Below, in pieces: positions 1 through 64,000 of a DNA stretch of 64,000 bases. The notes below the pieces were generated by a model, which worked only from the letters and a program-made list of their open reading frames with translations, was not told the DNA's origin and searched no databases. This stretch comes from Microcoleaceae cyanobacterium (lineage in GTDB: Bacteria > Cyanobacteriota > Cyanobacteriia > Cyanobacteriales > Microcoleaceae). Each line of letters begins with the position of its first letter. The stretch's first letter is position 1. The translations under genes and the position numbers were made by a program. Location of the stretch: positions 1 to 64,000 of the forward strand of contig JBOFUV010000118.1 in the NCBI GenBank assembly GCA_051652765.1, written 5' to 3'.

Positions 1-73
1 GCGAATTCTAGATTCTGGTCTCGATGCTAGCAGCTTAAGGTTTGAGTTTCGCAGGTTCAATCTAATTTAAGGT

Positions 74-667
74 TTATTGCTCAGTTAAAGTAGTCTTACT
101 TGTGTTTATAGTTGTTGATTTTCCTTGAACTTCATAACAGCTAATGCGTCTTTGAAAATTTTGATAATTTGCAATGGAAGTATTCAGAGGATTAAGAATA
201 TTTTTCCGAATCTCTCGACTAATTGAATATTTTCTATCTTGATGTTGAAAGGGAGAAGTCAAATCAACAAAGGCCGTAATTGCTTCGTAAACTATTTTAA
301 GATCATACAGAGACTCTGAATACGTAATTTGTACTGCCAAATCACGCAATTCATGGCAGATAATTTTAGCTTCTTCCTCAGAGAGATTATGATCTTTATA
401 GTAGCGACTTAAAATTTCAGCAAGATATTGAGCATGTTTTGCAGTATCTTGTATTGCATGTTGTGCTTTTTCTATAGGAGCCAGAAACTTGTCCAACAAA
501 ATTTGATAGACATATTGATCTCTCAAATTTGAGTCAGAAATAATTTCTAACTCTTTCATTTTCTCTTCATGCTTATACTTTTGTTTTTGAGCAGATTTCT
601 CAACTAACCGACCAAAAACACCCAACCCCAGACTCATAATTGATCCTGCACTATAAAACATAGCCAT
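74..667 (-). CDS. Hypothetical protein (197 aa; short hydrophobic N-terminus, predicted helical)
   Basis: ATG-started ORF in AT-rich sequence with no competing frame; no recognisable motif. Confidence 0.65.
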   Translation of the reverse strand: MAMFYSAGSIMSLGLGVFGRLVEKSAQKQKYKHEEKMKELEIISDSNLRDQYVYQILLDKFLAPIEKAQHAIQDTAKHAQYLAEILSRYYKDHNLSEEEAKIICHELRDLAVQITYSESLYDLKIVYEAITAFVDLTSPFQHQDRKYSISREIRKNILNPLNTSIANYQNFQRRISCYEVQGKSTTINTSKTTLTEQ

Positions 668-1117
668 TCAAGCCCTACAAGGTTTACCGTTTTTAGCCTA
701 CAAGTTTCTGCTCTTTTGTTCAGCTTAAACTTTGCTCTAGACAATGTCAATATGTTAGTCATCTAAGCAATTGATTTTCGGTAATGCTCTACCTTGTCCA
801 TGATGAAGAATATTTGTCTCTACTCAGCTTTTTCACTTACTCTTTGAACACTTTCAATCAGTTGTAAATTGGATCTGAGCCATTCATTCACTAAAGACTG
901 AATTCGGCAGACTCCTGAATCATGAAAATTCGGAAGTTCGTGTTGCTGCGGGAGAAGCGCTACAGAAGATAGGATTACAGCTTGATTTTCAACGATTCTA
1001 CTGATTTTGAATACAGCCCACATCAACCGCGATCAAGAGGCAAAATATCGCTCCACTATCAGAATTTAAAGCCGGTCAATTCTATTAAATCTTTCTCCCC
1101 AATCGAGAGATAGACTT

Positions 1118-4100
1118 TTAAACGTGCTTTTTTAATAACACCTTAAAAGTGTTGTACATGTCTTGGGCAAGCTTCCTCGGATTCCATAACGGCGCAAGTT
1201 GCTGGGGTTGTTTTGACTGAATTAAATGTTCTCGAATTTGCTCCCTTAACTCCCGATTCTGACCCAGTTGAACCCCAAGTTCAATGTACTCATCCCAACT
1301 CCAAGCCACACCGAAATCTAAATGTGCAGCCTTCAAAAAAGCATAGCCCATGCGGGAGAGATACTGTCCGCCTGAGCGCGTTAACACGGGTAAGTTTGCC
1401 CAAAGTGCCTCCAGGTTATGAGTCCCACCATTATAGGGATAGGAATCTAAAAGAACATCAGCAACCCCATAAATGGCTCGGTGCTCTTCTTCAGTTTTTG
1501 TTAATCCAATAAACAAAACTCGGTTAATATCAACGTCCAATGTTTTACAGGCCTGAGTGTACATTTCTTGAATCACGGCGTGATCTCCTTGACCTTTGCG
1601 GAGCAGGATGGCATCCGGCATAAACTTCAAGATTTTAACCTGGGCTGCCACCATGTCAAAGTTTGTTTTTCGACCCGGAGCAACACATAAATACACCATT
1701 TGATCGATCCCAATTCCAAGCTGTTGTCGGGCTCGATTGCGTTCCACTGTAATAGCCGGGAAACCATCAATGGCCACTGACGTTTCTGGTAGGCGAATCA
1801 GTTGTTCAAGATAGAAATCATCCATACCAAACGGATGACTATGTTCGTCACAGAGAAAGTAATGTTGATTGGATAAATAAGGAGCATCAAATCCGAGCCA
1901 AGTTGCACAAATTGGAGCAGGGGAATAGTGCAAAACCTGAGCATTTACAGGAACCGTAATTGAGTCCAAATCCAGCAGAATATCAATTTGATCCTGAACA
2001 ACTTCTTGAGCAATTTCTTCTGGGGACGCAAACCCATTGGGATAGGCTTTTGGCCAGTAAAACTTACTCACCGTCTGTTCAAAACTTTGGGTTAATTGAT
2101 CTGAATTCAACCGCCCTGTAACATACAGGTGAACATGAGGCGTAATCTGAGATAGTTCCCGAATCAATGCTTGACTGCACCACCCTACAGAATGTCGTCG
2201 AAAATGTTTAGATAGAAAACCAATTCTCAGAGGCTGAGTGCTCAACTTCTCCTGCCGATTGACCCGAATTTCTACCTGAATTTCTAATGGTTTAATTCGA
2301 CGTTTTTTGTAATAAGTTTCCGCAATTAGTCGATAAAATTGAGCATTCTTTTCGAGATCGTCGCGAAGATGAGACAGGGTAAATAATAGGATTTCATAGA
2401 GAATATTAATCTCTGTCACCGATAGATTTTTGAGTTGAGAATAGCAGATTGCTTCAAGTTCTAAAAGCTTTTCCAGAGCAGCCTCACAAGACCCTGATTG
2501 AGTATAGGCAAAAACATAGGCAATTCTGGATAATACTGGAGCAAGATTGCCACAACTTTGACAGTACCGATCTGTTGCTTCCCTGGCCTTTGCTAAACGA
2601 GTAGAATGGCTCAGCAAATCACATAGTTGCTGATGGGCTTCAAGATAATCTGGCTTTAACTCAACTGCTTTTTCTAAGTGGATAACGGCTTTGTGAGGAT
2701 GATCTTGCTTTTGAATGTGAGCTAAACGGCAATGTACTTCTGGCCAATCAGGTCGAAACTGCAAGGCATATTCAAAGCTTTTAATTGCCTTCTCAACTTG
2801 GCCTATTGTAGAGTAAATATTAGCAATATTGTTGTAGGTTTCTGAGGAATTGGGTTGTAACTTAATTAACCGTTGATACTGAACAATTGCGTCTTGATAT
2901 CGCCCAAGTTTAACTAGGGTATAGCCAAAATGAAGGTACAACTCTGACAAATCGGACTTGATTTCAATCGCTTTTTCAAAATAAGGAATGGCTTCTGTGT
3001 GACGGCCTTGCTGCGATCGCACACACCCAATATTGGCATAAGCTTCTACCCAATCTGGTTTCAAAGCAATTGCTCGTTGGTAGCTTTGTATGGCTTCTTC
3101 CCACTTGCCACGCCGAGCCAAAGCATTGCCAAATTCAAAATTAAATCGGGGTTCTACCAAGTCAGGCTGAAATTCTAACGCTTTTTGCCAACAGGCAATC
3201 GCGGCTTCTTCTTGCTTTAACTGTTGAAAAACTTTACCCAAATTCCAATGGGCAGCAGCTAGATTGGGACACAATTCAATTGCTTTTTGATAGCAATCAA
3301 TTGCGAGCTGAGTTTGTGCTTGCCTCGTATAAAGCGTACCCAGATTTGTATATACTTCAGGTAGGTTAGCTTGTAATTTTAAAGCCTGTTGATAAGCGTG
3401 AATTGCCTCCTTCGTTTTTCCTTGACAGGTATAGGCATTACCTAAATTAATATAGGCCAAAAACTGATGGGGCTGAAGCTTTAAAATCTGGGAACAGAGA
3501 TGAACCACTTGCTCAAAGTTTTTCTGCCTAAAACTCTCTTCGACTTGTTGCTGATAACTCTGAACTCCGGCATCACTATCAAAGCTGACTAAACCTTGAG
3601 GCTGATCAACTAGAAATTCTTCAAGTTCTTCAATTAATAGATGTTCGGTAGTTGTGTCATTCCAGGAACTATCCTGCCGATCAATTTGTCCAGATAGCTC
3701 AATTCCTCCCTCCTCAAACTGCTCACTTCTCTCTGCACAATCTGAAGAGAAGTTTAATTCAGTTAAGCTTGATATAGGCAAGTTTAATTCAGGTGGGTTT
3801 TGAATAAAGCTTGCTTGATTTTGAGATTGACTAAGTTCCGTTAATTTGGCATGAGCAATTTGATGATCAGGTTCTAAAGTCAAGACGGTTTGATAACAGT
3901 TGATTGCCTCTTCAGTTCTTCCTCGATCTTGTAAATTTTGGCCAAGTTTAAGATAAAACAAAGCTTGGTCAGGCTGTAACTGAATGGCTCTGTTGTAACA
4001 GAATTCTGCCTCGTCAACCCGGTCTAATTGAGTCAAGGTATTGCCTAACATCCAATGAATAGAGGCTTGCTTGGGTTGAAGTTTTAGTGCGGCTTTATAA

Positions 4101-4456
4101 CTACTAATTGCCTCTTCCCAACGACTTTTTTGATAATACATGCTGCCCAGGTTGGCATGAGCCTCGGCAAAATTTGACTGAACTTCAAGGGCTTGAGAAT
4201 AGGCCCAAATAGCCAACTCGATTTGATGGGTGGCCTGTAACGCATTGCCAATCGTTAAGTAAATTGAGGCAAAATCTGGCTGCAGATTAATTGCGGCCTG
4301 CACAGTGAGAATGCTTTCCTGGACTTGCCCATTGAGAACATAAGCTTTTGCCAGTTGCCGATAGGCTTCTAAGTCATTTGGATCAGTAGTTAGCCTATTT
4401 TGATAGTGAATAATTTCTGTGTCGAATTGATTCAATTTTTGATACTGAACTTCCAT
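1118..4456 (-). CDS. TPR-repeat O-GlcNAc transferase / SPINDLY-like (GT41) protein
   Basis: Two TPR blocks (e.g. AEAHANLGSMYY, EEAIQSYQRAIALKPD) separated by an acidic linker. C-terminal GT41 motifs: LRIGFLS..FRRHSVG, D.IDILLDLD, ATWLGF, ADVLLDSYPYNGGTHNLEALW. Confidence 0.9.
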   Translation of the reverse strand: MEVQYQKLNQFDTEIIHYQNRLTTDPNDLEAYRQLAKAYVLNGQVQESILTVQAAINLQPDFASIYLTIGNALQATHQIELAIWAYSQALEVQSNFAEAHANLGSMYYQKSRWEEAISSYKAALKLQPKQASIHWMLGNTLTQLDRVDEAEFCYNRAIQLQPDQALFYLKLGQNLQDRGRTEEAINCYQTVLTLEPDHQIAHAKLTELSQSQNQASFIQNPPELNLPISSLTELNFSSDCAERSEQFEEGGIELSGQIDRQDSSWNDTTTEHLLIEELEEFLVDQPQGLVSFDSDAGVQSYQQQVEESFRQKNFEQVVHLCSQILKLQPHQFLAYINLGNAYTCQGKTKEAIHAYQQALKLQANLPEVYTNLGTLYTRQAQTQLAIDCYQKAIELCPNLAAAHWNLGKVFQQLKQEEAAIACWQKALEFQPDLVEPRFNFEFGNALARRGKWEEAIQSYQRAIALKPDWVEAYANIGCVRSQQGRHTEAIPYFEKAIEIKSDLSELYLHFGYTLVKLGRYQDAIVQYQRLIKLQPNSSETYNNIANIYSTIGQVEKAIKSFEYALQFRPDWPEVHCRLAHIQKQDHPHKAVIHLEKAVELKPDYLEAHQQLCDLLSHSTRLAKAREATDRYCQSCGNLAPVLSRIAYVFAYTQSGSCEAALEKLLELEAICYSQLKNLSVTEINILYEILLFTLSHLRDDLEKNAQFYRLIAETYYKKRRIKPLEIQVEIRVNRQEKLSTQPLRIGFLSKHFRRHSVGWCSQALIRELSQITPHVHLYVTGRLNSDQLTQSFEQTVSKFYWPKAYPNGFASPEEIAQEVVQDQIDILLDLDSITVPVNAQVLHYSPAPICATWLGFDAPYLSNQHYFLCDEHSHPFGMDDFYLEQLIRLPETSVAIDGFPAITVERNRARQQLGIGIDQMVYLCVAPGRKTNFDMVAAQVKILKFMPDAILLRKGQGDHAVIQEMYTQACKTLDVDINRVLFIGLTKTEEEHRAIYGVADVLLDSYPYNGGTHNLEALWANLPVLTRSGGQYLSRMGYAFLKAAHLDFGVAWSWDEYIELGVQLGQNRELREQIREHLIQSKQPQQLAPLWNPRKLAQDMYNTFKVLLKKHV

Positions 4457-4662
4457 CTTTCAATGTCCTGAAAGGCTAGCGATTACCAATTGGCTAGGAC
4501 TCATCCCTAAATGTATTTGTTCTCAAAAAAAGTTTTGTTTTTACTGAACTGCAATCAAATTATAGTACCATGACTGCTGGAGCCAAATAATAGGGTATTG
4601 GCGGTAGTGATTTGCCTGGGTTCAAGCGTCTAAAATAAAAGTTTAAATTTGAGGAGTAGAGC

Positions 4663-5376
4663 ATGAGTGTGGAACAAGATCCCGTAAAATTGATGAAGCA
4701 ACTAGTGGGAAAAGCTGCGGCTGAGCGCGTTCAATCGGGTTCTATTGTAGGGCTAGGAACTGGATCAACAACAACCTATGCCATCCAATTTTTGGGAGAA
4801 CGACTGCAACGCGGTGAAATTAGCGACATCAAAGGCGTGCCAACTTCTTTTGACGCTTCGCTACTGGCCAAAAAGTATAGTATTCCCCTGACCACTTTAG
4901 ATGATGTGGATCATATTGATATTGCCATTGACGGAGCCGATGAGGTTGATCCGCATAAAAACTTGATCAAGGGCGGTGGGGCAGCCCATACACGGGAAAA
5001 GCTGGTGGATGCTTTGGCAGAGCAATTTATTGTGGTGGTGGATAGCTCTAAGTTGGTTGATCGGTTGGGATCAACCTTCTTGCTGCCTGTGGAAGTGCTA
5101 CCCATTGCCATTACTCCAGTCATGCGTGCCATTGAGAAATTGGGAGGTCAGCCCACCCTACGAATGGGCGTGAGAAAAGTAGGCCCAGTGATTACTGATC
5201 AGGGGAATATGGTGGTTGATGTTAAGTTTGACTCCATTGACAATCCTGCCGAATTGGAGAAAACCTTAAACAATATTCCAGGTGTCTTAGAAAATGGTTT
5301 ATTTGTTGGAGTTGCTACTCTAATTTTAGTGGGAGAAATCAATAACGGACAGCCTAATGTGCGCGAGATTTCCTAG
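4663..5376 (+). CDS. rpiA: Ribose-5-phosphate isomerase A
   Basis: [19 protein letters not shown] and [11 protein letters not shown] motifs; GAGGAG RBS upstream. Confidence 0.97.
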
Positions 5377-5393
5377 TTAGAACTAATCTCTAG

Positions 5394-5513
5394 AACTATA
5401 GCGATCCTCAGTCAATCATGAGAAAACCATAGAGGGGTTTGGGGACTTCCTCCTCAAGGAGGGGTGCTGCTCCTCCACCCCCATCTCACAAATTATTTAG
5501 CACTGCTATAGTT
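5394..5513. mobile_element. Putative MITE-like element (~120 bp) with imperfect ~30-bp terminal inverted repeats
   Basis: Left end AACTATAGCGATCCTCAGTCAATCATGAGA; reverse complement of right end AACTATAGCAGTGCTAAATAATTTGTGAGA; GC-rich palindromic interior; intergenic, no ORF. Confidence 0.55.
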
Positions 5514-5594
5514 TCAGGTGGGCAATGTCTACCCAAATGGTTTATGGTTTCGCATCTTGACTAGGATTCAGTTAAACACATAGGTTAAGCTACC

Positions 5595-6776
5595 ATGCAT
5601 TACAGAAGATTTGGCCGAACAGAACTGCCGATGCCCGTCTTCTCCTGTGGTGGAATGCGCTATCAATATAAGTGGCAAGATGTTCCAGCAGATCAAATTC
5701 CCTCGGAGAATCAAAGTAACTTAGAGGCCACAATCTTGCGATCACTTGAATGCGGCATTTACCATATTGAAACAGCACGAGGGTATGGATCATCTGAAAT
5801 GCAACTGGGAAAGATCCTGCCTAAATTACCCAGGGAAAAACTGATCATTCAAACCAAAGTTTCTCCTAAACCTGATCCCCTAGAATTCAAGCAAAAATTC
5901 AATCAATCCTTAGCATTCCTTCAGTTAGATTACATTGATTTATTCTCAATACATGGGATTAATACCCCAGAGTTACTCAATCATTGTATTCGTCCAGGGG
6001 GATGTTTAGAGGTTGCTAGAAAGCTCCAAGCTGAGGGCAAAATCCGCTTCATTGGATTCTCTACTCATGGCCCAACAGAAGTGATTGTTCAAGCAATTGA
6101 AACCAATGAATTTGATTATCTGAATTTGCATTGGTACTACATCAATCAAAATAATTGGCCTGCAATTGAAGCTGCAAATCAGCATGATATGGGAGTATTT
6201 ATTATTAGTCCTTCTGACAAAGGAGGGAAGTTATATGATCCTCCAGAAAAATTAATTAAACTATGTTCTCCTCTCAGTCCAATTGTTTTTAATAATCTGT
6301 TCTGTCTGAGTCATCCTCAAGTTCATACGTTGAGTGTGGGGGCCGCTAAACCCTCTGATTTTGATGAACATTTAAAAACTCTGGAATGGCTCGACCGCTA
6401 CGACGAAATCCTGCCGCCAATTTTAGATCGATTGGAACAGGAAGCGATCGCTTGTTTAGGACAGGAATGGCATCGAAACTGGTCAAAGGGGTTGCCTGCG
6501 ATTGAGAAAACACCCGGAAATATCAACATTCCTGTGATTCTCTGGCTGCGAAATTTAGTGCTCGCTTACGATATGGTTGAGTACGGCAAAATGCGCTATA
6601 ACTTATTGGGAAATGGAGGACATTGGTTCCCTGGAAAGAATGCAGAAGCGGTTGAACAATTAGATTTAAGTCACTGTTTAGCCGATAGTCCCTATGCTCA
6701 AAAAATCCCAACACTGCTTCAAGACGCGCATCAACTTTTAGGGGAAAAAACGGTTCGGCGACTGTCCGAAAGTTAG
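5595..6776 (+). CDS. Aldo/keto reductase family oxidoreductase
   Basis: MHYRRFGRT start, HIETARGYGSSE, LQLDYIDLFSIHG, GKIRFIGFSTH. Confidence 0.9.
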   Translation: MHYRRFGRTELPMPVFSCGGMRYQYKWQDVPADQIPSENQSNLEATILRSLECGIYHIETARGYGSSEMQLGKILPKLPREKLIIQTKVSPKPDPLEFKQKFNQSLAFLQLDYIDLFSIHGINTPELLNHCIRPGGCLEVARKLQAEGKIRFIGFSTHGPTEVIVQAIETNEFDYLNLHWYYINQNNWPAIEAANQHDMGVFIISPSDKGGKLYDPPEKLIKLCSPLSPIVFNNLFCLSHPQVHTLSVGAAKPSDFDEHLKTLEWLDRYDEILPPILDRLEQEAIACLGQEWHRNWSKGLPAIEKTPGNINIPVILWLRNLVLAYDMVEYGKMRYNLLGNGGHWFPGKNAEAVEQLDLSHCLADSPYAQKIPTLLQDAHQLLGEKTVRRLSES

Positions 6777-6780
6777 GAGT

Positions 6781-7362
6781 TTAATGCGTTGAACCCGGCA
6801 ATGGCTCACCCAGTTGACTCAGGTTCAACGCATGACCTCCTGTCACTAGATAAACCGTGTCGGCGATCGCCCCAATTTGACGAGTCAGGGTTCCCAGGCG
6901 ATCGCGAAAGGTTCTTCCCAGGGGATACGCTGGGATAATTCCCCACCCCGTTTCTTCAGCAACAAAAATCACAACGCCAGAGCATTGAGCCAAGCTGTAC
7001 AGGAGGCTTGTTAAAGTTTCTTCCCATTCTGAGCTCTCTTGATCAAGTATGTTAGCCAACCAAGTTCCGAGGGAATCGATCAACAGACAGGTGTCAGGCC
7101 GGGAGTAAAGTTGTAACGTTTTAATTAAGTCAGTGGGAACTTCCAGGGTTTGCCAGTGTTCGGGGCGGCGCTGTTGGTGCTGTTGGATGCGAATCTGCCA
7201 GTCCTGATCCGTCGGGTCAAGGGTTGAAGTGGCGATGTAGATGACGGGCTTACCCGATTTTTGAGCGAGCGCTTCTGCCCATTCACTTTTCCCAGAACGG
7301 GCAGGGCCGGTAACGAGAATAAGATTTCGGGCTAGGGCTGAGTGATCTGAGGAATTAAACAT
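6781..7362 (-). CDS. cobU: Bifunctional adenosylcobinamide kinase / adenosylcobinamide-phosphate guanylyltransferase
   Basis: LVTGPARSGKS P-loop, RIQQHQQRRP..WQTLE, LLIDSLGTW, EETGWG, FRDRLG. Confidence 0.95.
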   Translation of the reverse strand: MFNSSDHSALARNLILVTGPARSGKSEWAEALAQKSGKPVIYIATSTLDPTDQDWQIRIQQHQQRRPEHWQTLEVPTDLIKTLQLYSRPDTCLLIDSLGTWLANILDQESSEWEETLTSLLYSLAQCSGVVIFVAEETGWGIIPAYPLGRTFRDRLGTLTRQIGAIADTVYLVTGGHALNLSQLGEPLPGSTH

Positions 7363-7586
7363 GAATCATCAATCATTCGTTCCTTATATTGGCTCCGTGG
7401 TGAGGATCTGGGCTGAAAGTTGGAAATTTTGTGAGAACTTTGTAAGCACGTAAAAACTTCGTAGAAACTTTGCAGCTCTGTAAGCTCCCAACCTGATCCA
7501 GAGTTCGCTAGACTGAGGGAGGTCTATTGTGAACTAAGCTTCAACCCTTTGATTTTTCTTCAACCTTTTTTTAACCCCTGTTTCTT

Positions 7587-8267
7587 GTGATGTCAACCCA
7601 GCCCTACAGTGAAGATATTGATATTGCTCCGTTGATTGATCATACTTTCCTCAACCAATCTGCCACCCCGGAACAGATTGAACAGTGTTGCCAAGAGGCC
7701 GATCGCTATCACTTTGCTAGCGTTTGTGTTTACCCCTGCTACGTGCAGCAGGCAGCGGATCTACTCCATGGCAAAAAGCCGAAAGTTTGCACGGTGATTG
7801 GATTCCCCACTGGAGCTACAACTGCGGCAGTAAAACTGTATGAAAGCTTGGAAGCCGTGGAGCTGGGAGCAACGGAACTGGATGTTGTGATTAACTTGGG
7901 TTGGTTGAAAGCAGGAAAAATTGATGAGATGTACCAGGAAATTGCGGCAATTTGTCAAGAAACCAATCAAACAGTAAAGGCAATTCTGGAAACTGCGGTG
8001 CTGACTAATGCCGAAAAAAAAATTGCCGCAGAAGCCTTACTGGATGCGGGGGTCACCTTTCTCAAAACAAGTACGGGGTGGTACGGAGGAGCAACGGTTG
8101 AGGATGTACGATTCCTAAGGGAAGTGACGGAGGCACAGGTGGGGATCAAGGCTTCAGGCGGAATTCGCTCCCATGAGCAAGCAGTAGACCTTATATTGGC
8201 AGGAGCAACCCGTCTAGGAACTTCCCAGGGAGTTGAGTTACTCCAGCAACGCAATGCTGATCACTGA
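7587..8267 (+). CDS. deoC: Deoxyribose-phosphate aldolase
   Basis: [51 protein letters not shown]. Confidence 0.97.
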
Positions 8268-8340
8268 ACCGAACCAACCCAATCGTGGGTTACTCAACGC
8301 GGGTTACTCAAGGTGAGTCAAATAACGTCAGTTAAACAAT

Positions 8341-9264
8341 ATGAGTCAGACCTACAGCGCGACTGGAATCAACTTAAAAGGCATTCCCCTGGGAGAATCA
8401 GATCGATTGCTGACGATCCTAACGCGAGAATACGGAATTGTTCGAGCGGTTGCACCAGGAGCCCGCAAGACCCGATCCCAACTGGGGGGGAGGGCGGATT
8501 TGTTTGTCGTGAACCATTTGCTACTAATGCGGGGGCGATCGCTCCACAAAATCTCCCAAGCTGAAACTCTCAAGTCCTACAGTGGACTGAGTCGAAATTT
8601 AGGCAAACTTGCAGCGGGTCAGTACTTGACTGAACTGGTTTTAACTCAGGCATTGAGTGACCAACCCCAAGAAGAGCTGTTTCTACTACTGAACAACCAT
8701 CTAAATCGGCTTGAGGGGCTACCGAACCCACCGGGCAGCGAAACCTGTTGTTCTATACTAACGTGTTTGGCCCATGGCACCTTTCACTTGTTGGCCCTGG
8801 CTGGACTGGCCCCTCAGGTTCATCTCTGTTGCCTGACTCAACGCCCAATTTTGCCAGATGTTCAGGATGCCTATTGGCAAATCGGGTTCAGCATCAACGC
8901 TGGAGGCATAGTTAGCTCCTTCTCATCTCACTCTGGGCAATCTCAGAATTTGGCCCTAGAATCCGGCGATTCCTATGGCTCGAATGCGGCCTATCAACCG
9001 GAGATTAAAATCAGTACTCGATTGAGCGGGGCCCAAGTTGCCTTACTGCAACAGTTGACCTATCCTGAACTAACAGAAGCACTGCAATCGGGGTGTTCCC
9101 TGGGCGTTCAGCGCCTAAATCTTCCTGCCCCTCCAGCCTTATCAGATTGGATGCTGATTGAACGTCTGCTCAGGCAATATGCTGAATATCATCTAGGACG
9201 GGGAATTCGATCCGCATTGCTGGTTGATTCCTACGTTCAGCAGTCCCAGTTCGCCAGACCTTAG
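8341..9264 (+). CDS. recO: DNA repair protein RecO
   Basis: GINLK..PLGESDRLLTILTREYG.VRAVAPGARK; adjacent to deoC. Confidence 0.95.
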   Translation: MSQTYSATGINLKGIPLGESDRLLTILTREYGIVRAVAPGARKTRSQLGGRADLFVVNHLLLMRGRSLHKISQAETLKSYSGLSRNLGKLAAGQYLTELVLTQALSDQPQEELFLLLNNHLNRLEGLPNPPGSETCCSILTCLAHGTFHLLALAGLAPQVHLCCLTQRPILPDVQDAYWQIGFSINAGGIVSSFSSHSGQSQNLALESGDSYGSNAAYQPEIKISTRLSGAQVALLQQLTYPELTEALQSGCSLGVQRLNLPAPPALSDWMLIERLLRQYAEYHLGRGIRSALLVDSYVQQSQFARP

Positions 9265-9381
9265 CAGCCGATTGTTCACAGTCATACAGAATTTTTTTTT
9301 TCGATTCTATTTCCTCTTTTCCTCTATCATGCTATGCTTAAGAAAGAATTATTTTCGGTTGTATAACTTGCTATATCAATG

Positions 9382-9423
9382 TTTCTCCGGATCTATAGTT
9401 CTCTACATTCTTGGATTCTGGAG
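9382..9423 (+). promoter_or_regulatory. Putative rbp-type 5'UTR element: TCTCCGGA box able to pair with the RBS-containing TTCTGGAG
   Basis: CTCCGGA (9385-9391) pairs with TCTGGAG (9417-9423, one G-U), 7 nt upstream of the ATG; resembles the TCTCCGAA/TTCGGAGA leader motifs of cyanobacterial rbp genes. Confidence 0.55.
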
Positions 9424-9430
9424 CTAGTTT

Positions 9431-9703
9431 ATGTCTATTTTTGTTGGAAATCTGTCCTTTGATGTTACATCAGACGACCTGACGAGTGCGTTTTCGGAAT
9501 ATGGCACTGTAAAAAGTGCTCATTTGCCGACAGATCGGGAAACGGGACGGATGAGAGGTTTTGCTTTTGTTGAAATGGCAACAGAGGCAGAAGAGGAAGC
9601 TGCGATCGCTGCGCTTGACGGCGCTGAGTGGATGGGGCGTGATCTCAAGGTGAACAAGGCCAAGCCCCGCGAGGAGAGAGGATATTCCTCCAGAGGGAGA
9701 TAG
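9431..9703 (+). CDS. rbp: RRM RNA-binding protein (class I Rbp)
   Basis: RNP2 IFVGNL, RNP1 RGFAFVEM, DGAEWMGRDLKVNKAKPRE. Confidence 0.95.
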   Translation: MSIFVGNLSFDVTSDDLTSAFSEYGTVKSAHLPTDRETGRMRGFAFVEMATEAEEEAAIAALDGAEWMGRDLKVNKAKPREERGYSSRGR

Positions 9704-9867
9704 TTTTTCTTTCTGACGTTGTCTAACTCTAAGCTTAGATTTTTCTGAGGAGATTGAGCAGCCCAATACAGTCACTTTAACAGTGAACTGGCTTGGGCCG
9801 CGTCTCCGTTTTTTCCTGAGTATCAATTGCTCAGCACTGAAAGTATTGCAAACCGCTAAGGAACTTA

Positions 9868-10167
9868 ATGAACACTAAAGAACTTCTAAGTCGCTACATG
9901 GCTGGCCAACGAGACTTTAGAAATCTAAACTTGATGGCAGCAAATTTACGGAATGTGAATTTAAGCGGAGCCAATTTGAGTGGAACCAACTTAACCAAGG
10001 CAAACTTAGCTGGAACCAATCTAAGTTGTTCCAATTTGAAAGATGCAGTCCTAACTGGAGCAAACTTAACAAAAACCAATTTGACTCAAGCCGATTTAAC
10101 TAATGTAGACTTGAGTGGTGTAAATCTAGAGAATGCTAGTACCCGGGGCGCAATTCTCTCTCATTAG
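9868..10167 (+). CDS. Pentapeptide repeat protein
   Basis: ELLSRY.AGQRDF head followed by A/T-N-L-x-x pentapeptide repeats. Confidence 0.92.
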   Translation: MNTKELLSRYMAGQRDFRNLNLMAANLRNVNLSGANLSGTNLTKANLAGTNLSCSNLKDAVLTGANLTKTNLTQADLTNVDLSGVNLENASTRGAILSH

Positions 10168-10691
10168 TGAACGTCTTGTCTCTGATTGATTGGCCATATC
10201 TACAGATTTTTGGGTCAGAAGCAAATCGTGGTTTGATTCCCCATAGTCCGAATTACTTCTTGAAGCCTAATTCCCTCAACCCAGCGGGAAGGCAAAGCAG
10301 AGCAGAAAGCATTGAGAGCAGAAGAATCTCAGACCGTTTTGCTCGGCTCCCCTAAGAAGACTATTCAGTTCAGAAAATATTAGTGAAACCCCTGTTTGAT
10401 CTATCTTTCTCATCCTACGGAAAACGCAAGTATTACATTCCAGGCCCCTTGTCCGATGAGAGAAGCAAGCGAAAGTGCCTGTATTCAGGGCCGCAATATG
10501 CCCACTTCTGACGTTGATAGCTGAGGCTGTCTCTTTCATTCTTGTCGGTAAAATAGAGCAGGCAGACGAAACTTTAGACTTAACTATTTTTAACACCTCT
10601 AACGCTGTGTATCCTATTGTCGATATAGTTGTTCTTGTAGCTGCTCTTACAAGATTGTTAGGGTGGCTTGCTTTTATGACATACGGATTTA

Positions 10692-12158
10692 ATGCAGTTC
10701 TTGAACTCTGAGCGAAAATTTGTCAACCTTTCAACTCAAGACTCGCCCTCAACAGAGCACAATTCCTCTTTGAGTTGTTCGAGTTGTTTCAGAACAGAGT
10801 TGAATGAAGGAGAACTCAAAAGCCGTTCATCTGGTTTTCAGCCATCAATTGCAAGCGCTTCTGACTCACAGATCGCTGTCGAACCCGAGATACCAATTCA
10901 TGAAGAACGAGGATTTCGACCGGTTCTGCAAAACAGAAATTTCCTATTTTTGTGGAGTGGACAAGTCTTCTCTCAATTGGCTGACAAGGTTTATCTTGTT
11001 TTGATGATTGCGATTATCTCTACCCAGTTTCAGCAGGCGAACCAAACGATTAGTGGTTGGGTTTCAGCTGTGATGGTCGCCTTTACGATTCCTGCCGTGT
11101 TGTTTGGGGCTGCGGCTGGGGTTTACGTTGATCGTTGGCCCAAAAAAGCGGTTCTAATTCTAACTAATCTGTTGAGAGGAGCCCTGGTTTTACTGTTACC
11201 CGTGGGGCTAAGTTTGTCAGACGGTATTCGTCTGGGCCATTTTCCCTTGGGATTTTGTTTGTTGTTGGTGATGACTTTTCTGGTCTCTACCTTGACTCAG
11301 TTTTTTGCTCCGGCTGAACAGGCGATTATTCCATTGATCGTTAAAAAGCATCATCTGTTGTCTGCGAATTCTCTCTACACCACGACAATGATGGCTTCAG
11401 TGATTATCGGGTTTGCTGTGGGAGAGCCCTTGCTGGCCCTGGCTGATGCTGTTGCAGGCCAAATCGGGGTGGGTTTGCAGATTGGGAAGGAGTTGATGGT
11501 TGGGGGCGGTTATCTCATTTCTGGGTTGTTACTGATGGCCTTGAACATTCCTGAAAAAAGTTGGGAGCAACACGAAGCTCCCCATATTTTGGCAGATTTA
11601 AGCGATGGCTGGAGGTATCTCAGTGGTCATCTCAAAATTCGTAATGCTCTGATTCAGATTGTGATTCTGTTCTCGATTTTTGCTGCCCTAGCGGTTTTGG
11701 CCGTCCGTCTGGCAGAGGTGATTCCTGCCCTCAAACCTTCTCAATTTGGGGTTCTGTTAGCGACTGGAGGGTTGGGAATGGCAATTGGTGCAACGATTTT
11801 GGGGCAAATAGGTCATCGCTTTTCCCATACTCAACTTGCTCTGATTGGATCTTTGGGAATTTCAGGATCTCTGCTGGGTTTGGCTTGTTTAGGGCATCAA
11901 CTCTGGTCTGCCCTAGGACTGATCACAATTTTGGGTTGCTTTGCAGCCATCGTTGCCATCCCGATGCAGACGACGATTCAAGCCGAAACCCCTGAAGAAA
12001 TGCGGGGAAAAGTGTTTGGCTTACAGAATAATGCGGTGAATATTGCCTTGAGCCTACCGCTAGCTTTGGCGGGAGTTGCAGAAACCTATTTGGGCCTGCC
12101 CATTACTTTTTTGGGGTTGGCAATCTTGGCCAGTATCGGCGGGTTGTTAACACGATAG
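10692..12158 (+). CDS. MFS transporter
   Basis: NRNFLFLWSGQVFSQLAD, AGVYVDRWPKK, many hydrophobic helices, MRGKVFG; exact start uncertain. Confidence 0.9.
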   Translation: MQFLNSERKFVNLSTQDSPSTEHNSSLSCSSCFRTELNEGELKSRSSGFQPSIASASDSQIAVEPEIPIHEERGFRPVLQNRNFLFLWSGQVFSQLADKVYLVLMIAIISTQFQQANQTISGWVSAVMVAFTIPAVLFGAAAGVYVDRWPKKAVLILTNLLRGALVLLLPVGLSLSDGIRLGHFPLGFCLLLVMTFLVSTLTQFFAPAEQAIIPLIVKKHHLLSANSLYTTTMMASVIIGFAVGEPLLALADAVAGQIGVGLQIGKELMVGGGYLISGLLLMALNIPEKSWEQHEAPHILADLSDGWRYLSGHLKIRNALIQIVILFSIFAALAVLAVRLAEVIPALKPSQFGVLLATGGLGMAIGATILGQIGHRFSHTQLALIGSLGISGSLLGLACLGHQLWSALGLITILGCFAAIVAIPMQTTIQAETPEEMRGKVFGLQNNAVNIALSLPLALAGVAETYLGLPITFLGLAILASIGGLLTR

Positions 12159-12228
12159 TACTCTAGATATACTTTGACTCGAGAGATAGCTCAAAAATGC
12201 AAGTTCTTGAACATCTTCCTAGCTCAAT

Positions 12229-13047
12229 TTACTGTAGATTAAATGTTGCTTTTACTGGGCGATGGTCACTTTTGCTTTGATCGTCCGGACAGTAGCTGGT
12301 TTGAGGATAGAGAATCTCAGCAGAGGCTGGCCAATTCTTCGCGCTCCCTGCAACAAATACAAAATCCAAGACACTGTCATAGCGATCGCTGCACTGGGTT
12401 GCAGTCAAAGTCTGAGGTCTGACCCAGCGAAGCACCTGATCTTGAGTCATCAGATCATAGCCTTGATCTCGCTTTGACTCGCCTCGCACCACATCCCAGT
12501 CAAAGTTGTAATCTCCCAGGGCAATCACCGGTAAGGTTTGCTTTCGGGCCCATTGGTTCAATAGACGAGCTTGTTCATGGCGACGGTCATTGCGACTTCG
12601 GTAGAGATGGTTCACCATAAATAGGAACTCTGTGCCCGTTGGTTTGAAGCGAAAGTGCGCGACTAAAGGCGCTCTACCATCTCCACCGATGTTAATTGAG
12701 CCCAATTCATCGGATTTGAGCTTCTCCAGGTAGCGACGATCATAAAGAATTGCCAATCGATCCGCGTCCCCTGTAGTTCCCAGAATGATCTGAAAGTCAG
12801 TTGATCGAGAGTTCGCGGCCTTCGCAAACTGCTCAACCCAGGAGGCATCAGCAACTTCAGAGAATCCCCAAAGCTTACTCTGTCCAAGGGGTTTAATGTA
12901 CTGTTGCGCGATCACATCAGGATTGGCATCACCCGACTCAACGTTAAATCCAATCACAGTTAAATTAGGCTGGGTAGTAGGCTGGGTAGGCTGACAACCT
13001 GTAATCACCAGTAGAGTCAACCCTAAAACAGTCAAGAAACGTCTCAT
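12229..13047 (-). CDS. Endonuclease/exonuclease/phosphatase (EEP) family lipoprotein
   Basis: From ATG 13047: signal peptide and lipobox (MRRFL...ITGC); FNVE, FSEV, MVNHL, GDYNFD, LDFVFV, SDHRPV catalytic motifs. Confidence 0.88.
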   Translation of the reverse strand: MRRFLTVLGLTLLVITGCQPTQPTTQPNLTVIGFNVESGDANPDVIAQQYIKPLGQSKLWGFSEVADASWVEQFAKAANSRSTDFQIILGTTGDADRLAILYDRRYLEKLKSDELGSINIGGDGRAPLVAHFRFKPTGTEFLFMVNHLYRSRNDRRHEQARLLNQWARKQTLPVIALGDYNFDWDVVRGESKRDQGYDLMTQDQVLRWVRPQTLTATQCSDRYDSVLDFVFVAGSAKNWPASAEILYPQTSYCPDDQSKSDHRPVKATFNLQ

Positions 13048-13100
13048 CGTTGGCAATTGATCGTTAGTAATTGATCGTTGGTAATTGATCGTTAGTAATT
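13046..13100. repeat. Tandem repeat, 14-bp unit (ATCGTTRGYAATTG) x4
   Basis: ATCGTTGGCAATTG ATCGTTAGTAATTG ATCGTTGGTAATTG ATCGTTAGTAATT, abutting the EEP start codon. Confidence 0.9.
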
Positions 13101-13224
13101 TAAAGATTAGTTCACAACCATGGCAATCCGGAATGATAATTGGAATCCCGGCGGTGCAGGCTTCTAGGGGTCAAGAGGCCCACTCCACATTCATAATTCA
13201 AATCAAAATTAACTCTAGAGGGTC

Positions 13225-14421
13225 TTAAACCTCTAGCAATACTGAACTCGTAAAACACTGCTGAATGCCAGTCGCAACCCGATGCTGTTGCTCTGAAGAG
13301 AGTTCAGGAAACATTGGTAGGGAGAGGACTTCATTGCAGATCCGTTCAGCGATTGGGAAGCTCCCCTGTCGATAGCCTAAAGTTTGGTAGAGCGGTTGTA
13401 GATGGAGGGGAACAGGATAATAAACGGTAGAGCTAATACCCTGTTCTTTTAACTGAGCCTGCAACTGATTGCGCGGTGACCCAGGCCCGTGACCATTTTC
13501 AGAGATCAGTTTGCTATTGGCCGGACTGTCGTCTAATACTCGAATTGAGTATTGATGCCACACCGTTTTACCTTGAGGGCGGGCTGTAGGGATAACAATC
13601 TCTGGGACAGACGCTAGCAGTTGATGATAACGTTGAGCAACTTCCCCCCGTTGAGCATTCCAAGTGTCCAGGTACCGGAGCTTAATCTGTAGAATTGCAG
13701 CTTGCAAAGCGTCTAGGCGGCTATTAATCCCCACCTCTGATGAGCAATACTTGCTAGATTGACCATGATCTTTGAGCTGCTGAATTCTGGCTGCAATCCT
13801 GGGGTCACTGGTCGTCACGGCACCCCCGTCCCCAATCGCCCCTAGATTTTTGGTGGGATAAAAGCTAAAGCAACCCACCTGTCCAATGCTACCCACTCTT
13901 TGCCCCTGCCAGGTTGCCCCAGTTGCCTGAGCGCAGTCTTCAATGACAGCTAACTGATGGGCTTGGGCGATCGCCATCAACTGAGTCATATCCGTCGGTT
14001 GGCCAAACAAATGAACCGGAAGAATGGCCCGAGTCTGATCCGTGATGGCAGCGTCTACCTGACTCAAATCCAAGTTGAAGGTTTCCGCCTCAATATCGAC
14101 AAAAACTGGAGTCGCCCCAACAGCGCTAATCGTTGCCGCAGTGGCAATGAATGTAAATGGTGTTGTAATCACCTGATCCCCCGGCCCAATCTCGAGAGCC
14201 CTCAAGGCTAGAAATAAAGCATCTGTACCCGAGTTACAACCGATGGCCGTTTCAACCCCAGTATATGCCGCGAACTGTTGCTCAAATTGCTCTACGACAG
14301 AGCCGCCAACGTACCGACCTGAGGCCAAGACAGCTTGAATGGCCTGATTGACTTCGACACTAATCTGTTGATACTGCTGAGTTAAATCTAAAGGAGGAAT
14401 CTTGTCCACGCTGAACACCAC
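13225..14421 (-). CDS. DegT/DnrJ/EryC1/StrS sugar aminotransferase
   Basis: GCNSGTDAL, TTPFTF.AT, IEDCAQA.GA, CFSFYPTKNLGAIGDGG, NSRLD.LQAA, VLSLPM. Confidence 0.95.
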   Translation of the reverse strand: MVFSVDKIPPLDLTQQYQQISVEVNQAIQAVLASGRYVGGSVVEQFEQQFAAYTGVETAIGCNSGTDALFLALRALEIGPGDQVITTPFTFIATAATISAVGATPVFVDIEAETFNLDLSQVDAAITDQTRAILPVHLFGQPTDMTQLMAIAQAHQLAVIEDCAQATGATWQGQRVGSIGQVGCFSFYPTKNLGAIGDGGAVTTSDPRIAARIQQLKDHGQSSKYCSSEVGINSRLDALQAAILQIKLRYLDTWNAQRGEVAQRYHQLLASVPEIVIPTARPQGKTVWHQYSIRVLDDSPANSKLISENGHGPGSPRNQLQAQLKEQGISSTVYYPVPLHLQPLYQTLGYRQGSFPIAERICNEVLSLPMFPELSSEQQHRVATGIQQCFTSSVLLEV

Positions 14422-14584
14422 GCGATCATCTTGTGATTTTATGCTTGATTCAATGATCTGACTCGTTCGGAGTTAAGCCCAAGTCTTAAGTATCCCGAGA
14501 GAAAGCCCAGTAAGCCAAGAAAACATCTGAAACTTAAGGGTATCACACCCGATCAATTTGTTGAAAGCCTGAAGAAACATGACC

Positions 14585-16777
14585 TTAAAACTGCCCTAAA
14601 GATCCCCAAACCATCCCTGAAACGAGTCCCCCAATTGCTCCTAGGCCAGTGGTACCAATCGTCAATAGCAGAATTTCACTGGATGAGGATAGCTCTAGCG
14701 CATCAGGAAACAGGGTTCCAGCAACAACTCCCAACCCTGCCCCAGCGATCGCCCCCAGAAAGTTTCCCCAGATCCCACCGACAATAGGCCCTTGCTGTCC
14801 AATGTGTTGTCTACTGGGCTGAACAGACGGATTTTTAACAGACGGATTTTTAGCCGTGGGGAGCGGTGGTGCCCCGCCCAGAGTGCCAAAAATTGCCCCT
14901 GCCAACAGCCCGCCAAATCCCCCTAAACCCATCGCTGCAATAATGGACGGGATTGCTAGAGAGAACAGTTGACTCGGAGCTTGAGTCAGATCCAAGCTAC
15001 CCTGAGCGTAGCCCCAGACTGTTAATGCGATCGCGACAATCGCGCCAAAAATTGGGCCGAGAAATGTTCCCCAGATACTCCCGAGTAAAGCACCTGTCCC
15101 TCCCCGCACTCCCCCCAGAGTTGGCAGAGAAAGAGGCGGTTCCAGAGCTGTCCACAAGGCTCCCCAAATCATGCTCACTAGGGTTCCCAGGGCCAGTAAC
15201 CGTCCGACGATCTGGACTTCTTGACCTCCTTCCAATCCAGCGATCGCGGCAAAAATAAGTCCTGAGATCGCTGCGGCGATAAAAGTTCCCCAAACACCGC
15301 CAACCACCAAAGCAATCGTTCTCTTCATGCCAGTAGTGGGCAGCAGCAAGCTAGCCGCATTGCCAAAGAATCCGCCCCAAACCGTGCCCATCAAAATTCC
15401 CCCGACGATGGCTTCCCGTTCTCGATTGATCACTCCATAGAACACAGCGACAAGGGCAGAGCAACAGGCAGCCCCCCAAACCCCCCCTAAAATTGCTCCC
15501 TGAACCAGATCGGAAATAAAAGGAATGGGTAGTTTGAAGGGTAAGGCAAAGGGTTTAGATCTGAGGGTAGACTTGAATCTTTGAGATCTGACCGGGGTCA
15601 GTGACTTGTAACCCCCAGGTAACGGATTGATCGTCACCTGCCCATAGGTTGGAGGTTGACCCCAGCCCCCTGTTGCTTTCATTCGCCTTCGCCGTTTCAG
15701 TTTTAGGGGTTGCAGGTGACGACCCTGTTGAATCGCTTCTCGAGACGGAAAAGGATCACGCCCTCCCAGTTGGCGAGTGCGATCGCACCAAGGGCAGGAA
15801 TCCAAATGGTTGCCATAGCGGTGTTGACTACAGAGATCACAGGTTACAAGGGCAGTTTCCGCTTCTTTTAAGGCCAAAAGCCAGTGCCTTGCCGTGGGAC
15901 GAGCTTGGGGATTTTGATGTCCTGCTTCAAAACACTGAATAAACAGGTCTTGCAACCCTGGAGATAACAGTTTAAAGTCAGGAGCCAGGGGCATGGGTTG
16001 GTAGGGAATTCGGCTTTTCCCATAGACAAAATGCCCTGCTCGAATGCGAGATTCAATGGCGGGTGGATCACCTTGCCCTCGATAAACCCCAGAGAACGGG
16101 TGAGTTCCCTCCATCAAGAGTTGAAAAATGAGTATTGCTAGCCCAAAACAGTCTTGTTCGGGGGTTCGATCGATTTCCCGGAAGGGATGACCCTGAAGTT
16201 CAGGCGGTGTAAATTCTGGCTTGCCGACCGGACAGCGATAAATAGACCCCGTACTAGGATCGTTCACCTGAAAGGAATCTGTATCGACGAGAGTCACTAG
16301 GGCCGTATCGGTCACCAAGATATTGGATTCGTTCACATCGCCAATCACATAACCGCTGCCATGTAAATCAGCCACGGAAGCCGCCAAATTCCGCGCGGTG
16401 CGATTTAGATAGAGATAGTTGAATAACGGTTTCTGCTCACGACGGGTTTTAGGCGTACAGAAAGTATGAATTGGCAGGGCTTGAGTCACGCGAGGCATTA
16501 AGAACCCGACAATCTGCCGCCGTTGATCGACCGAACGCACCAGATCAACGGGCCAAGCGATCGCTGGAAACCCTGGAATAGCGTTGACTGAATCAGGCGG
16601 GTTATTATACATCACCGTCAGCTTGTCAGCATCCTCATCCGTCAGCTTGTGATAGATTTTAGCCACCAGGGACGAATCTCCCTGCACCGGGTAAATTCGT
16701 CCCTCACCACCACTGCCAATCAGGTGGCTGGTATCCAGGGAAATTTGCTGGCCATTAAACTGACGTTGCAGCCGCAT
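14585..16777 (-). CDS. YegI/TerY-associated-type Ser/Thr kinase with Cys/His motif and Gly-rich multi-TM C-terminus
   Basis: GSGGEG, VAKIY, IAWP, VIGDVNESNIL, LVDTDSFQ, CPVGKPEFTPPELQG, GTHPF; C..C..H...CPWC; repeated GxxWGxxxG hydrophobic segments. Confidence 0.85.
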   Translation of the reverse strand: MRLQRQFNGQQISLDTSHLIGSGGEGRIYPVQGDSSLVAKIYHKLTDEDADKLTVMYNNPPDSVNAIPGFPAIAWPVDLVRSVDQRRQIVGFLMPRVTQALPIHTFCTPKTRREQKPLFNYLYLNRTARNLAASVADLHGSGYVIGDVNESNILVTDTALVTLVDTDSFQVNDPSTGSIYRCPVGKPEFTPPELQGHPFREIDRTPEQDCFGLAILIFQLLMEGTHPFSGVYRGQGDPPAIESRIRAGHFVYGKSRIPYQPMPLAPDFKLLSPGLQDLFIQCFEAGHQNPQARPTARHWLLALKEAETALVTCDLCSQHRYGNHLDSCPWCDRTRQLGGRDPFPSREAIQQGRHLQPLKLKRRRRMKATGGWGQPPTYGQVTINPLPGGYKSLTPVRSQRFKSTLRSKPFALPFKLPIPFISDLVQGAILGGVWGAACCSALVAVFYGVINREREAIVGGILMGTVWGGFFGNAASLLLPTTGMKRTIALVVGGVWGTFIAAAISGLIFAAIAGLEGGQEVQIVGRLLALGTLVSMIWGALWTALEPPLSLPTLGGVRGGTGALLGSIWGTFLGPIFGAIVAIALTVWGYAQGSLDLTQAPSQLFSLAIPSIIAAMGLGGFGGLLAGAIFGTLGGAPPLPTAKNPSVKNPSVQPSRQHIGQQGPIVGGIWGNFLGAIAGAGLGVVAGTLFPDALELSSSSEILLLTIGTTGLGAIGGLVSGMVWGSLGQF

Positions 16778-17924
16778 TGCTTGGGGGAAGGCTCAGTGAG
16801 TTAGAGAAAAGTTTAATCAGAAGGCTAATCCAGAAAATACCCTAAGCATAACGCTTTGTGAGAAGTTTAAGGTTGGTCTTTTGGGCTTCCAGGGCAATTG
16901 CTGCTGATACTTCATTGGCTATCTTGACCTTCTCAAATCCGACTGCTCAAATGATGGGGGAAGTAGATCAAATGCCAATGCTTCTGCCTAGAGAGTTTAT
17001 CTTCAGACCACTGCTTGATTTTTTCCTAACTGATCTAGGATATGGTAATCCCAAATCGAATTAGAAATTTGATGATCAGTCATTTCAAATAGCTTGTTCA
17101 AATAGCTTGTTCACACTATCTTGAATCTAGTTAAATAATCTGTGTATCAGAGTGAACGTCGTCGCTTGTGAGCAAGATCCCTAAATTCACAAGGTATCAA
17201 CTGGACTGGATATAACTTGAACAATGGCCAAATCAGCTCTGTGCTCAGAAGAGCTAGAGCTTGACAGAACCTAAAAAAATTCTGGGGTGATCACAGTTAC
17301 AGGAATTATTCTAATTTTGCCCTGGGAGAGATCAGAATCTCTCGGGTTTTGTAGTATTCTGATTCTCTCCATTCAGACCAAAAATCCTGATCAATTTGCT
17401 TTACAGATTGGACTGTAGGAAAATCAGCGCTGAGGAAATGCGCTAAAAAAATATCTCCCTTTTTCTTTGAGCCAGTTTTGGTAGGAGGCACTTGTGCTGA
17501 ACAGACTTTTTTATCCCGATATCATACCCCAATTTTATCATCTAGCTTATAATCCAGCGGTTTCAGAACTGTACAAGAGGCTGAGGCAATCCCCTGGAAA
17601 ATTTATCCCTCGACCAGAATAAGTAGTGGTTCTCAAAGGACTCTATTCTAATAGAGACAATATTAAATTTTTGTCAAATTCCTATCTCAGCAAGGATTTT
17701 GGCCACTCAATACCTAAAGTTCTCCTTTGCTTTCCAGACTAGAATCCACACTCAAGGATGGCGTTTTCCCTTGACAAACCCACTGCCGTGACATTTTAAA
17801 ATAAGCGATGAAGAGAAAATTTTTTGTCAAATTGATAAGTTTGAGGATATATTATTTTTATCAGCCTAAACTCTGAAGTTAACTGAATAGAGATTGCCTG
17901 TAAAAGAGGAGATGATGCTAAACA

Positions 17925-18335
17925 ATGTCTAAGATGACTGTTAATCCGCTGACGGGAAAAGCCTTACTTCAAAAAGTCAAAGAACTTTCCCATCTGCCTC
18001 GACGAGAAACTGCAAAACTCTGCGGATATTATTCCACCACAAAAGATGATCAAGTCCGCGTCAATCTGACGGATTTCTACGATGCTGTACTCAAAGCTCG
18101 TGGTATTCCTCTAAATCCGGATGGAGTAAAAGATGGTCGCGGCAGAGAAGCAACCTATTTGGTCAGTGTTCACAAGAATGGTCAAATTGTCATTGGTGCA
18201 ACTTACACGAAAGAAATGGGTTTGCAGCCCGGTGATGAGTTTGATATTAAACTGGGCTACAAGCACATTCATCTGATTCAGGTTGACCGGAATGATAAAG
18301 AATCTAACGGCCAAGTCTTGAATGAGGAAGAATAA
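17925..18335 (+). CDS. Cyanobacterial AbrB-like transcriptional regulator (cyAbrB)
   Basis: LTGKALLQKVKEL..RETAK.CGYY; GRGREATY.VSVHKNGQIVIGATYT.EMGL.PGDEF.IKLGYKHIHL. Confidence 0.95.
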   Translation: MSKMTVNPLTGKALLQKVKELSHLPRRETAKLCGYYSTTKDDQVRVNLTDFYDAVLKARGIPLNPDGVKDGRGREATYLVSVHKNGQIVIGATYTKEMGLQPGDEFDIKLGYKHIHLIQVDRNDKESNGQVLNEEE

Positions 18336-18375
18336 CTCATCACAAAACTGACTCAATTTAATTGAGTCAATCAAG

Positions 18376-19293
18376 ATGATGATTTCCTGGCTAATTCATG
18401 GGCCAGCCGTTATTAAAGTTGCCCTGTTTTTTTGCATTTGGGTAGGGGTTTGGTTGCCTGTGGCAATGATCAGTGTGATCGCACTGCGTTGGCATCCTCC
18501 CCAACCTTTGAACACCACTCAAAAGCTGATTCTGATGGCCTCCCTTTATCTGATTGTGCCTATTGTCCTATGGCAATTTGTTCAGGCTGAAGGGTTGCAG
18601 TTCAATGGTTTTGGTATCTTGACAGATCGCAAGACCTGGGTTGCTGTTGGAGTTGGCTTTAGTCTTGCGATCTTGAGCCTGAGTGTTTCCCTGGGAATAC
18701 AGCTCAAGTCGGGCTGGGTCAGTTGGCAACCTCAGGGTCACCAGCTTCAAGACTCAGCGGTGGCAGAATCAGCCGTTAAGGCAGTTGCACCGGAGGAGAG
18801 CTTTACGATGCAGGGATCTAGGCTTTTGCGGCAACTGCTGCCCGTTATTTTGCTGGCGCTGTGGATCAGTAGCACGGAAGAGATCGTCTTTCGGGGCCTT
18901 GTCCAAATAGTTCTACAGCAGGATTATTCCCCTTGGGATGCGGCAATTCTGGGCAGCGCTGTTTTTGCCTTCACTCATCTGGTTTGGCAACCTCAATCTG
19001 CTTGGCCTCAGATCCCTGGGCTATGGCTGCTGGGCATGGTCTTAACCCTGGCTTGTTTTACTCAAGCTGGAACCTTGGGATTGGCAATTGGTCTCCATGG
19101 CGGCTGGATCTTTGGGTTGTCTGGCTTGGACACTGTCGGAACCTTGAGTCCAACCGATCAAGTTCCCCGTTGGGTTACCGGAGGATCAAGCCGACCCCTG
19201 ACTGGGTTGGTAGATGGTCTAATGTTGGGGGCGATCGCAGTTTTACTGAGAATTGTTGACTATGGCCTGAACCGTCTTTTCCTTAATCTTTGA
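18376..19293 (+). CDS. CPBP (CAAX/Abi) family intramembrane metalloprotease
   Basis: EEIVFRG, FAFTH, AIGLHGGW motifs; multiple TM segments. Confidence 0.9.
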   Translation: MMISWLIHGPAVIKVALFFCIWVGVWLPVAMISVIALRWHPPQPLNTTQKLILMASLYLIVPIVLWQFVQAEGLQFNGFGILTDRKTWVAVGVGFSLAILSLSVSLGIQLKSGWVSWQPQGHQLQDSAVAESAVKAVAPEESFTMQGSRLLRQLLPVILLALWISSTEEIVFRGLVQIVLQQDYSPWDAAILGSAVFAFTHLVWQPQSAWPQIPGLWLLGMVLTLACFTQAGTLGLAIGLHGGWIFGLSGLDTVGTLSPTDQVPRWVTGGSSRPLTGLVDGLMLGAIAVLLRIVDYGLNRLFLNL

Positions 19294-19395
19294 CCTCGTT
19301 TAGGTTCTCTAATTACTCATGATTCTGTTAAGCAGGGAACCAATGCCCTTAGAATAATTCAATATATTGTTTAGTTCACTGATTTAAGGGTTTTT

Positions 19396-19614
19396 ATGGC
19401 CATTAAGCGGGGAGACTTTGTTCGTGCGGTTCGAGAAAAGCTGGAAAACAGCCTAGAGGCAAAAGCGAGTGACCCCCGCTTTCCACCCTATATTTTCGAG
19501 ACCAAAGGGGAAGTACTGGATATTCGAGGAGACTGCGCTTTTGTGAAATTTGGTCAAGTTCCAACCCCAAATATTTGGCTGCGGCTAGATCAGATCGAAG
19601 GCTTTCCTGCCTAG
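19396..19614 (+). CDS. ndhO: NAD(P)H-quinone oxidoreductase subunit O
   Basis: [46 protein letters not shown]. Confidence 0.95.
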
Positions 19615-19642
19615 TAAATTCCTGCCCAGCAAAGTTCCGGGC

Positions 19643-19689
19643 AGAGATTTGGGTAGAGATTTGGGTAGAGATTTGGGTAGAGATTAGGT
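19643..19689. repeat. Tandem repeat, 12-bp unit AGAGATTTGGGT x~4
   Basis: Three perfect copies plus one degenerate copy downstream of ndhO. Confidence 0.9.
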
Positions 19690-19899
19690 ACAAACTAGTG
19701 GGCCGTCAATCTTGATGTCGGTTAGCTAGGTTGGTGTTGAGCGAACAAAGCCCAACAAGTTTTTGAGAGTATCGGTTTGCGAATGTTAGGGCGCTCTTTT
19801 TTGAATTGTGAATCGTGAACGGGGTGCGGGCATCTTGCCCACCCATGCTCAGGCAAGGTGTTGTAAAGCATTGTTTGGTCAAATGTAAAGGGTTCGATC

Positions 19900-20883
19900 A
19901 TGGCAGATCTGTTTTTTCCACCCTCTTGTCATCCCACTCGGGTCTCAGTGATTGGAGCGGGGAAAGTTGGCAGTGCTTTGGCCCAGCGCATTGCCGAGAG
20001 TAATGTTGCAAATGTGGTGCTGTTGGATGTGATTGAGGGGCTACCCCAAGGGATTGCGCTGGATTTGATGCAGGCCGGAGCAGTTGAGGGCCATGATCGC
20101 GAGATCCTGGGAACGAATGACTATGCTGACACCGCTGGATCGGATGTGGTGGTGATTACGGCTGGGCGACCTCGAACCCCTGGCATGGGGCGCAATGATC
20201 TGATCGGGATTAATACCCGGATTGTTGCTCATGCGGCGAAGGAAGCCATCGCCCATTCTCCAGATGCCGCTTTGATTGTAGTGACGAACCCCCTGGATGT
20301 GATGACCTATGTCGCATGGCAGATCACAAAGTTGGCTCCCCATCGTGTTCTGGGAATGGCAGGAGTGCTTGATTCAGCCCGGTTTCAGACTTTTATTGCG
20401 ATGGAATTAGGGGTTTCTGTTGTGGATGTGAAAGCCACAGTTTTAGGGAGTCATGGAGACTTAATGGTGCCTCTACCCCGTTACTCAACGGTTAATGGGA
20501 TTCCTGTGCCTGAATTGATGGAGGCTGTCGCCCTTGATCGCTTGGTTGAACGTACTCGCCAAGGCGGGGCTGAGATTGTAGAACTCTTGAAAACGGGGGG
20601 TGCATTTTATGCCCCTGCGTCTTCAGTGCGAATTATGGTGGAATCTATTTTGTTGAATCGGGCCCGACTGCTGCCTGTTTCTGCCTATCTCCAGGGAGAA
20701 TATGGCTTGCAGGATATTTTCTTGGGGGTTCCCTGCTGGTTAGGATGTCGGGGGGTAGAGCGCATTCTCGAACTTGCCCTCTCCGACACAGAACAGGAGG
20801 CGTTGCTAGCGTCGGCCCATTCGGTTCAGCAAGGCATTAATCAGGCGAACACTGTCTTAGGTCAGCTTGACAGTTCCTTTTAA
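19900..20883 (+). CDS. mdh: Malate dehydrogenase (LDH-like)
   Basis: VIGAGKVG, GIALDL, VVITAGRPRTPGM.RNDL, VTNPLD, GVLDSARF, LGSHGDLMVP, RTRQGGAEIV. Confidence 0.93.
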   Translation: MADLFFPPSCHPTRVSVIGAGKVGSALAQRIAESNVANVVLLDVIEGLPQGIALDLMQAGAVEGHDREILGTNDYADTAGSDVVVITAGRPRTPGMGRNDLIGINTRIVAHAAKEAIAHSPDAALIVVTNPLDVMTYVAWQITKLAPHRVLGMAGVLDSARFQTFIAMELGVSVVDVKATVLGSHGDLMVPLPRYSTVNGIPVPELMEAVALDRLVERTRQGGAEIVELLKTGGAFYAPASSVRIMVESILLNRARLLPVSAYLQGEYGLQDIFLGVPCWLGCRGVERILELALSDTEQEALLASAHSVQQGINQANTVLGQLDSSF

Positions 20884-20890
20884 AGTTGTC

Positions 20891-20896
20891 TATAAT
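20891..20896 (+). promoter_or_regulatory. -10 box of ssrA promoter
   Basis: Perfect TATAAT 13 nt upstream of the mature tmRNA 5' end. Confidence 0.65.
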
Positions 20897-20909
20897 GAGA
20901 AATACACAA

Positions 20910-21301
20910 GGGGCATTCCTGGTTTCGACAGGGTGACGAACGCTACTTTGTGATGCAGGCCGAGAGTAAGTTGTCTCTCGTATAATCCCCAACTTAAAAA
21001 AAATAAGTGCAAACAACATTGTCGCTTTCGCTCGTCCTCGTGTAGCTGTAGCTGCCTAGGAAAACACCTCTTTCAGGTTCGAGCATTTGTAGTCTGACTC
21101 CGTTAAAGATTACAAATTTAACCCCCAACGGATGTGTTAGTTAAATGCATCTGGTCATCTAACTGACGAGACTTTACCAGAGTCCCTGACTGTTCTAGGG
21201 TAATGTTCAGTCCCCGCTCTGAGGGTTAAAAGAGCTACGCCTGTGAATGAGCAAAGAGTCAATACTCATTCTGGACATGGGTTCGATTCCCATATGCTCC
21301 A
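20910..21301 (+). ncRNA. ssrA: tmRNA; tag peptide ANNIVAFARPRVAVAA* at 21009-21059; CCA not encoded
   Basis: 5' GGGGCAT..GGTTTCGAC; 3' T-arm ATGGG-TTCGATT-CCCAT and acceptor strand ATGCTCC-A with G3-U70; cyanobacterial ANNIV-type tag ending in AA. Confidence 0.97.
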
Positions 21302-21320
21302 CTCTTGGGAAATTGTTTTA

Positions 21321-21348
21321 AAGTATCAAAGCCCCGGCTTTGATACTT
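21321..21348. repeat. 13-bp inverted repeat just downstream of ssrA
   Basis: AAGTATCAAAGCC-CC-GGCTTTGATACTT. Confidence 0.75.
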
Positions 21349-21394
21349 GCAGGGTTTATTATTAGGTGAGTACTTTTGAATGAAGTAACGAATG

Positions 21395-21421
21395 AGGTGG
21401 GTGTGGCCCACCTTCTTTTTT
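21395..21421 (+). terminator. Probable intrinsic terminator downstream of ssrA
   Basis: AGGTGGG-TGTGG-CCCACCT followed by TCTTTTTT. Confidence 0.6.
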
Positions 21422-21654
21422 GAGTCCTTCCAGTCTTCTCAAGTTTGGAAGCTCTCTGGAAGCAGGTTGCATCTCTTGTTACAATCCCTTTAAACTTCTT
21501 GAGATGAGGTTCTGTTCTGTCAAAAATAAGAAATTCACAGATAGAATCAGAACATTTGATTGTGACATGTGACCAGGAAGTGTGAGTAAAAGTTTGATCA
21601 TAGCGTTTGATCAGATCAGCCATTATCGTTCAGGGCCGAGGAGAAAGGTTTCCC

Positions 21655-23538
21655 ATGCAATCCGTTGACTTCACTACGCTCAAGGCGGCTTGTGCCGAAT
21701 TGCGAACCGCTTGGTTGCCCGCGCGCTTGGAACAGATCTATCAGCGCGATCGCTTTACGATTTCCCTGGGGCTCCGCACCCTGAACCGCCGGGGTTGGTT
21801 AGATATTGCTTGGCATCCTCAGGCAGCTCGATTGTGTGTGAGTGATCCCCCGCCTCGGAAACCAGACACGTTTACTTTTAGTGATCAACTGCGCCACCAA
21901 TTGAACGGCTTGGCCTTGGTGGTGATCGCCGATATTTTGCCTTGGGAGCGAGTAATCGATCTACAATTTGCCAAACGCCCTGGAGAGGCCCCGCTGTGGC
22001 ATCTCTATGTTGAGGTGATGAACAAGTATAGCAACGTGATTCTCACTGGGTCGGATAATTTGGTGGTGACTGCCGCCCATCAAGTCAGTTCTCAACAGTC
22101 CAGTATTCGTCCGATTCAAACGGGTCAACCCTACGAATTACCCCCCGCCCTGACCGATCCGATTCCCAGTTTGAATGAACCTCAGGAGTCTTGGCAGGAG
22201 CGAGTCAGTTTGATTCCCGGTACTCTCAAACGGCAGTTGCTGAAAAGCTATCGGGGGTTAAGCTCTGCCTTAACGATTGAGATGATCCAGGCAGCGGGGT
22301 TAAACCCTGAACAATCGACAGAAAGCCTAAGGGATGACCAATGGACGATATTGTTTCAATGTTGGCAGGATTGGTTGCACGGGCTGGAGCACAGTCAGTT
22401 TTCCCCAGGTTGGACAGAGACTGGATATAGAGTTATTGCCTGGAGTGCGATCAAGTCAATTGAAGAAGCTTCAAGTCTTCAGTTAGATCATCCACAACCC
22501 ATACCACAGACCGTTCAAGAACTATTAAATACTTACTATACCTTACATCTCAATCAACAAGAATTCAGTCAATTGCGCCATCAAATTCTGCAAAAACTCG
22601 GTTCAATCTTAGCAAAGCTTCGGGTTAAAGCCGCAGAATTTACCCAACGATTGCACCAATCGGATGAGGCAGAAACCTATCGCGCTCAGGCAGATTTATT
22701 GATGGCAAATTTGCATCACTGGAAGTTAGGAATGCAAACGATTATATTGCCAGACTTCGAGACCGAAAGCCCTGTTACTCTAGCGCTCAACCCCGAGAAA
22801 AATGCCGTACAAAATGCCCAAGCTTACTACAAACGTCATCAGAAGTTAAAGCGAGCAAGAATTGCAGTAGAGCCTCTGCTAGAGGATGTTATGGCTGATC
22901 TAAACTACTTGGAACAGGTCGAAGATGCGGTGAATCAGCTTGAAAATTATCAGACTCCTGAAGATTTACAAACCCTGGAAGAAATTCGAGATGAGCTGAC
23001 CCAACAAGGGTATCTCAATCGCTCTGACCATCACACGCCATCCAGTGCAACCTCGGAATTTTACTCTTATCAAACTCCGACAGGATTTGAACTTTGGGTT
23101 GGACGGAATAACAAACAAAATGATCGGTTAACCTTTCGCGTGGCAGGAGACTACGATCTGTGGTTTCATACTCAAGAGATTCCGGGAAGTCATATATTGC
23201 TTCGCCTCAATGCTGGGGAAGTTCCTAATGATCAAGACCTACAATTTGCGGCCAATATTGCCACGTACTACAGCCGTGCTCGCCAGACTGAACAAGCTCC
23301 CGTAGTTTATACCAAGCCCAAGTATCTCTACAAGCCTAAAGGAGCAAAACCGGGCATGGTGGTTTATAAACATGAAACGGTGATTTGGGGCTCTCCTCAA
23401 CAGATTGATCCGGCCCTTCTTAAATCTAGCAAAAAATCTGAAAAAGCCGATCCGATTCAAGATCCAATTCGATTGGAAGAGGTTAAAAAACCCAAGCAGA
23501 GGGAGAAAAAAGTGAAGCGATCAGCCGTTAGAGCTTAG
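21655..23538 (+). CDS. rqcH: NFACT family ribosome quality control protein (Rqc2/RqcH, FbpA-like)
   Basis: MQSVDFTTL start; ERVI.L.F, LYVEVMNKYSNVIL, NAQAYYKRHQKLKRA, VGRNNKQND.LT, DLWFH..IPGSH, V.YT..KY..KPKGAKPGMV.Y; ATG 21655 (GGAG upstream) preferred over TTG 21607. Confidence 0.92.
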   Translation: MQSVDFTTLKAACAELRTAWLPARLEQIYQRDRFTISLGLRTLNRRGWLDIAWHPQAARLCVSDPPPRKPDTFTFSDQLRHQLNGLALVVIADILPWERVIDLQFAKRPGEAPLWHLYVEVMNKYSNVILTGSDNLVVTAAHQVSSQQSSIRPIQTGQPYELPPALTDPIPSLNEPQESWQERVSLIPGTLKRQLLKSYRGLSSALTIEMIQAAGLNPEQSTESLRDDQWTILFQCWQDWLHGLEHSQFSPGWTETGYRVIAWSAIKSIEEASSLQLDHPQPIPQTVQELLNTYYTLHLNQQEFSQLRHQILQKLGSILAKLRVKAAEFTQRLHQSDEAETYRAQADLLMANLHHWKLGMQTIILPDFETESPVTLALNPEKNAVQNAQAYYKRHQKLKRARIAVEPLLEDVMADLNYLEQVEDAVNQLENYQTPEDLQTLEEIRDELTQQGYLNRSDHHTPSSATSEFYSYQTPTGFELWVGRNNKQNDRLTFRVAGDYDLWFHTQEIPGSHILLRLNAGEVPNDQDLQFAANIATYYSRARQTEQAPVVYTKPKYLYKPKGAKPGMVVYKHETVIWGSPQQIDPALLKSSKKSEKADPIQDPIRLEEVKKPKQREKKVKRSAVRA

Positions 23539-23654
23539 TTAAGATTGGTTGGCTTGAAGGGCTGTGGCAAAAAAGGATCGACAGTTGATTGGTCTGAATG
23601 TAGAAATCTTAGTGTAAAATCTGAAAATTACCGAGTGAGTAGACATCAGAACTT

Positions 23655-24362
23655 ATGCTAACTCAAGAAACCTTGACCACTAAAACCTTGACTACCAAAT
23701 CAGAATTTTTGGCACAATTGGATGCCGTCATCGCGCAACATCACCTTCTCAAGCACCCCTTTTATCAGCTCTGGAATGAAGGTCAATTATCCTTGGAAAT
23801 GCTGCAAGAATATGCTCAAGAATATTACCTTCAAGTTCACAACTTTCCGACCTATGTCAGTGCAACTCATGCCGCGTGCAACGATTTAGAAATCCGACGA
23901 ATGTTGCTGGAGAATTTGATTGAAGAAGAGCAGGGTTCTGCCAACCATCCTGAGTTATGGCTACGATTTGCTGAGGGCTTAGGCGTTGATCGGCAAGCCG
24001 TTCTGAACCATCAGCCCTTGCCTCAAACCAAGGAATCCGTAAGGATTTTAAAGGAACTGGCTCGCAGTGAAAATCCCGCTGTGGGTTTAGCGGCTCTCTA
24101 TGCCTACGAATCTCAAATTCCTGAAGTTTCCACCACGAAAATTGCTGGACTGAAGACGTTTTATGGGATTGATTCAGAACAGGCTCTCTCCTTTTTTCAA
24201 GTCCATGAAACAGCAGACAAAGTTCATAGCCAAATGACCCAGGAAGCCTTAGTCAAACTGTGTCAAACTGAAGTTCAAAAGCAGGAAGCCTTAACTGCAG
24301 TTGAACAAGCAACTTCTGCCCTGAACCTACTATTGGACGGGGTTTACGAGGCTTATTGCTAA
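23655..24362 (+). CDS. CADD-family heme-oxygenase-like dimetal oxidase (putative pABA synthase)
   Basis: HLLKHPFYQLW, YAQEYY...FP.Y, NLIEEE...NHPELW.RFAE, LYAYESQIP.....K..GL, FF.VHE.AD..H. Confidence 0.85.
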   Translation: MLTQETLTTKTLTTKSEFLAQLDAVIAQHHLLKHPFYQLWNEGQLSLEMLQEYAQEYYLQVHNFPTYVSATHAACNDLEIRRMLLENLIEEEQGSANHPELWLRFAEGLGVDRQAVLNHQPLPQTKESVRILKELARSENPAVGLAALYAYESQIPEVSTTKIAGLKTFYGIDSEQALSFFQVHETADKVHSQMTQEALVKLCQTEVQKQEALTAVEQATSALNLLLDGVYEAYC

Positions 24363-24406
24363 AGGTTAATCCTTCATCTAATGCTTCATTCGGAGCATTG
24401 AGTTAC

Positions 24407-24433
24407 GCAGGGGCGAGATCACCTCGCCCTTAC
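24407..24433. repeat. GTAG-type REP-like palindrome between convergent CADD-like gene and icd
   Basis: Reverse strand reads GTAAGGGCGAGGTGATCTCGCCCCTGC. Confidence 0.55.
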
Positions 24434-24459
24434 CCCAGATCAAGGCTTTAAGAATTCAG

Positions 24460-25896
24460 TTAGTCGTCAAAATGTTTGATGATTGCTTCAGCAAATTCAG
24501 AACATTTCAGTGATTCAGCCGGAGGCTCCATCAATCGAGCTAGATCGTAGGTTACCTCCCGGTTAGAAATTGCTGCCCCAAGCCCTCGCTTGATTAAGTC
24601 AGCGGCCTCTTGCCAGCCCATGTACTCCAACATCATCACTCCAGATAAAATTAACGATCCAGGATTGACCCGATCTAGTCCTGCATGTTTAGGAGCTGTG
24701 CCGTGAGTTGCTTCAAAAATGGCACAATCATCCCCAATATTTGCTCCTGGCCCCATCCCTAACCCACCGACTAAAGCCGCTGCCGCATCAGATAGATAAT
24801 CTCCATTCAAGTTCATGGTCGCCAGAATCGAATATTCTGCGGGACGAGTCTGAATTTGTTGGAAAATACTGTCAGCAATGCGGTCGTTTACCATGACTTT
24901 TTCCTTCCATTGTTCGTTGCCATGGGTTTGCCAAATTGTGCTTAAAACCGCTTCTATTTCTTGACAGATTTCTGCTTGTTTCTCAGGGGTGAAAGCGGTG
25001 TAACCTGGATCAATTTGACACGCATTTTCTTCAGTAGAAATCTCAGGATTTGCTGCCTGATTGCCAAGAATCCAAGACTCCCGTTCGGTAATACACTCAT
25101 GCCGAAACTCGGTTGTTACCAGTTCATATCCCCAATCCCGAAAGGCTCCTTCCGTGTATTTCATGATATTGCCTTTATGAACCAAGGTCACCATTTGTTT
25201 GGCCTGTGGTAATCGTAGGGCGTGTTGTATCGCCCGTCGAATTAATCGTTGAGATCCGGTTTTGCTAATCGGTTTAATCCCAATCCCAGAATCAAGACGA
25301 ATTTGTTTTTTACCATGTTCAGGGGTAGCGGGAATCAAGTCAGTATTGAGAATCTGAATCAATTTCTCCGCAATTTCTGTGCCCTCTCGCCATTCAATTC
25401 CTAAGTAAATATCTTCAGTGTTTTCTCGATAAATAATCACGTCCATTTTTTCAGGGCTTCTATGGGGAGAAGGGGTACCAAGGTAATATTTGCAGGGCCG
25501 AACGCAGGCATACAGATCATTGATTTGTCGCAGAGCCACGTTGAGGGAACGGATACCGCCGCCAATGGGAGTGGTCAATGGCCCTTTGATCGCAACACCG
25601 TATTCTTTAATGGCTTTCAGGGTGTCTTCCGGCAGATATTGATACGTGCCATACAGCTCGCAGGCTTCATCGCCAGCATAGACCTTAAACCAGCTAATCT
25701 TGCGATGGTTGTTATATGCCTTCTCAACGGCTGCATCCAGCACCCGTTGTGACGCGGGCCACAGATCTACGCCAGTGCCGTCTCCACGAATAAAGGGAAT
25801 AATCGGATTATCCGGAACAATCGGACTACCACCCTCAAACGTAATCGTTTCACCCATGCTGGGAGGAATAATTTTTTCGTACATGGATCGCATCAC
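24460..25896 (-). CDS. icd: NADP-dependent isocitrate dehydrogenase
   Basis: [65 protein letters not shown]; start probably MYEKI. Confidence 0.98.
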
Positions 25897-26035
25897 TCGC
25901 TCATTTAAATTCTTCTTATTTTGACACGACTGAACTTCAGGAAGATGTTCGAGTTGAGCAAGTTTTTTCTAGTATGCAGGAGTCATGACAGCTTAAAACA
26001 CACTTTAATGACGAGGGTTATAGGTTGATCAAGGT

Positions 26036-27616
26036 CTAGCATAGGAAGTCTTCTAAAGTAGAACATGAGTTGTGGATCAATGATTTTTGGGTCAATGATT
26101 TGTGGGTGAATAAGTAGACTTCATCCTGTTGATAACTCAACTGAAAATCAGGTAGCTGTTTTAGCTGTTGTGCCAAAGATTGGGCAAATTCCAGATCACT
26201 TTTCCATCCCGGATGACGCAGGTTTAGCAGTACGTAGTCAAACAGAGCTAAATCTTGAGGTGGAGCATCTTTATTCGTAAATTCAACCACTGAACGATGG
26301 GTTAAATGGGGGGCAAAGTTTGCTGTCGTTAAAATATTTCCTTGAGTTGTTATATAACTGATTGCCGTTCTGCTGGACTGTAAAGTATCAATTTGTTCCA
26401 GATAAATTGACCAAAAATAACCAAACTTTGCCAAGCATAAAAATCCTAAGATTGCCCAAAGGATCATCAATTGATCTAATTTAATTTTTAGAAAGAAGTC
26501 ATTTAAAGAAAAGTAATTTAAAGAAAAGCAATATTTTTGCCAAGCCTGTAAACGGATGATGATCCATCGCCCTAGACACCCATCATGCTCATCGGACAGA
26601 CTGGTAATCACGGCAACCATCAAAAATGGAACAATGGGGATAGAATATTGATGAATTAAATCTCGTTGGGCATCGATATCAGATAGAACGTTCTTCAGTA
26701 AAGCGGGAAAAGCTGCCACTAAAGGACTCAGACAACGGGGAGATAGCCACAATACAACTGGCAAGAATAGCAGAGCTAAATACTCTAAAGTCTCCCATGA
26801 AAGTATTCTGTTGGTCACCAATTCGGGCTTTAAAAAAATATTCAGCAGAATTTCAGAAATAGAACTCCCTAAGTAGCTGTAGCGTCCAACTCCTCCTGGC
26901 CCTCGACCATCTTTAAAATAGGGGATAATTCCTTGAACTGCAATTATAAACCAGGCTGATCCAAGCAATAGCGCGATCGCACCATAAGGTCGCTTCTTGT
27001 CAAAAAAATAGAGCCAAATCCCCATAGCAACAACAGTTAAGGCCAGAGCATCCTTACACCCTAAAACCCAAATAATGGCTAGGTAAAACCAAATTATTTT
27101 ATCTAATCTTGCAGCTAAAATTGCTCCTAAAATAGCAGGCAGTGCCATTACTTCTGGATGAAAATCAAAGAGATTAACATTAAAAATAACTGGATAGAGT
27201 AAATAAGTAAGAGCAACTGAAGTTGAGAGTCTTGAACCTAACCCAGCGTGATTAGCTAAACTCCAGGTTGGCCATGCACCAATTGCCAAAGAAATGGATT
27301 GAATCAAAAATAACCAATGCACTGAAGGATAAATTCTATATAGCAAGGCAACTGGATACATTACCCAAGCAGCATGATTCCCCATGTGATGAATTTCCAA
27401 AAAAGAGGAAATCGGTGGCTTGCCTTGACTGATTAAGTAAGCAACTTGATCATAAATTCCCAATTCAAAAGCAGTTGATTGAAATAATGCATGTCGGAGA
27501 CTACTGCACAAAAACAAAATCACCGTAGTAATACCAACCATTTTTGCAACTGGATGGTTAAAACTGAGTTGTTTCTGCCCTTTGAAGTCGTAACTAAATT
27601 TCATTCTGAAGGCCAA
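26036..27616 (-). CDS. DUF2079 family membrane protein (paralog 2)
   Basis: SLRH..FQST.FELGIYDQ, NLFDFHPE, PHLTHR, LLNLRHPGW; start codon uncertain. Confidence 0.85.
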   Translation of the reverse strand: MAFRMKFSYDFKGQKQLSFNHPVAKMVGITTVILFLCSSLRHALFQSTAFELGIYDQVAYLISQGKPPISSFLEIHHMGNHAAWVMYPVALLYRIYPSVHWLFLIQSISLAIGAWPTWSLANHAGLGSRLSTSVALTYLLYPVIFNVNLFDFHPEVMALPAILGAILAARLDKIIWFYLAIIWVLGCKDALALTVVAMGIWLYFFDKKRPYGAIALLLGSAWFIIAVQGIIPYFKDGRGPGGVGRYSYLGSSISEILLNIFLKPELVTNRILSWETLEYLALLFLPVVLWLSPRCLSPLVAAFPALLKNVLSDIDAQRDLIHQYSIPIVPFLMVAVITSLSDEHDGCLGRWIIIRLQAWQKYCFSLNYFSLNDFFLKIKLDQLMILWAILGFLCLAKFGYFWSIYLEQIDTLQSSRTAISYITTQGNILTTANFAPHLTHRSVVEFTNKDAPPQDLALFDYVLLNLRHPGWKSDLEFAQSLAQQLKQLPDFQLSYQQDEVYLFTHKSLTQKSLIHNSCSTLEDFLC

Positions 27617-27745
27617 AGTTTCTTGTTTCAGTCATAGCTATAAGTCATAACAGATTTTGCGTTTTAAACCCGTGAGTCAGACAAGATCTAAGATTATCTA
27701 AAGGACGTTAGAAAGAAGTAAAATACTATGAATTTTCATCGGTCA

Positions 27746-29293
27746 TCACACAGAATCTCGCCTAAAGACAATAACATCCTTCTTGGTGTAGATTACTTTG
27801 AATCCAGAGCCATTTTCTAATTTCTGTACCAAATTGACTCCGGTTTCTATAGTATCTGGCCAGGGATGACGAAGATTAAGGAGAATAGCATCAAATTCAG
27901 TCAAGTTAGACTCTGGAGTGATTTGACTCAATAGTTTAAGGTTAAAACGATGGGTTAAGTGAGGAGCAAGATAGTTATCGGTCAAGACAGTTTCTTGAGG
28001 GTTAATTTGAGCAATGGCTGCTCGATTGGCTTGCAATGTATCTAATCGTTGAAAATATATCCAGAACCGGACATACTTACCGTAAAAGACAAAAATTAGT
28101 AAAGACCAAAGTACGATTAACCTGGGAAGGCTAGCATTAAAGTCAGGCGATCGTGAAAGTTCTTGCTTACTTCTGTCAGGGAGTTGATATTGATGTCCAG
28201 ATCTCATTCTAGACCAAAGGTTCCAACCCCATTTTCCTAATGTCCAATCTTGTTGTTGGAAGCTGGCAATGACCGCTAGGAGCAAGAATGGAATGGCTGG
28301 AATGGAGTATTGAAAGGCAAGGCTTCGCTGGAGAGAAACATCAGACAAACTGTTAATCATCAAGGTTGGAATCACTGGAATCAAGGAGGTTAAAGACCAA
28401 GGAGATAACCATCCAATGAAAGGCAAGCTTAGTTTATAGAGATAGTCGAGGGTGGGCATTGAAAATAATCGTCCGAGAACTAATTGAGGCTTGAGAATTA
28501 AGTTAGTAATAATTTCTAAAACAGAATTTCCTAAATAGGCGTATCGCCAAACCCCCTCTGCTTCCTGACCACTAAAATTGGGAATCATTACCTGGGTCAC
28601 TAGAATAAACCAAGCACACCCCGCAGCAAGGGCAAATCCACCAAACTTTCGGCGTTTCTCATAGAAGAATAACCAAAATCCCAAGGCGATTACCGTTAGG
28701 GACAATACCGCTTTACAACCCAATACCCAAAGAATTGCCAAACAGAACCAGGGAAATTTCCCCAGTCGAGCGGCTAGAACTGCTCCTAATAGAGCAGGAA
28801 GGGCCATCACTTCTGGGTGGAAATCAAACAAGTTAACGTTAAAGACCACTGGATAGAGTAAGTAGGCAGCGGCGATCGCCCTCGACAAGGGTTGATCTAG
28901 CCCCGCCTGTTGGGCCAAGCTCCAAGTTGGCCATGCTCCGAGAGCTAAGACCAGAGCTTGCATCCCGAACAACCAGTAAACACTGGGATAAATCTTGTAG
29001 AGTAACCCGAGGGGATAGATCGCCCATGCGCCGTGATTGCCCAAATGATGAAATCCTAAAATTGAGGAGATCGGAGGCTGCCCCTGACTGATGAGATAGG
29101 TGACTTGATCATAAATACCCAGGTCAAACCCCGTGGACTGAAATAGAATATGACGCAAGCTGCTACACAGAAAAAAGAGAAAACTTGCCCCAGCCATCAT
29201 CCAGAGCACTGAGGCGGGAGGCAGACGATTGGGTTTTACTGAAGGGGAACAGTCTGGCGGGGAACCTTCAAGAGAATCAAACGAGGTTGGCAT
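27746..29293 (-). CDS. DUF2079 family membrane protein (paralog 1)
   Basis: SLRH..FQSTGFDLGIYDQ, NLFDFHPE, RY.YLG.S, PHLTHR, LLNLRHPW. Confidence 0.85.
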   Translation of the reverse strand: MPTSFDSLEGSPPDCSPSVKPNRLPPASVLWMMAGASFLFFLCSSLRHILFQSTGFDLGIYDQVTYLISQGQPPISSILGFHHLGNHGAWAIYPLGLLYKIYPSVYWLFGMQALVLALGAWPTWSLAQQAGLDQPLSRAIAAAYLLYPVVFNVNLFDFHPEVMALPALLGAVLAARLGKFPWFCLAILWVLGCKAVLSLTVIALGFWLFFYEKRRKFGGFALAAGCAWFILVTQVMIPNFSGQEAEGVWRYAYLGNSVLEIITNLILKPQLVLGRLFSMPTLDYLYKLSLPFIGWLSPWSLTSLIPVIPTLMINSLSDVSLQRSLAFQYSIPAIPFLLLAVIASFQQQDWTLGKWGWNLWSRMRSGHQYQLPDRSKQELSRSPDFNASLPRLIVLWSLLIFVFYGKYVRFWIYFQRLDTLQANRAAIAQINPQETVLTDNYLAPHLTHRFNLKLLSQITPESNLTEFDAILLNLRHPWPDTIETGVNLVQKLENGSGFKVIYTKKDVIVFRRDSV

Positions 29294-29443
29294 TCCGGTT
29301 CAAATGGTCAATCGACATCGGATTGATCCTACCTGATCTTCAGTTGCAAGCTGCATTCTCTGAACGGGAAAGCGCCGACAATGGGGTTAGGCATCGTAGT
29401 ATGGTAGTACTTAAAAGTTTCTTAAAAAGTTTCTTAAAAAAAC

Positions 29444-30628
29444 ATGAAAGCCATTACCCTCCTCGGATCAACGGGCTCTATAGGCACTCAAACTTTAGAT
29501 ATTGTGACTCATCATCCCGAACAATTTAGAATTGTTGGCCTTGCAGCCGGACGAAATATTACGTTACTTGCAGACCAGATTCGCCAATTTCAGCCTCAGA
29601 TTGTGGCCATTTGGGATGAAGCCAAACTGCCAGACCTGAAAGCAGCGATCGCCGATGTTGATCCTCAGCCGATTCTGTTGGCAGGAGAAGCTGGAGTGGT
29701 TGAGGTGGCTCGTTATGGGGATGCGGAAGCGGTGGTCACCGGGATTGTGGGCTGTGCAGGGTTACTTCCTACCCTTGCTGCGATCAAAGCTGGAAAAGAT
29801 ATTGCCCTCGCGAATAAGGAAACCTTGATTGCTGGAGGGCCTGTGGTGAATCCCTTAATTCAAGAACACGGGGTTAAGCTCCTGCCCGCAGATTCGGAAC
29901 ATTCAGCGATCTTTCAATGCCTGCAAGGGGTTCCTGAGGGCGGATTACGGCGGATTATTCTGACCGCATCGGGAGGTGCCTTTCGAGATTGGCCCGTAGA
30001 AAAGCTAGCGGAAGTCACGGTGGCTGACGCGATTAAACACCCGAACTGGTCAATGGGGCGCAAAATCACTGTTGATTCCGCCACCATGATGAATAAAGGA
30101 TTAGAAGTGATTGAAGCGCACTTTTTGTTTGGCCTGGACTACGACATGATTGATATCGTGATCCATCCTCAAAGCATCATTCACTCCTTGATTGAATTGC
30201 AAGATACCTCTGTTCTGGCTCAACTGGGATGGCCCGATATGCGCCTGCCCTTACTGTACGCCTTGTCTTGGCCAGAACGGATTTATACTCATTGGGAACC
30301 GTTGGATTTGGTCAAAGCGGGGAATTTAACGTTCAAAGCGCCAGATGATAGAAAGTATCCCTGTATGCAGTTGGCCTACGCTGCAGGTCGGGCCGGGGGG
30401 TCAATGCCTGCGGTCTTGAATGCGGCGAATGAGCAGGCAGTTGCCCTGTTTCTAGAGGAAAGAATTCAATTTTTAGAGATTCCCCAATTGATTGAACGAG
30501 TGTGCGATCGCCATCGACTGGACAACTGTTCTGAGCCTAGTTTGGAGGATATTCTGAATGCCGATCAATGGGCGAGACAAGAAGTGCTGGCGGCTTCTGA
30601 AAAATTGGCACAAACTATTCCCGTTTAA
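29444..30628 (+). CDS. dxr: 1-deoxy-D-xylulose-5-phosphate reductoisomerase
   Basis: [55 protein letters not shown]. Confidence 0.98.
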
Positions 30629-30725
30629 CGGCAAAGTTGTGCGGCGGCATAGACTTGAACACTTACTGGCAATCTCCGTTCCGGTTTCCCTAATTTGTAG
30701 ATGACTATCACTTCAATTCAATTCA

Positions 30726-31715
30726 CTAAACAGGCAAGTCCTTTCGAGGTTTAAAGGTTTCGAGTTGACGCAGTTGCTCGTAGAGTTCTTGTTCCTCAGG
30801 CGTTAAATCTCTGGGTACTACAATCAGCAGTTCAACCAGTTGATCTCCCCGTTCCTCATGTTCATTCAAGTAGCCTTTATTGGCCAAGCGTAACTTCTTC
30901 CCTGAAGACACTCCGGGCTGAATTTTCATTTTGACCCGGCCATCCAGGGTGGGAACTTCGATATCTCCGCCTAGGACTGCTTCCGTTGGAGTAATTGGAA
31001 TTTGGCAGTAGACATCTAGCCCTTCTAGCCGGAAAAATGCGTGGGGCGGAATCTGAATTTTTAAATACAAATCTCCGCCGTTGATCCCTTGATTTCTCAG
31101 ACGAATTCGCTGGGCTGTTACCATTCCTGCGGGCATATCGACTTCGAGGGATCGGCCATCTTCTAGACGAATTCGCTCAGTTCCTCCGGTGTACGCTCTT
31201 TCCAGGGGAATTGTCAAACGAGCTTCAATGTCCCGCCGCGCCTCAACCGAACCCGCCTTGTAAACGGATTTAGTTCGGGGAGAACGGTAAGGATCGGTTG
31301 GAGTTGCCCGAGGTTCATCGGCTGTAACAGTTCGGACTTCTCGCCGTCGCCCTAAAAGTTGATCGACAAAGCTATTAAAGTCACTATACTCGCCAAAATC
31401 CATTTCCTGGGTTTGGGCCCGACCATCTCGAGTCCCCCAGGTTTTGAATCCTCCAAAGGGAGATCCTTTGCGACCTTGAAATCCTCCCTGTTTCCAAAAC
31501 TGACTGTATTCATCGTATTGCAGCCGTTTCTCCGAATCGGAGAGGACATGATAGGCTTCACCAATGTCTTTGAACTGTTCTTCAGCTTCTTTATCACCCG
31601 GATTTAGGTCAGGGTGATATTGCCGAGCTAGCCGCCGGTAGACTTTTTTGATTTCCTCAATCGTAGCGTCCTTAGGAATTCCTAAAATTTGGTAATAGTT
31701 GCGAAAATTCTGCAT
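30726..31715 (-). CDS. dnaJ: DnaJ-class co-chaperone (J domain with HPD, no Zn finger; CbpA/type II-like)
   Basis: [22 protein letters not shown]-terminal [14 protein letters not shown]; directly downstream of dnaK. Confidence 0.9.
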
Positions 31716-31756
31716 TATTCACTCTTCGTGGGTCATAGGTTGGGGTCATCTGCAAC

Positions 31757-33757
31757 TTACAGCCAATCGTCGTCCTTATCATCCCAGTCCTCACTCTGGT
31801 TTTGATAGTAGGGCCGGGTGCGGGTTACGTTCCGACGGTCATACTGAAGGTAGTCCTTAGAATCATATTCAGGCTCACGGCGGCGCTCTCCGGTAAACGT
31901 CCGACGAATCGAGCCGAACAGATCGTCCTCATCGTCTTCCGCCGCATAGACAGATATTTCTTGGTTCAAGTCATACAGGGCATCTTGAAGATCTGATCCA
32001 ATCTGGTCAATGCCTCGATCGTCATCTCGCTCCAAGCTATCTCGCAAGGCTCGGACTAAGGATTCAATCCGACCCCGTTGGCGCTGAGCAAACTGCATTC
32101 CATAGTCTAGGGCCACTTCTCGAAGTTGGCGTTCGGCTTGGTAGGTCAGGGCTTGGGCACGATTGCGTTTTTCAACCCGTTCCCGTTGCAGTCGATCCTG
32201 ATCGGCAAATTTTTCGGCCTCCTGAATCATTCGGTCTACTTCTTCCTGACTCAGGGTAGAAGCACCCTGAATTGTAACGCTTTGTTCTCGTCCTGTGGTT
32301 CTGTCCATCGCCGTGACCAACAGAATGCCATTGGCATCAATATCCAAGGAGATTTGAACCTGGGGAATGCCTCGGGGAGCCGGAGGAATTCCGGTTAATT
32401 TGAATTTTCCGAGGGATTTGTTGTCAACTGCCAATTCCCGTTCCCCTTGGAGGACATGCACTTCGACTAAGGTTTGGTTGTTTTCTGATGTTGAGAAAAT
32501 GTCAGAACGGCGAACCGGCATCGTTGTATTGCGGGGAATCAATTTTTTCATCACACCCCCAATCGTTTCTAGCCCCAGGGACAGGGGAGTAACGTCTAGG
32601 AGCAGAATATCTCGGACTTCCCCCCCGAGAATTCCGGCTTGAATGGCTGCCCCCACCGCAACCACCTCATCGGGATTAATATTTTGGTTGGGTTCCAGAT
32701 TGATTAAACTGCGAACCACCTGCTGCACGATAGGAATTCGGGTTGAGCCTCCGACCAACACCACCTCATCGATTTGACCGGGGTTCAAGTTGGCATCAGC
32801 AAGGGCTTGCTTCACAGGTCGCCGTAACCGTTGAATCAAATCTCCACACAGCCCTTCAAACTCACCCCGAGTTAGTCGAGTTTCTAGGTGCTTTGGCCCG
32901 TCTTCTGTAGCTGTGATGAAGGGAAGATTGATATCTGTGACTCCCACGCCGGAAAGTTCAATCTTGGCTTTTTCCGCCGCCTCTGTGAGTCGCTGCAATG
33001 ATTGGCGATCGCGCCTCAGATCGACCCCTTCTTCTGCCAAAAATTTCTCCGCCAACCAATCGACAATTTTTTGGTCAAAGTCTGTCCCCCCTAACTGAGT
33101 ATCTCCGCTCGTTGCCTTCACTTCAAAGACTCCGTCTCCAATCTCCAGCACGGAAACGTCAAAGGTTCCGCCTCCCAGATCAAACACCAGAATGGTTTGA
33201 TAGCTCTGCTTGTCTAGGCCATGGGCCAAAGACGCTGCTGTCGGTTCATTCAGAATGCGCTTGACCTCTAGTCCAGCAATTCTGCCCGCATCTCGAGTCG
33301 CTTGCCGTTGAGAGTCGTTGAAGTAGGCTGGAACTGTAATGACTGCCCCAGTGATTTCTTCTCCCAGGTGACGACTAGCTTCCTCCACTAGCTTTCTCAA
33401 TATCATTGCCGAGATTTCCTCTGGGGAAAAATCTCGTTGGAGACGGGGGCACTTGAGCTTGATATTTCCCCCGTCATCCCGTCGAATCGTATAGGGAACT
33501 CGTTTTGAAGCCGCAGTCAATTCAGAATATTTGCATCCGATTAGTCGCTTTACCCCATAGTAAGTGTTCTGGGGGTTGAGCACGGCTTGCCTGCGGGCCA
33601 TCTGCCCGACAATGCGCTCCCCTTCCTTTGTGAAACCAACGACCGAAGGAGTGGTTCGCATTCCTTCTGAGTTCGCAATTACAACAGGTCTGCCTCCTTC
33701 CATTACTGCAACGACAGAGTTGGTTGTTCCTAAATCAATGCCAACTACTCTTCCCAT
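31757..33757 (-). CDS. dnaK: Hsp70 chaperone DnaK (DnaK3-type, acidic C-terminus ending DDDWL)
   Basis: [43 protein letters not shown]. Confidence 0.97.
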
Positions 33758-33906
33758 GCGTTGGTTTACTCCTGTACTCCTGACCAGCTAAGTTTACTGT
33801 CAATACTTCATTTTATCCTTAAGTCCCCTGACTTTGCGGGAAAGGAGGACGAAGGGACTGAAACTCAGGGTGGTTTCAATTCCCAATTTCCCTGGGCAAC
33901 TTCTCC

Positions 33907-35451
<1,545 letters not shown>

Positions 35452-35494
35452 CTGATCTCTCTAAGGCAAACCCCTGGAGGCTGAAACATAACGA

Positions 35495-36427
35495 ATGCTG
35501 CAATTGCCTCAACCCCCCCTGACTACTACAAAAACACTCGCTTCTTTGGAAGACTCCTACGAGCTCTGTCGCCGAATTACTTCGGAGTATTCCAAGACGT
35601 TTTATATGGGAACCCAGATTATGCCCCAGGAAAAACAACAGGCAATCTGGGCAATTTATGTTTGGTGTCGCCGGACGGATGAACTGGTTGATGGGCCAAT
35701 GTCAGGCTCTACAACCTTGGAGACTTTAGATCAATGGGAAGAGCATTTGGAGGCGATTTTTGCAGGTTATCCGATTGAGAATGAAGATGTTGCTTTAGTC
35801 GATACTCTAAACCGCTATCCCTTGGATATTCAGCCATTTCGGGACATGATTGCTGGTCAACGAATGGATCTCCATCGCAGCCGTTATAAAACATTTGAGG
35901 AGCTAAAGCTTTACTGCTACCGAGTTGCAGGCACAGTTGGACTGATGTCGATGTCTGTAATGGGGGTGGCTCAGCCAGAATCTAAGGCTCCCTGGGAACA
36001 GGAAGAACTCTACATTCCCAAGGATGAAGCGATCGCCCTGGGAATTGCCAACCAACTCACCAATATTTTACGAGATGTGGGAGAAGATGCCCGTCGAGGT
36101 CGAATCTATATCCCACTCGAAGAACTGGCTCAATTTGGCTACACAGAGCGAGATTTGATGAATGGAGTAATTGACCACCGCTGGCAAGCTCTGATGCAGT
36201 TTCAGATTCAACGGGCGCGTAAGTTTTATGAGATGGCAGAGCAAGGAATCCGTGTTCTTCACCCAGACATCCGCTGGCCAATTTGGACGGCCTTACTGCT
36301 CTACAGCAAAATTTTAAATGCGATTGAACGGAATCAATATGATGTATTTACAAAGCGAGCCTATGTTCCAAGCTGGAGAAAGTTCCTTTGCCTGCCTGTA
36401 GCTTTACTCCGAGCCAAAGTACTTTAG
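35495..36427 (+). CDS. crtB: Phytoene synthase
   Basis: YSKTFY, WCRRTDELVDG, YCYRVAGTVGLM, QLTNILRDVGEDARRGRIY. Confidence 0.98.
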   Translation: MLQLPQPPLTTTKTLASLEDSYELCRRITSEYSKTFYMGTQIMPQEKQQAIWAIYVWCRRTDELVDGPMSGSTTLETLDQWEEHLEAIFAGYPIENEDVALVDTLNRYPLDIQPFRDMIAGQRMDLHRSRYKTFEELKLYCYRVAGTVGLMSMSVMGVAQPESKAPWEQEELYIPKDEAIALGIANQLTNILRDVGEDARRGRIYIPLEELAQFGYTERDLMNGVIDHRWQALMQFQIQRARKFYEMAEQGIRVLHPDIRWPIWTALLLYSKILNAIERNQYDVFTKRAYVPSWRKFLCLPVALLRAKVL

Positions 36428-36529
36428 ACATAGAATGCCTTAGACAACAATAGGTTGAACTAGATTTTGACACCTATACAATGGGGACAGTTTTCGCACA
36501 TGCCAATCCAAAAACAGGATACCACAAAC

Positions 36530-36569
36530 CCCTTTCTGTTGGATGCGAAGTGGCTACCAGCAGAAAGGG
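36530..36569. terminator. 13-bp stem-loop between convergent crtB and rbp3-like genes
   Basis: CCCTTTCTGTTGG ... CCAGCAGAAAGGG. Confidence 0.5.
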
Positions 36570-36729
36570 AGGCTAGAGGGGAAATCAGTTCGACCTATGG
36601 GTATACAGAGTTGATGAAGGTAGGTTGATCGGTAGCGTGCAAAAAGTGCAAGATACTGCTTCTAACTGCAAGCACTCAAAATGAAAACGCTACTAATACA
36701 CTTCTATCTCTAACCTGAAACTCCTTAGG

Positions 36730-37212
36730 CTAGGAATTGGTGGTTTGAGCTGAGAGCATCTGCTTGAGCTTCTCTAAGTCACTGGCCCACCGAGGATCGG
36801 GTTGAACAGAATCAGATGGCGCTCCTTCTGTTCCAGAACCTCCAGAAGAAATCTTCCCAGATTTTTTGCGGTTCTTATTTCCCGCTGCTGGACTACTACT
36901 ACTTTTAGGGGGAGTATTAGGCTCTTCCTCGAGAACGCCTTCTCCCTTCTCTCCCTTACCATTCTTTTTCCGAGGTAAAGCTTTCTCAATTTTCAGAGAA
37001 GTCTCCTTTAGCTCCACGCCGTTATATTTCTCTACAATCTGGTCAGCCATCTCATCAGGAACTGTAACAAACCCAAACCCTCGGCACTTTCCTGTTTTCC
37101 GATCCGTGATCACCTTCGCTGTAACTAAATCTCCCTCCTCTGCAAACACCTCTTGCAGTTCCTTACGATCAATCTCTTTTGGCAAATTTCCAATGTAAAG
37201 ACGAACAGGCAT
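36730..37212 (-). CDS. RRM RNA-binding protein, class II (Rbp3-like)
   Basis: MPVRLYIGNLP, TGKCRGFGFVTV, C-terminal QPDPRWA..LEKLK; GGAGG RBS precedes ATG 37212. Confidence 0.9.
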   Translation of the reverse strand: MPVRLYIGNLPKEIDRKELQEVFAEEGDLVTAKVITDRKTGKCRGFGFVTVPDEMADQIVEKYNGVELKETSLKIEKALPRKKNGKGEKGEGVLEEEPNTPPKSSSSPAAGNKNRKKSGKISSGGSGTEGAPSDSVQPDPRWASDLEKLKQMLSAQTTNS

Positions 37213-37850
37213 GGATAAAACCTCCAACTAAACAGAATGAACTAAACCTTCCCAAATCATTAACTACGCAAGCAAATCCAGATCTAGATAGCCCAAGATA
37301 GTAGAGAAGACATGCAAGACCGAGCTACTCCGCAGATAGCAACTATTTCTAAACATTTCAAATCTGTAGTATTCCATGCCAACAACTTCAATCGTGAGCT
37401 GAAAAACCCTGTAGCTATGAATGCAATGCCTACCTTCAAAAAGCCTCAATTCTGTACTCAACGCAACGCCTATCTCAGTTTAATACAGTTGAGAGCGCAA
37501 CGCTCACCTCCGAAGTAAATCCTCTTTAACAGAGGCAGCCGTTCTACAGACAACCAAACCTAGAGAACAACCACACCTTGATACACCTGATAGCAAGTCA
37601 TTCAAGCTGATATGCGCTTTCAAACCATTTCTTAAGGTATCACAGTTTGAGACAGAACTCCAACCGTTGCTGCATTCAAGGCGTGAACATAACTAAGTAC
37701 TTTTCTAAAACACAAGCCCCATTTCTTCAGAAGCCAAAAGAAGTAAATAGGATTAAATTAGTAACATATTAAAAAATGTAACACGTTTATCTGCAACCTG
37801 TAAATCACAATTCCAGGAATCAAGAGATTACAACAGGTCTAAGCACAGAT

Positions 37851-40442
37851 CTAACCTTTGCCAACGGCGATAACATAAGCTCCCCAACCAGCGATCGCAA
37901 CGCCCAATAAAGTTGACCAAATGGGATGTCCTGCCAAAATCACCCGCTGTTGACCCGGCCCTTGATCCTGGGTTTGCATTCGTTCAAGATCTAGCCAGGG
38001 AGTTGCTCCTCGCCGCCACCAACCGATAACAGTAACTGATTGACCATTCAGGGCGCTAGGACGACTCAGTCCCGGCCAGAGATAAGTGAGAGGCGTTAAC
38101 TGCGGGATATGGTGGAGATAGACAAGACCCGCTGGCATTTGTAGGATCAAATCTTGTTCCCAACCGTTCTCAACCCCAGTTCTTCCCAGCAACTTGCCCT
38201 CAAGTTGTACCGATTGAGCCTCAACTGGAATCGGCTTTGGGTTACAAAAAAGTTGACTCAAATCTGGATTTCTCAGTAGGTTGGCCCGCTGAATTTGTGG
38301 GAAAAAGGCGTTAATTCTCAGGAATATACCCAAACTGCAACACAAAAGAATACACCCGAACAAGAGAGAGCGATCGCCCAGCAACCACTCCAATTGCCAA
38401 ATCCCCAACAGGGAACAAATTCCCCCCACTAACCAAATCAAACTCCCCAGCAAAACTCCAGCCGGAATGCCGAAAAAGGGAGCACCCTGGAGCAACAGAT
38501 GAGACCACTGAGCCCGTGTCCATTTGATCTGTTTTCCATTAACCAGAGGGAGATCCAGCTCTGATTCTAGCTGCCAGAAGTTGGCATAAAAACAAAGGAG
38601 TTGTAAGCGATCGCCTAAAACGGGATGAGATTGATTGAGTTCTAGCCAGCGACGATAGAGATTGGCCCGATCCCATTGCAAGAGGGACTCGACTGGAGTG
38701 TGAGCCATCAAACTACCGAATGTCAGAGCTTGTCGAACCCCAACAGGAGTCAGCAAATCAAAGCTCTCCAGCAACGGATCAGTTTTTCCGCGCTGTTCAA
38801 CCTCTTGAGCAACCCCCTGGGTGATTTTCAATAACGCCCGCACCAAACCATTGGGATTTCCCGTCAGATCACAAGCCGTGCGATCGCTGTAATACACCCG
38901 TCGTCGAGCAACCCAAAGGGCAGGCCAACGCAAAAGTCGGTAAATCCCATAACTAACAGGAGATACCATCCAAGCCAGCAGTCCAACTCCTTGGGCCAAT
39001 CCCAAAAGGGCTGTTTTGAGGACATTGGGTACAGGTCGAGGCGATCGCTTTAATGCTTCAGTAAACTGTTCGGGCCAGCGAGGCAATTGACTATAAAGCA
39101 GGTAAGGAACTTGCATCACTAGGGTGATAAAGGACATCACCAGAAAATTCCCCTGACCCACCTGAGCCATTTCACGGGCATAAATTAACGCAATTTCATC
39201 CTCAGCCAACTGTTCTAACAAACCTTGGCTGACCACGATTCGAGCAAACCGGGGCCAACAACCATAGGTCATGGCTAGGGGGGCCAAAGTGGGCAAAACA
39301 CGCAATGCTGGGACGTTCCACCGTCGCTGTTGACAATAACTTCTCAAGACTCGATTGGCTTCAGGACTGTATTGAAACAACGTTGTCATCGGCAGAGGCT
39401 CCATCCCGTAACTGCTCTGAAGCAGAAAATCAAGAATCCAGGGGGATAGGAGGAACAGCAGGGTTAGGATGATCCAAACGGCACGGGTTGGGTCTTTGTA
39501 GAGCAGTTGAATCGGGTTCACCCAAGGCAATCGGTAGAGCAAGTCATTGGTCACATCCATCAAAACATTGACCAACTGGGGAATAAACCACAGTAGGGCG
39601 ATCGCCGTTAACCCTTGCTCAATTTGAAATCCAGCCAGTTTTAAGCGCTTGAGCCGTCGCCACTGGTCTGCCCGCCCAGCCTGTCGCCACTGTAGGGGTC
39701 GTGATTCGGGTTCAGGACGGACTTCAGAAGCGTCCTTCTCTGGAGGGACAGAACGGGTTGGATGGCCTGAAATTGGGGGTGGAGCAACAACGTGATCGTC
39801 TAGAGAATTAATCTGGGGAGAATCCTGAGCTTGAATGCCAAGCGCTGAATCAGAACTCCCAGGAGAGAGAACTGGAGAATCGTCAGCAGGATCTTGTTGA
39901 TCTGCTGGCAGCTCATGAACAGCTTCCTGGGAGGACTGTATCAGGGCGTTCAAGGGGGCAAATCCGCTTGGAGTCTGATGGGCTGTAGGGCTTAAATCAA
40001 GCTTTGCTGCTTGAGAGGAAGGGAGTTGAGACTGCGTTGACTGGGTGGGTAGGGAGGGGGCTGCAGTCGATTCAAGGGGGACAAAACCAGTGCCTGAGAC
40101 GGAAGGCCGTGATGCAGATGGAGATTGAGCCAACTTCACAGTCAGTTGTCGCAACGTTTGGGTTGCCCAATCCTTAATTTTAGCACTGGGGACTGTGGTG
40201 AGAGGATGGCAGAACGTCATCGCCTGATGAAAATCCCCAAGCTTTTCGTAGGCGTTAACCAAGGCAATCCTCGCTCTAACTCTGACGTTGGTATCGGCAG
40301 CAGACTGAGTGAGGGGGCCAAGAGTCGCGATCGCTCCGTGATAATCCTGCTGCTTCAGGGCAACAAGTCCAGCCGCTAAGGCAGACTTTTCTTCAAGAAA
40401 AAGGTTCAAGTCCGATCTTGGGGAAGGCGGGGTAGATGACAT
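37851..40442 (-). CDS. M48/HtpX-like membrane protein with degenerate Zn site, TPR-like N-terminus and Pro/Ser linker
   Basis: PLAMTYG...RIVVSQGLL..L.EDE; AREMAQ where HExxH is expected; DR.A..LTGNP.GL..AL.KI; SHP.LGDRL. Confidence 0.82.
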   Translation of the reverse strand: MSSTPPSPRSDLNLFLEEKSALAAGLVALKQQDYHGAIATLGPLTQSAADTNVRVRARIALVNAYEKLGDFHQAMTFCHPLTTVPSAKIKDWATQTLRQLTVKLAQSPSASRPSVSGTGFVPLESTAAPSLPTQSTQSQLPSSQAAKLDLSPTAHQTPSGFAPLNALIQSSQEAVHELPADQQDPADDSPVLSPGSSDSALGIQAQDSPQINSLDDHVVAPPPISGHPTRSVPPEKDASEVRPEPESRPLQWRQAGRADQWRRLKRLKLAGFQIEQGLTAIALLWFIPQLVNVLMDVTNDLLYRLPWVNPIQLLYKDPTRAVWIILTLLFLLSPWILDFLLQSSYGMEPLPMTTLFQYSPEANRVLRSYCQQRRWNVPALRVLPTLAPLAMTYGCWPRFARIVVSQGLLEQLAEDEIALIYAREMAQVGQGNFLVMSFITLVMQVPYLLYSQLPRWPEQFTEALKRSPRPVPNVLKTALLGLAQGVGLLAWMVSPVSYGIYRLLRWPALWVARRRVYYSDRTACDLTGNPNGLVRALLKITQGVAQEVEQRGKTDPLLESFDLLTPVGVRQALTFGSLMAHTPVESLLQWDRANLYRRWLELNQSHPVLGDRLQLLCFYANFWQLESELDLPLVNGKQIKWTRAQWSHLLLQGAPFFGIPAGVLLGSLIWLVGGICSLLGIWQLEWLLGDRSLLFGCILLCCSLGIFLRINAFFPQIQRANLLRNPDLSQLFCNPKPIPVEAQSVQLEGKLLGRTGVENGWEQDLILQMPAGLVYLHHIPQLTPLTYLWPGLSRPSALNGQSVTVIGWWRRGATPWLDLERMQTQDQGPGQQRVILAGHPIWSTLLGVAIAGWGAYVIAVGKG

Positions 40443-40652
40443 TGGTATTTCCAGACTTAGATCTGTTGCTCAAGGTTTTTCCAGAGTAAACTCTTTCTAA
40501 AATAACCTAGTGGTTTGTCTAGATCAGTTGTGTCGGTTGAAGTCGTAAAGGGATCAGGCCCCCATCTGTGACAATCTCAGTCCCATACCGAAAATCCCGT
40601 GGACAACATTCGACTTCTGTGATCTCCTCCTTCTGTGATCTCCTCAAAGAGC

Positions 40653-40693
40653 GTATCAACTACTACAACATCAGTGAATTCATTTGCTAAGGT
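40653..40693 (+). promoter_or_regulatory. NtcA-activated (class II) promoter upstream of nblA
   Basis: GTA-TCAACTAC-TAC (40653-40666), 21 nt spacer, then TAAGGT -10 box (40688-40693) preceded by TGn. Confidence 0.7.
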
Positions 40694-40891
40694 AGAGAAA
40701 CAAAGTGTTCTCATATGCAGTAGCAGGCGATTTGTCAAACTTTATTTACACTTTGTAATATAGTATCAGGGCTAGCGTACTGCTGAAAGAACAGCTAAGT
40801 GACTGATGTTTTCTTCAATGTTGAAGGAAATGTCAGGGATCTGAGCAACAACTTCTCAACCCATAAATCTCAACCTAAAAGGAGGTTAGTG

Positions 40892-41089
40892 ATGACTACG
40901 CCGAACGATCTCTCCCTAGAACAAAGGTTCAACCTGTCTTCTTTCAGAATGCAGGTGGGTCAAATGAGCCGAGAACAAGCTCAGGAATTCCTGGTTGATC
41001 TATATGAGCAGATGCTGTTGCGAGAAAATATGTACCAGCATTTTCTCAAGCACCAGTGGGGGTTAGAACCCAACTCGAACCAAGCCTAG
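40892..41089 (+). CDS. nblA: Phycobilisome degradation adaptor NblA
   Basis: LSLEQRFNL..F..QV..MSREQAQEFL..LY.QM..REN.Y...LK..WG; AGGAGG RBS at 40880-40885. Confidence 0.95.
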   Translation: MTTPNDLSLEQRFNLSSFRMQVGQMSREQAQEFLVDLYEQMLLRENMYQHFLKHQWGLEPNSNQA

Positions 41090-41193
41090 AGCTTTAACTC
41101 ACGTTGGCTTAGACTCAAGGGGTCAGCACCCTATATCTCGAACTTCTTTTCTAGTCAGAAAATGGGTTGGGGGTATTTCGGGGTTCGTGACTT

Positions 41194-41646
41194 CTACGGT
41201 TTGCGTTCTAAGGTTGCCTCCAGAACACTAATCAGGTTCATATTAGCGCCCCCCATGCTCACACTCGAGTAAGAATAGCGATTATTCTCTATCCGACGTA
41301 GAATTTCCAGTCCACTTCGCCGCTGTTGCTCATTGCCCAAAACCCAATATCGCTGCACTATCGACTCAGGGCCAACCAAACCTTCCCCCTCTACATTCCC
41401 GAGTTCACTGTGTTGCAGGATAAAGGTATACTGACGATTTGTACTATCAAAGCGCCCGCGATACTGCAACACAATATCTTCATGTTCATGACCGGGAAAG
41501 ATCAACTGCATAACCATTCTAAACCAGTCATTTTGATCCCAAGCCACGAGTGTCTTCCCACGTACAGGAATAGGAAGACGATTGCGCTCTAGCCATTGGC
41601 CTTCCAACATCCATTTTCCAGGAACAACAAGAAAGGTATGAGCCAT
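41194..41646 (-). CDS. Hypothetical protein (probably beta-rich)
   Basis: ATG with GGAGG RBS; MAHTFL..PG.W..EG.W...G.VEGEG; no function recognised. Confidence 0.75.
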   Translation of the reverse strand: MAHTFLVVPGKWMLEGQWLERNRLPIPVRGKTLVAWDQNDWFRMVMQLIFPGHEHEDIVLQYRGRFDSTNRQYTFILQHSELGNVEGEGLVGPESIVQRYWVLGNEQQRRSGLEILRRIENNRYSYSSVSMGGANMNLISVLEATLERKP

Positions 41647-41805
41647 GACTATACCTCCATATAGCAGAGGTGATGAGGAACATCTAACCCAGAACGATCA
41701 ACAGCAACTCTTGACATAAGCCCCTGTGAAGCCATCTACGTTCGTCTATCATTATCTCAGTATCTTTCCCAACCTCCTAGAAAAATTAGAGAACCCTAGA
41801 GGGAA

Positions 41806-43044
41806 CTAGAGGGAGTACACCTCCCCTAGTAGAGTCGAAGTTTTTGCCCCGGTCACTTGAGGTAGGTTACCGGGGATATGGTGAACTCGCAGATAAGCCA
41901 GCATCGCAAAGGCGATCGCCTCCTTAAAATCCACATCTAAATTCACGTCAGCCGTTGTCAGGATTGGAATAGGATAGAGCAGAGCTTGCAACTGTTTTCG
42001 CAAACAGAGATTATGACTGCCTCCCCCACACAACAATACCTGATCAGGTAACTGAGGCAAAAACTGACGATAACTCTGAGCAATGGAAGCAGCAGTTAAT
42101 TCTGTCAGGGTTGCGAGCAGGTCTGCCGGATTCAGGGCGTAAACGTGGGCATCCGCGAGACACTGGTGAAAATAGTCAGAGCCAAAATGCTCTCGTCCCG
42201 TAGATTTAGGCGGAGGTTGATGAAAGAAATCCTGTTGTAACCAGCGTTCAACCAGTTCTAAACAAGGTTGACCTTGAGCAGCCCATGCCCCGTCTTGATC
42301 ATAGGCTTGAGTTCCGGCAGAAAAATGCTGTACCGCCAAATCCAACAAGGTATTCCCCGGCCCCGTATCCCAGCCCAGAATTCCTGCCCGAGACTCTAAA
42401 CTTGAATCCTCTAAACTTGAATCTTCTAAACTTGAATCCCTGAGGGTTAATGGCTCAGCAGAGGACACAGTCTGAACTAGGGCCGTCTTGGGTAAGTAAG
42501 TAACATTGCCAATGCCGCCTACATTTTGCACACAGCGATTGTAATCGGGGTGACTCAGCACATAGGCATCTAGTATCGAAACCAGAGGAGCGCCCTGGCC
42601 CCCAACCGCAATATCCGCTCCCCGAAAGTTGCTCACGGTGATGATACCCGTAAACTGATGAATGACGGCCCCGCGTCCTAGCTGAAGACTGTATCCCAAG
42701 GTAGGGGATGAAGGGTGCATTTCAGGGGAGCCGGGGGGACGATGGAAGACGGTTTGGCCATGGGAACCGATTAATTCTGCCGGGGCCTGACCCTGTTGAA
42801 TCGCTAAGGCGGCTTTGGCAAATTCCAGGGCGATCGCGTCATCCAAGGCCGCGAGTTCAGCGCAGGAAATAGCTTGCCCACCACATAGATTAAGGATTTG
42901 CCCCCGCAGTTGATCGGGATAAGAATAGGTTTCTCCCGCCAGAAGGTTAACTTGGAGGTCGGAACCCAATCCGGTAATTTCTACTAATGCAGCATCGATG
43001 CCATCCACAGAAGTACCACTCATCAGACCAACAACACGGGTCAT
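41806..43044 (-). CDS. anmK: Anhydro-N-acetylmuramic acid kinase
   Basis: [62 protein letters not shown]. Confidence 0.96.
42394..42438. repeat. In-frame 15-bp tandem repeat x3 in anmK (encodes DSSLE x3)
   Basis: CTCTAAACTTGAATC CTCTAAACTTGAATC TTCTAAACTTGAATC. Confidence 0.9.
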
Positions 43045-43046
43045 AG

Positions 43047-43784
43047 CTAGTTTTCTTCGGCTTCAATGCCCACAATCACAACAGTAATATTGTCCTTCCC
43101 TTCTCGCGCCTTGGCCTGCTGAATCAAAGTTCGGGCTATTTCGGGATAGTCAGAGGAAGCGGCTAGTAGGGAACTGATTAACTCATTCGGCAATTCCTCG
43201 GTCAACCCATCACTACAGAGCAGTAGGCGATCGCCCGGTTGGGTTTCCAGGGCTTCAATTTCAATCAGAGACAGATCTTCTCGTCCTAAACATTGAGACA
43301 AAACATGTCGCCAGGGGTGGATTCGGGCTTCTTCTGGAGTGAGAACTTCTCGCTTCACTGCTTGAGCCACCCAAGTTTGATCCTCGCTCACCTGTTGAAG
43401 GTTTGATTGGCGCAGGCGATACAGCCGAGAATCTCCCACATTGGCGTACCAAGGCTGATCGTGATCCCGGAACAGGGTAACAACTGCCGTTGTGCCCATA
43501 TCTGCCCGTTCCGGATTGTCCCGTTGATCTCTCAAAATAGCCTTATTGGCGGCCAAGAACGCTCCTTTCAGCAAAGAGGGAGAGGGTTCAGAAGTTTCCC
43601 AATAGGAATTGAGATAGTCCTTAATGGTTTGAGTGGCAATCTGACTGGCTTCCTGTCCCCCGGCATGACCTCCCATTCCATCTGCGACAATAAAAAACCG
43701 TCCTTCGGGATCAAGATGAAAATCATCTTGATTGACTGCACGAACGTTACCAATATCTGTTTGACCTGTAAATCGATGCTTCAT
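43047..43784 (-). CDS. PP2C-type Ser/Thr phosphatase (Stp1/PphA-like)
   Basis: [48 protein letters not shown]. Confidence 0.93.
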
Positions 43785-43917
43785 ATACTGATTAGAGATA
43801 TTTGACTCTATAACTTAGTTATAATTGGCGGGTACAAATTTTTCGAATACTATAACAGGCTTTAGGAACTTCCGAACCGTTGTAGGAACCCATCCTCAAG
43901 CCCTTATCTATGATATT

Positions 43918-45414
43918 TTAGTTGTATTTTGTGAAGGTTTTCTCAAGTGCAGTCAAATCTAGACAATTCAAGATACTAGCTTTGATAGGTCGCTTCTCAT
44001 CCCAAAACGTCAAGCAAGAATAAAAAGTTGTAGCCACTTGAGAAGTCAAAAGACCAAAAGCAATGCAAGCAGCTTGTTCGTTTTCAAAGCCAAGAAAGTA
44101 GACCGTATCATCAAAAACAACAGGTTTAGTGCCGATAGAATTAACCAACCTAAAGTTTAGGCGTTTATCAAGGCCACAAATCGCGATTTTCCAAGCTGTA
44201 AACGTATAGTCTCCAACTCCAAAGATCGAAAAGCGAGGAGTGTTTTTGTAAATTCTACTTTTTCTGGCCTCTAGATACTTTGAGTTCTTTTCCAGGTAAC
44301 TCCATGTTTTAGGGGCAATATTTTGGATTGACTCTGTTGACTGACCAACATTTTTTTGAGGGAGTAAAACGCATTTTCCAGCTCTATCTATTTTTCCATT
44401 CATAATATCAGATCCTTTTAGCAGAGGATAGAGATAAGTCTCTTCGATATCAACGCTCTCGCCAAAGCCATTAGTGAATCCATCTTTTCTCCGCCAAAGT
44501 TCCATAACATTTGAGCAGTCATGTTTGACCCCAGAACGCCATTTTTTTGGATTTCTAGGGTTAAAGAGTGGACTAACTAGTTGGAAGGATTCGATATCTG
44601 TGATTAGGGTCTGGTCATAGTATCCTAATTGATAGCTATTAGAACCATTCAAACTCTCGAAAACATGACAAAAATAATGGTGTGAATTTGACTCAAATTT
44701 ACAGATCAATAAACAAGCTGCAACTGTTGCACTAAAACATTCTCTGGCATTGATTGGATGAGTTGAGCAATAAGCTAGATTTAAACGTTGACTATGAATG
44801 TAGTTGAGGAGTTTCCGGGCAACTGATGTTTTACACAACATTGCAAGACAACCATTGCGAGGATGTATCCAGTCCAAGACCTGAATCAACATCCATTCTG
44901 AAATGTCAAAATTGCTCTTGCCTGTGATTGCGTCTAAGCCAAGATGTTTCTGAAAGTTATGCTTGTGAGGTAAGTTGGGACTCCCCATTCTGCCTTGTTG
45001 GGAGTTGGTTACCCAGGGAAAATTACCCAAAATCAGAATTTCTCCCTGACAACTTTCAATCAAGGACGACCAATTAAACTCGAAAAAATCTTTGTGATAT
45101 AGCTCAATCTTTCGATTCTCTAACCCATTTTCGGTGTTTTTAATTGCTTGTGAACTAGTTATTTGTGAACTAGTTACTTGTGAATTGATTGTTTGTAAAT
45201 GGGTTGAGTTGATGTCTACGCCAATGATTCTTTCTGCCGAACTAAATACTTCTGAGGCAGCCCTGATAAAATTCCCAACCCCACAGGTTGGTTCGATCAC
45301 AACCTGTGGATTAATGCCTAATTCAGACACTTTTCGACACACCTGAGTTGCCAAATCTAGAGGTGTTTGAAAATCACCATATTCTTTCTTGGCTTTGAAT
45401 TTAACTGGAGTCAT
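43918..45414 (-). CDS. SAM-dependent amino-DNA methyltransferase (motif I before motif IV), apparently orphan
   Basis: YGDFQTP, VIEPTCGVGNF (motif I), GVDIN, DFF, ILGNFPW (motif IV variant); AT-rich; I saw no HIP1 site in it. Confidence 0.85.
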   Translation of the reverse strand: MTPVKFKAKKEYGDFQTPLDLATQVCRKVSELGINPQVVIEPTCGVGNFIRAASEVFSSAERIIGVDINSTHLQTINSQVTSSQITSSQAIKNTENGLENRKIELYHKDFFEFNWSSLIESCQGEILILGNFPWVTNSQQGRMGSPNLPHKHNFQKHLGLDAITGKSNFDISEWMLIQVLDWIHPRNGCLAMLCKTSVARKLLNYIHSQRLNLAYCSTHPINARECFSATVAACLLICKFESNSHHYFCHVFESLNGSNSYQLGYYDQTLITDIESFQLVSPLFNPRNPKKWRSGVKHDCSNVMELWRRKDGFTNGFGESVDIEETYLYPLLKGSDIMNGKIDRAGKCVLLPQKNVGQSTESIQNIAPKTWSYLEKNSKYLEARKSRIYKNTPRFSIFGVGDYTFTAWKIAICGLDKRLNFRLVNSIGTKPVVFDDTVYFLGFENEQAACIAFGLLTSQVATTFYSCLTFWDEKRPIKASILNCLDLTALEKTFTKYN

Positions 45415-45454
45415 TATTCTTTTAATATTCTCGCAATCTTGTACTACCTCTGAC

Positions 45455-46231
45455 TTAATTTCTCGCCCTTAATTTCTCGCCAAGTCTCAGAATTTGTCCA
45501 GCCAGAACCGCTGCACCGAAGCCATTGTCAATGTTAACAACACCAATTCCAGGGGTACAGGAGTTCAACATGGTCAGCAGGGGAGCCAAGCCTTGAAAAC
45601 TCGCCCCGTAACCCACACTGGTGGGAACGGCAATTACAGGACAGTCTACCAAGCCCGCGACTACACTGGGCAGGGCTCCTTCCATACCAGCGACCACAAT
45701 CAGGACATCTGCTTGTTCAATTAAGGGGCGATGGCTGAGCAGACGATGAATTCCCGCGACCCCAACATCCCAGAGTCGTTGCACCGCAAACCCAGATAAC
45801 ATGGCCGTAACCGATGCCTCCTCTGCCACAGGCAGATCAGCCGTACCCGCTGTGAGAATTGTGATGGTTCCAGACGCTTGAACGGTAGGGTTCTGGGGGT
45901 GCAGAGCACAGATTTTAGCAAGAGGATAATAAACCAGTTCTGGAATCTCAGCTTGTAACTGTTCGAAAATCTCAGGCTCAATCCGAGTTGCCATCACAAC
46001 GGGATGATGCTGAGCCATCGTCTGGATAATTTTAATAATTTGCTCTGGGGTTTTTCCGGGACCCCAAATTACTTCTGGAAATCCAGTTCGAAGCTGACGA
46101 TGGTGATCAATTCTGGCAAAGTCTTCGACCGGCTCAAAGGTCATATATTTCAACTTTTCCAAGGCACTGGTTAGGCTAAGCTGGCCGCTGGCAACTGATT
46201 GCAACAGGGCCTTAAGAGCGTCAGGAGTCAT
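45455..46231 (-). CDS. larB: LarB/CpmA family (PurE-like; NPN-cofactor carboxylase homolog, circadian phase modifier in cyanobacteria)
   Basis: FARID.HR..RTGFPEVIWG.GKT, AGTADLPVAEEA, DVGVAGIHRL, AGMEGALPSVV, PTSVGYG, VVNIDNGFGAA. Confidence 0.92.
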   Translation of the reverse strand: MTPDALKALLQSVASGQLSLTSALEKLKYMTFEPVEDFARIDHHRQLRTGFPEVIWGPGKTPEQIIKIIQTMAQHHPVVMATRIEPEIFEQLQAEIPELVYYPLAKICALHPQNPTVQASGTITILTAGTADLPVAEEASVTAMLSGFAVQRLWDVGVAGIHRLLSHRPLIEQADVLIVVAGMEGALPSVVAGLVDCPVIAVPTSVGYGASFQGLAPLLTMLNSCTPGIGVVNIDNGFGAAVLAGQILRLGEKLRARN

Positions 46232-46279
46232 GATGGCATAAAGTGATGAACAGAATTTGTTAGCGTATTGCTGATTAGC

Positions 46280-48085
46280 TTATTCCTTAATTTTCAACTC
46301 ATACAGATTCCAAAATGCACCTCCAAGAGGGGTGTATTCAAAGTTCTCAAAGCGATCGCGAACCGCCTCAAATGAAAGGGGATTCACCATGTACAGAAAT
46401 GGCAATTCCTCTGCTACGATTTTTTGAAATTCACCGTAAAGTTGTCGCCGTTTATTCTCATCAAATTCTTGAGAGGCTTGAACGAAAATATCATCCACTC
46501 TCTGTTCCCAGTCTGAAACGACCCATCCTGTAATGCCTTCCTCTCCGGGCTGAGGCCCTTGATTGAAGGTGTGCAGCCGTCCATTGATTGACCAAATATT
46601 ATAGCCGCCGTGGGGTTCTACGCCACTCCCTCCGGTAAACCCCCCTAAATAAGCATCCCAATCTCGAGCCTGGGAAAGGCGCTCCACATAGGTATTAAAG
46701 CTCAAGAATTGGGTATCCATCTGAATCCCAAGTCTACTTAAGTCCTGATTGATTTGAGTCGCCATCTGTTCTCTAACTTTCTTCCCCGCACTCACCAGCA
46801 AGGTAAAGCGGACAGGGTTTCCTTGATCGTCGATTAATTTGCCCGCTTGATCATAGGAGAAACCCGCACTCAGCAAAAGCTGTTTGGCTTTTTCAGGATT
46901 GTATTCATAGGTTCTGAGCCCCTCTTCTGGAGACAGATAAAATGGACTTTGAACGGGAATAGAAGAGTGTTGGGGTGCGCCGAGTCCCAAATAGATATTG
47001 TTGTTCATCACCTCGCGATTAATCCCGTAGTACACAGCTTGCCGAAAGGATCTGTTATTAAACCAACGGGATTTTACCGGGTCAACAAACGGCTTTCCCT
47101 GAGCATTTTTTCCTTGATTGAGGTTAAAGGCAACAAAGATGGTGCCTGTATCTGGCCCAGAGCTATGAATTGTATACTTTCCCCGGTCTTCCTCTGGTTT
47201 TAAGAGTGGAAAAGCTTCAGGCTGTACCTCCAAAGCATCGAGAGAACCTGACCGAAAATTTAGAAGCTGGTTATCTGTGCTTTCAATAATTCGCCAAACC
47301 ACTTGTTCAATGAAAGGTTGAGAATTTCCAGCTTCATCCTGCCGCCAGTAATAGGGATTTTTTTCAAGTACCACTCGCTGGTTAGAAGTATAGTTTCGCA
47401 ACCGATAGGCTCCATTCCCCACAATCTGCGTTGGATCGGTATCAGTTCCCCAAGTCGTTAAAAACTCAGGATTTCCATCTTTATCCGTTTTCCGAACAGT
47501 TTCTGCCAAAATGTGAGCGGGCAAAATAGGCAAACCTCCTACATACCGAACAAAGGGAGCAAAAGGCTCGGTCACAGAAAATTTAACCCGGCGAGCATCT
47601 AGTTTTTCAATCGTTGGAAATTGACGACTTTGTCCCACTCGGAGGATGTCTTTAAAGCTACTGGGAATTTGATCGTTGAGATAGACATCTTTGTAAGTGA
47701 ATAGAATATCATCTGCGGTCATGGGTTTCCCATCTGACCATTTTAAGTCCTCGCGCAGGGTAATAATAATCTCTCGGCCACTGGGAGCAACCTGCCAAGA
47801 TTCAGCCAATCCAGGCTCTAATGCTCCAGTGACTGGATGTTCCTGGATGAGAGAATCGTAGATGTAGCCGAAGACACTATAAGCAGACTGATTCAGGGGA
47901 TAGTTGAAGGTACTTGGGCCACTGGGGGTTGGAATGACTAAGCGAGAGGGCAAACTAGACTGGGCTGGGCGACATGCTCCAAGGGCGATCGCCAATATTA
48001 TGACAATTCCCAGTTTCCAAATTTGCTGATAATGCAGTTGCCAATCCTGCAACTGCTGCAAAAATCCTGTGCAGAACCGTTTCAT
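46280..48085 (-). CDS. Peptide/nickel ABC transporter substrate-binding lipoprotein (family 5)
   Basis: LGAC lipobox; PGLAESW, LREDLKWSDG.P.TADD..FT, FRQAV...INR. Confidence 0.92.
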   Translation of the reverse strand: MKRFCTGFLQQLQDWQLHYQQIWKLGIVIILAIALGACRPAQSSLPSRLVIPTPSGPSTFNYPLNQSAYSVFGYIYDSLIQEHPVTGALEPGLAESWQVAPSGREIIITLREDLKWSDGKPMTADDILFTYKDVYLNDQIPSSFKDILRVGQSRQFPTIEKLDARRVKFSVTEPFAPFVRYVGGLPILPAHILAETVRKTDKDGNPEFLTTWGTDTDPTQIVGNGAYRLRNYTSNQRVVLEKNPYYWRQDEAGNSQPFIEQVVWRIIESTDNQLLNFRSGSLDALEVQPEAFPLLKPEEDRGKYTIHSSGPDTGTIFVAFNLNQGKNAQGKPFVDPVKSRWFNNRSFRQAVYYGINREVMNNNIYLGLGAPQHSSIPVQSPFYLSPEEGLRTYEYNPEKAKQLLLSAGFSYDQAGKLIDDQGNPVRFTLLVSAGKKVREQMATQINQDLSRLGIQMDTQFLSFNTYVERLSQARDWDAYLGGFTGGSGVEPHGGYNIWSINGRLHTFNQGPQPGEEGITGWVVSDWEQRVDDIFVQASQEFDENKRRQLYGEFQKIVAEELPFLYMVNPLSFEAVRDRFENFEYTPLGGAFWNLYELKIKE

Positions 48086-48149
48086 TCTTTCTTAAGACCC
48101 TCAATATTTAAAGTATAAAACGATGCTTTAATAGTAATCCGTTTTCAGT

Positions 48150-48962
48150 TTAACCCTGGTTTAACTTCGTGCCACATTGTTTGCAAAATTGGGCATCGAG
48201 ATCATGTGCTGACCAGCTACAGGTGGAACATTTCACTTCCATGAGTTGAGTGGTCTTCAATAATTGCTTGATCAGATCTCCCACCTGCCAGGGAATCAGA
48301 GCAATTCCAATTAAGATCATCAAGATGGTTAAAAATCGTCCGGCTTGCGACTGGGGGGTGACATCTCCAAATCCCACAGTAGTCATGGTCACCACACAAA
48401 AGTAAACTGCATCCAGGAACGTCCTAAAAACGTTAGGGTTAATTGGGTTTTCCACCTGGTAAATCAGGCCAGAAAACACAAAAATAATGATGATCAACGT
48501 GAAAATGATTCGAGCCAGAATTATGCCATCTTCTCGATGAATTTGAAAGATTGAAATCTTAACATCGATAAATCGGATCAGACGTAAAACTCTAAACCAG
48601 CGAACAATTCGCAAAAAACTAATGTTAACAAATCCCAAAAATAAGGGAGAAATTACAATCAAGTCAATGATTGATAGGGGATGTAAGAGAAACTTAAATT
48701 TTCTCTCCGCCACCCAAAACCGAATGCAATATTCAACCGCAAAACAAAGTAAAATGGCTCGGTCTAAAACCCTAAATTGTATTCGCAACTCCGGAGAGAT
48801 CGAATAGGTTTCGATGACAAACAGGGTAGCTGACACTAGAATCAGCCCCGCAAAACCGAGACTGATAAATTTACCCAGAGGAGTATCAATGTCTTCCAAA
48901 TAGAAAGCAATATCTTGACGAAGATTTTGCCCTGATCGAGTGGCAATAGGCGGTTGAGCCAT
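48150..48962 (-). CDS. Voltage-gated-type potassium channel with C-terminal CxxC..CxxC motif
   Basis: S4-like RIVRWFRVLRLIR; pore TMTTVGFGDVTP. Confidence 0.92.
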   Translation of the reverse strand: MAQPPIATRSGQNLRQDIAFYLEDIDTPLGKFISLGFAGLILVSATLFVIETYSISPELRIQFRVLDRAILLCFAVEYCIRFWVAERKFKFLLHPLSIIDLIVISPLFLGFVNISFLRIVRWFRVLRLIRFIDVKISIFQIHREDGIILARIIFTLIIIIFVFSGLIYQVENPINPNVFRTFLDAVYFCVVTMTTVGFGDVTPQSQAGRFLTILMILIGIALIPWQVGDLIKQLLKTTQLMEVKCSTCSWSAHDLDAQFCKQCGTKLNQG

Positions 48963-49020
48963 CAGTAGTCAACAGTAACTAACGGGTTGATTTTCAATAA
49001 AAAACTATTGATTTAAGTCA

Positions 49021-50652
49021 TTAATTGAGCAACTTCTGAATCCGAGTTTTGGTTTCTGGACTTGCCTTGGATTGTTCATTCAGCCAATTAATCGCTTCAC
49101 TACGTCCTGCTTGAGCGGCAACGACTAAAGCTCCCCAAACCTGTAAATCGGGTTCGTTTGGGCTCTCTAACAAAGCAGCTTGAATTCGAGTCGTCAAACG
49201 TCCGTCATCGGCTTGCAGTAACGTGCTCACTTCAGTCGGGTTAATTTCCCGGTTCTGAACAACGTCCAATGCCTCCGTCCAGCGACCGTCAATTAACCCA
49301 GCCAAAACCTTCTGGCTTGGACTTGCCCAGGCAGCTTGGGCTTGAGCCTTGGTGATTTTGGCATGGAACTGAATCAAATCAAACTGAGACTGGGCCAAAA
49401 TAGGCCACTGATCGGGGGAGTCTCGATCTTTTCCAACCTTTTGCTTCACCGGCTTGATTAATTCCATGGCTGGAGACCAGAGGCCACTTCGAGCTAGACG
49501 CAAAGCTTGGCGATAGGAGTCATTATCCACCACTTCTTCGTCCAAAGAAATATTAGTCAGTTGAACCGGATTGGGAACGAATCTTTGGGGCTTCACTTGA
49601 TAGACATCAAATTGAGGCTCTAAACCAATGGTTTCTTCGACCAACAGCTCAGGTTCCCGACTCCCCGTCACCTGCTGCCAAATCGGTTGTTGACCCGCCG
49701 AACTTTTCCACTCCAGCATCATGCTGAGATGGTAATAGGCTGGATTGTAGTGAATCACCTTCCCATAGGGAACTGTTTTTCGCCCCATCACCCGTTCCCC
49801 ACTCAAGTTAAACCAGAGGCCCTGAGAGGGAATATTCCCTACAAACTGACTTACCTTAGTCAGAGGAAGGGACTTGTTTGAACCCTGCTGATTGGCTCGA
49901 TTGCCAATGAACGGAGCAATCACATAAGACTCTGCAGGGCCTTTAGCCTCAAGCTGATGAGCCAGACGAAAATATTTAGGACTACCGGGCCGTTGGTAGG
50001 GGGGGTCAACGCCCTTGTAAACCCTCAGTTCAACAATTTCTGTACAGTCCGATTTACACGGATGGGAACTGTTGGAGACCCGCTTTTGCAACACGGGAAT
50101 TAACACATCCGATGAAGCCTGCACCAATGTATCCTTGGAACGCAGGAAAGGCTTGAGAAAACTTAAAAATTCTATACTGATCGCGTCGGAGGAATTCTTC
50201 GTGTCGAAGGAGGGCAGGGGTAGCGGATTGCCTATGGTTAAATTTTGTTCCTTCAAACGCGCTTGAATCTCATCCAAGGTCTGAATCGCTTCATGACGCT
50301 GGAGGGGAATCTGAGTCGAAGCAGGGAGAAACTGATTCAGCCAAATTCCAATATCGGGCTCAAGAATCAATCGATAGCTGAACCAACCACTGGCGGCAAT
50401 TAGGGCTGATCCGCCAAACATCAGGGTAAACGCAACTCCATCTGCCATCCACTTATGCCAGAAGGAAGAGAGTGAACGACGATTGGGCCGTGAGGGATCT
50501 TTCAAAGGCCGCAATGAACGGACAGAAGCGGACTTCACACTCATGGAACGTGCAGAATCACGGGGCTTGAGCCATCCGAACCTTTGCAACAGTCGAATCA
50601 TTTGGGGGAGGGTTTTTGGGGTGCGGTTTCTCTGATAAGACTTGTTATCCAT
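49021..50652 (-). CDS. Hypothetical membrane-anchored protein
   Basis: 543-aa ORF with one hydrophobic segment near the N-terminus; no recognised catalytic motif. Confidence 0.7.
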   Translation of the reverse strand: MDNKSYQRNRTPKTLPQMIRLLQRFGWLKPRDSARSMSVKSASVRSLRPLKDPSRPNRRSLSSFWHKWMADGVAFTLMFGGSALIAASGWFSYRLILEPDIGIWLNQFLPASTQIPLQRHEAIQTLDEIQARLKEQNLTIGNPLPLPSFDTKNSSDAISIEFLSFLKPFLRSKDTLVQASSDVLIPVLQKRVSNSSHPCKSDCTEIVELRVYKGVDPPYQRPGSPKYFRLAHQLEAKGPAESYVIAPFIGNRANQQGSNKSLPLTKVSQFVGNIPSQGLWFNLSGERVMGRKTVPYGKVIHYNPAYYHLSMMLEWKSSAGQQPIWQQVTGSREPELLVEETIGLEPQFDVYQVKPQRFVPNPVQLTNISLDEEVVDNDSYRQALRLARSGLWSPAMELIKPVKQKVGKDRDSPDQWPILAQSQFDLIQFHAKITKAQAQAAWASPSQKVLAGLIDGRWTEALDVVQNREINPTEVSTLLQADDGRLTTRIQAALLESPNEPDLQVWGALVVAAQAGRSEAINWLNEQSKASPETKTRIQKLLN

Positions 50653-50928
50653 TGTCCGTCATCCATTGTCCAAGTTTTACCTGTCCTCTGTTATGGATTG
50701 AGTCAAGAAAAAACCTTGAGACTTAGATTGGCCTCTCATTCTGTATCAAGGCTGGGGGTTTGTCAAACTGGATTGGGCTGTGTAGGTTGATCTCGATCGG
50801 GCGAGACCGACACTTGTCAAGCAATCTCCTTCAAGCAATAGCCCTCAAGTTAACACTTGGAAGGCGGGTTGGGCTTCCTCGCGTCACCCCAATCCACAAA
50901 ATTAATCTGGTCTGATCTAGACAAACCC

Positions 50929-52143
50929 TTAGCTGAGCAACACGGCTTCATAAGCCTGACCTGCCTGTTTCCAAGTGTACTCGGATTCGATCAGCGATCG
51001 CCCATTTTGGGATAATTGCTGCCTGAGGCAGTCATCTTCAAATAACTGACCAATTGCTCTAACATAATCCAAGACTGTATTGGCTCGCAAGGCTCTCAGG
51101 GGAACGTTGGTTCCATCCACTGCTAGCCCCTCTAGACCGCGATCGCTGGCTACAACCGGAACTCCTGTGGCCATTGCCTCTAAGGTTTTGTTCTTGATGC
51201 CGAAACCTGTTCGCATAGAAATTACACAAACCGTCGCTTGATTTAAATATTCGGCCATTGAAGGAACTCGACCTGTTACTTCAACCCCAGGACATTGGGA
51301 TAAGGCTTGAACTTCAGGCGTGGGTCGAGATCCAACCAACCCTAGGGTGGTGTCCGGGTAGTTTGCCTGAACCGCAGGCAGAATTTCTAAGGCCAAAAAT
51401 TGAGCCGCATCGATATTGGCTAAGTTGTCCATGGCTCCCACAAAAATTAATCGATGCCCGCCTGGGTCACTAGCACGATAGGGAAAGGTGTCTAAATCCA
51501 CCCCGTTGGGAATCACCGAAATTTGGGCTTGGGGATTAAAGGCGTTGAGTTGGTCTCGGTCATCCTCAGTGGTGGCGACAATTCGGGAAAACTTGGAACA
51601 ATAGCGCTTTTCGTAGCGATAAAGCAGGGGGAGATTCAGGCGATCGCGCCAAGGCTTTTCCGCCGTGCCTGTTTCCAACTGTTGACGACAAGTTCCGTAG
51701 ACTGAACTGTGAATATTGACCACTGTTTTCAACTGATGTTGCCACTGGGGTCGGACGTAGATTTCATTCACGCTGTGTTCACAGGTGATCGCCTCAAAAG
51801 TTCCGCTCTGAACCCATTGGTCAATTTGTTGTTGCATCTGAGGCGAATAATTGGACAGCACGCTGGGGGGTGTGCCTTGGGTGAGGAACTGAGCAAAACG
51901 ACTGACCTTGCCAGAAATTCCTGCAGGGCCATTGGCAGTTTGGGGTCGAGGAAACACGGCCAATTCGTCCACAATCTGACGCAGCGCCTCAATTTCTGCC
52001 TCCGTGACATCGGCTGAACGCTGGGTAGCGACCGTGATAGAATGACGTTGGCTTAAGTATTGCAGAAGATTGCAGGTTCTAACTTGTGTTCCTCCCCGAG
52101 TTGGAGGATAGGGAAAAGTTGCAGACAGCATTAAGATTTTCAT
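50929..52143 (-). CDS. Glycosyltransferase family 4
   Basis: MKILML...PYPP..GG, VIPNGVD, G.GIKNKTLEAMA.G.PVVAS. Confidence 0.93.
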   Translation of the reverse strand: MKILMLSATFPYPPTRGGTQVRTCNLLQYLSQRHSITVATQRSADVTEAEIEALRQIVDELAVFPRPQTANGPAGISGKVSRFAQFLTQGTPPSVLSNYSPQMQQQIDQWVQSGTFEAITCEHSVNEIYVRPQWQHQLKTVVNIHSSVYGTCRQQLETGTAEKPWRDRLNLPLLYRYEKRYCSKFSRIVATTEDDRDQLNAFNPQAQISVIPNGVDLDTFPYRASDPGGHRLIFVGAMDNLANIDAAQFLALEILPAVQANYPDTTLGLVGSRPTPEVQALSQCPGVEVTGRVPSMAEYLNQATVCVISMRTGFGIKNKTLEAMATGVPVVASDRGLEGLAVDGTNVPLRALRANTVLDYVRAIGQLFEDDCLRQQLSQNGRSLIESEYTWKQAGQAYEAVLLS

Positions 52144-52332
52144 CGAGCCAAATTGCCTAGGATTTATCCCTGAGTTGGAGTGATTCTAAACGTTGAGTCT
52201 TAGCAATTTTACTGCTTGACGAGGAAAAGACGGCAATGATTCTAGTAAAGGTGTAATCCTTTAAGGTTTAGTGCCTAAGGTCTAAAGTTTAATTCCTAAC
52301 ATTTAGTTTCCGGAGTTTAATAAAGTTTAATT

Positions 52333-52366
52333 TTTAAAATTTCATCTTTAAAAATGAAATTTTAAA
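52333..52366. repeat. 13-bp perfect inverted repeat in divergent GT4/GT2 promoter region
   Basis: TTTAAAATTTCAT-N8-ATGAAATTTTAAA; AT-rich, so significance is modest. Confidence 0.55.
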
Positions 52367-52402
52367 GTTTAATACTTGAAACCTAATACTTGAAATTTAA
52401 TA

Positions 52403-52609
52403 CTTAAAGCCGAATGCCTAAAGTTAGTATTTGTATTCCAACCTTCAATCGAGTTCAGTTGTTGCCCTTGGCCATCGAAAGTGTACTTCAACAAACAGAG
52501 CCAGATTGGGAATTGCTGGTTTGTGATGATGGTTCAAACGATAGAACTGCTGCGTTGATGTCTCAGTATACCGATCCTAGAATTCGTTACATTCGCCATC
52601 CTCAGAATA
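52403..52609 (+). repeat. 207-bp direct repeat, copy 1 (GT2 5' end)
   Basis: Matches 53284-53490 except A52429/G53310 and A52543/G53424. Confidence 0.97.
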
Positions 52610-52728
52610 ACGGTGGGCAGAAGGTGAAGGAACCAAGCCAGCAAGTTGTTATTAGTGCAGTAAACTTAGGAGGGGTAGTTGACAGAAATTTACTCTGGTT
52701 ATTTAAATGCTCCAGTAGTTTTAACTGA
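52414..52728 (+). pseudogene. Truncated copy of GT2 gene (first 65 codons, then unrelated sequence)
   Basis: MPKVSICIPTFNR...YIRHPQN matches 53295 ORF, then diverges; lacks the DDDD motif. Confidence 0.85.
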
Positions 52729-52999
52729 GGCGGCAATTGAACATATCCAAGATGAACACAAAAATACCTATCCGCTGTTTAGACAGGAGATTGTAGAAAC
52801 AGTCTCAAATCCAGATACCGTTAGGAGAAGCGCTAAAGATGGCATTTCTGTTTTGTTTGAAAAGTGGTTTGATACAGCTCTAAATGGAAGGTTCTATATT
52901 GTGGCCACTATCAGACGCGATTCCAACTCATACCGAATTAAGACTGCTTTTCCATCTAAGAAACCAGCAAAAGGAGAAGTACTGTGGAGAAAAAATTAG
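52679..52999 (+). CDS. Putative RNase toxin (PBECR/DUF4258-like, BECR/RelE-type fold)
   Basis: AGGAGG RBS (52668) before TTG; V.LT....EHI...H, I.ET..NPD.VRRS, IV......Y.I.TAF, K.GEVLW pattern; family call from memory of the motif. Confidence 0.65.
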   Translation: MTEIYSGYLNAPVVLTEAAIEHIQDEHKNTYPLFRQEIVETVSNPDTVRRSAKDGISVLFEKWFDTALNGRFYIVATIRRDSNSYRIKTAFPSKKPAKGEVLWRKN

Positions 53000-53256
53000 T
53001 CATTCGCTACAATCCAGCCCAGGGCTATTTAGCAATGGATAAAGGCATTTCACGCTATTTTGAGCAAGATATTGAAGAAATAGAGGAAGGTATTCTCTGT
53101 CGCACCAATCCCGAAACTGGAGAAATTGAAAATGTTGACCTCATGTACTTTTCTGCCGAGGTTCCTGGAGAAGAACGAAGAAAGATGCTGGGCCGAGCAG
53201 TTGAGCTTCTGTGTGGTTTGGACAGTGCTGTAATCCCAGTTGCCTACATTGCCTAG
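52984..53256 (+). CDS. Putative antitoxin (DUF2283-like)
   Basis: AAGGAG RBS (52971) before GTG, overlapping the upstream ORF by 16 nt; acidic; L.I.YN....YL, EEIEEGI..R.NP.TGEIEN..L pattern. Confidence 0.65.
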   Translation: MEKKLVIRYNPAQGYLAMDKGISRYFEQDIEEIEEGILCRTNPETGEIENVDLMYFSAEVPGEERRKMLGRAVELLCGLDSAVIPVAYIA

Positions 53257-53283
53257 TCCAAGTAATCGCAATTTAACGTAGTG

Positions 53284-53490
53284 CTTAAAGCCGAATGCCT
53301 AAAGTTAGTGTTTGTATTCCAACCTTCAATCGAGTTCAGTTGTTGCCCTTGGCCATCGAAAGTGTACTTCAACAAACAGAGCCAGATTGGGAATTGCTGG
53401 TTTGTGATGATGGTTCAAACGATGGAACTGCTGCGTTGATGTCTCAGTATACCGATCCTAGAATTCGTTACATTCGCCATCCTCAGAATA
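53284..53490 (+). repeat. 207-bp direct repeat, copy 2 (start of intact GT2)
   Basis: 881 bp downstream of copy 1; 205/207 identical. Confidence 0.97.
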
Positions 53491-54233
53491 TTGGCAAAAG
53501 TAATAATATGCGTTCGGGGTTTGAGGCAGCAACGGGGCAATATTTCATCAAATTTGATGATGATGATCGGCTGACTTCAGGATTTCTTGAAAAAACAACG
53601 ACGATTTTAGATCAATATCCCGGCGTTGATTTTGTGGGTACGGATCACTGGATTATTGATATTAATAACGTTCGCGATCAGGCTGCTACAACTGAAAATT
53701 CTAACCGTTGGGGTCGCTCCAATTTACCCGAAGGCATTGCCAATCCCTTGCTGAATATCATTTTTGTGCAACAAAGCTTTCAAATTGGCGCAACTTTATT
53801 TCGGCGAGCTGTGTTGCAAGCAGTCGGGTACATGCGACCGAATATCCAAAACTGCGAAGACAATGATCTATTGGTGCGATTGGCGCTGGCAGGAAAACAG
53901 GCGTACTATCTGCCAGAACGCTTGATGGAATATCGGGTTCATTCAGAGCAACAGGGCTTGGGCCGAGCTGTTCCTTATCTCCAGGATAAATTGCAATATT
54001 TAGACAGCTATCGGTTTGAGGATGAGACTTTAGAACAGATTCGGCAATCTCGTTTTACTGAAACTCAGTTGCTCCTGGGATTGCGCCTGATTGAACAGGG
54101 CAATACGCAAACAGGAAGACAGTTAACTTGGGCAGCCAAACAATATTCTCCCGCCAAGGCTTGGGCCGGATTATTCCTCTCAGTTCTTCCTTTACCGTTG
54201 AGGCATCAACTGTTTAACCGTCTGAGGAGGTGA
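53295..54233 (+). CDS. Glycosyltransferase family 2
   Basis: VSVCIPTFNR, VCDDGSNDGT, KFDDDD, CEDNDL. Confidence 0.93.
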   Translation: MPKVSVCIPTFNRVQLLPLAIESVLQQTEPDWELLVCDDGSNDGTAALMSQYTDPRIRYIRHPQNIGKSNNMRSGFEAATGQYFIKFDDDDRLTSGFLEKTTTILDQYPGVDFVGTDHWIIDINNVRDQAATTENSNRWGRSNLPEGIANPLLNIIFVQQSFQIGATLFRRAVLQAVGYMRPNIQNCEDNDLLVRLALAGKQAYYLPERLMEYRVHSEQQGLGRAVPYLQDKLQYLDSYRFEDETLEQIRQSRFTETQLLLGLRLIEQGNTQTGRQLTWAAKQYSPAKAWAGLFLSVLPLPLRHQLFNRLRR

Positions 54234-54297
54234 TATTGATTGTTGTTAAGACGTGATTAATTTAAGATTAGGATCTCTCTCAAATATCAGTCTGATA

Positions 54298-55713
54298 TTA
54301 ATCTGAGACGGGTTTCCCTTGAGCCAACTCTGCGGCTGAAATGCTATCCCCTTGAAACCCAAAGTTCCAGAGAGCTGCCGCTGCCTCAGCCCGAGTTACA
54401 ACTTTCTTAGGTTGAAACAAGGTGGTAAAGCCATAGACCCGCCGAATGTTGGCGCTGTCTCCGTTGTCAAAATCTGCAAGAACAGCCCCTAAGGATTTTG
54501 CCTCAATTTCAGCGGCATCCTGAAATCCCCAGCGTTCCTTCACCACATCAACGGTTGCCTTGGGCAACGCCTTCCGGATATCCAGAGGAACTTTCCATAG
54601 CACTAGGTTCTCCCGCGTTAGGGGGCCATCAGGCCGAAACTGGGTTGCAGTTGAATCCCCCGATAGGGAACTGGAAAGTAACCCAGCCTCGGCTAAGCCT
54701 TGAATTTCAGCAAAGTTGGGATGACTCATAGGCACATCTGTAAACGCAGGCTTACTACTAGCCACGGCCAACCGAATTTGTTTGGCAGGGTTCTTGGCGT
54801 GGAAATTATTATTAGCATTGACGAGCCACCGGGCATACTCTCCCCGGGTGATGGAGCTATTCGGATTCGCTAAAGTTTTGTCATCAGCCGCTTTTGGGTT
54901 CTGGGAAGACGTTAGCACTCCAGCCTGGGCAACGTCGGTGACAAATTGGCGCAACTCAGGGGGGATCGTATTGTCAACGGTAGCAATCGTGCCAGGGTTA
55001 GCTGTACTGCTCGAACGATTGGCCGAACTGTTCTCTGAACTGTTGGCGATTCCAGGGGTTTTAGTTGGAGATGGAGAAGGGCTTGTGGGAGATGCCGTTG
55101 GGGGGAGAGCAGCATTGGGAGGTAAGGGCAACGGAGAAGTCGTTGAACCCGGTTGAGATGTGGTTGTCAGTTCAGTTTGTTGGTAACTCACCTCAAACTC
55201 AGTCTGGCTGGAGTTAGTGTCGCCCGTGCTCAGGGCAACGCTGACGCGCAGATTTTCTTTTTCCGCCTTAAAAGAGCCTTCTCCCTCCTCCTGAGGACGC
55301 TGAGTTACCTCCCAGCTCTGATCTCGAAACTGATTGCGGTAATAGGTCTGAACTGCATTGCTCGGATCTTGAGTTTGCCAACGGGTTGTTGCCCCTGCTG
55401 TGCGTTGTCCTGGAGAATTCACTTCGATGAGCTGAGCGCCAGGGTAGATCGGAATCTCAGAGGGGAAATCCGTTGGTAATGAAACCGTTAACATTGGAGG
55501 TTCTGAGGGAGGAGCTAGTTCGGGCGAGGCGGGGGCAGAACTGTTCTCTAGCCGAGGATCGGCTTTCAGGAATTTCTCCAGAACCTTGCCTGTTGAGCTA
55601 TTAGCACAGGCATTGAGGACAACAACACAAAACGTTGCCAGACCCACCTGTTGAACACTGCTTTTTCGCTTTATCAATAGTTTCAAAATAAATTGTTTCA
55701 CTCGCGGTTTCAC
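54298..55713 (-). CDS. SLH-domain protein with Pro/Ser/Thr linker, probable lipoprotein
   Basis: VLNAC lipobox-like; ITRGEYARWL, AFTDVP..HP.F..IQGLAEAG, FRPD.PLTRE, FQP.K.VTRAEAAA; start uncertain. Confidence 0.88.
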   Translation of the reverse strand: MKPRVKQFILKLLIKRKSSVQQVGLATFCVVVLNACANSSTGKVLEKFLKADPRLENSSAPASPELAPPSEPPMLTVSLPTDFPSEIPIYPGAQLIEVNSPGQRTAGATTRWQTQDPSNAVQTYYRNQFRDQSWEVTQRPQEEGEGSFKAEKENLRVSVALSTGDTNSSQTEFEVSYQQTELTTTSQPGSTTSPLPLPPNAALPPTASPTSPSPSPTKTPGIANSSENSSANRSSSTANPGTIATVDNTIPPELRQFVTDVAQAGVLTSSQNPKAADDKTLANPNSSITRGEYARWLVNANNNFHAKNPAKQIRLAVASSKPAFTDVPMSHPNFAEIQGLAEAGLLSSSLSGDSTATQFRPDGPLTRENLVLWKVPLDIRKALPKATVDVVKERWGFQDAAEIEAKSLGAVLADFDNGDSANIRRVYGFTTLFQPKKVVTRAEAAAALWNFGFQGDSISAAELAQGKPVSD

Positions 55714-55881
55714 AAGTTCAAAGTCAACCCGCTCAGAGTTGGCCTGTTCAGAATTAACCCGCTCAGGGGTAAACGTTCAACCCACTAACACCAAAAACTC
55801 ACCAGCCAGAACTCAACAGTCAGAATCAGCGGACAAGAAGTACCTACCTGTAACCTCCCACATCTCTTATTTTACGGCGAA

Positions 55882-56565
55882 TTATGCCGGAATGCTAAGG
55901 GGAACTCCGTTATCTTTTGCGGATAGTTTCAAAATAAAAGGTACCGCGTTCTTGACCCAAACATTCAGGGGCGTATAATCGGCGGCTCCCTCTCCATAAC
56001 ACACTTCCAACATCTCTGTATGAATAATTCCCGGACTCAGGGGAATTGCAGCCATACCAGGAGGCAACTCTTGAGCCAATGCCTGGGTTAGTCCCTCAAT
56101 TGCCCATTTAGAAGCGCAGTAAGGTGCAACCAGGGGTGACGTTGACCGTCCCCAACCCGAACTGAGATTAACGACAATGCCCTGTTTTCGAGCCACCATT
56201 GCAGGCAAAACATGACGAATGACATGGGCTACCCCATTTATATTAACATCAATCAGTTGGGAAAATTCATTACTCGGAACCTCCCAAAGGGGAGCCAAAT
56301 GATTCACCAAGGCTGCGTTGTTAATCAGTAAATCAGGAATCACATTCTCTGCCAAAAATGAACTTGCCCAAGCTTTGACTTGGTCTTCATCAGCAACATC
56401 AACGGTTGAAAATTGATGGGGTTTTCCGTATCGTTCATTCAGAGATTTAACGATCACGTTTGAACGGGCACAACCCAGGACAGTGTGCCCCAAGTCAATA
56501 AAACCTTCGGCCATCCCTCGGCCCAGACCTCGACTTACTCCTGTGATTACAATGATTTTTTTCAT
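55882..56565 (-). CDS. Short-chain dehydrogenase/reductase
   Basis: ITGVSRGLG, LINNAA, SSGWG, YCASK; ATG 56565 (MKKII) preferred. Confidence 0.92.
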   Translation of the reverse strand: MKKIIVITGVSRGLGRGMAEGFIDLGHTVLGCARSNVIVKSLNERYGKPHQFSTVDVADEDQVKAWASSFLAENVIPDLLINNAALVNHLAPLWEVPSNEFSQLIDVNINGVAHVIRHVLPAMVARKQGIVVNLSSGWGRSTSPLVAPYCASKWAIEGLTQALAQELPPGMAAIPLSPGIIHTEMLEVCYGEGAADYTPLNVWVKNAVPFILKLSAKDNGVPLSIPA

Positions 56566-56650
56566 TCGATTAGATCCAGTAAAACTTGAGAAGGAAATCA
56601 ATACAACTTTTGGCACGGGCATCTTGCTGGTGAATTAAAGATTAGCTCAA

Positions 56651-56702
56651 TAACCTAGCAAAGTAATCTAGCAAAGTAACCTAACAAAGTAATCTAGCAA
56701 AA
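56651..56702. repeat. Tandem repeat, 13-bp unit TAAYCTARCAAAG x4
   Basis: TAACCTAGCAAAG TAATCTAGCAAAG TAACCTAACAAAG TAATCTAGCAAAA. Confidence 0.9.
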
Positions 56703-56741
56703 TAAAGTTACTCAACAAAGTTATTAAAGTCAGCAACTTTC

Positions 56742-58199
56742 TCAGAGTTTCCTGAGCTGTATTATAAGTGTATTGTAAGCTTGCTCTAAGGCTTCTATCG
56801 CAATTTCTACATCTTTGGCCGTAGTTCGCCAGTTGCTAAAGGCAGCTCGAAAGCAAAATTGACCTTGGTAATTTCCGGGGGAAAGAAAAACTTTTCCAGA
56901 CTGATTAATGGCTTGAAGTAATCTTTGATTCTGTACATTAACAGCAACCAAATCCCCCTCAAATTTTCCAGCCAATAATACAACGTTGAATGTTGGTGAC
57001 AACAGAAGTTGATAACCTGCTGAAGCTTCAATCCATTCTGCAAGTTCATGGGCACATTGACAACAAGATTCAACCGTCTTCTGAACGCCATGAGATCCAT
57101 AGGCGGTGAGGGCAAACCAAATCGGCAACCCTCGAAACCGTTGGGAATTTTCAATCCCTCGATTCATCAAACTCGGCCATTGATCTCCTGTTTTCAAGTA
57201 GGCAGCCCCCACGGAAAATGTTTCCTCCAGCAACTCTTGATGTTGAGTAAAAACCACTCCGCAATCATAAGGAACATTCAACCATTTGTGACAATCAACG
57301 GTGATGGAATCTGCCAACTCTACACCAGCAGTCAAGTGACGATAGTGAGAACTACACCGGGCAAACAGTCCAAAGGCCCCATCCAAATGATGCCAAGCCT
57401 GATGATATTGACAGAGTTGAGCAATGGTACAAAAATCATCAAAGGCTGTTGTTGTAACCGTTCCAGCGCTACTGACGACAATTTTGACTGGGGCAGCAGT
57501 GGCTTCTAGCTTGAGCTTTAGATCCTGAACGTCCATTGCTTCGCCCTCTCGTCCGTTGGCATCTGGCAACCCCCGAACTTTTATCCAATGGCGCTGCCCA
57601 AAGCCCAGAATTCCTTGAATCTTAAGTTGACTGGCATGGGGTGTAGTGGCAAAGATGGCAAACTGATCTAGGCTAGTTAACCCATCCTGAGCAATATTTT
57701 GTCCTAATTTAAGCCCGCCCCACTGACGAGCCGTGGCCAAACTCACTAGGTTAGAAGCCGTTGCTCCGGTAGTGAACGTGCCGACGAAACCCTCTCGTGA
57801 CAAACTAAACAAGTCCTTCAACAGATCCAAAACTGTCAATTCCACCGCCGTGGCAATGGAGTCTCCCGGAACCATGAGATTTTGATCCGTTGCTGACCCT
57901 AACCAATCCCCAACTAAGGCTGCTGGAGTCGTTCCCCCGGTAACAAACCCCCAATATCGGGAACCGGGGCTAGCAGATAGATAGGGCAAAATCTCCTGTT
58001 GAAATTTTTCTAGAGTTTGAGCTGTGCCGCATCCCGTCTCTGCAAGGCTATCTGCAAGGTTAGGAGATAGTCCAAGGGTTGAATCCGTCCAAGCCACAGG
58101 TCGGTCTGCCAAACTGTTCAGGTAGTTGAGTGCAATCTCAGAAGCTGCGGCTAGCAGCTTTGAAAATTGGGCGAGTTCATCTTCAGGACTAGGAAACAT
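56742..58199 (-). CDS. Group II PLP-dependent decarboxylase (aromatic amino acid/glutamate decarboxylase-like)
   Basis: RYWGFVTGG, TGATASN, AGTV.T.AFD, HLDGAFG, ADSITVDCHKWLNVPYDCG. Confidence 0.92.
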   Translation of the reverse strand: MFPSPEDELAQFSKLLAAASEIALNYLNSLADRPVAWTDSTLGLSPNLADSLAETGCGTAQTLEKFQQEILPYLSASPGSRYWGFVTGGTTPAALVGDWLGSATDQNLMVPGDSIATAVELTVLDLLKDLFSLSREGFVGTFTTGATASNLVSLATARQWGGLKLGQNIAQDGLTSLDQFAIFATTPHASQLKIQGILGFGQRHWIKVRGLPDANGREGEAMDVQDLKLKLEATAAPVKIVVSSAGTVTTTAFDDFCTIAQLCQYHQAWHHLDGAFGLFARCSSHYRHLTAGVELADSITVDCHKWLNVPYDCGVVFTQHQELLEETFSVGAAYLKTGDQWPSLMNRGIENSQRFRGLPIWFALTAYGSHGVQKTVESCCQCAHELAEWIEASAGYQLLLSPTFNVVLLAGKFEGDLVAVNVQNQRLLQAINQSGKVFLSPGNYQGQFCFRAAFSNWRTTAKDVEIAIEALEQAYNTLIIQLRKL

Positions 58200-58491
58200 A
58201 ACTCTTGGATAATCTTTCCCTTAAAAGGTTAAGGGGTTTTAAGATTGCAGAGAAGTTTTGCTACGTAAATTAAATTGTGTTAATATAAATTAATGTTAAC
58301 ATTTATTTAGGAATACTCATAAAGTAATACTTTCAGTATTTTATTCTTCTAAACCTTGCTGTTCTAAAAATTCCAGCGATAGGAGATCTTAACTGACTGC
58401 AAGTACATTTTTCTCAAGTTTTAGTCTTTTCTAGGTGCTACTTTTTTATGCTCAGTGTAACTTTAACGTTCAGAGATTCAAAGAGGTCTAA

Positions 58492-59169
58492 ATGATATCA
58501 ACTATCAGCTCAAATCCAAATTCAAACTTTATCCTTAGACGCACGACAACTGTGATTGCAGTTGCAATTCTAACACTCACCTTGCTTGCTGGGGTTTCAG
58601 GAATTTTACTCGCTTTCAACTATCAACCCGCAGCGGGCAGAAGCTATCAGTCTTTAGAATACATTGATACTGCAACAAACTTTGGTTGGTTGGTTCGGAG
58701 CCTGCATAACTACGCAGGAAACTTTGTCATTGTCTTAGGTTTAATTCAGCTCGTTGTCATGTTTCTGGGGCGGCAGTTTCGCAGAAGCTGGTTAGTGACT
58801 TGGATCAGCGGAATTTTTCTAGTTCTTGTGGCAATTGGACTGGATTGGACAGCTATTTTATTAACTTGGACACAGGAAGGATTTTGGCGATTTTCGATTG
58901 AGTTAGGAACAATTGATGCTATTCCAGTAATTGGTTCGACCCTGCGAGGAATCTTGACAGGAGGAGAGGGAATTAGCACGGCAACTGTTCTCCGACAGTA
59001 CACGTTACACAGTTATGTTTTGTCTGGACTTGCTGTTAGTTTGTCAGTGGTTCATCTGGTTAGCGCGTTAATTCAAGATCGACAGGAAAAGCAAGTTAAG
59101 CTCCAGCAAATGGCTGAGAACGTAGCTGAACAGGTTTCTCAGGAGAGCAGTTCTAAGCAATGGGTCTAG
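58492..59169 (+). CDS. Cytochrome b6 (PetB)-like paralog, atypical
   Basis: GILLAF.Y.P, FGWLVRSLH, W.SG, IP.IG, L.GG..IS.AT..R.Y.LH; lacks the PetB N-terminus; helix-B second His replaced by Gln. Confidence 0.85.
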   Translation: MISTISSNPNSNFILRRTTTVIAVAILTLTLLAGVSGILLAFNYQPAAGRSYQSLEYIDTATNFGWLVRSLHNYAGNFVIVLGLIQLVVMFLGRQFRRSWLVTWISGIFLVLVAIGLDWTAILLTWTQEGFWRFSIELGTIDAIPVIGSTLRGILTGGEGISTATVLRQYTLHSYVLSGLAVSLSVVHLVSALIQDRQEKQVKLQQMAENVAEQVSQESSSKQWV

Positions 59170-59277
59170 GAAATAGTAATATCCAGTCGGGCTTTCTATC
59201 AGGGCGTAGTTTGTTGTATCTTTACAGTCTTTATCTAACCTTAAAACCCAATCTAATCGACTTTATGGAGAGGTCTC

Positions 59278-60156
59278 ATGTCAGTTTTAGAAGGAACCTG
59301 GACAAAGGATTATATCATCACCAATGGAGTAAAACTTCACTATGTGACTCAAGGTCAAGGGCCGTTAATGTTAATGCTCCATGGTTTCCCAGAATTTTGG
59401 TATTCTTGGCGGCATCAGATTCCAGAATTTGCTCGAACTTATAAAGTTGTTGCCCTTGATCTGCGCGGCTACAACGAAAGTGATAAGCCCAGGGAAGTTT
59501 CTGCCTACCGAACCCAAGAAATTATTGCTGATGTGAAAGGAGTCATTGAAGGACTAGGATATGAACGCTGTATTTTAGTCGGTCATGATTGGGGTGGGGC
59601 GATCGCTTGGGGTTTTGCCTATGCTTATTCGGAAATGGTAGAGCGATTAATTGTGCTGAATATTCCCCATCCTGCCAAGTTTAGAGATGGACTATGGAGT
59701 TTGACACAGTTACAAAAAAGCTGGTACATTTTCTTCTTTCAACTCCCAATTTTGCCTGAATTATTTTTACAATCAGATGACTATCGAGCCATTGCCTCTG
59801 CATTTTTTGATATGGCAGTTGATAAAAGTGCTTTTACTCAAGCTGATTTAGATGCTTTCAAAGATGCGGCAGCAAAACGAGGAGCATTGACCGCAATGGT
59901 GAACTATTATCGGAATATTTTTCAGGGATTTCTTGATCCAAACTCTTCAGAAAAGTGGGGATTACTCAGGGTTCCGACACTAATGATTTGGGGAGAAAAT
60001 GATACAGCTTTGGGTCAAGAGTTAACCTACGACACGAATAAATATGTTAAGGATTTCCAAGTCCGCTATATCCCAAATTGTAGCCATTGGGTGCAACAAG
60101 AATGCCCGAAATTGGTTAATCAATATATGTGGGAGTTTTTGAGTATGAATGTCTAG
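59278..60156 (+). CDS. Alpha/beta hydrolase (epoxide hydrolase-like)
   Basis: LHGFPEFWYSWRHQ, DLRGYNES, VGHDWGG, SWY, NYYR, WGEND, SHWVQQE. Confidence 0.93.
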   Translation: MSVLEGTWTKDYIITNGVKLHYVTQGQGPLMLMLHGFPEFWYSWRHQIPEFARTYKVVALDLRGYNESDKPREVSAYRTQEIIADVKGVIEGLGYERCILVGHDWGGAIAWGFAYAYSEMVERLIVLNIPHPAKFRDGLWSLTQLQKSWYIFFFQLPILPELFLQSDDYRAIASAFFDMAVDKSAFTQADLDAFKDAAAKRGALTAMVNYYRNIFQGFLDPNSSEKWGLLRVPTLMIWGENDTALGQELTYDTNKYVKDFQVRYIPNCSHWVQQECPKLVNQYMWEFLSMNV

Positions 60157-60199
60157 AATTTAGCAATATTAATAAACAATTAATATCTATTAATACTTA

Positions 60200-61360
60200 T
60201 CAAGTTCTCAAGCCTCGCAAGGACTGAATTGTGTGAACAATATGCTCACCTACCGTTTCAATTTCTGCTAGAGTATTAAATCGGCCAATTCCAAATCGAA
60301 TAGAAGCATAGGCCAATGGATCTGAACGGCCAATAGCTCGTAGAACATGAGAAGGTTCAGTTTTTGTTGAGGTACAGGCTGAACCCGAGGAAACCGCAAC
60401 TACGGATTGTAGACCGAGCAGTAAGGCTTGACCATCAACATTTGCAACACTAATATTTAGGTTTCCCGCCAATCTTTGGGTTGGGTGACCATTGAGAGAG
60501 ATGCCATCAAGAATCGATATTATTTGCCAAAGTTTTTCTCGCAATTCAGTTAATTTGTGAGTCTCAGATTCTAGTTCGACAAGAGCAATTTCTACCGCTT
60601 TTCCAAACCCGACAATTTGAGGAGAATACAATGTGCCCGATCGCATTCCGCGTTCGTGACCCCCTCCGTGCAACTGAGCGGCCAGTTTTACTCTAGGATT
60701 TCGTCGCCGAACATACAGTGCACCAATTCCTTTTGGGCCATAGACTTTGTGAGCAGTTAACGACATTAAATCGATGTTCATAATGTTCACATCTAGGGCA
60801 ATTTTCCCAATGGCTTGCGCTGCATCCGTGTGAAATAAAACATTGGATTCATGGCAGACTGCACCAATTTCTGCTAAGGGTTGTAATACACCAATTTCAT
60901 TATTAGCGGCCATAATAGAAACCAGGATTGTATCAGGACGCAAGGTATTTTTTAGGGTAGTTAAATCTACTAACCCATCAGCTCGAACAGGAAGAAACGT
61001 CACTTCAAAGCCTAAACTTTCTAAATAATGGCAAGGATCTAACACGGCATTGTGTTCTGTCACAACAGTAACGATATGACGACCTTTGTGAAAGTAAGCT
61101 TCCGCAACTCCTTTAATTGCTAAATTATTGGATTCGGTTGCGCCACTGGTAAAAATAATTTCTTCGGGAGTTGCTTGGATGGAGTTCGCCAAGATTTCCC
61201 GCGATCGCTTGACTGCTGCTTCAGCTTCCCAACCATACAGGTGGCCAACGCTAGCAGGATTACCAAAATGTTCTGAAAAGTACAGCAACATTGCCTCTAA
61301 AACTCTTGGATCAACTGGAGTTGTAGCATGATGATCAAGGTAAATTGGACGTTGAGCCAT
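60200..61360 (-). CDS. iscS: Cysteine desulfurase (IscS/NifS, group I)
   Basis: IYLDHHATTP, FTSGATESNN, HTDAAQ, SLTAHKVYGPKG, SSGSACTS. Confidence 0.95.
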   Translation of the reverse strand: MAQRPIYLDHHATTPVDPRVLEAMLLYFSEHFGNPASVGHLYGWEAEAAVKRSREILANSIQATPEEIIFTSGATESNNLAIKGVAEAYFHKGRHIVTVVTEHNAVLDPCHYLESLGFEVTFLPVRADGLVDLTTLKNTLRPDTILVSIMAANNEIGVLQPLAEIGAVCHESNVLFHTDAAQAIGKIALDVNIMNIDLMSLTAHKVYGPKGIGALYVRRRNPRVKLAAQLHGGGHERGMRSGTLYSPQIVGFGKAVEIALVELESETHKLTELREKLWQIISILDGISLNGHPTQRLAGNLNISVANVDGQALLLGLQSVVAVSSGSACTSTKTEPSHVLRAIGRSDPLAYASIRFGIGRFNTLAEIETVGEHIVHTIQSLRGLRT

Positions 61361-61485
61361 AACATTTTAAGCGTTGAACTTTATAATTAAAACTTTCTGT
61401 ACTGAATCTCAACAAAGACTGCTGTATCTACAACAGACTATAATAACAATTGATTTTTTGATTTGTTCTTCACTTGAATCCTGTT

Positions 61486-62136
61486 ATGACTGAGTCTAAT
61501 AACGCTCGTGATTTATTTCAAACTGCTTATGAACACCGTTATACCTGGGATACTAACTTTCCTGGGTATAGTGCTGATATTGAACTGAAGCAGGGAGATG
61601 AAGTGTACAACGGCCACATTCGCATCAATCCTGACCTGACGGTAGAAGTAATGGGGATTGACAACGAAGAGGTACAGCAGAGTGTATATACTCAGTTGCG
61701 GGATATTGTGACCCATCGCAAACGCAGTTCTTTTGAAAATTCCCATGGCAAGAATACGTTCAGCTTGGGAGAAACGGATGAAACGGGAGCGGTAGAAATT
61801 TTGGTTTCCGGGGACTCCATGGGATCAAACTACAAAATTCGAGGCAAGCAAATCTGCCTGGTCAGTCGAGTCATGGGCCGGATGGCTTTTGTGATCAATA
61901 CCCGTGAAAGCCTGGATACCGGAGAGGGATTTGCGGCAAGTCACTATGATGCAGTATTCCGCAATCCTCAAACCAATGAAATTATTCGGGAATTGGATTT
62001 TGAGGATATTTTTGAGAAAATTGGCGACTACTATGTGATGACTCGTCAAGTAGTTCAGGCCACAGAACAAGGTAAAGCGACAACCACAGAGTTTAATTAT
62101 TCTAATGTCAAATTGTTGGAACCCGCGATCGCCTAG
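61486..62136 (+). CDS. DUF3386 family protein
   Basis: ARDLF..AYE.RYTWD.NFPGY.A, IV.HR.R..FE..HG.N.F; ATG 61486 preferred over TTG 61474. Confidence 0.8.
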   Translation: MTESNNARDLFQTAYEHRYTWDTNFPGYSADIELKQGDEVYNGHIRINPDLTVEVMGIDNEEVQQSVYTQLRDIVTHRKRSSFENSHGKNTFSLGETDETGAVEILVSGDSMGSNYKIRGKQICLVSRVMGRMAFVINTRESLDTGEGFAASHYDAVFRNPQTNEIIRELDFEDIFEKIGDYYVMTRQVVQATEQGKATTTEFNYSNVKLLEPAIA

Positions 62137-62229
62137 AGATGCTGAGGATTTGGGACAAATTGGCACAAGTCCCCAGCAAAGCGTTAGGATCAAGATTGAT
62201 AGCAAAAGAACACTTGTAGAGGGTGAGCC

Positions 62230-62469
62230 ATGAGCACACTTGCGTTAACACCTGATAACGTTGAGACTGTTTTAGATGAATTGCGGCCCTACCTGATGGC
62301 CGATGGTGGCAACGTTGAGATTGTTGAACTTGATGGCCCTGTTGTTCGGCTTCGCCTTCAAGGCGCTTGTGGGTCTTGTCCGAGTTCAACAATGACGCTG
62401 AAGATGGGAATTGAGCGTCGTCTAAGAGAGCGAATTCCTGAAATTGCTGAAGTTGTAGCGGTCGCATAG
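62230..62469 (+). CDS. nfuA: NifU-like Fe-S carrier/scaffold NfuA
   Basis: [42 protein letters not shown]. Confidence 0.96.
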
Positions 62470-62503
62470 TGGTTGGACAGACCGATATTAAGTAAGATTC
62501 TCT

Positions 62504-62526
62504 AGCCCCCTACAAGGGGTTTTTTT
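62504..62526 (+). terminator. Intrinsic terminator after nfuA
   Basis: AGCCCC-CTACAA-GGGGT followed by a T run. Confidence 0.7.
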
Positions 62527-62634
62527 GTGGGAGATTTTGTTAGTGAGTGGTTCGAGTCCCACATCGCGTTAAGATTTGTAATGAAGTTGTCAACAAACCT
62601 TGTATTTATTAGCTCATCCTAATAGGAATTCATA

Positions 62635-62937
62635 ATGGCCAATATCAAATTTGTCAACGAAGGAAAAGATGTTATTGCTGCTGATGGCGCAAATTTGAGG
62701 CTCAAAGCGATGGAAAATCAGATTGATCTTTATACCTTCACGGGCAAGATGATGAATTGTGGCGGGTATGGCCAATGTGGTACTTGTATCGTTGCAGTTG
62801 TTGAGGGCATGGAGAACCTCTCGCCCCGAACAGAAACTGAGAAAAAAATTCTGCGGAAGCAACCCGAAAATTATCGATTAGCCTGTCAAGTTATTGTCAA
62901 TGGCCCAGTAAGCATTAGTACCAAGCCAAAACGTTAG
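62635..62937 (+). CDS. 2Fe-2S ferredoxin
   Basis: [11 protein letters not shown] ... RLACQ. Confidence 0.93.
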
Positions 62938-64000
62938 GATCGTCCGCACGGGTTCTCAAGGCAATTCAAGGGATTGGCCAAGAACAGGGGGAGTCCAAGT
63001 CCATCCCGAGTATCAAAAAGCACTGAAATAGGTCTGGGTCAACTTAGTCCTTTAGTCTTCTGAACAAACCTTACTTTTAATTTCTATTCTCTTGTTTTGG
63101 CTATTTAGATATTAGTCAATGTCAAAGAAATCTAACTACAGTCAAAACTGCCCTGAGTTTTTCACATTCAGACATTTATATTCAGAAACTCACACTTGAA
63201 AATTCACGTTTAAAAGCCAGGTTAAGCTCTGTTGAGCATGTGTCAGTTTTTTAGGTGTCACATATTGTTGATGAGTCCTAAAGATTCTTGGCTAAGAAAC
63301 TGTTGAAAATTGTTGAAGAGTCAGGGTATCAATAGCTCTAACCAGAGCATCATTTAAATCTGAAGACTGAGACCTTACACAAAGCTCTACAGGAGAATCT
63401 CATTAATCTTCTCGATTTTTATAGAATTAGCTTGCAAAAAACATAGGTCATCGAATATACTCGTACTTACCTTGCTCGGATTGTTACTTTACTAGCTATT
63501 ATTTCGTAAGGGTTCCCATCTTTTCTATCAGCAGTGCTTTTTGTTTTAAATGTACTGTTGCGTATCCCTTTCTGATTCCTTGCGAGTTAGGTAAGTAGAG
63601 CTAGAGCTGGTTCAGTAATGGAGCTGTAGAGTGAGGAAAACTGTTGCTGAAGCGATTATGAGGTATCCGTATGGTTATTCTAGTTGAGCGGTTGCAGTGA
63701 AAGGTTTGATTTGAATTGAGGTAAGACGTTTTACCTACGGGTGAGGCAGGGGGTTATGTGGTGCTTCATAAGTATTAGGTTTGTACCATCAAGTTGTGCA
63801 TCGGTGTATGAAAGATATGAGTTTTTATGCGTTTTCTATTGAGTTACTGAGAGAACTTTGCTCAAGATCTTCTAGCTTTGCTTTGAAGATCTTGTCAGGT
63901 TTAACTGTGGTTTGTGGTTCTTGGCCATCAGGGCTCAGTGGACTGGATATAGAAGTTGCTGTGGAGGTCTCTTCAGGCTCCTAGTTTTTCTGTCTAATGT

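Follow-up and report, generated by a model that had tools for sequence, protein, structure and literature searches.

A putative toxin-antitoxin cassette between two near-identical copies of a glycosyltransferase gene start in a Microcoleaceae cyanobacterium

How chromosomal toxin-antitoxin (TA) modules spread without a linked transposase or integrase is poorly explained. This question is raised by a locus of a Microcoleaceae cyanobacterium in which a small TA-like gene pair is enclosed by the beginning of a glycosyltransferase gene (GT2) and its near-identical duplicate, and we addressed how the pair came to be placed there and what the likeness of the two copies means. The window, that is, the whole 64-kb stretch of DNA that was analyzed, belongs to contig C118 of a 5.04-Mb draft genome in 158 contigs (G000). 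The features of the locus are the following:

50929..52143, minus strand: GT4 glycosyltransferase gene, the divergent left flank (Pfam Glyco_trans_1_4, E 3e-23)
52321..52405, plus strand: degenerate 14-bp tandem array, 5' of where the native GT2 starts (two TRF rows, period 14)
52403..52609, plus strand: repeat copy 1, the dead copy, with the 11-nt GT2 leader and the first 65 codons
52414..52728, plus strand: truncated GT2 frame of 104 aa, made of 65 GT2 codons and 39 foreign codons
52610..53283, plus strand: cassette of 674 bp, single copy, without terminal inverted repeat or attC-like site
52679..52999, plus strand: ORF1, 106 aa, PBECR-like predicted RNase toxin, with a TTG start and AGGAGG 5 nt upstream
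52984..53256, plus strand: ORF2, 90 aa, divergent DUF2283-family partner and predicted antitoxin, with a GTG start and AGGAG 7 nt upstream
53284..53490, plus strand: repeat copy 2, with the leader of the intact GT2 gene and its first codons
53295..54233, plus strand: intact GT2 glycosyltransferase gene, 312 aa (Pfam PF00535 Glycos_transf_2, E 1e-31)

The first-pass annotation had described near-identical repeats around 674 bp with two overlapping ORFs, each behind a ribosome-binding site, and this anatomy was confirmed when the sequence comparison was recomputed. The direct repeats at 52403-52609 and 53284-53490 agree at 205 of 207 bases with a spacing of 881, and each comprises 11 nt before the ATG and 196 nt of the GT2 gene (65 codons plus 1 nt). 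They form the sole long near-identical direct repeat within the window; in the source genome, the 207-bp sequence occurs as two near-identical copies only and the 674-bp insert once. The two mismatches, A at 52429 against G at 53310 and A at 52543 against G at 53424, change GT2 codon 6 (Ile/Val) and codon 44 (Arg/Gly), respectively, and the Arg at codon 44 of the dead copy was found in none of the 27 GT2 orthologues read. The left copy starts where the 14-bp tandem array ends, and the truncated GT2 frame overlaps the start of ORF1 by 50 nt. No HIP1 site was present at the cassette junctions, the nearest being at 51640; promoter and terminator scans gave counts at chance (4 vs 3.4 and 1 vs 1.0), and an Rfam search of the window returned tmRNA alone. 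Elsewhere in the window, short intergenic tandem arrays of period 13-14 were seen at 13046-13100 and 56643-56694, the tmRNA gene lies at 20910-21304 with neighboring scanned ORFs that belong to no integrase family, and two DUF2079 membrane-protein genes stand in tandem at 26039-29293; nblA and a cytochrome b6-type gene are also encoded, a gene content that points to a cyanobacterium.

The nature of the cargo was approached through homologues and models. ORF1 matched the Pfam families PBECR3 (E 9e-6) and PBECR2 (E 8e-5), both under the cut-off, and had 97 homologues at E <=0.001, itself included, the closest other being 42% identical. In an alignment of 81 homologues, H22, H27, P45 and G70 were almost invariant, and 34 of the 81 matched PBECR2. 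The AF2 model of ORF1 (pLDDT 96) had BrnT as its best fold match in VIA, at a middling Z of 7.3 (rmsd 3.1, 76 aligned), followed in the next top rows by CdiA and RelE/ParE toxins; a Foldseek search with the model returned nothing at E <=0.001. ORF1 is thus predicted to have a BECR (BrnT/RelE-like) fold and to be a putative toxin. The same check by structure failed to place ORF2, whose model (pLDDT 84.5) gave a best fold Z of 5.8 with no clear match. ORF2 itself had no Pfam match, and its Atlas match to a cluster containing DUF2283 scored 0.79 only; a metagenome scan with it yielded 10 weak, short matches (28-50%). It is, nevertheless, 28-34% identical to 16 downstream partners of ORF1 homologues (in BLASTP, a 57-aa stretch of one relative aligned at 35%, E 6e-12), and all 19 aligned relatives match DUF2283 (PF10049); the two near-invariant Asp residues of these aligned relatives are absent from ORF2. 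Neither ORF matched NCBIfam or PADLOC, and both were singletons in the 90% protein clusters, where no close homologue beyond the window's own proteins was present.

Across the order, profile matches were present in 119 of 401 genomes, and a partner gene adjoined the ORF1 homologue in 52 of the 58 loci examined. The 16-nt overlap between ORF1 and ORF2 recurs frequently among homologous pairs. The cassette thus belongs, as a divergent representative, to a two-gene module that is widespread and has a type II TA layout, and is likely a toxin-antitoxin pair; the earlier proposal of a BECR-like toxin with a DUF2283-like partner therefore stands, as a predicted fold and a conserved pair.

The ancestral state of the locus was sought among GT2 orthologues, which were present in 34 of 61 genomes, G000 counted; GT2 matched no NCBIfam equivalog above the cut-off. 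Neither a duplicated start nor a module was found in any of the 29 orthologue loci fetched. In the same-genus genome G002, GT4 and GT2 are divergent across a 160-bp gap and GT2 is single-copy with 74% nucleotide identity; this genome and 28 further loci thus provide the empty single-copy target, in support of the earlier view that a single-copy GT2 is ancestral. A degenerate GT2 pattern matched no metagenome contig, and no same-species empty allele was recovered there. The gap between GT4 and GT2 is a variable slot over the loci L002-L030, empty in G002 and occupied by other genes elsewhere, such as a Npun_R2821-family gene in L005. In L004 (1206-1364 / 3654-3935), the first 53 GT4 codons are duplicated (81% over 80 nt), and the duplicate lies beyond GT2 and one cargo gene; the G002 GT4 orthologue is broken across two frames (L002:98-1341).

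The age of the arrangement was revealed by X1, a public biofilm run from an RNA library, available as contigs and the one run with part of the locus. Alignment at 85% gave four contigs, which cover the locus except about 52235-52582 and 53453-53887. An 891-nt contig aligns to 52823-53448 and then returns to 52601-52848, and hence contains both cassette/GT2 junctions. It differs from the window by 66 substitutions in 874 positions (7.6%), compared with 44 in 369 (11.9%) for the GT4 flank contig and 25 in 290 (8.6%) for the 3' part of GT2. Moreover, the 891-nt contig has a 14-nt insertion at the GT2 start, behind 53293, that resembles a unit of the tandem array, and its GT2 fragment is 33 nt shorter than in the window. 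Because a relative diverged by 8-12% possesses the same cassette and both junctions, the arrangement is old, and the earlier assumption that near-identity marks a recent event was contradicted by a cassette and junctions shared at about 92% identity. Near-identical flanking repeats, we caution, cannot date an insertion.

Because the duplication is older than a split of about 8%, a comparable distance would be expected between the two copies, and more so since one copy is dead. To find no more than two differences over 207 bases has a probability of 3e-4 at 6% divergence and 6e-6 at 8%, and yet only 2 of 207 bases differ; consequently, either the copies were re-homogenised or the cassette was re-integrated from a conspecific donor. 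We infer that the 205/207 identity needs continuing recombination between the copies or such a re-integration. Base by base, 40 of the 112 places that differ between X1 and the window were listed, and up to 9 more substitutions near the piece ends fall outside this list; on the listed differences, between 3 and 17 of 156 bases of the GT2 fragment differ. For the same 40 of 112 differences, ORF2 showed 9 synonymous and 3 non-synonymous changes (about 60 and about 210 sites; ratio near 0.1), and its GTG start codon in the window is ATG in X1. In ORF1, the changed codons were 7 synonymous (71 sites) and 9 non-synonymous (247 sites), and the indels sum to +3. These comparisons indicate that ORF2 is under strong purifying selection and ORF1 under a weaker one; the 9 non-synonymous against 7 synonymous changes and the loss of the consensus-like residues A18 and N83 suggest that ORF1 may be decaying.

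The ends of the 891-nt contig overlap by 30 nt, and the lengths agree with a closed cycle of 861 nt (881-33+14-4+3 = 861 = 891-30) made of the cassette and the GT2 fragment. Its depth was 14.4, against 3.7, 3.9 and 4.1 for the other three X1 contigs (about 3.7 times the flanks), a ratio that does not represent copy number because the contigs were assembled from an RNA library. None of the X1 contigs links the cassette to GT4 or to the remainder of GT2. A free circle, a tandem array or an effect of the assembly could each underlie the cycle; if the assembler clips the weakly covered exits of an integrated single copy, an identical cycle results. The integration of an 881-bp circle, as proposed in the first-pass annotation, gains a hint from the 861-nt cyclic contig, and not a proof.

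To place the locus among its relatives, we hand-picked 60 loci, one per genome and far from contig ends, among 150 listed profile matches; two had no callable ORF and were dropped, which left 58 modules. Flanking direct repeats were called at >=28 nt and >=80% identity within <=700 bp on each side. By this measure, 17 of the 58 modules (29%, 15 genera) lie between direct repeats, compared with 4 of 161 ORFs of the same loci and 27 of 1794 slid windows (1.5-2.5%), which provides a measured signature for one TA-like family. Stricter settings gave 9-14 of 58 modules against 0.4-0.9% of controls, and the enrichment was stable over five threshold settings; the Fisher p of 6e-8 is overstated, since related genomes are not independent. 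Seventeen of the 60 loci had previously been viewed at short range, and 12 of the 41 new scored loci were flanked. No flanking repeat was detected around the other 41 of the 58 modules. The repeat is the end of a neighboring gene in 7 of the 17 cases, with the module on the strand of that gene in all 7. The ends in question are 3' ends for alaS, for pdxA and for four large genes without a name, whereas a Rieske-type gene (L112) contributes its 5' start. In the remaining cases, the repeats are intergenic, HIP1-containing or orphan tails. The frequent repeat-flanked siting suggests that related modules can move without a mobility enzyme of their own.

Individual loci of this sample deserve description. 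In L112, which belongs to a different genus, a PBECR-partner pair is surrounded, in the geometry of the GT2 locus, by a repeat of 172 bp and 92% (7661-7832 / 8523-8694) that comprises the Rieske-type oxygenase gene's leader and start. L117, L118, L119 and L126 share one PBECR-partner cassette with its repeat, 93-97% identical over 830-1050 bp, in three genera and differing neighborhoods. As a related cassette is this similar across three genera in different contexts, modules of this family travel. Homogenisation is not a general property of such repeats, because copies in the R-M-tail arrays were no more alike within genomes than between them (85% vs 83%, and 83% vs 83%).

In the source genome, all three PBECR matches sit between direct repeats. 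Of 69 close repeat pairs in a search of the whole genome, 58 were retained as low-copy; once the GT2 locus, pairs of paralogues, contig edges and a single unexplained pair had been set aside, 14 loci were examined, and 50 of their ORFs were scanned, most taken from a list of 97. Ten loci were of TA type, one held XisI, two Uma2 and one an unannotated cargo (C71), a count without matched control. The C71 repeat (84012-84155 / 91190-91333; L149), 144 bp at 99.3%, spans the leader of an AMP-binding enzyme gene together with its start; the 7 kb inside contain four ORFs (130, 229, 281 and 1253 aa), none matching Pfam, of which the three larger had no PADLOC match. No integrase was seen, neither G001 nor G002 gave a DNA match to the cargo ORFs, and the geometry is as at GT2. 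At C148:104500-111260 (L148), an array of TA-type pairs, PBECR and DUF2283 genes included, stands behind an Eco57I-type R-M gene, with about seven copies of the 3' end of that gene, 67-93% alike, as spacers. At C130:69780-71537 and C12:1-1600, the repeated 5' starts are of an apparent DNA methyltransferase gene (by eye), with TA-type pairs between them, and some of the starts are fused to the following ORF. Further low-copy direct repeats, on C10, C65, C109 (two sites), C116, C123, C141 and C144, have genes of the families MNT-HEPN, PIN, ParE, Fic/Doc, DUF433-DUF5615, XisI and GNAT-TacA between them.

On balance, we believe it somewhat probable that the GT2 locus is an old long-duplication insertion at the start of the gene whose 207-bp repeats are still exchanging by homologous recombination. 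In this proposal, one illegitimate join would have placed the module beside a 5' fragment of GT2, and a crossover within the GT2 fragment would then have enclosed the module by two copies without disrupting GT2; the 14-bp tandem array, at whose end the left copy begins, may have assisted. The arrangement is present in a relative about 8% diverged. To judge from the 205/207 identity, the copies would since have recombined by pop-out and pop-in of a circle of about 0.86-0.88 kb, with unequal exchange between chromosome copies or gene conversion as alternatives at this step. We propose that the toxin would act against cells that lose the cassette by pop-out, so that the cassette would be retained by addiction, and that the module would be transcribed by read-through from the native GT2 promoter. 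A host gene end would serve as the docking site and host recombination would do the work of an integrase, as would hold for the family's other modules in cyanobacteria.

The explanation that survives best beside this one is a fixed old insertion, from which the module never leaves, with occasional gene conversion between the copies and a cyclic contig that is an assembly effect. We regard it as rather unlikely. In its favor, a repeat-cassette-repeat locus gives a cycle in a de Bruijn graph, the RNA library accounts for the higher depth of the module, and the divergence of the cassette runs in step with that of the flanks (7.6% vs 8.6-11.9%), as vertical descent predicts. However, X1 retained no branch into GT2, the contig has 3.7 times the flank depth, and family modules do travel, as the 93-97% identical cassette in three genera attests.

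A remnant of an integrase island with a replacement GT2 start, a passenger of an IS1634/IS1549-type element mobilized in trans, or an integron cassette would be another origin. Islands that replace 5' ends leave the topology of old start, cargo and new start, which the locus fits, and IS1634/IS1549-type transposases make long target duplications. The genome contains seven tyrosine-integrase matches, and broken fragments at C74:39585-39925 and C138:3271-3423 resemble the N-terminal part of the integron-integrase model, far under the cut-off. Nevertheless, no integrase or transposase family was found among the 54 window ORFs scanned (16 + 38), and all seven tyrosine-integrase matches are on contigs other than that of the window, which upholds the earlier statement that no recombinase accompanies the cassette. 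The IS1634 or MITE origin was rejected, as NF033559 was not found in G000 (draft, 158 contigs) and terminal inverted repeats were lacking (best terminal match 8/14). The integron-cassette origin was rejected in turn: no TIGR02249 integron integrase exceeded the cut-off, and the search for an attC pair in the cassette gave one RYYYAAC, no downstream GTTRRRY and no stable hairpin. Eighteen cassettes compared had no common end motif, and their repeats of 28-207 bp lie on unrelated targets. These origins are accordingly very improbable.

It had also been suggested that excision or the toxin is a selected switch that tunes GT2 expression and the surface glycan under stress or phage attack. The module does lie between the native promoter region and the intact GT2 in the same orientation, and the arrangement has persisted over about 8% divergence; however, GT2 is intact whether the cassette is in or out, addiction explains the persistence equally, and neither ORF had a PADLOC match. 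Because modules of the same kind occur on unrelated gene ends (alaS, pdxA, R-M-like and Rieske), GT2 seems to be an incidental setting, and the switch found no support and seems highly doubtful to us. Finally, the 205/207 identity and the singleton status of both ORFs in the 90% clusters might point to a misassembly, or to one recent event that arose de novo in this strain alone. This is hardly credible and essentially refuted, barring independent insertions in two lineages at identical junctions, since the cassette and both of its junctions recur at about 92% identity in the independent run X1, so that the locus is probably not misassembled.

Beyond the old insertion with exchanging repeats that we prefer for this locus, we tentatively raise a broader possibility, which we consider less than probable, that cyanobacterial TA modules are a class of integrase-free mobile cassettes, which would capture a host gene end, leave as a sub-kb circle through host recombination and dock again at that gene end in sister chromosomes or other strains, much like an integron that lacks its integrase. 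If true, the 861-nt cycle in X1 would represent the module after release or amplification, a form missing from the 'virus-like life cycle' hypothesis for R-M systems. The GT2 locus provides a small testable model for such questions, with an old duplication, copies 99% identical and a cyclic form in independent data.

Insertion with long target duplication was reportedly described for R-M systems by Nobusato in 2000. The passages of Furuta, Abe, and Kobayashi (2010; PMC2853133) on this class define it for R-M systems, list a Microcystis case (88/88) and show that flanking repeats are enriched around R-M genes. Its authors note that experimental evidence for release of the R-M unit is lacking, and the DNA breakage common to R-M types is suggested as the cause. 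The GT2 locus shares with this class an addiction-type cargo of <20 kb, a duplication of >30 bp and no other mobile element; the duplications of R-M insertions vary in length, up to about 420 bp, and often have a gene as target (PMC2853133). Against the definition in these passages, the duplication at GT2 is 207 bp (>30), the insert 674 bp (<20 kb), and an empty target was found. Unlike R-M insertions, the cassette contains no R or M gene; its cargo, PBECR-like plus DUF2283-like, is a TA-like RNase pair without a DNA-cutting enzyme, and the locus adds a cyclic contig and evidence of re-homogenised repeats.

Among TA systems, the nearest case is a ParE/ParD-like pair of Microcystis PCC 7806 that stands between direct repeats of 152 bp, identical to each other (Klemencic 2021, PMC7935541). 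As portrayed in the sections on this pair, it likewise is a cyanobacterial type II TA pair with long identical or near-identical direct repeats and a patchy distribution; it differs in its TA family, in non-coding repeats with an inverted repeat and in being a single case, and no recombination mechanism is found in those sections (PMC7935541). The predicted fold, the small overlapping genes and the toxin-first order are shared with BrnT/RelE-type BECR TA systems, whereas the partner here is DUF2283-like, a family not mentioned in the BECR-related passages of Iyer (2017, PMC5512222) and bioRxiv 10.64898/2026.08.28.747851. In the open-access literature, we found no paper on a tested PBECR-DUF2283 pair, and none, among open-access main texts, on repeat-flanked TA modules as a class, for which the supplementary figures of Furuta may hold cases.

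Two other systems resemble the locus in part. Integron arrays carry TA genes as small, apparently promoter-poor modules behind a fixed gene, separated by repeats. The modules described here are likewise small and stand behind a fixed gene with repeats between; unlike in integron arrays, there is no IntI above the cut-off and no attC, and the repeats are host gene ends. For rhs genes, displacement of the C-terminal part through homologous recombination that involves circular intermediates has been proposed (Jackson 2009, PMC2935791). The proposed circles join a conserved gene part and cargo without an integrase, as we propose here; the rhs cargo replaces the tip of the same protein, whereas the GT2 cassette is a free-standing pair that leaves the host gene unchanged.

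Taken together, the kind of insertion is already known, and what is new here is a TA cargo without a DNA nuclease, a measured enrichment, repeats that are old yet identical, and a cyclic contig. Because the cargo lacks a DNA nuclease, the comparison with R-M systems argues that host recombination and addiction, rather than an enzyme of the cargo, drive long-duplication insertion.
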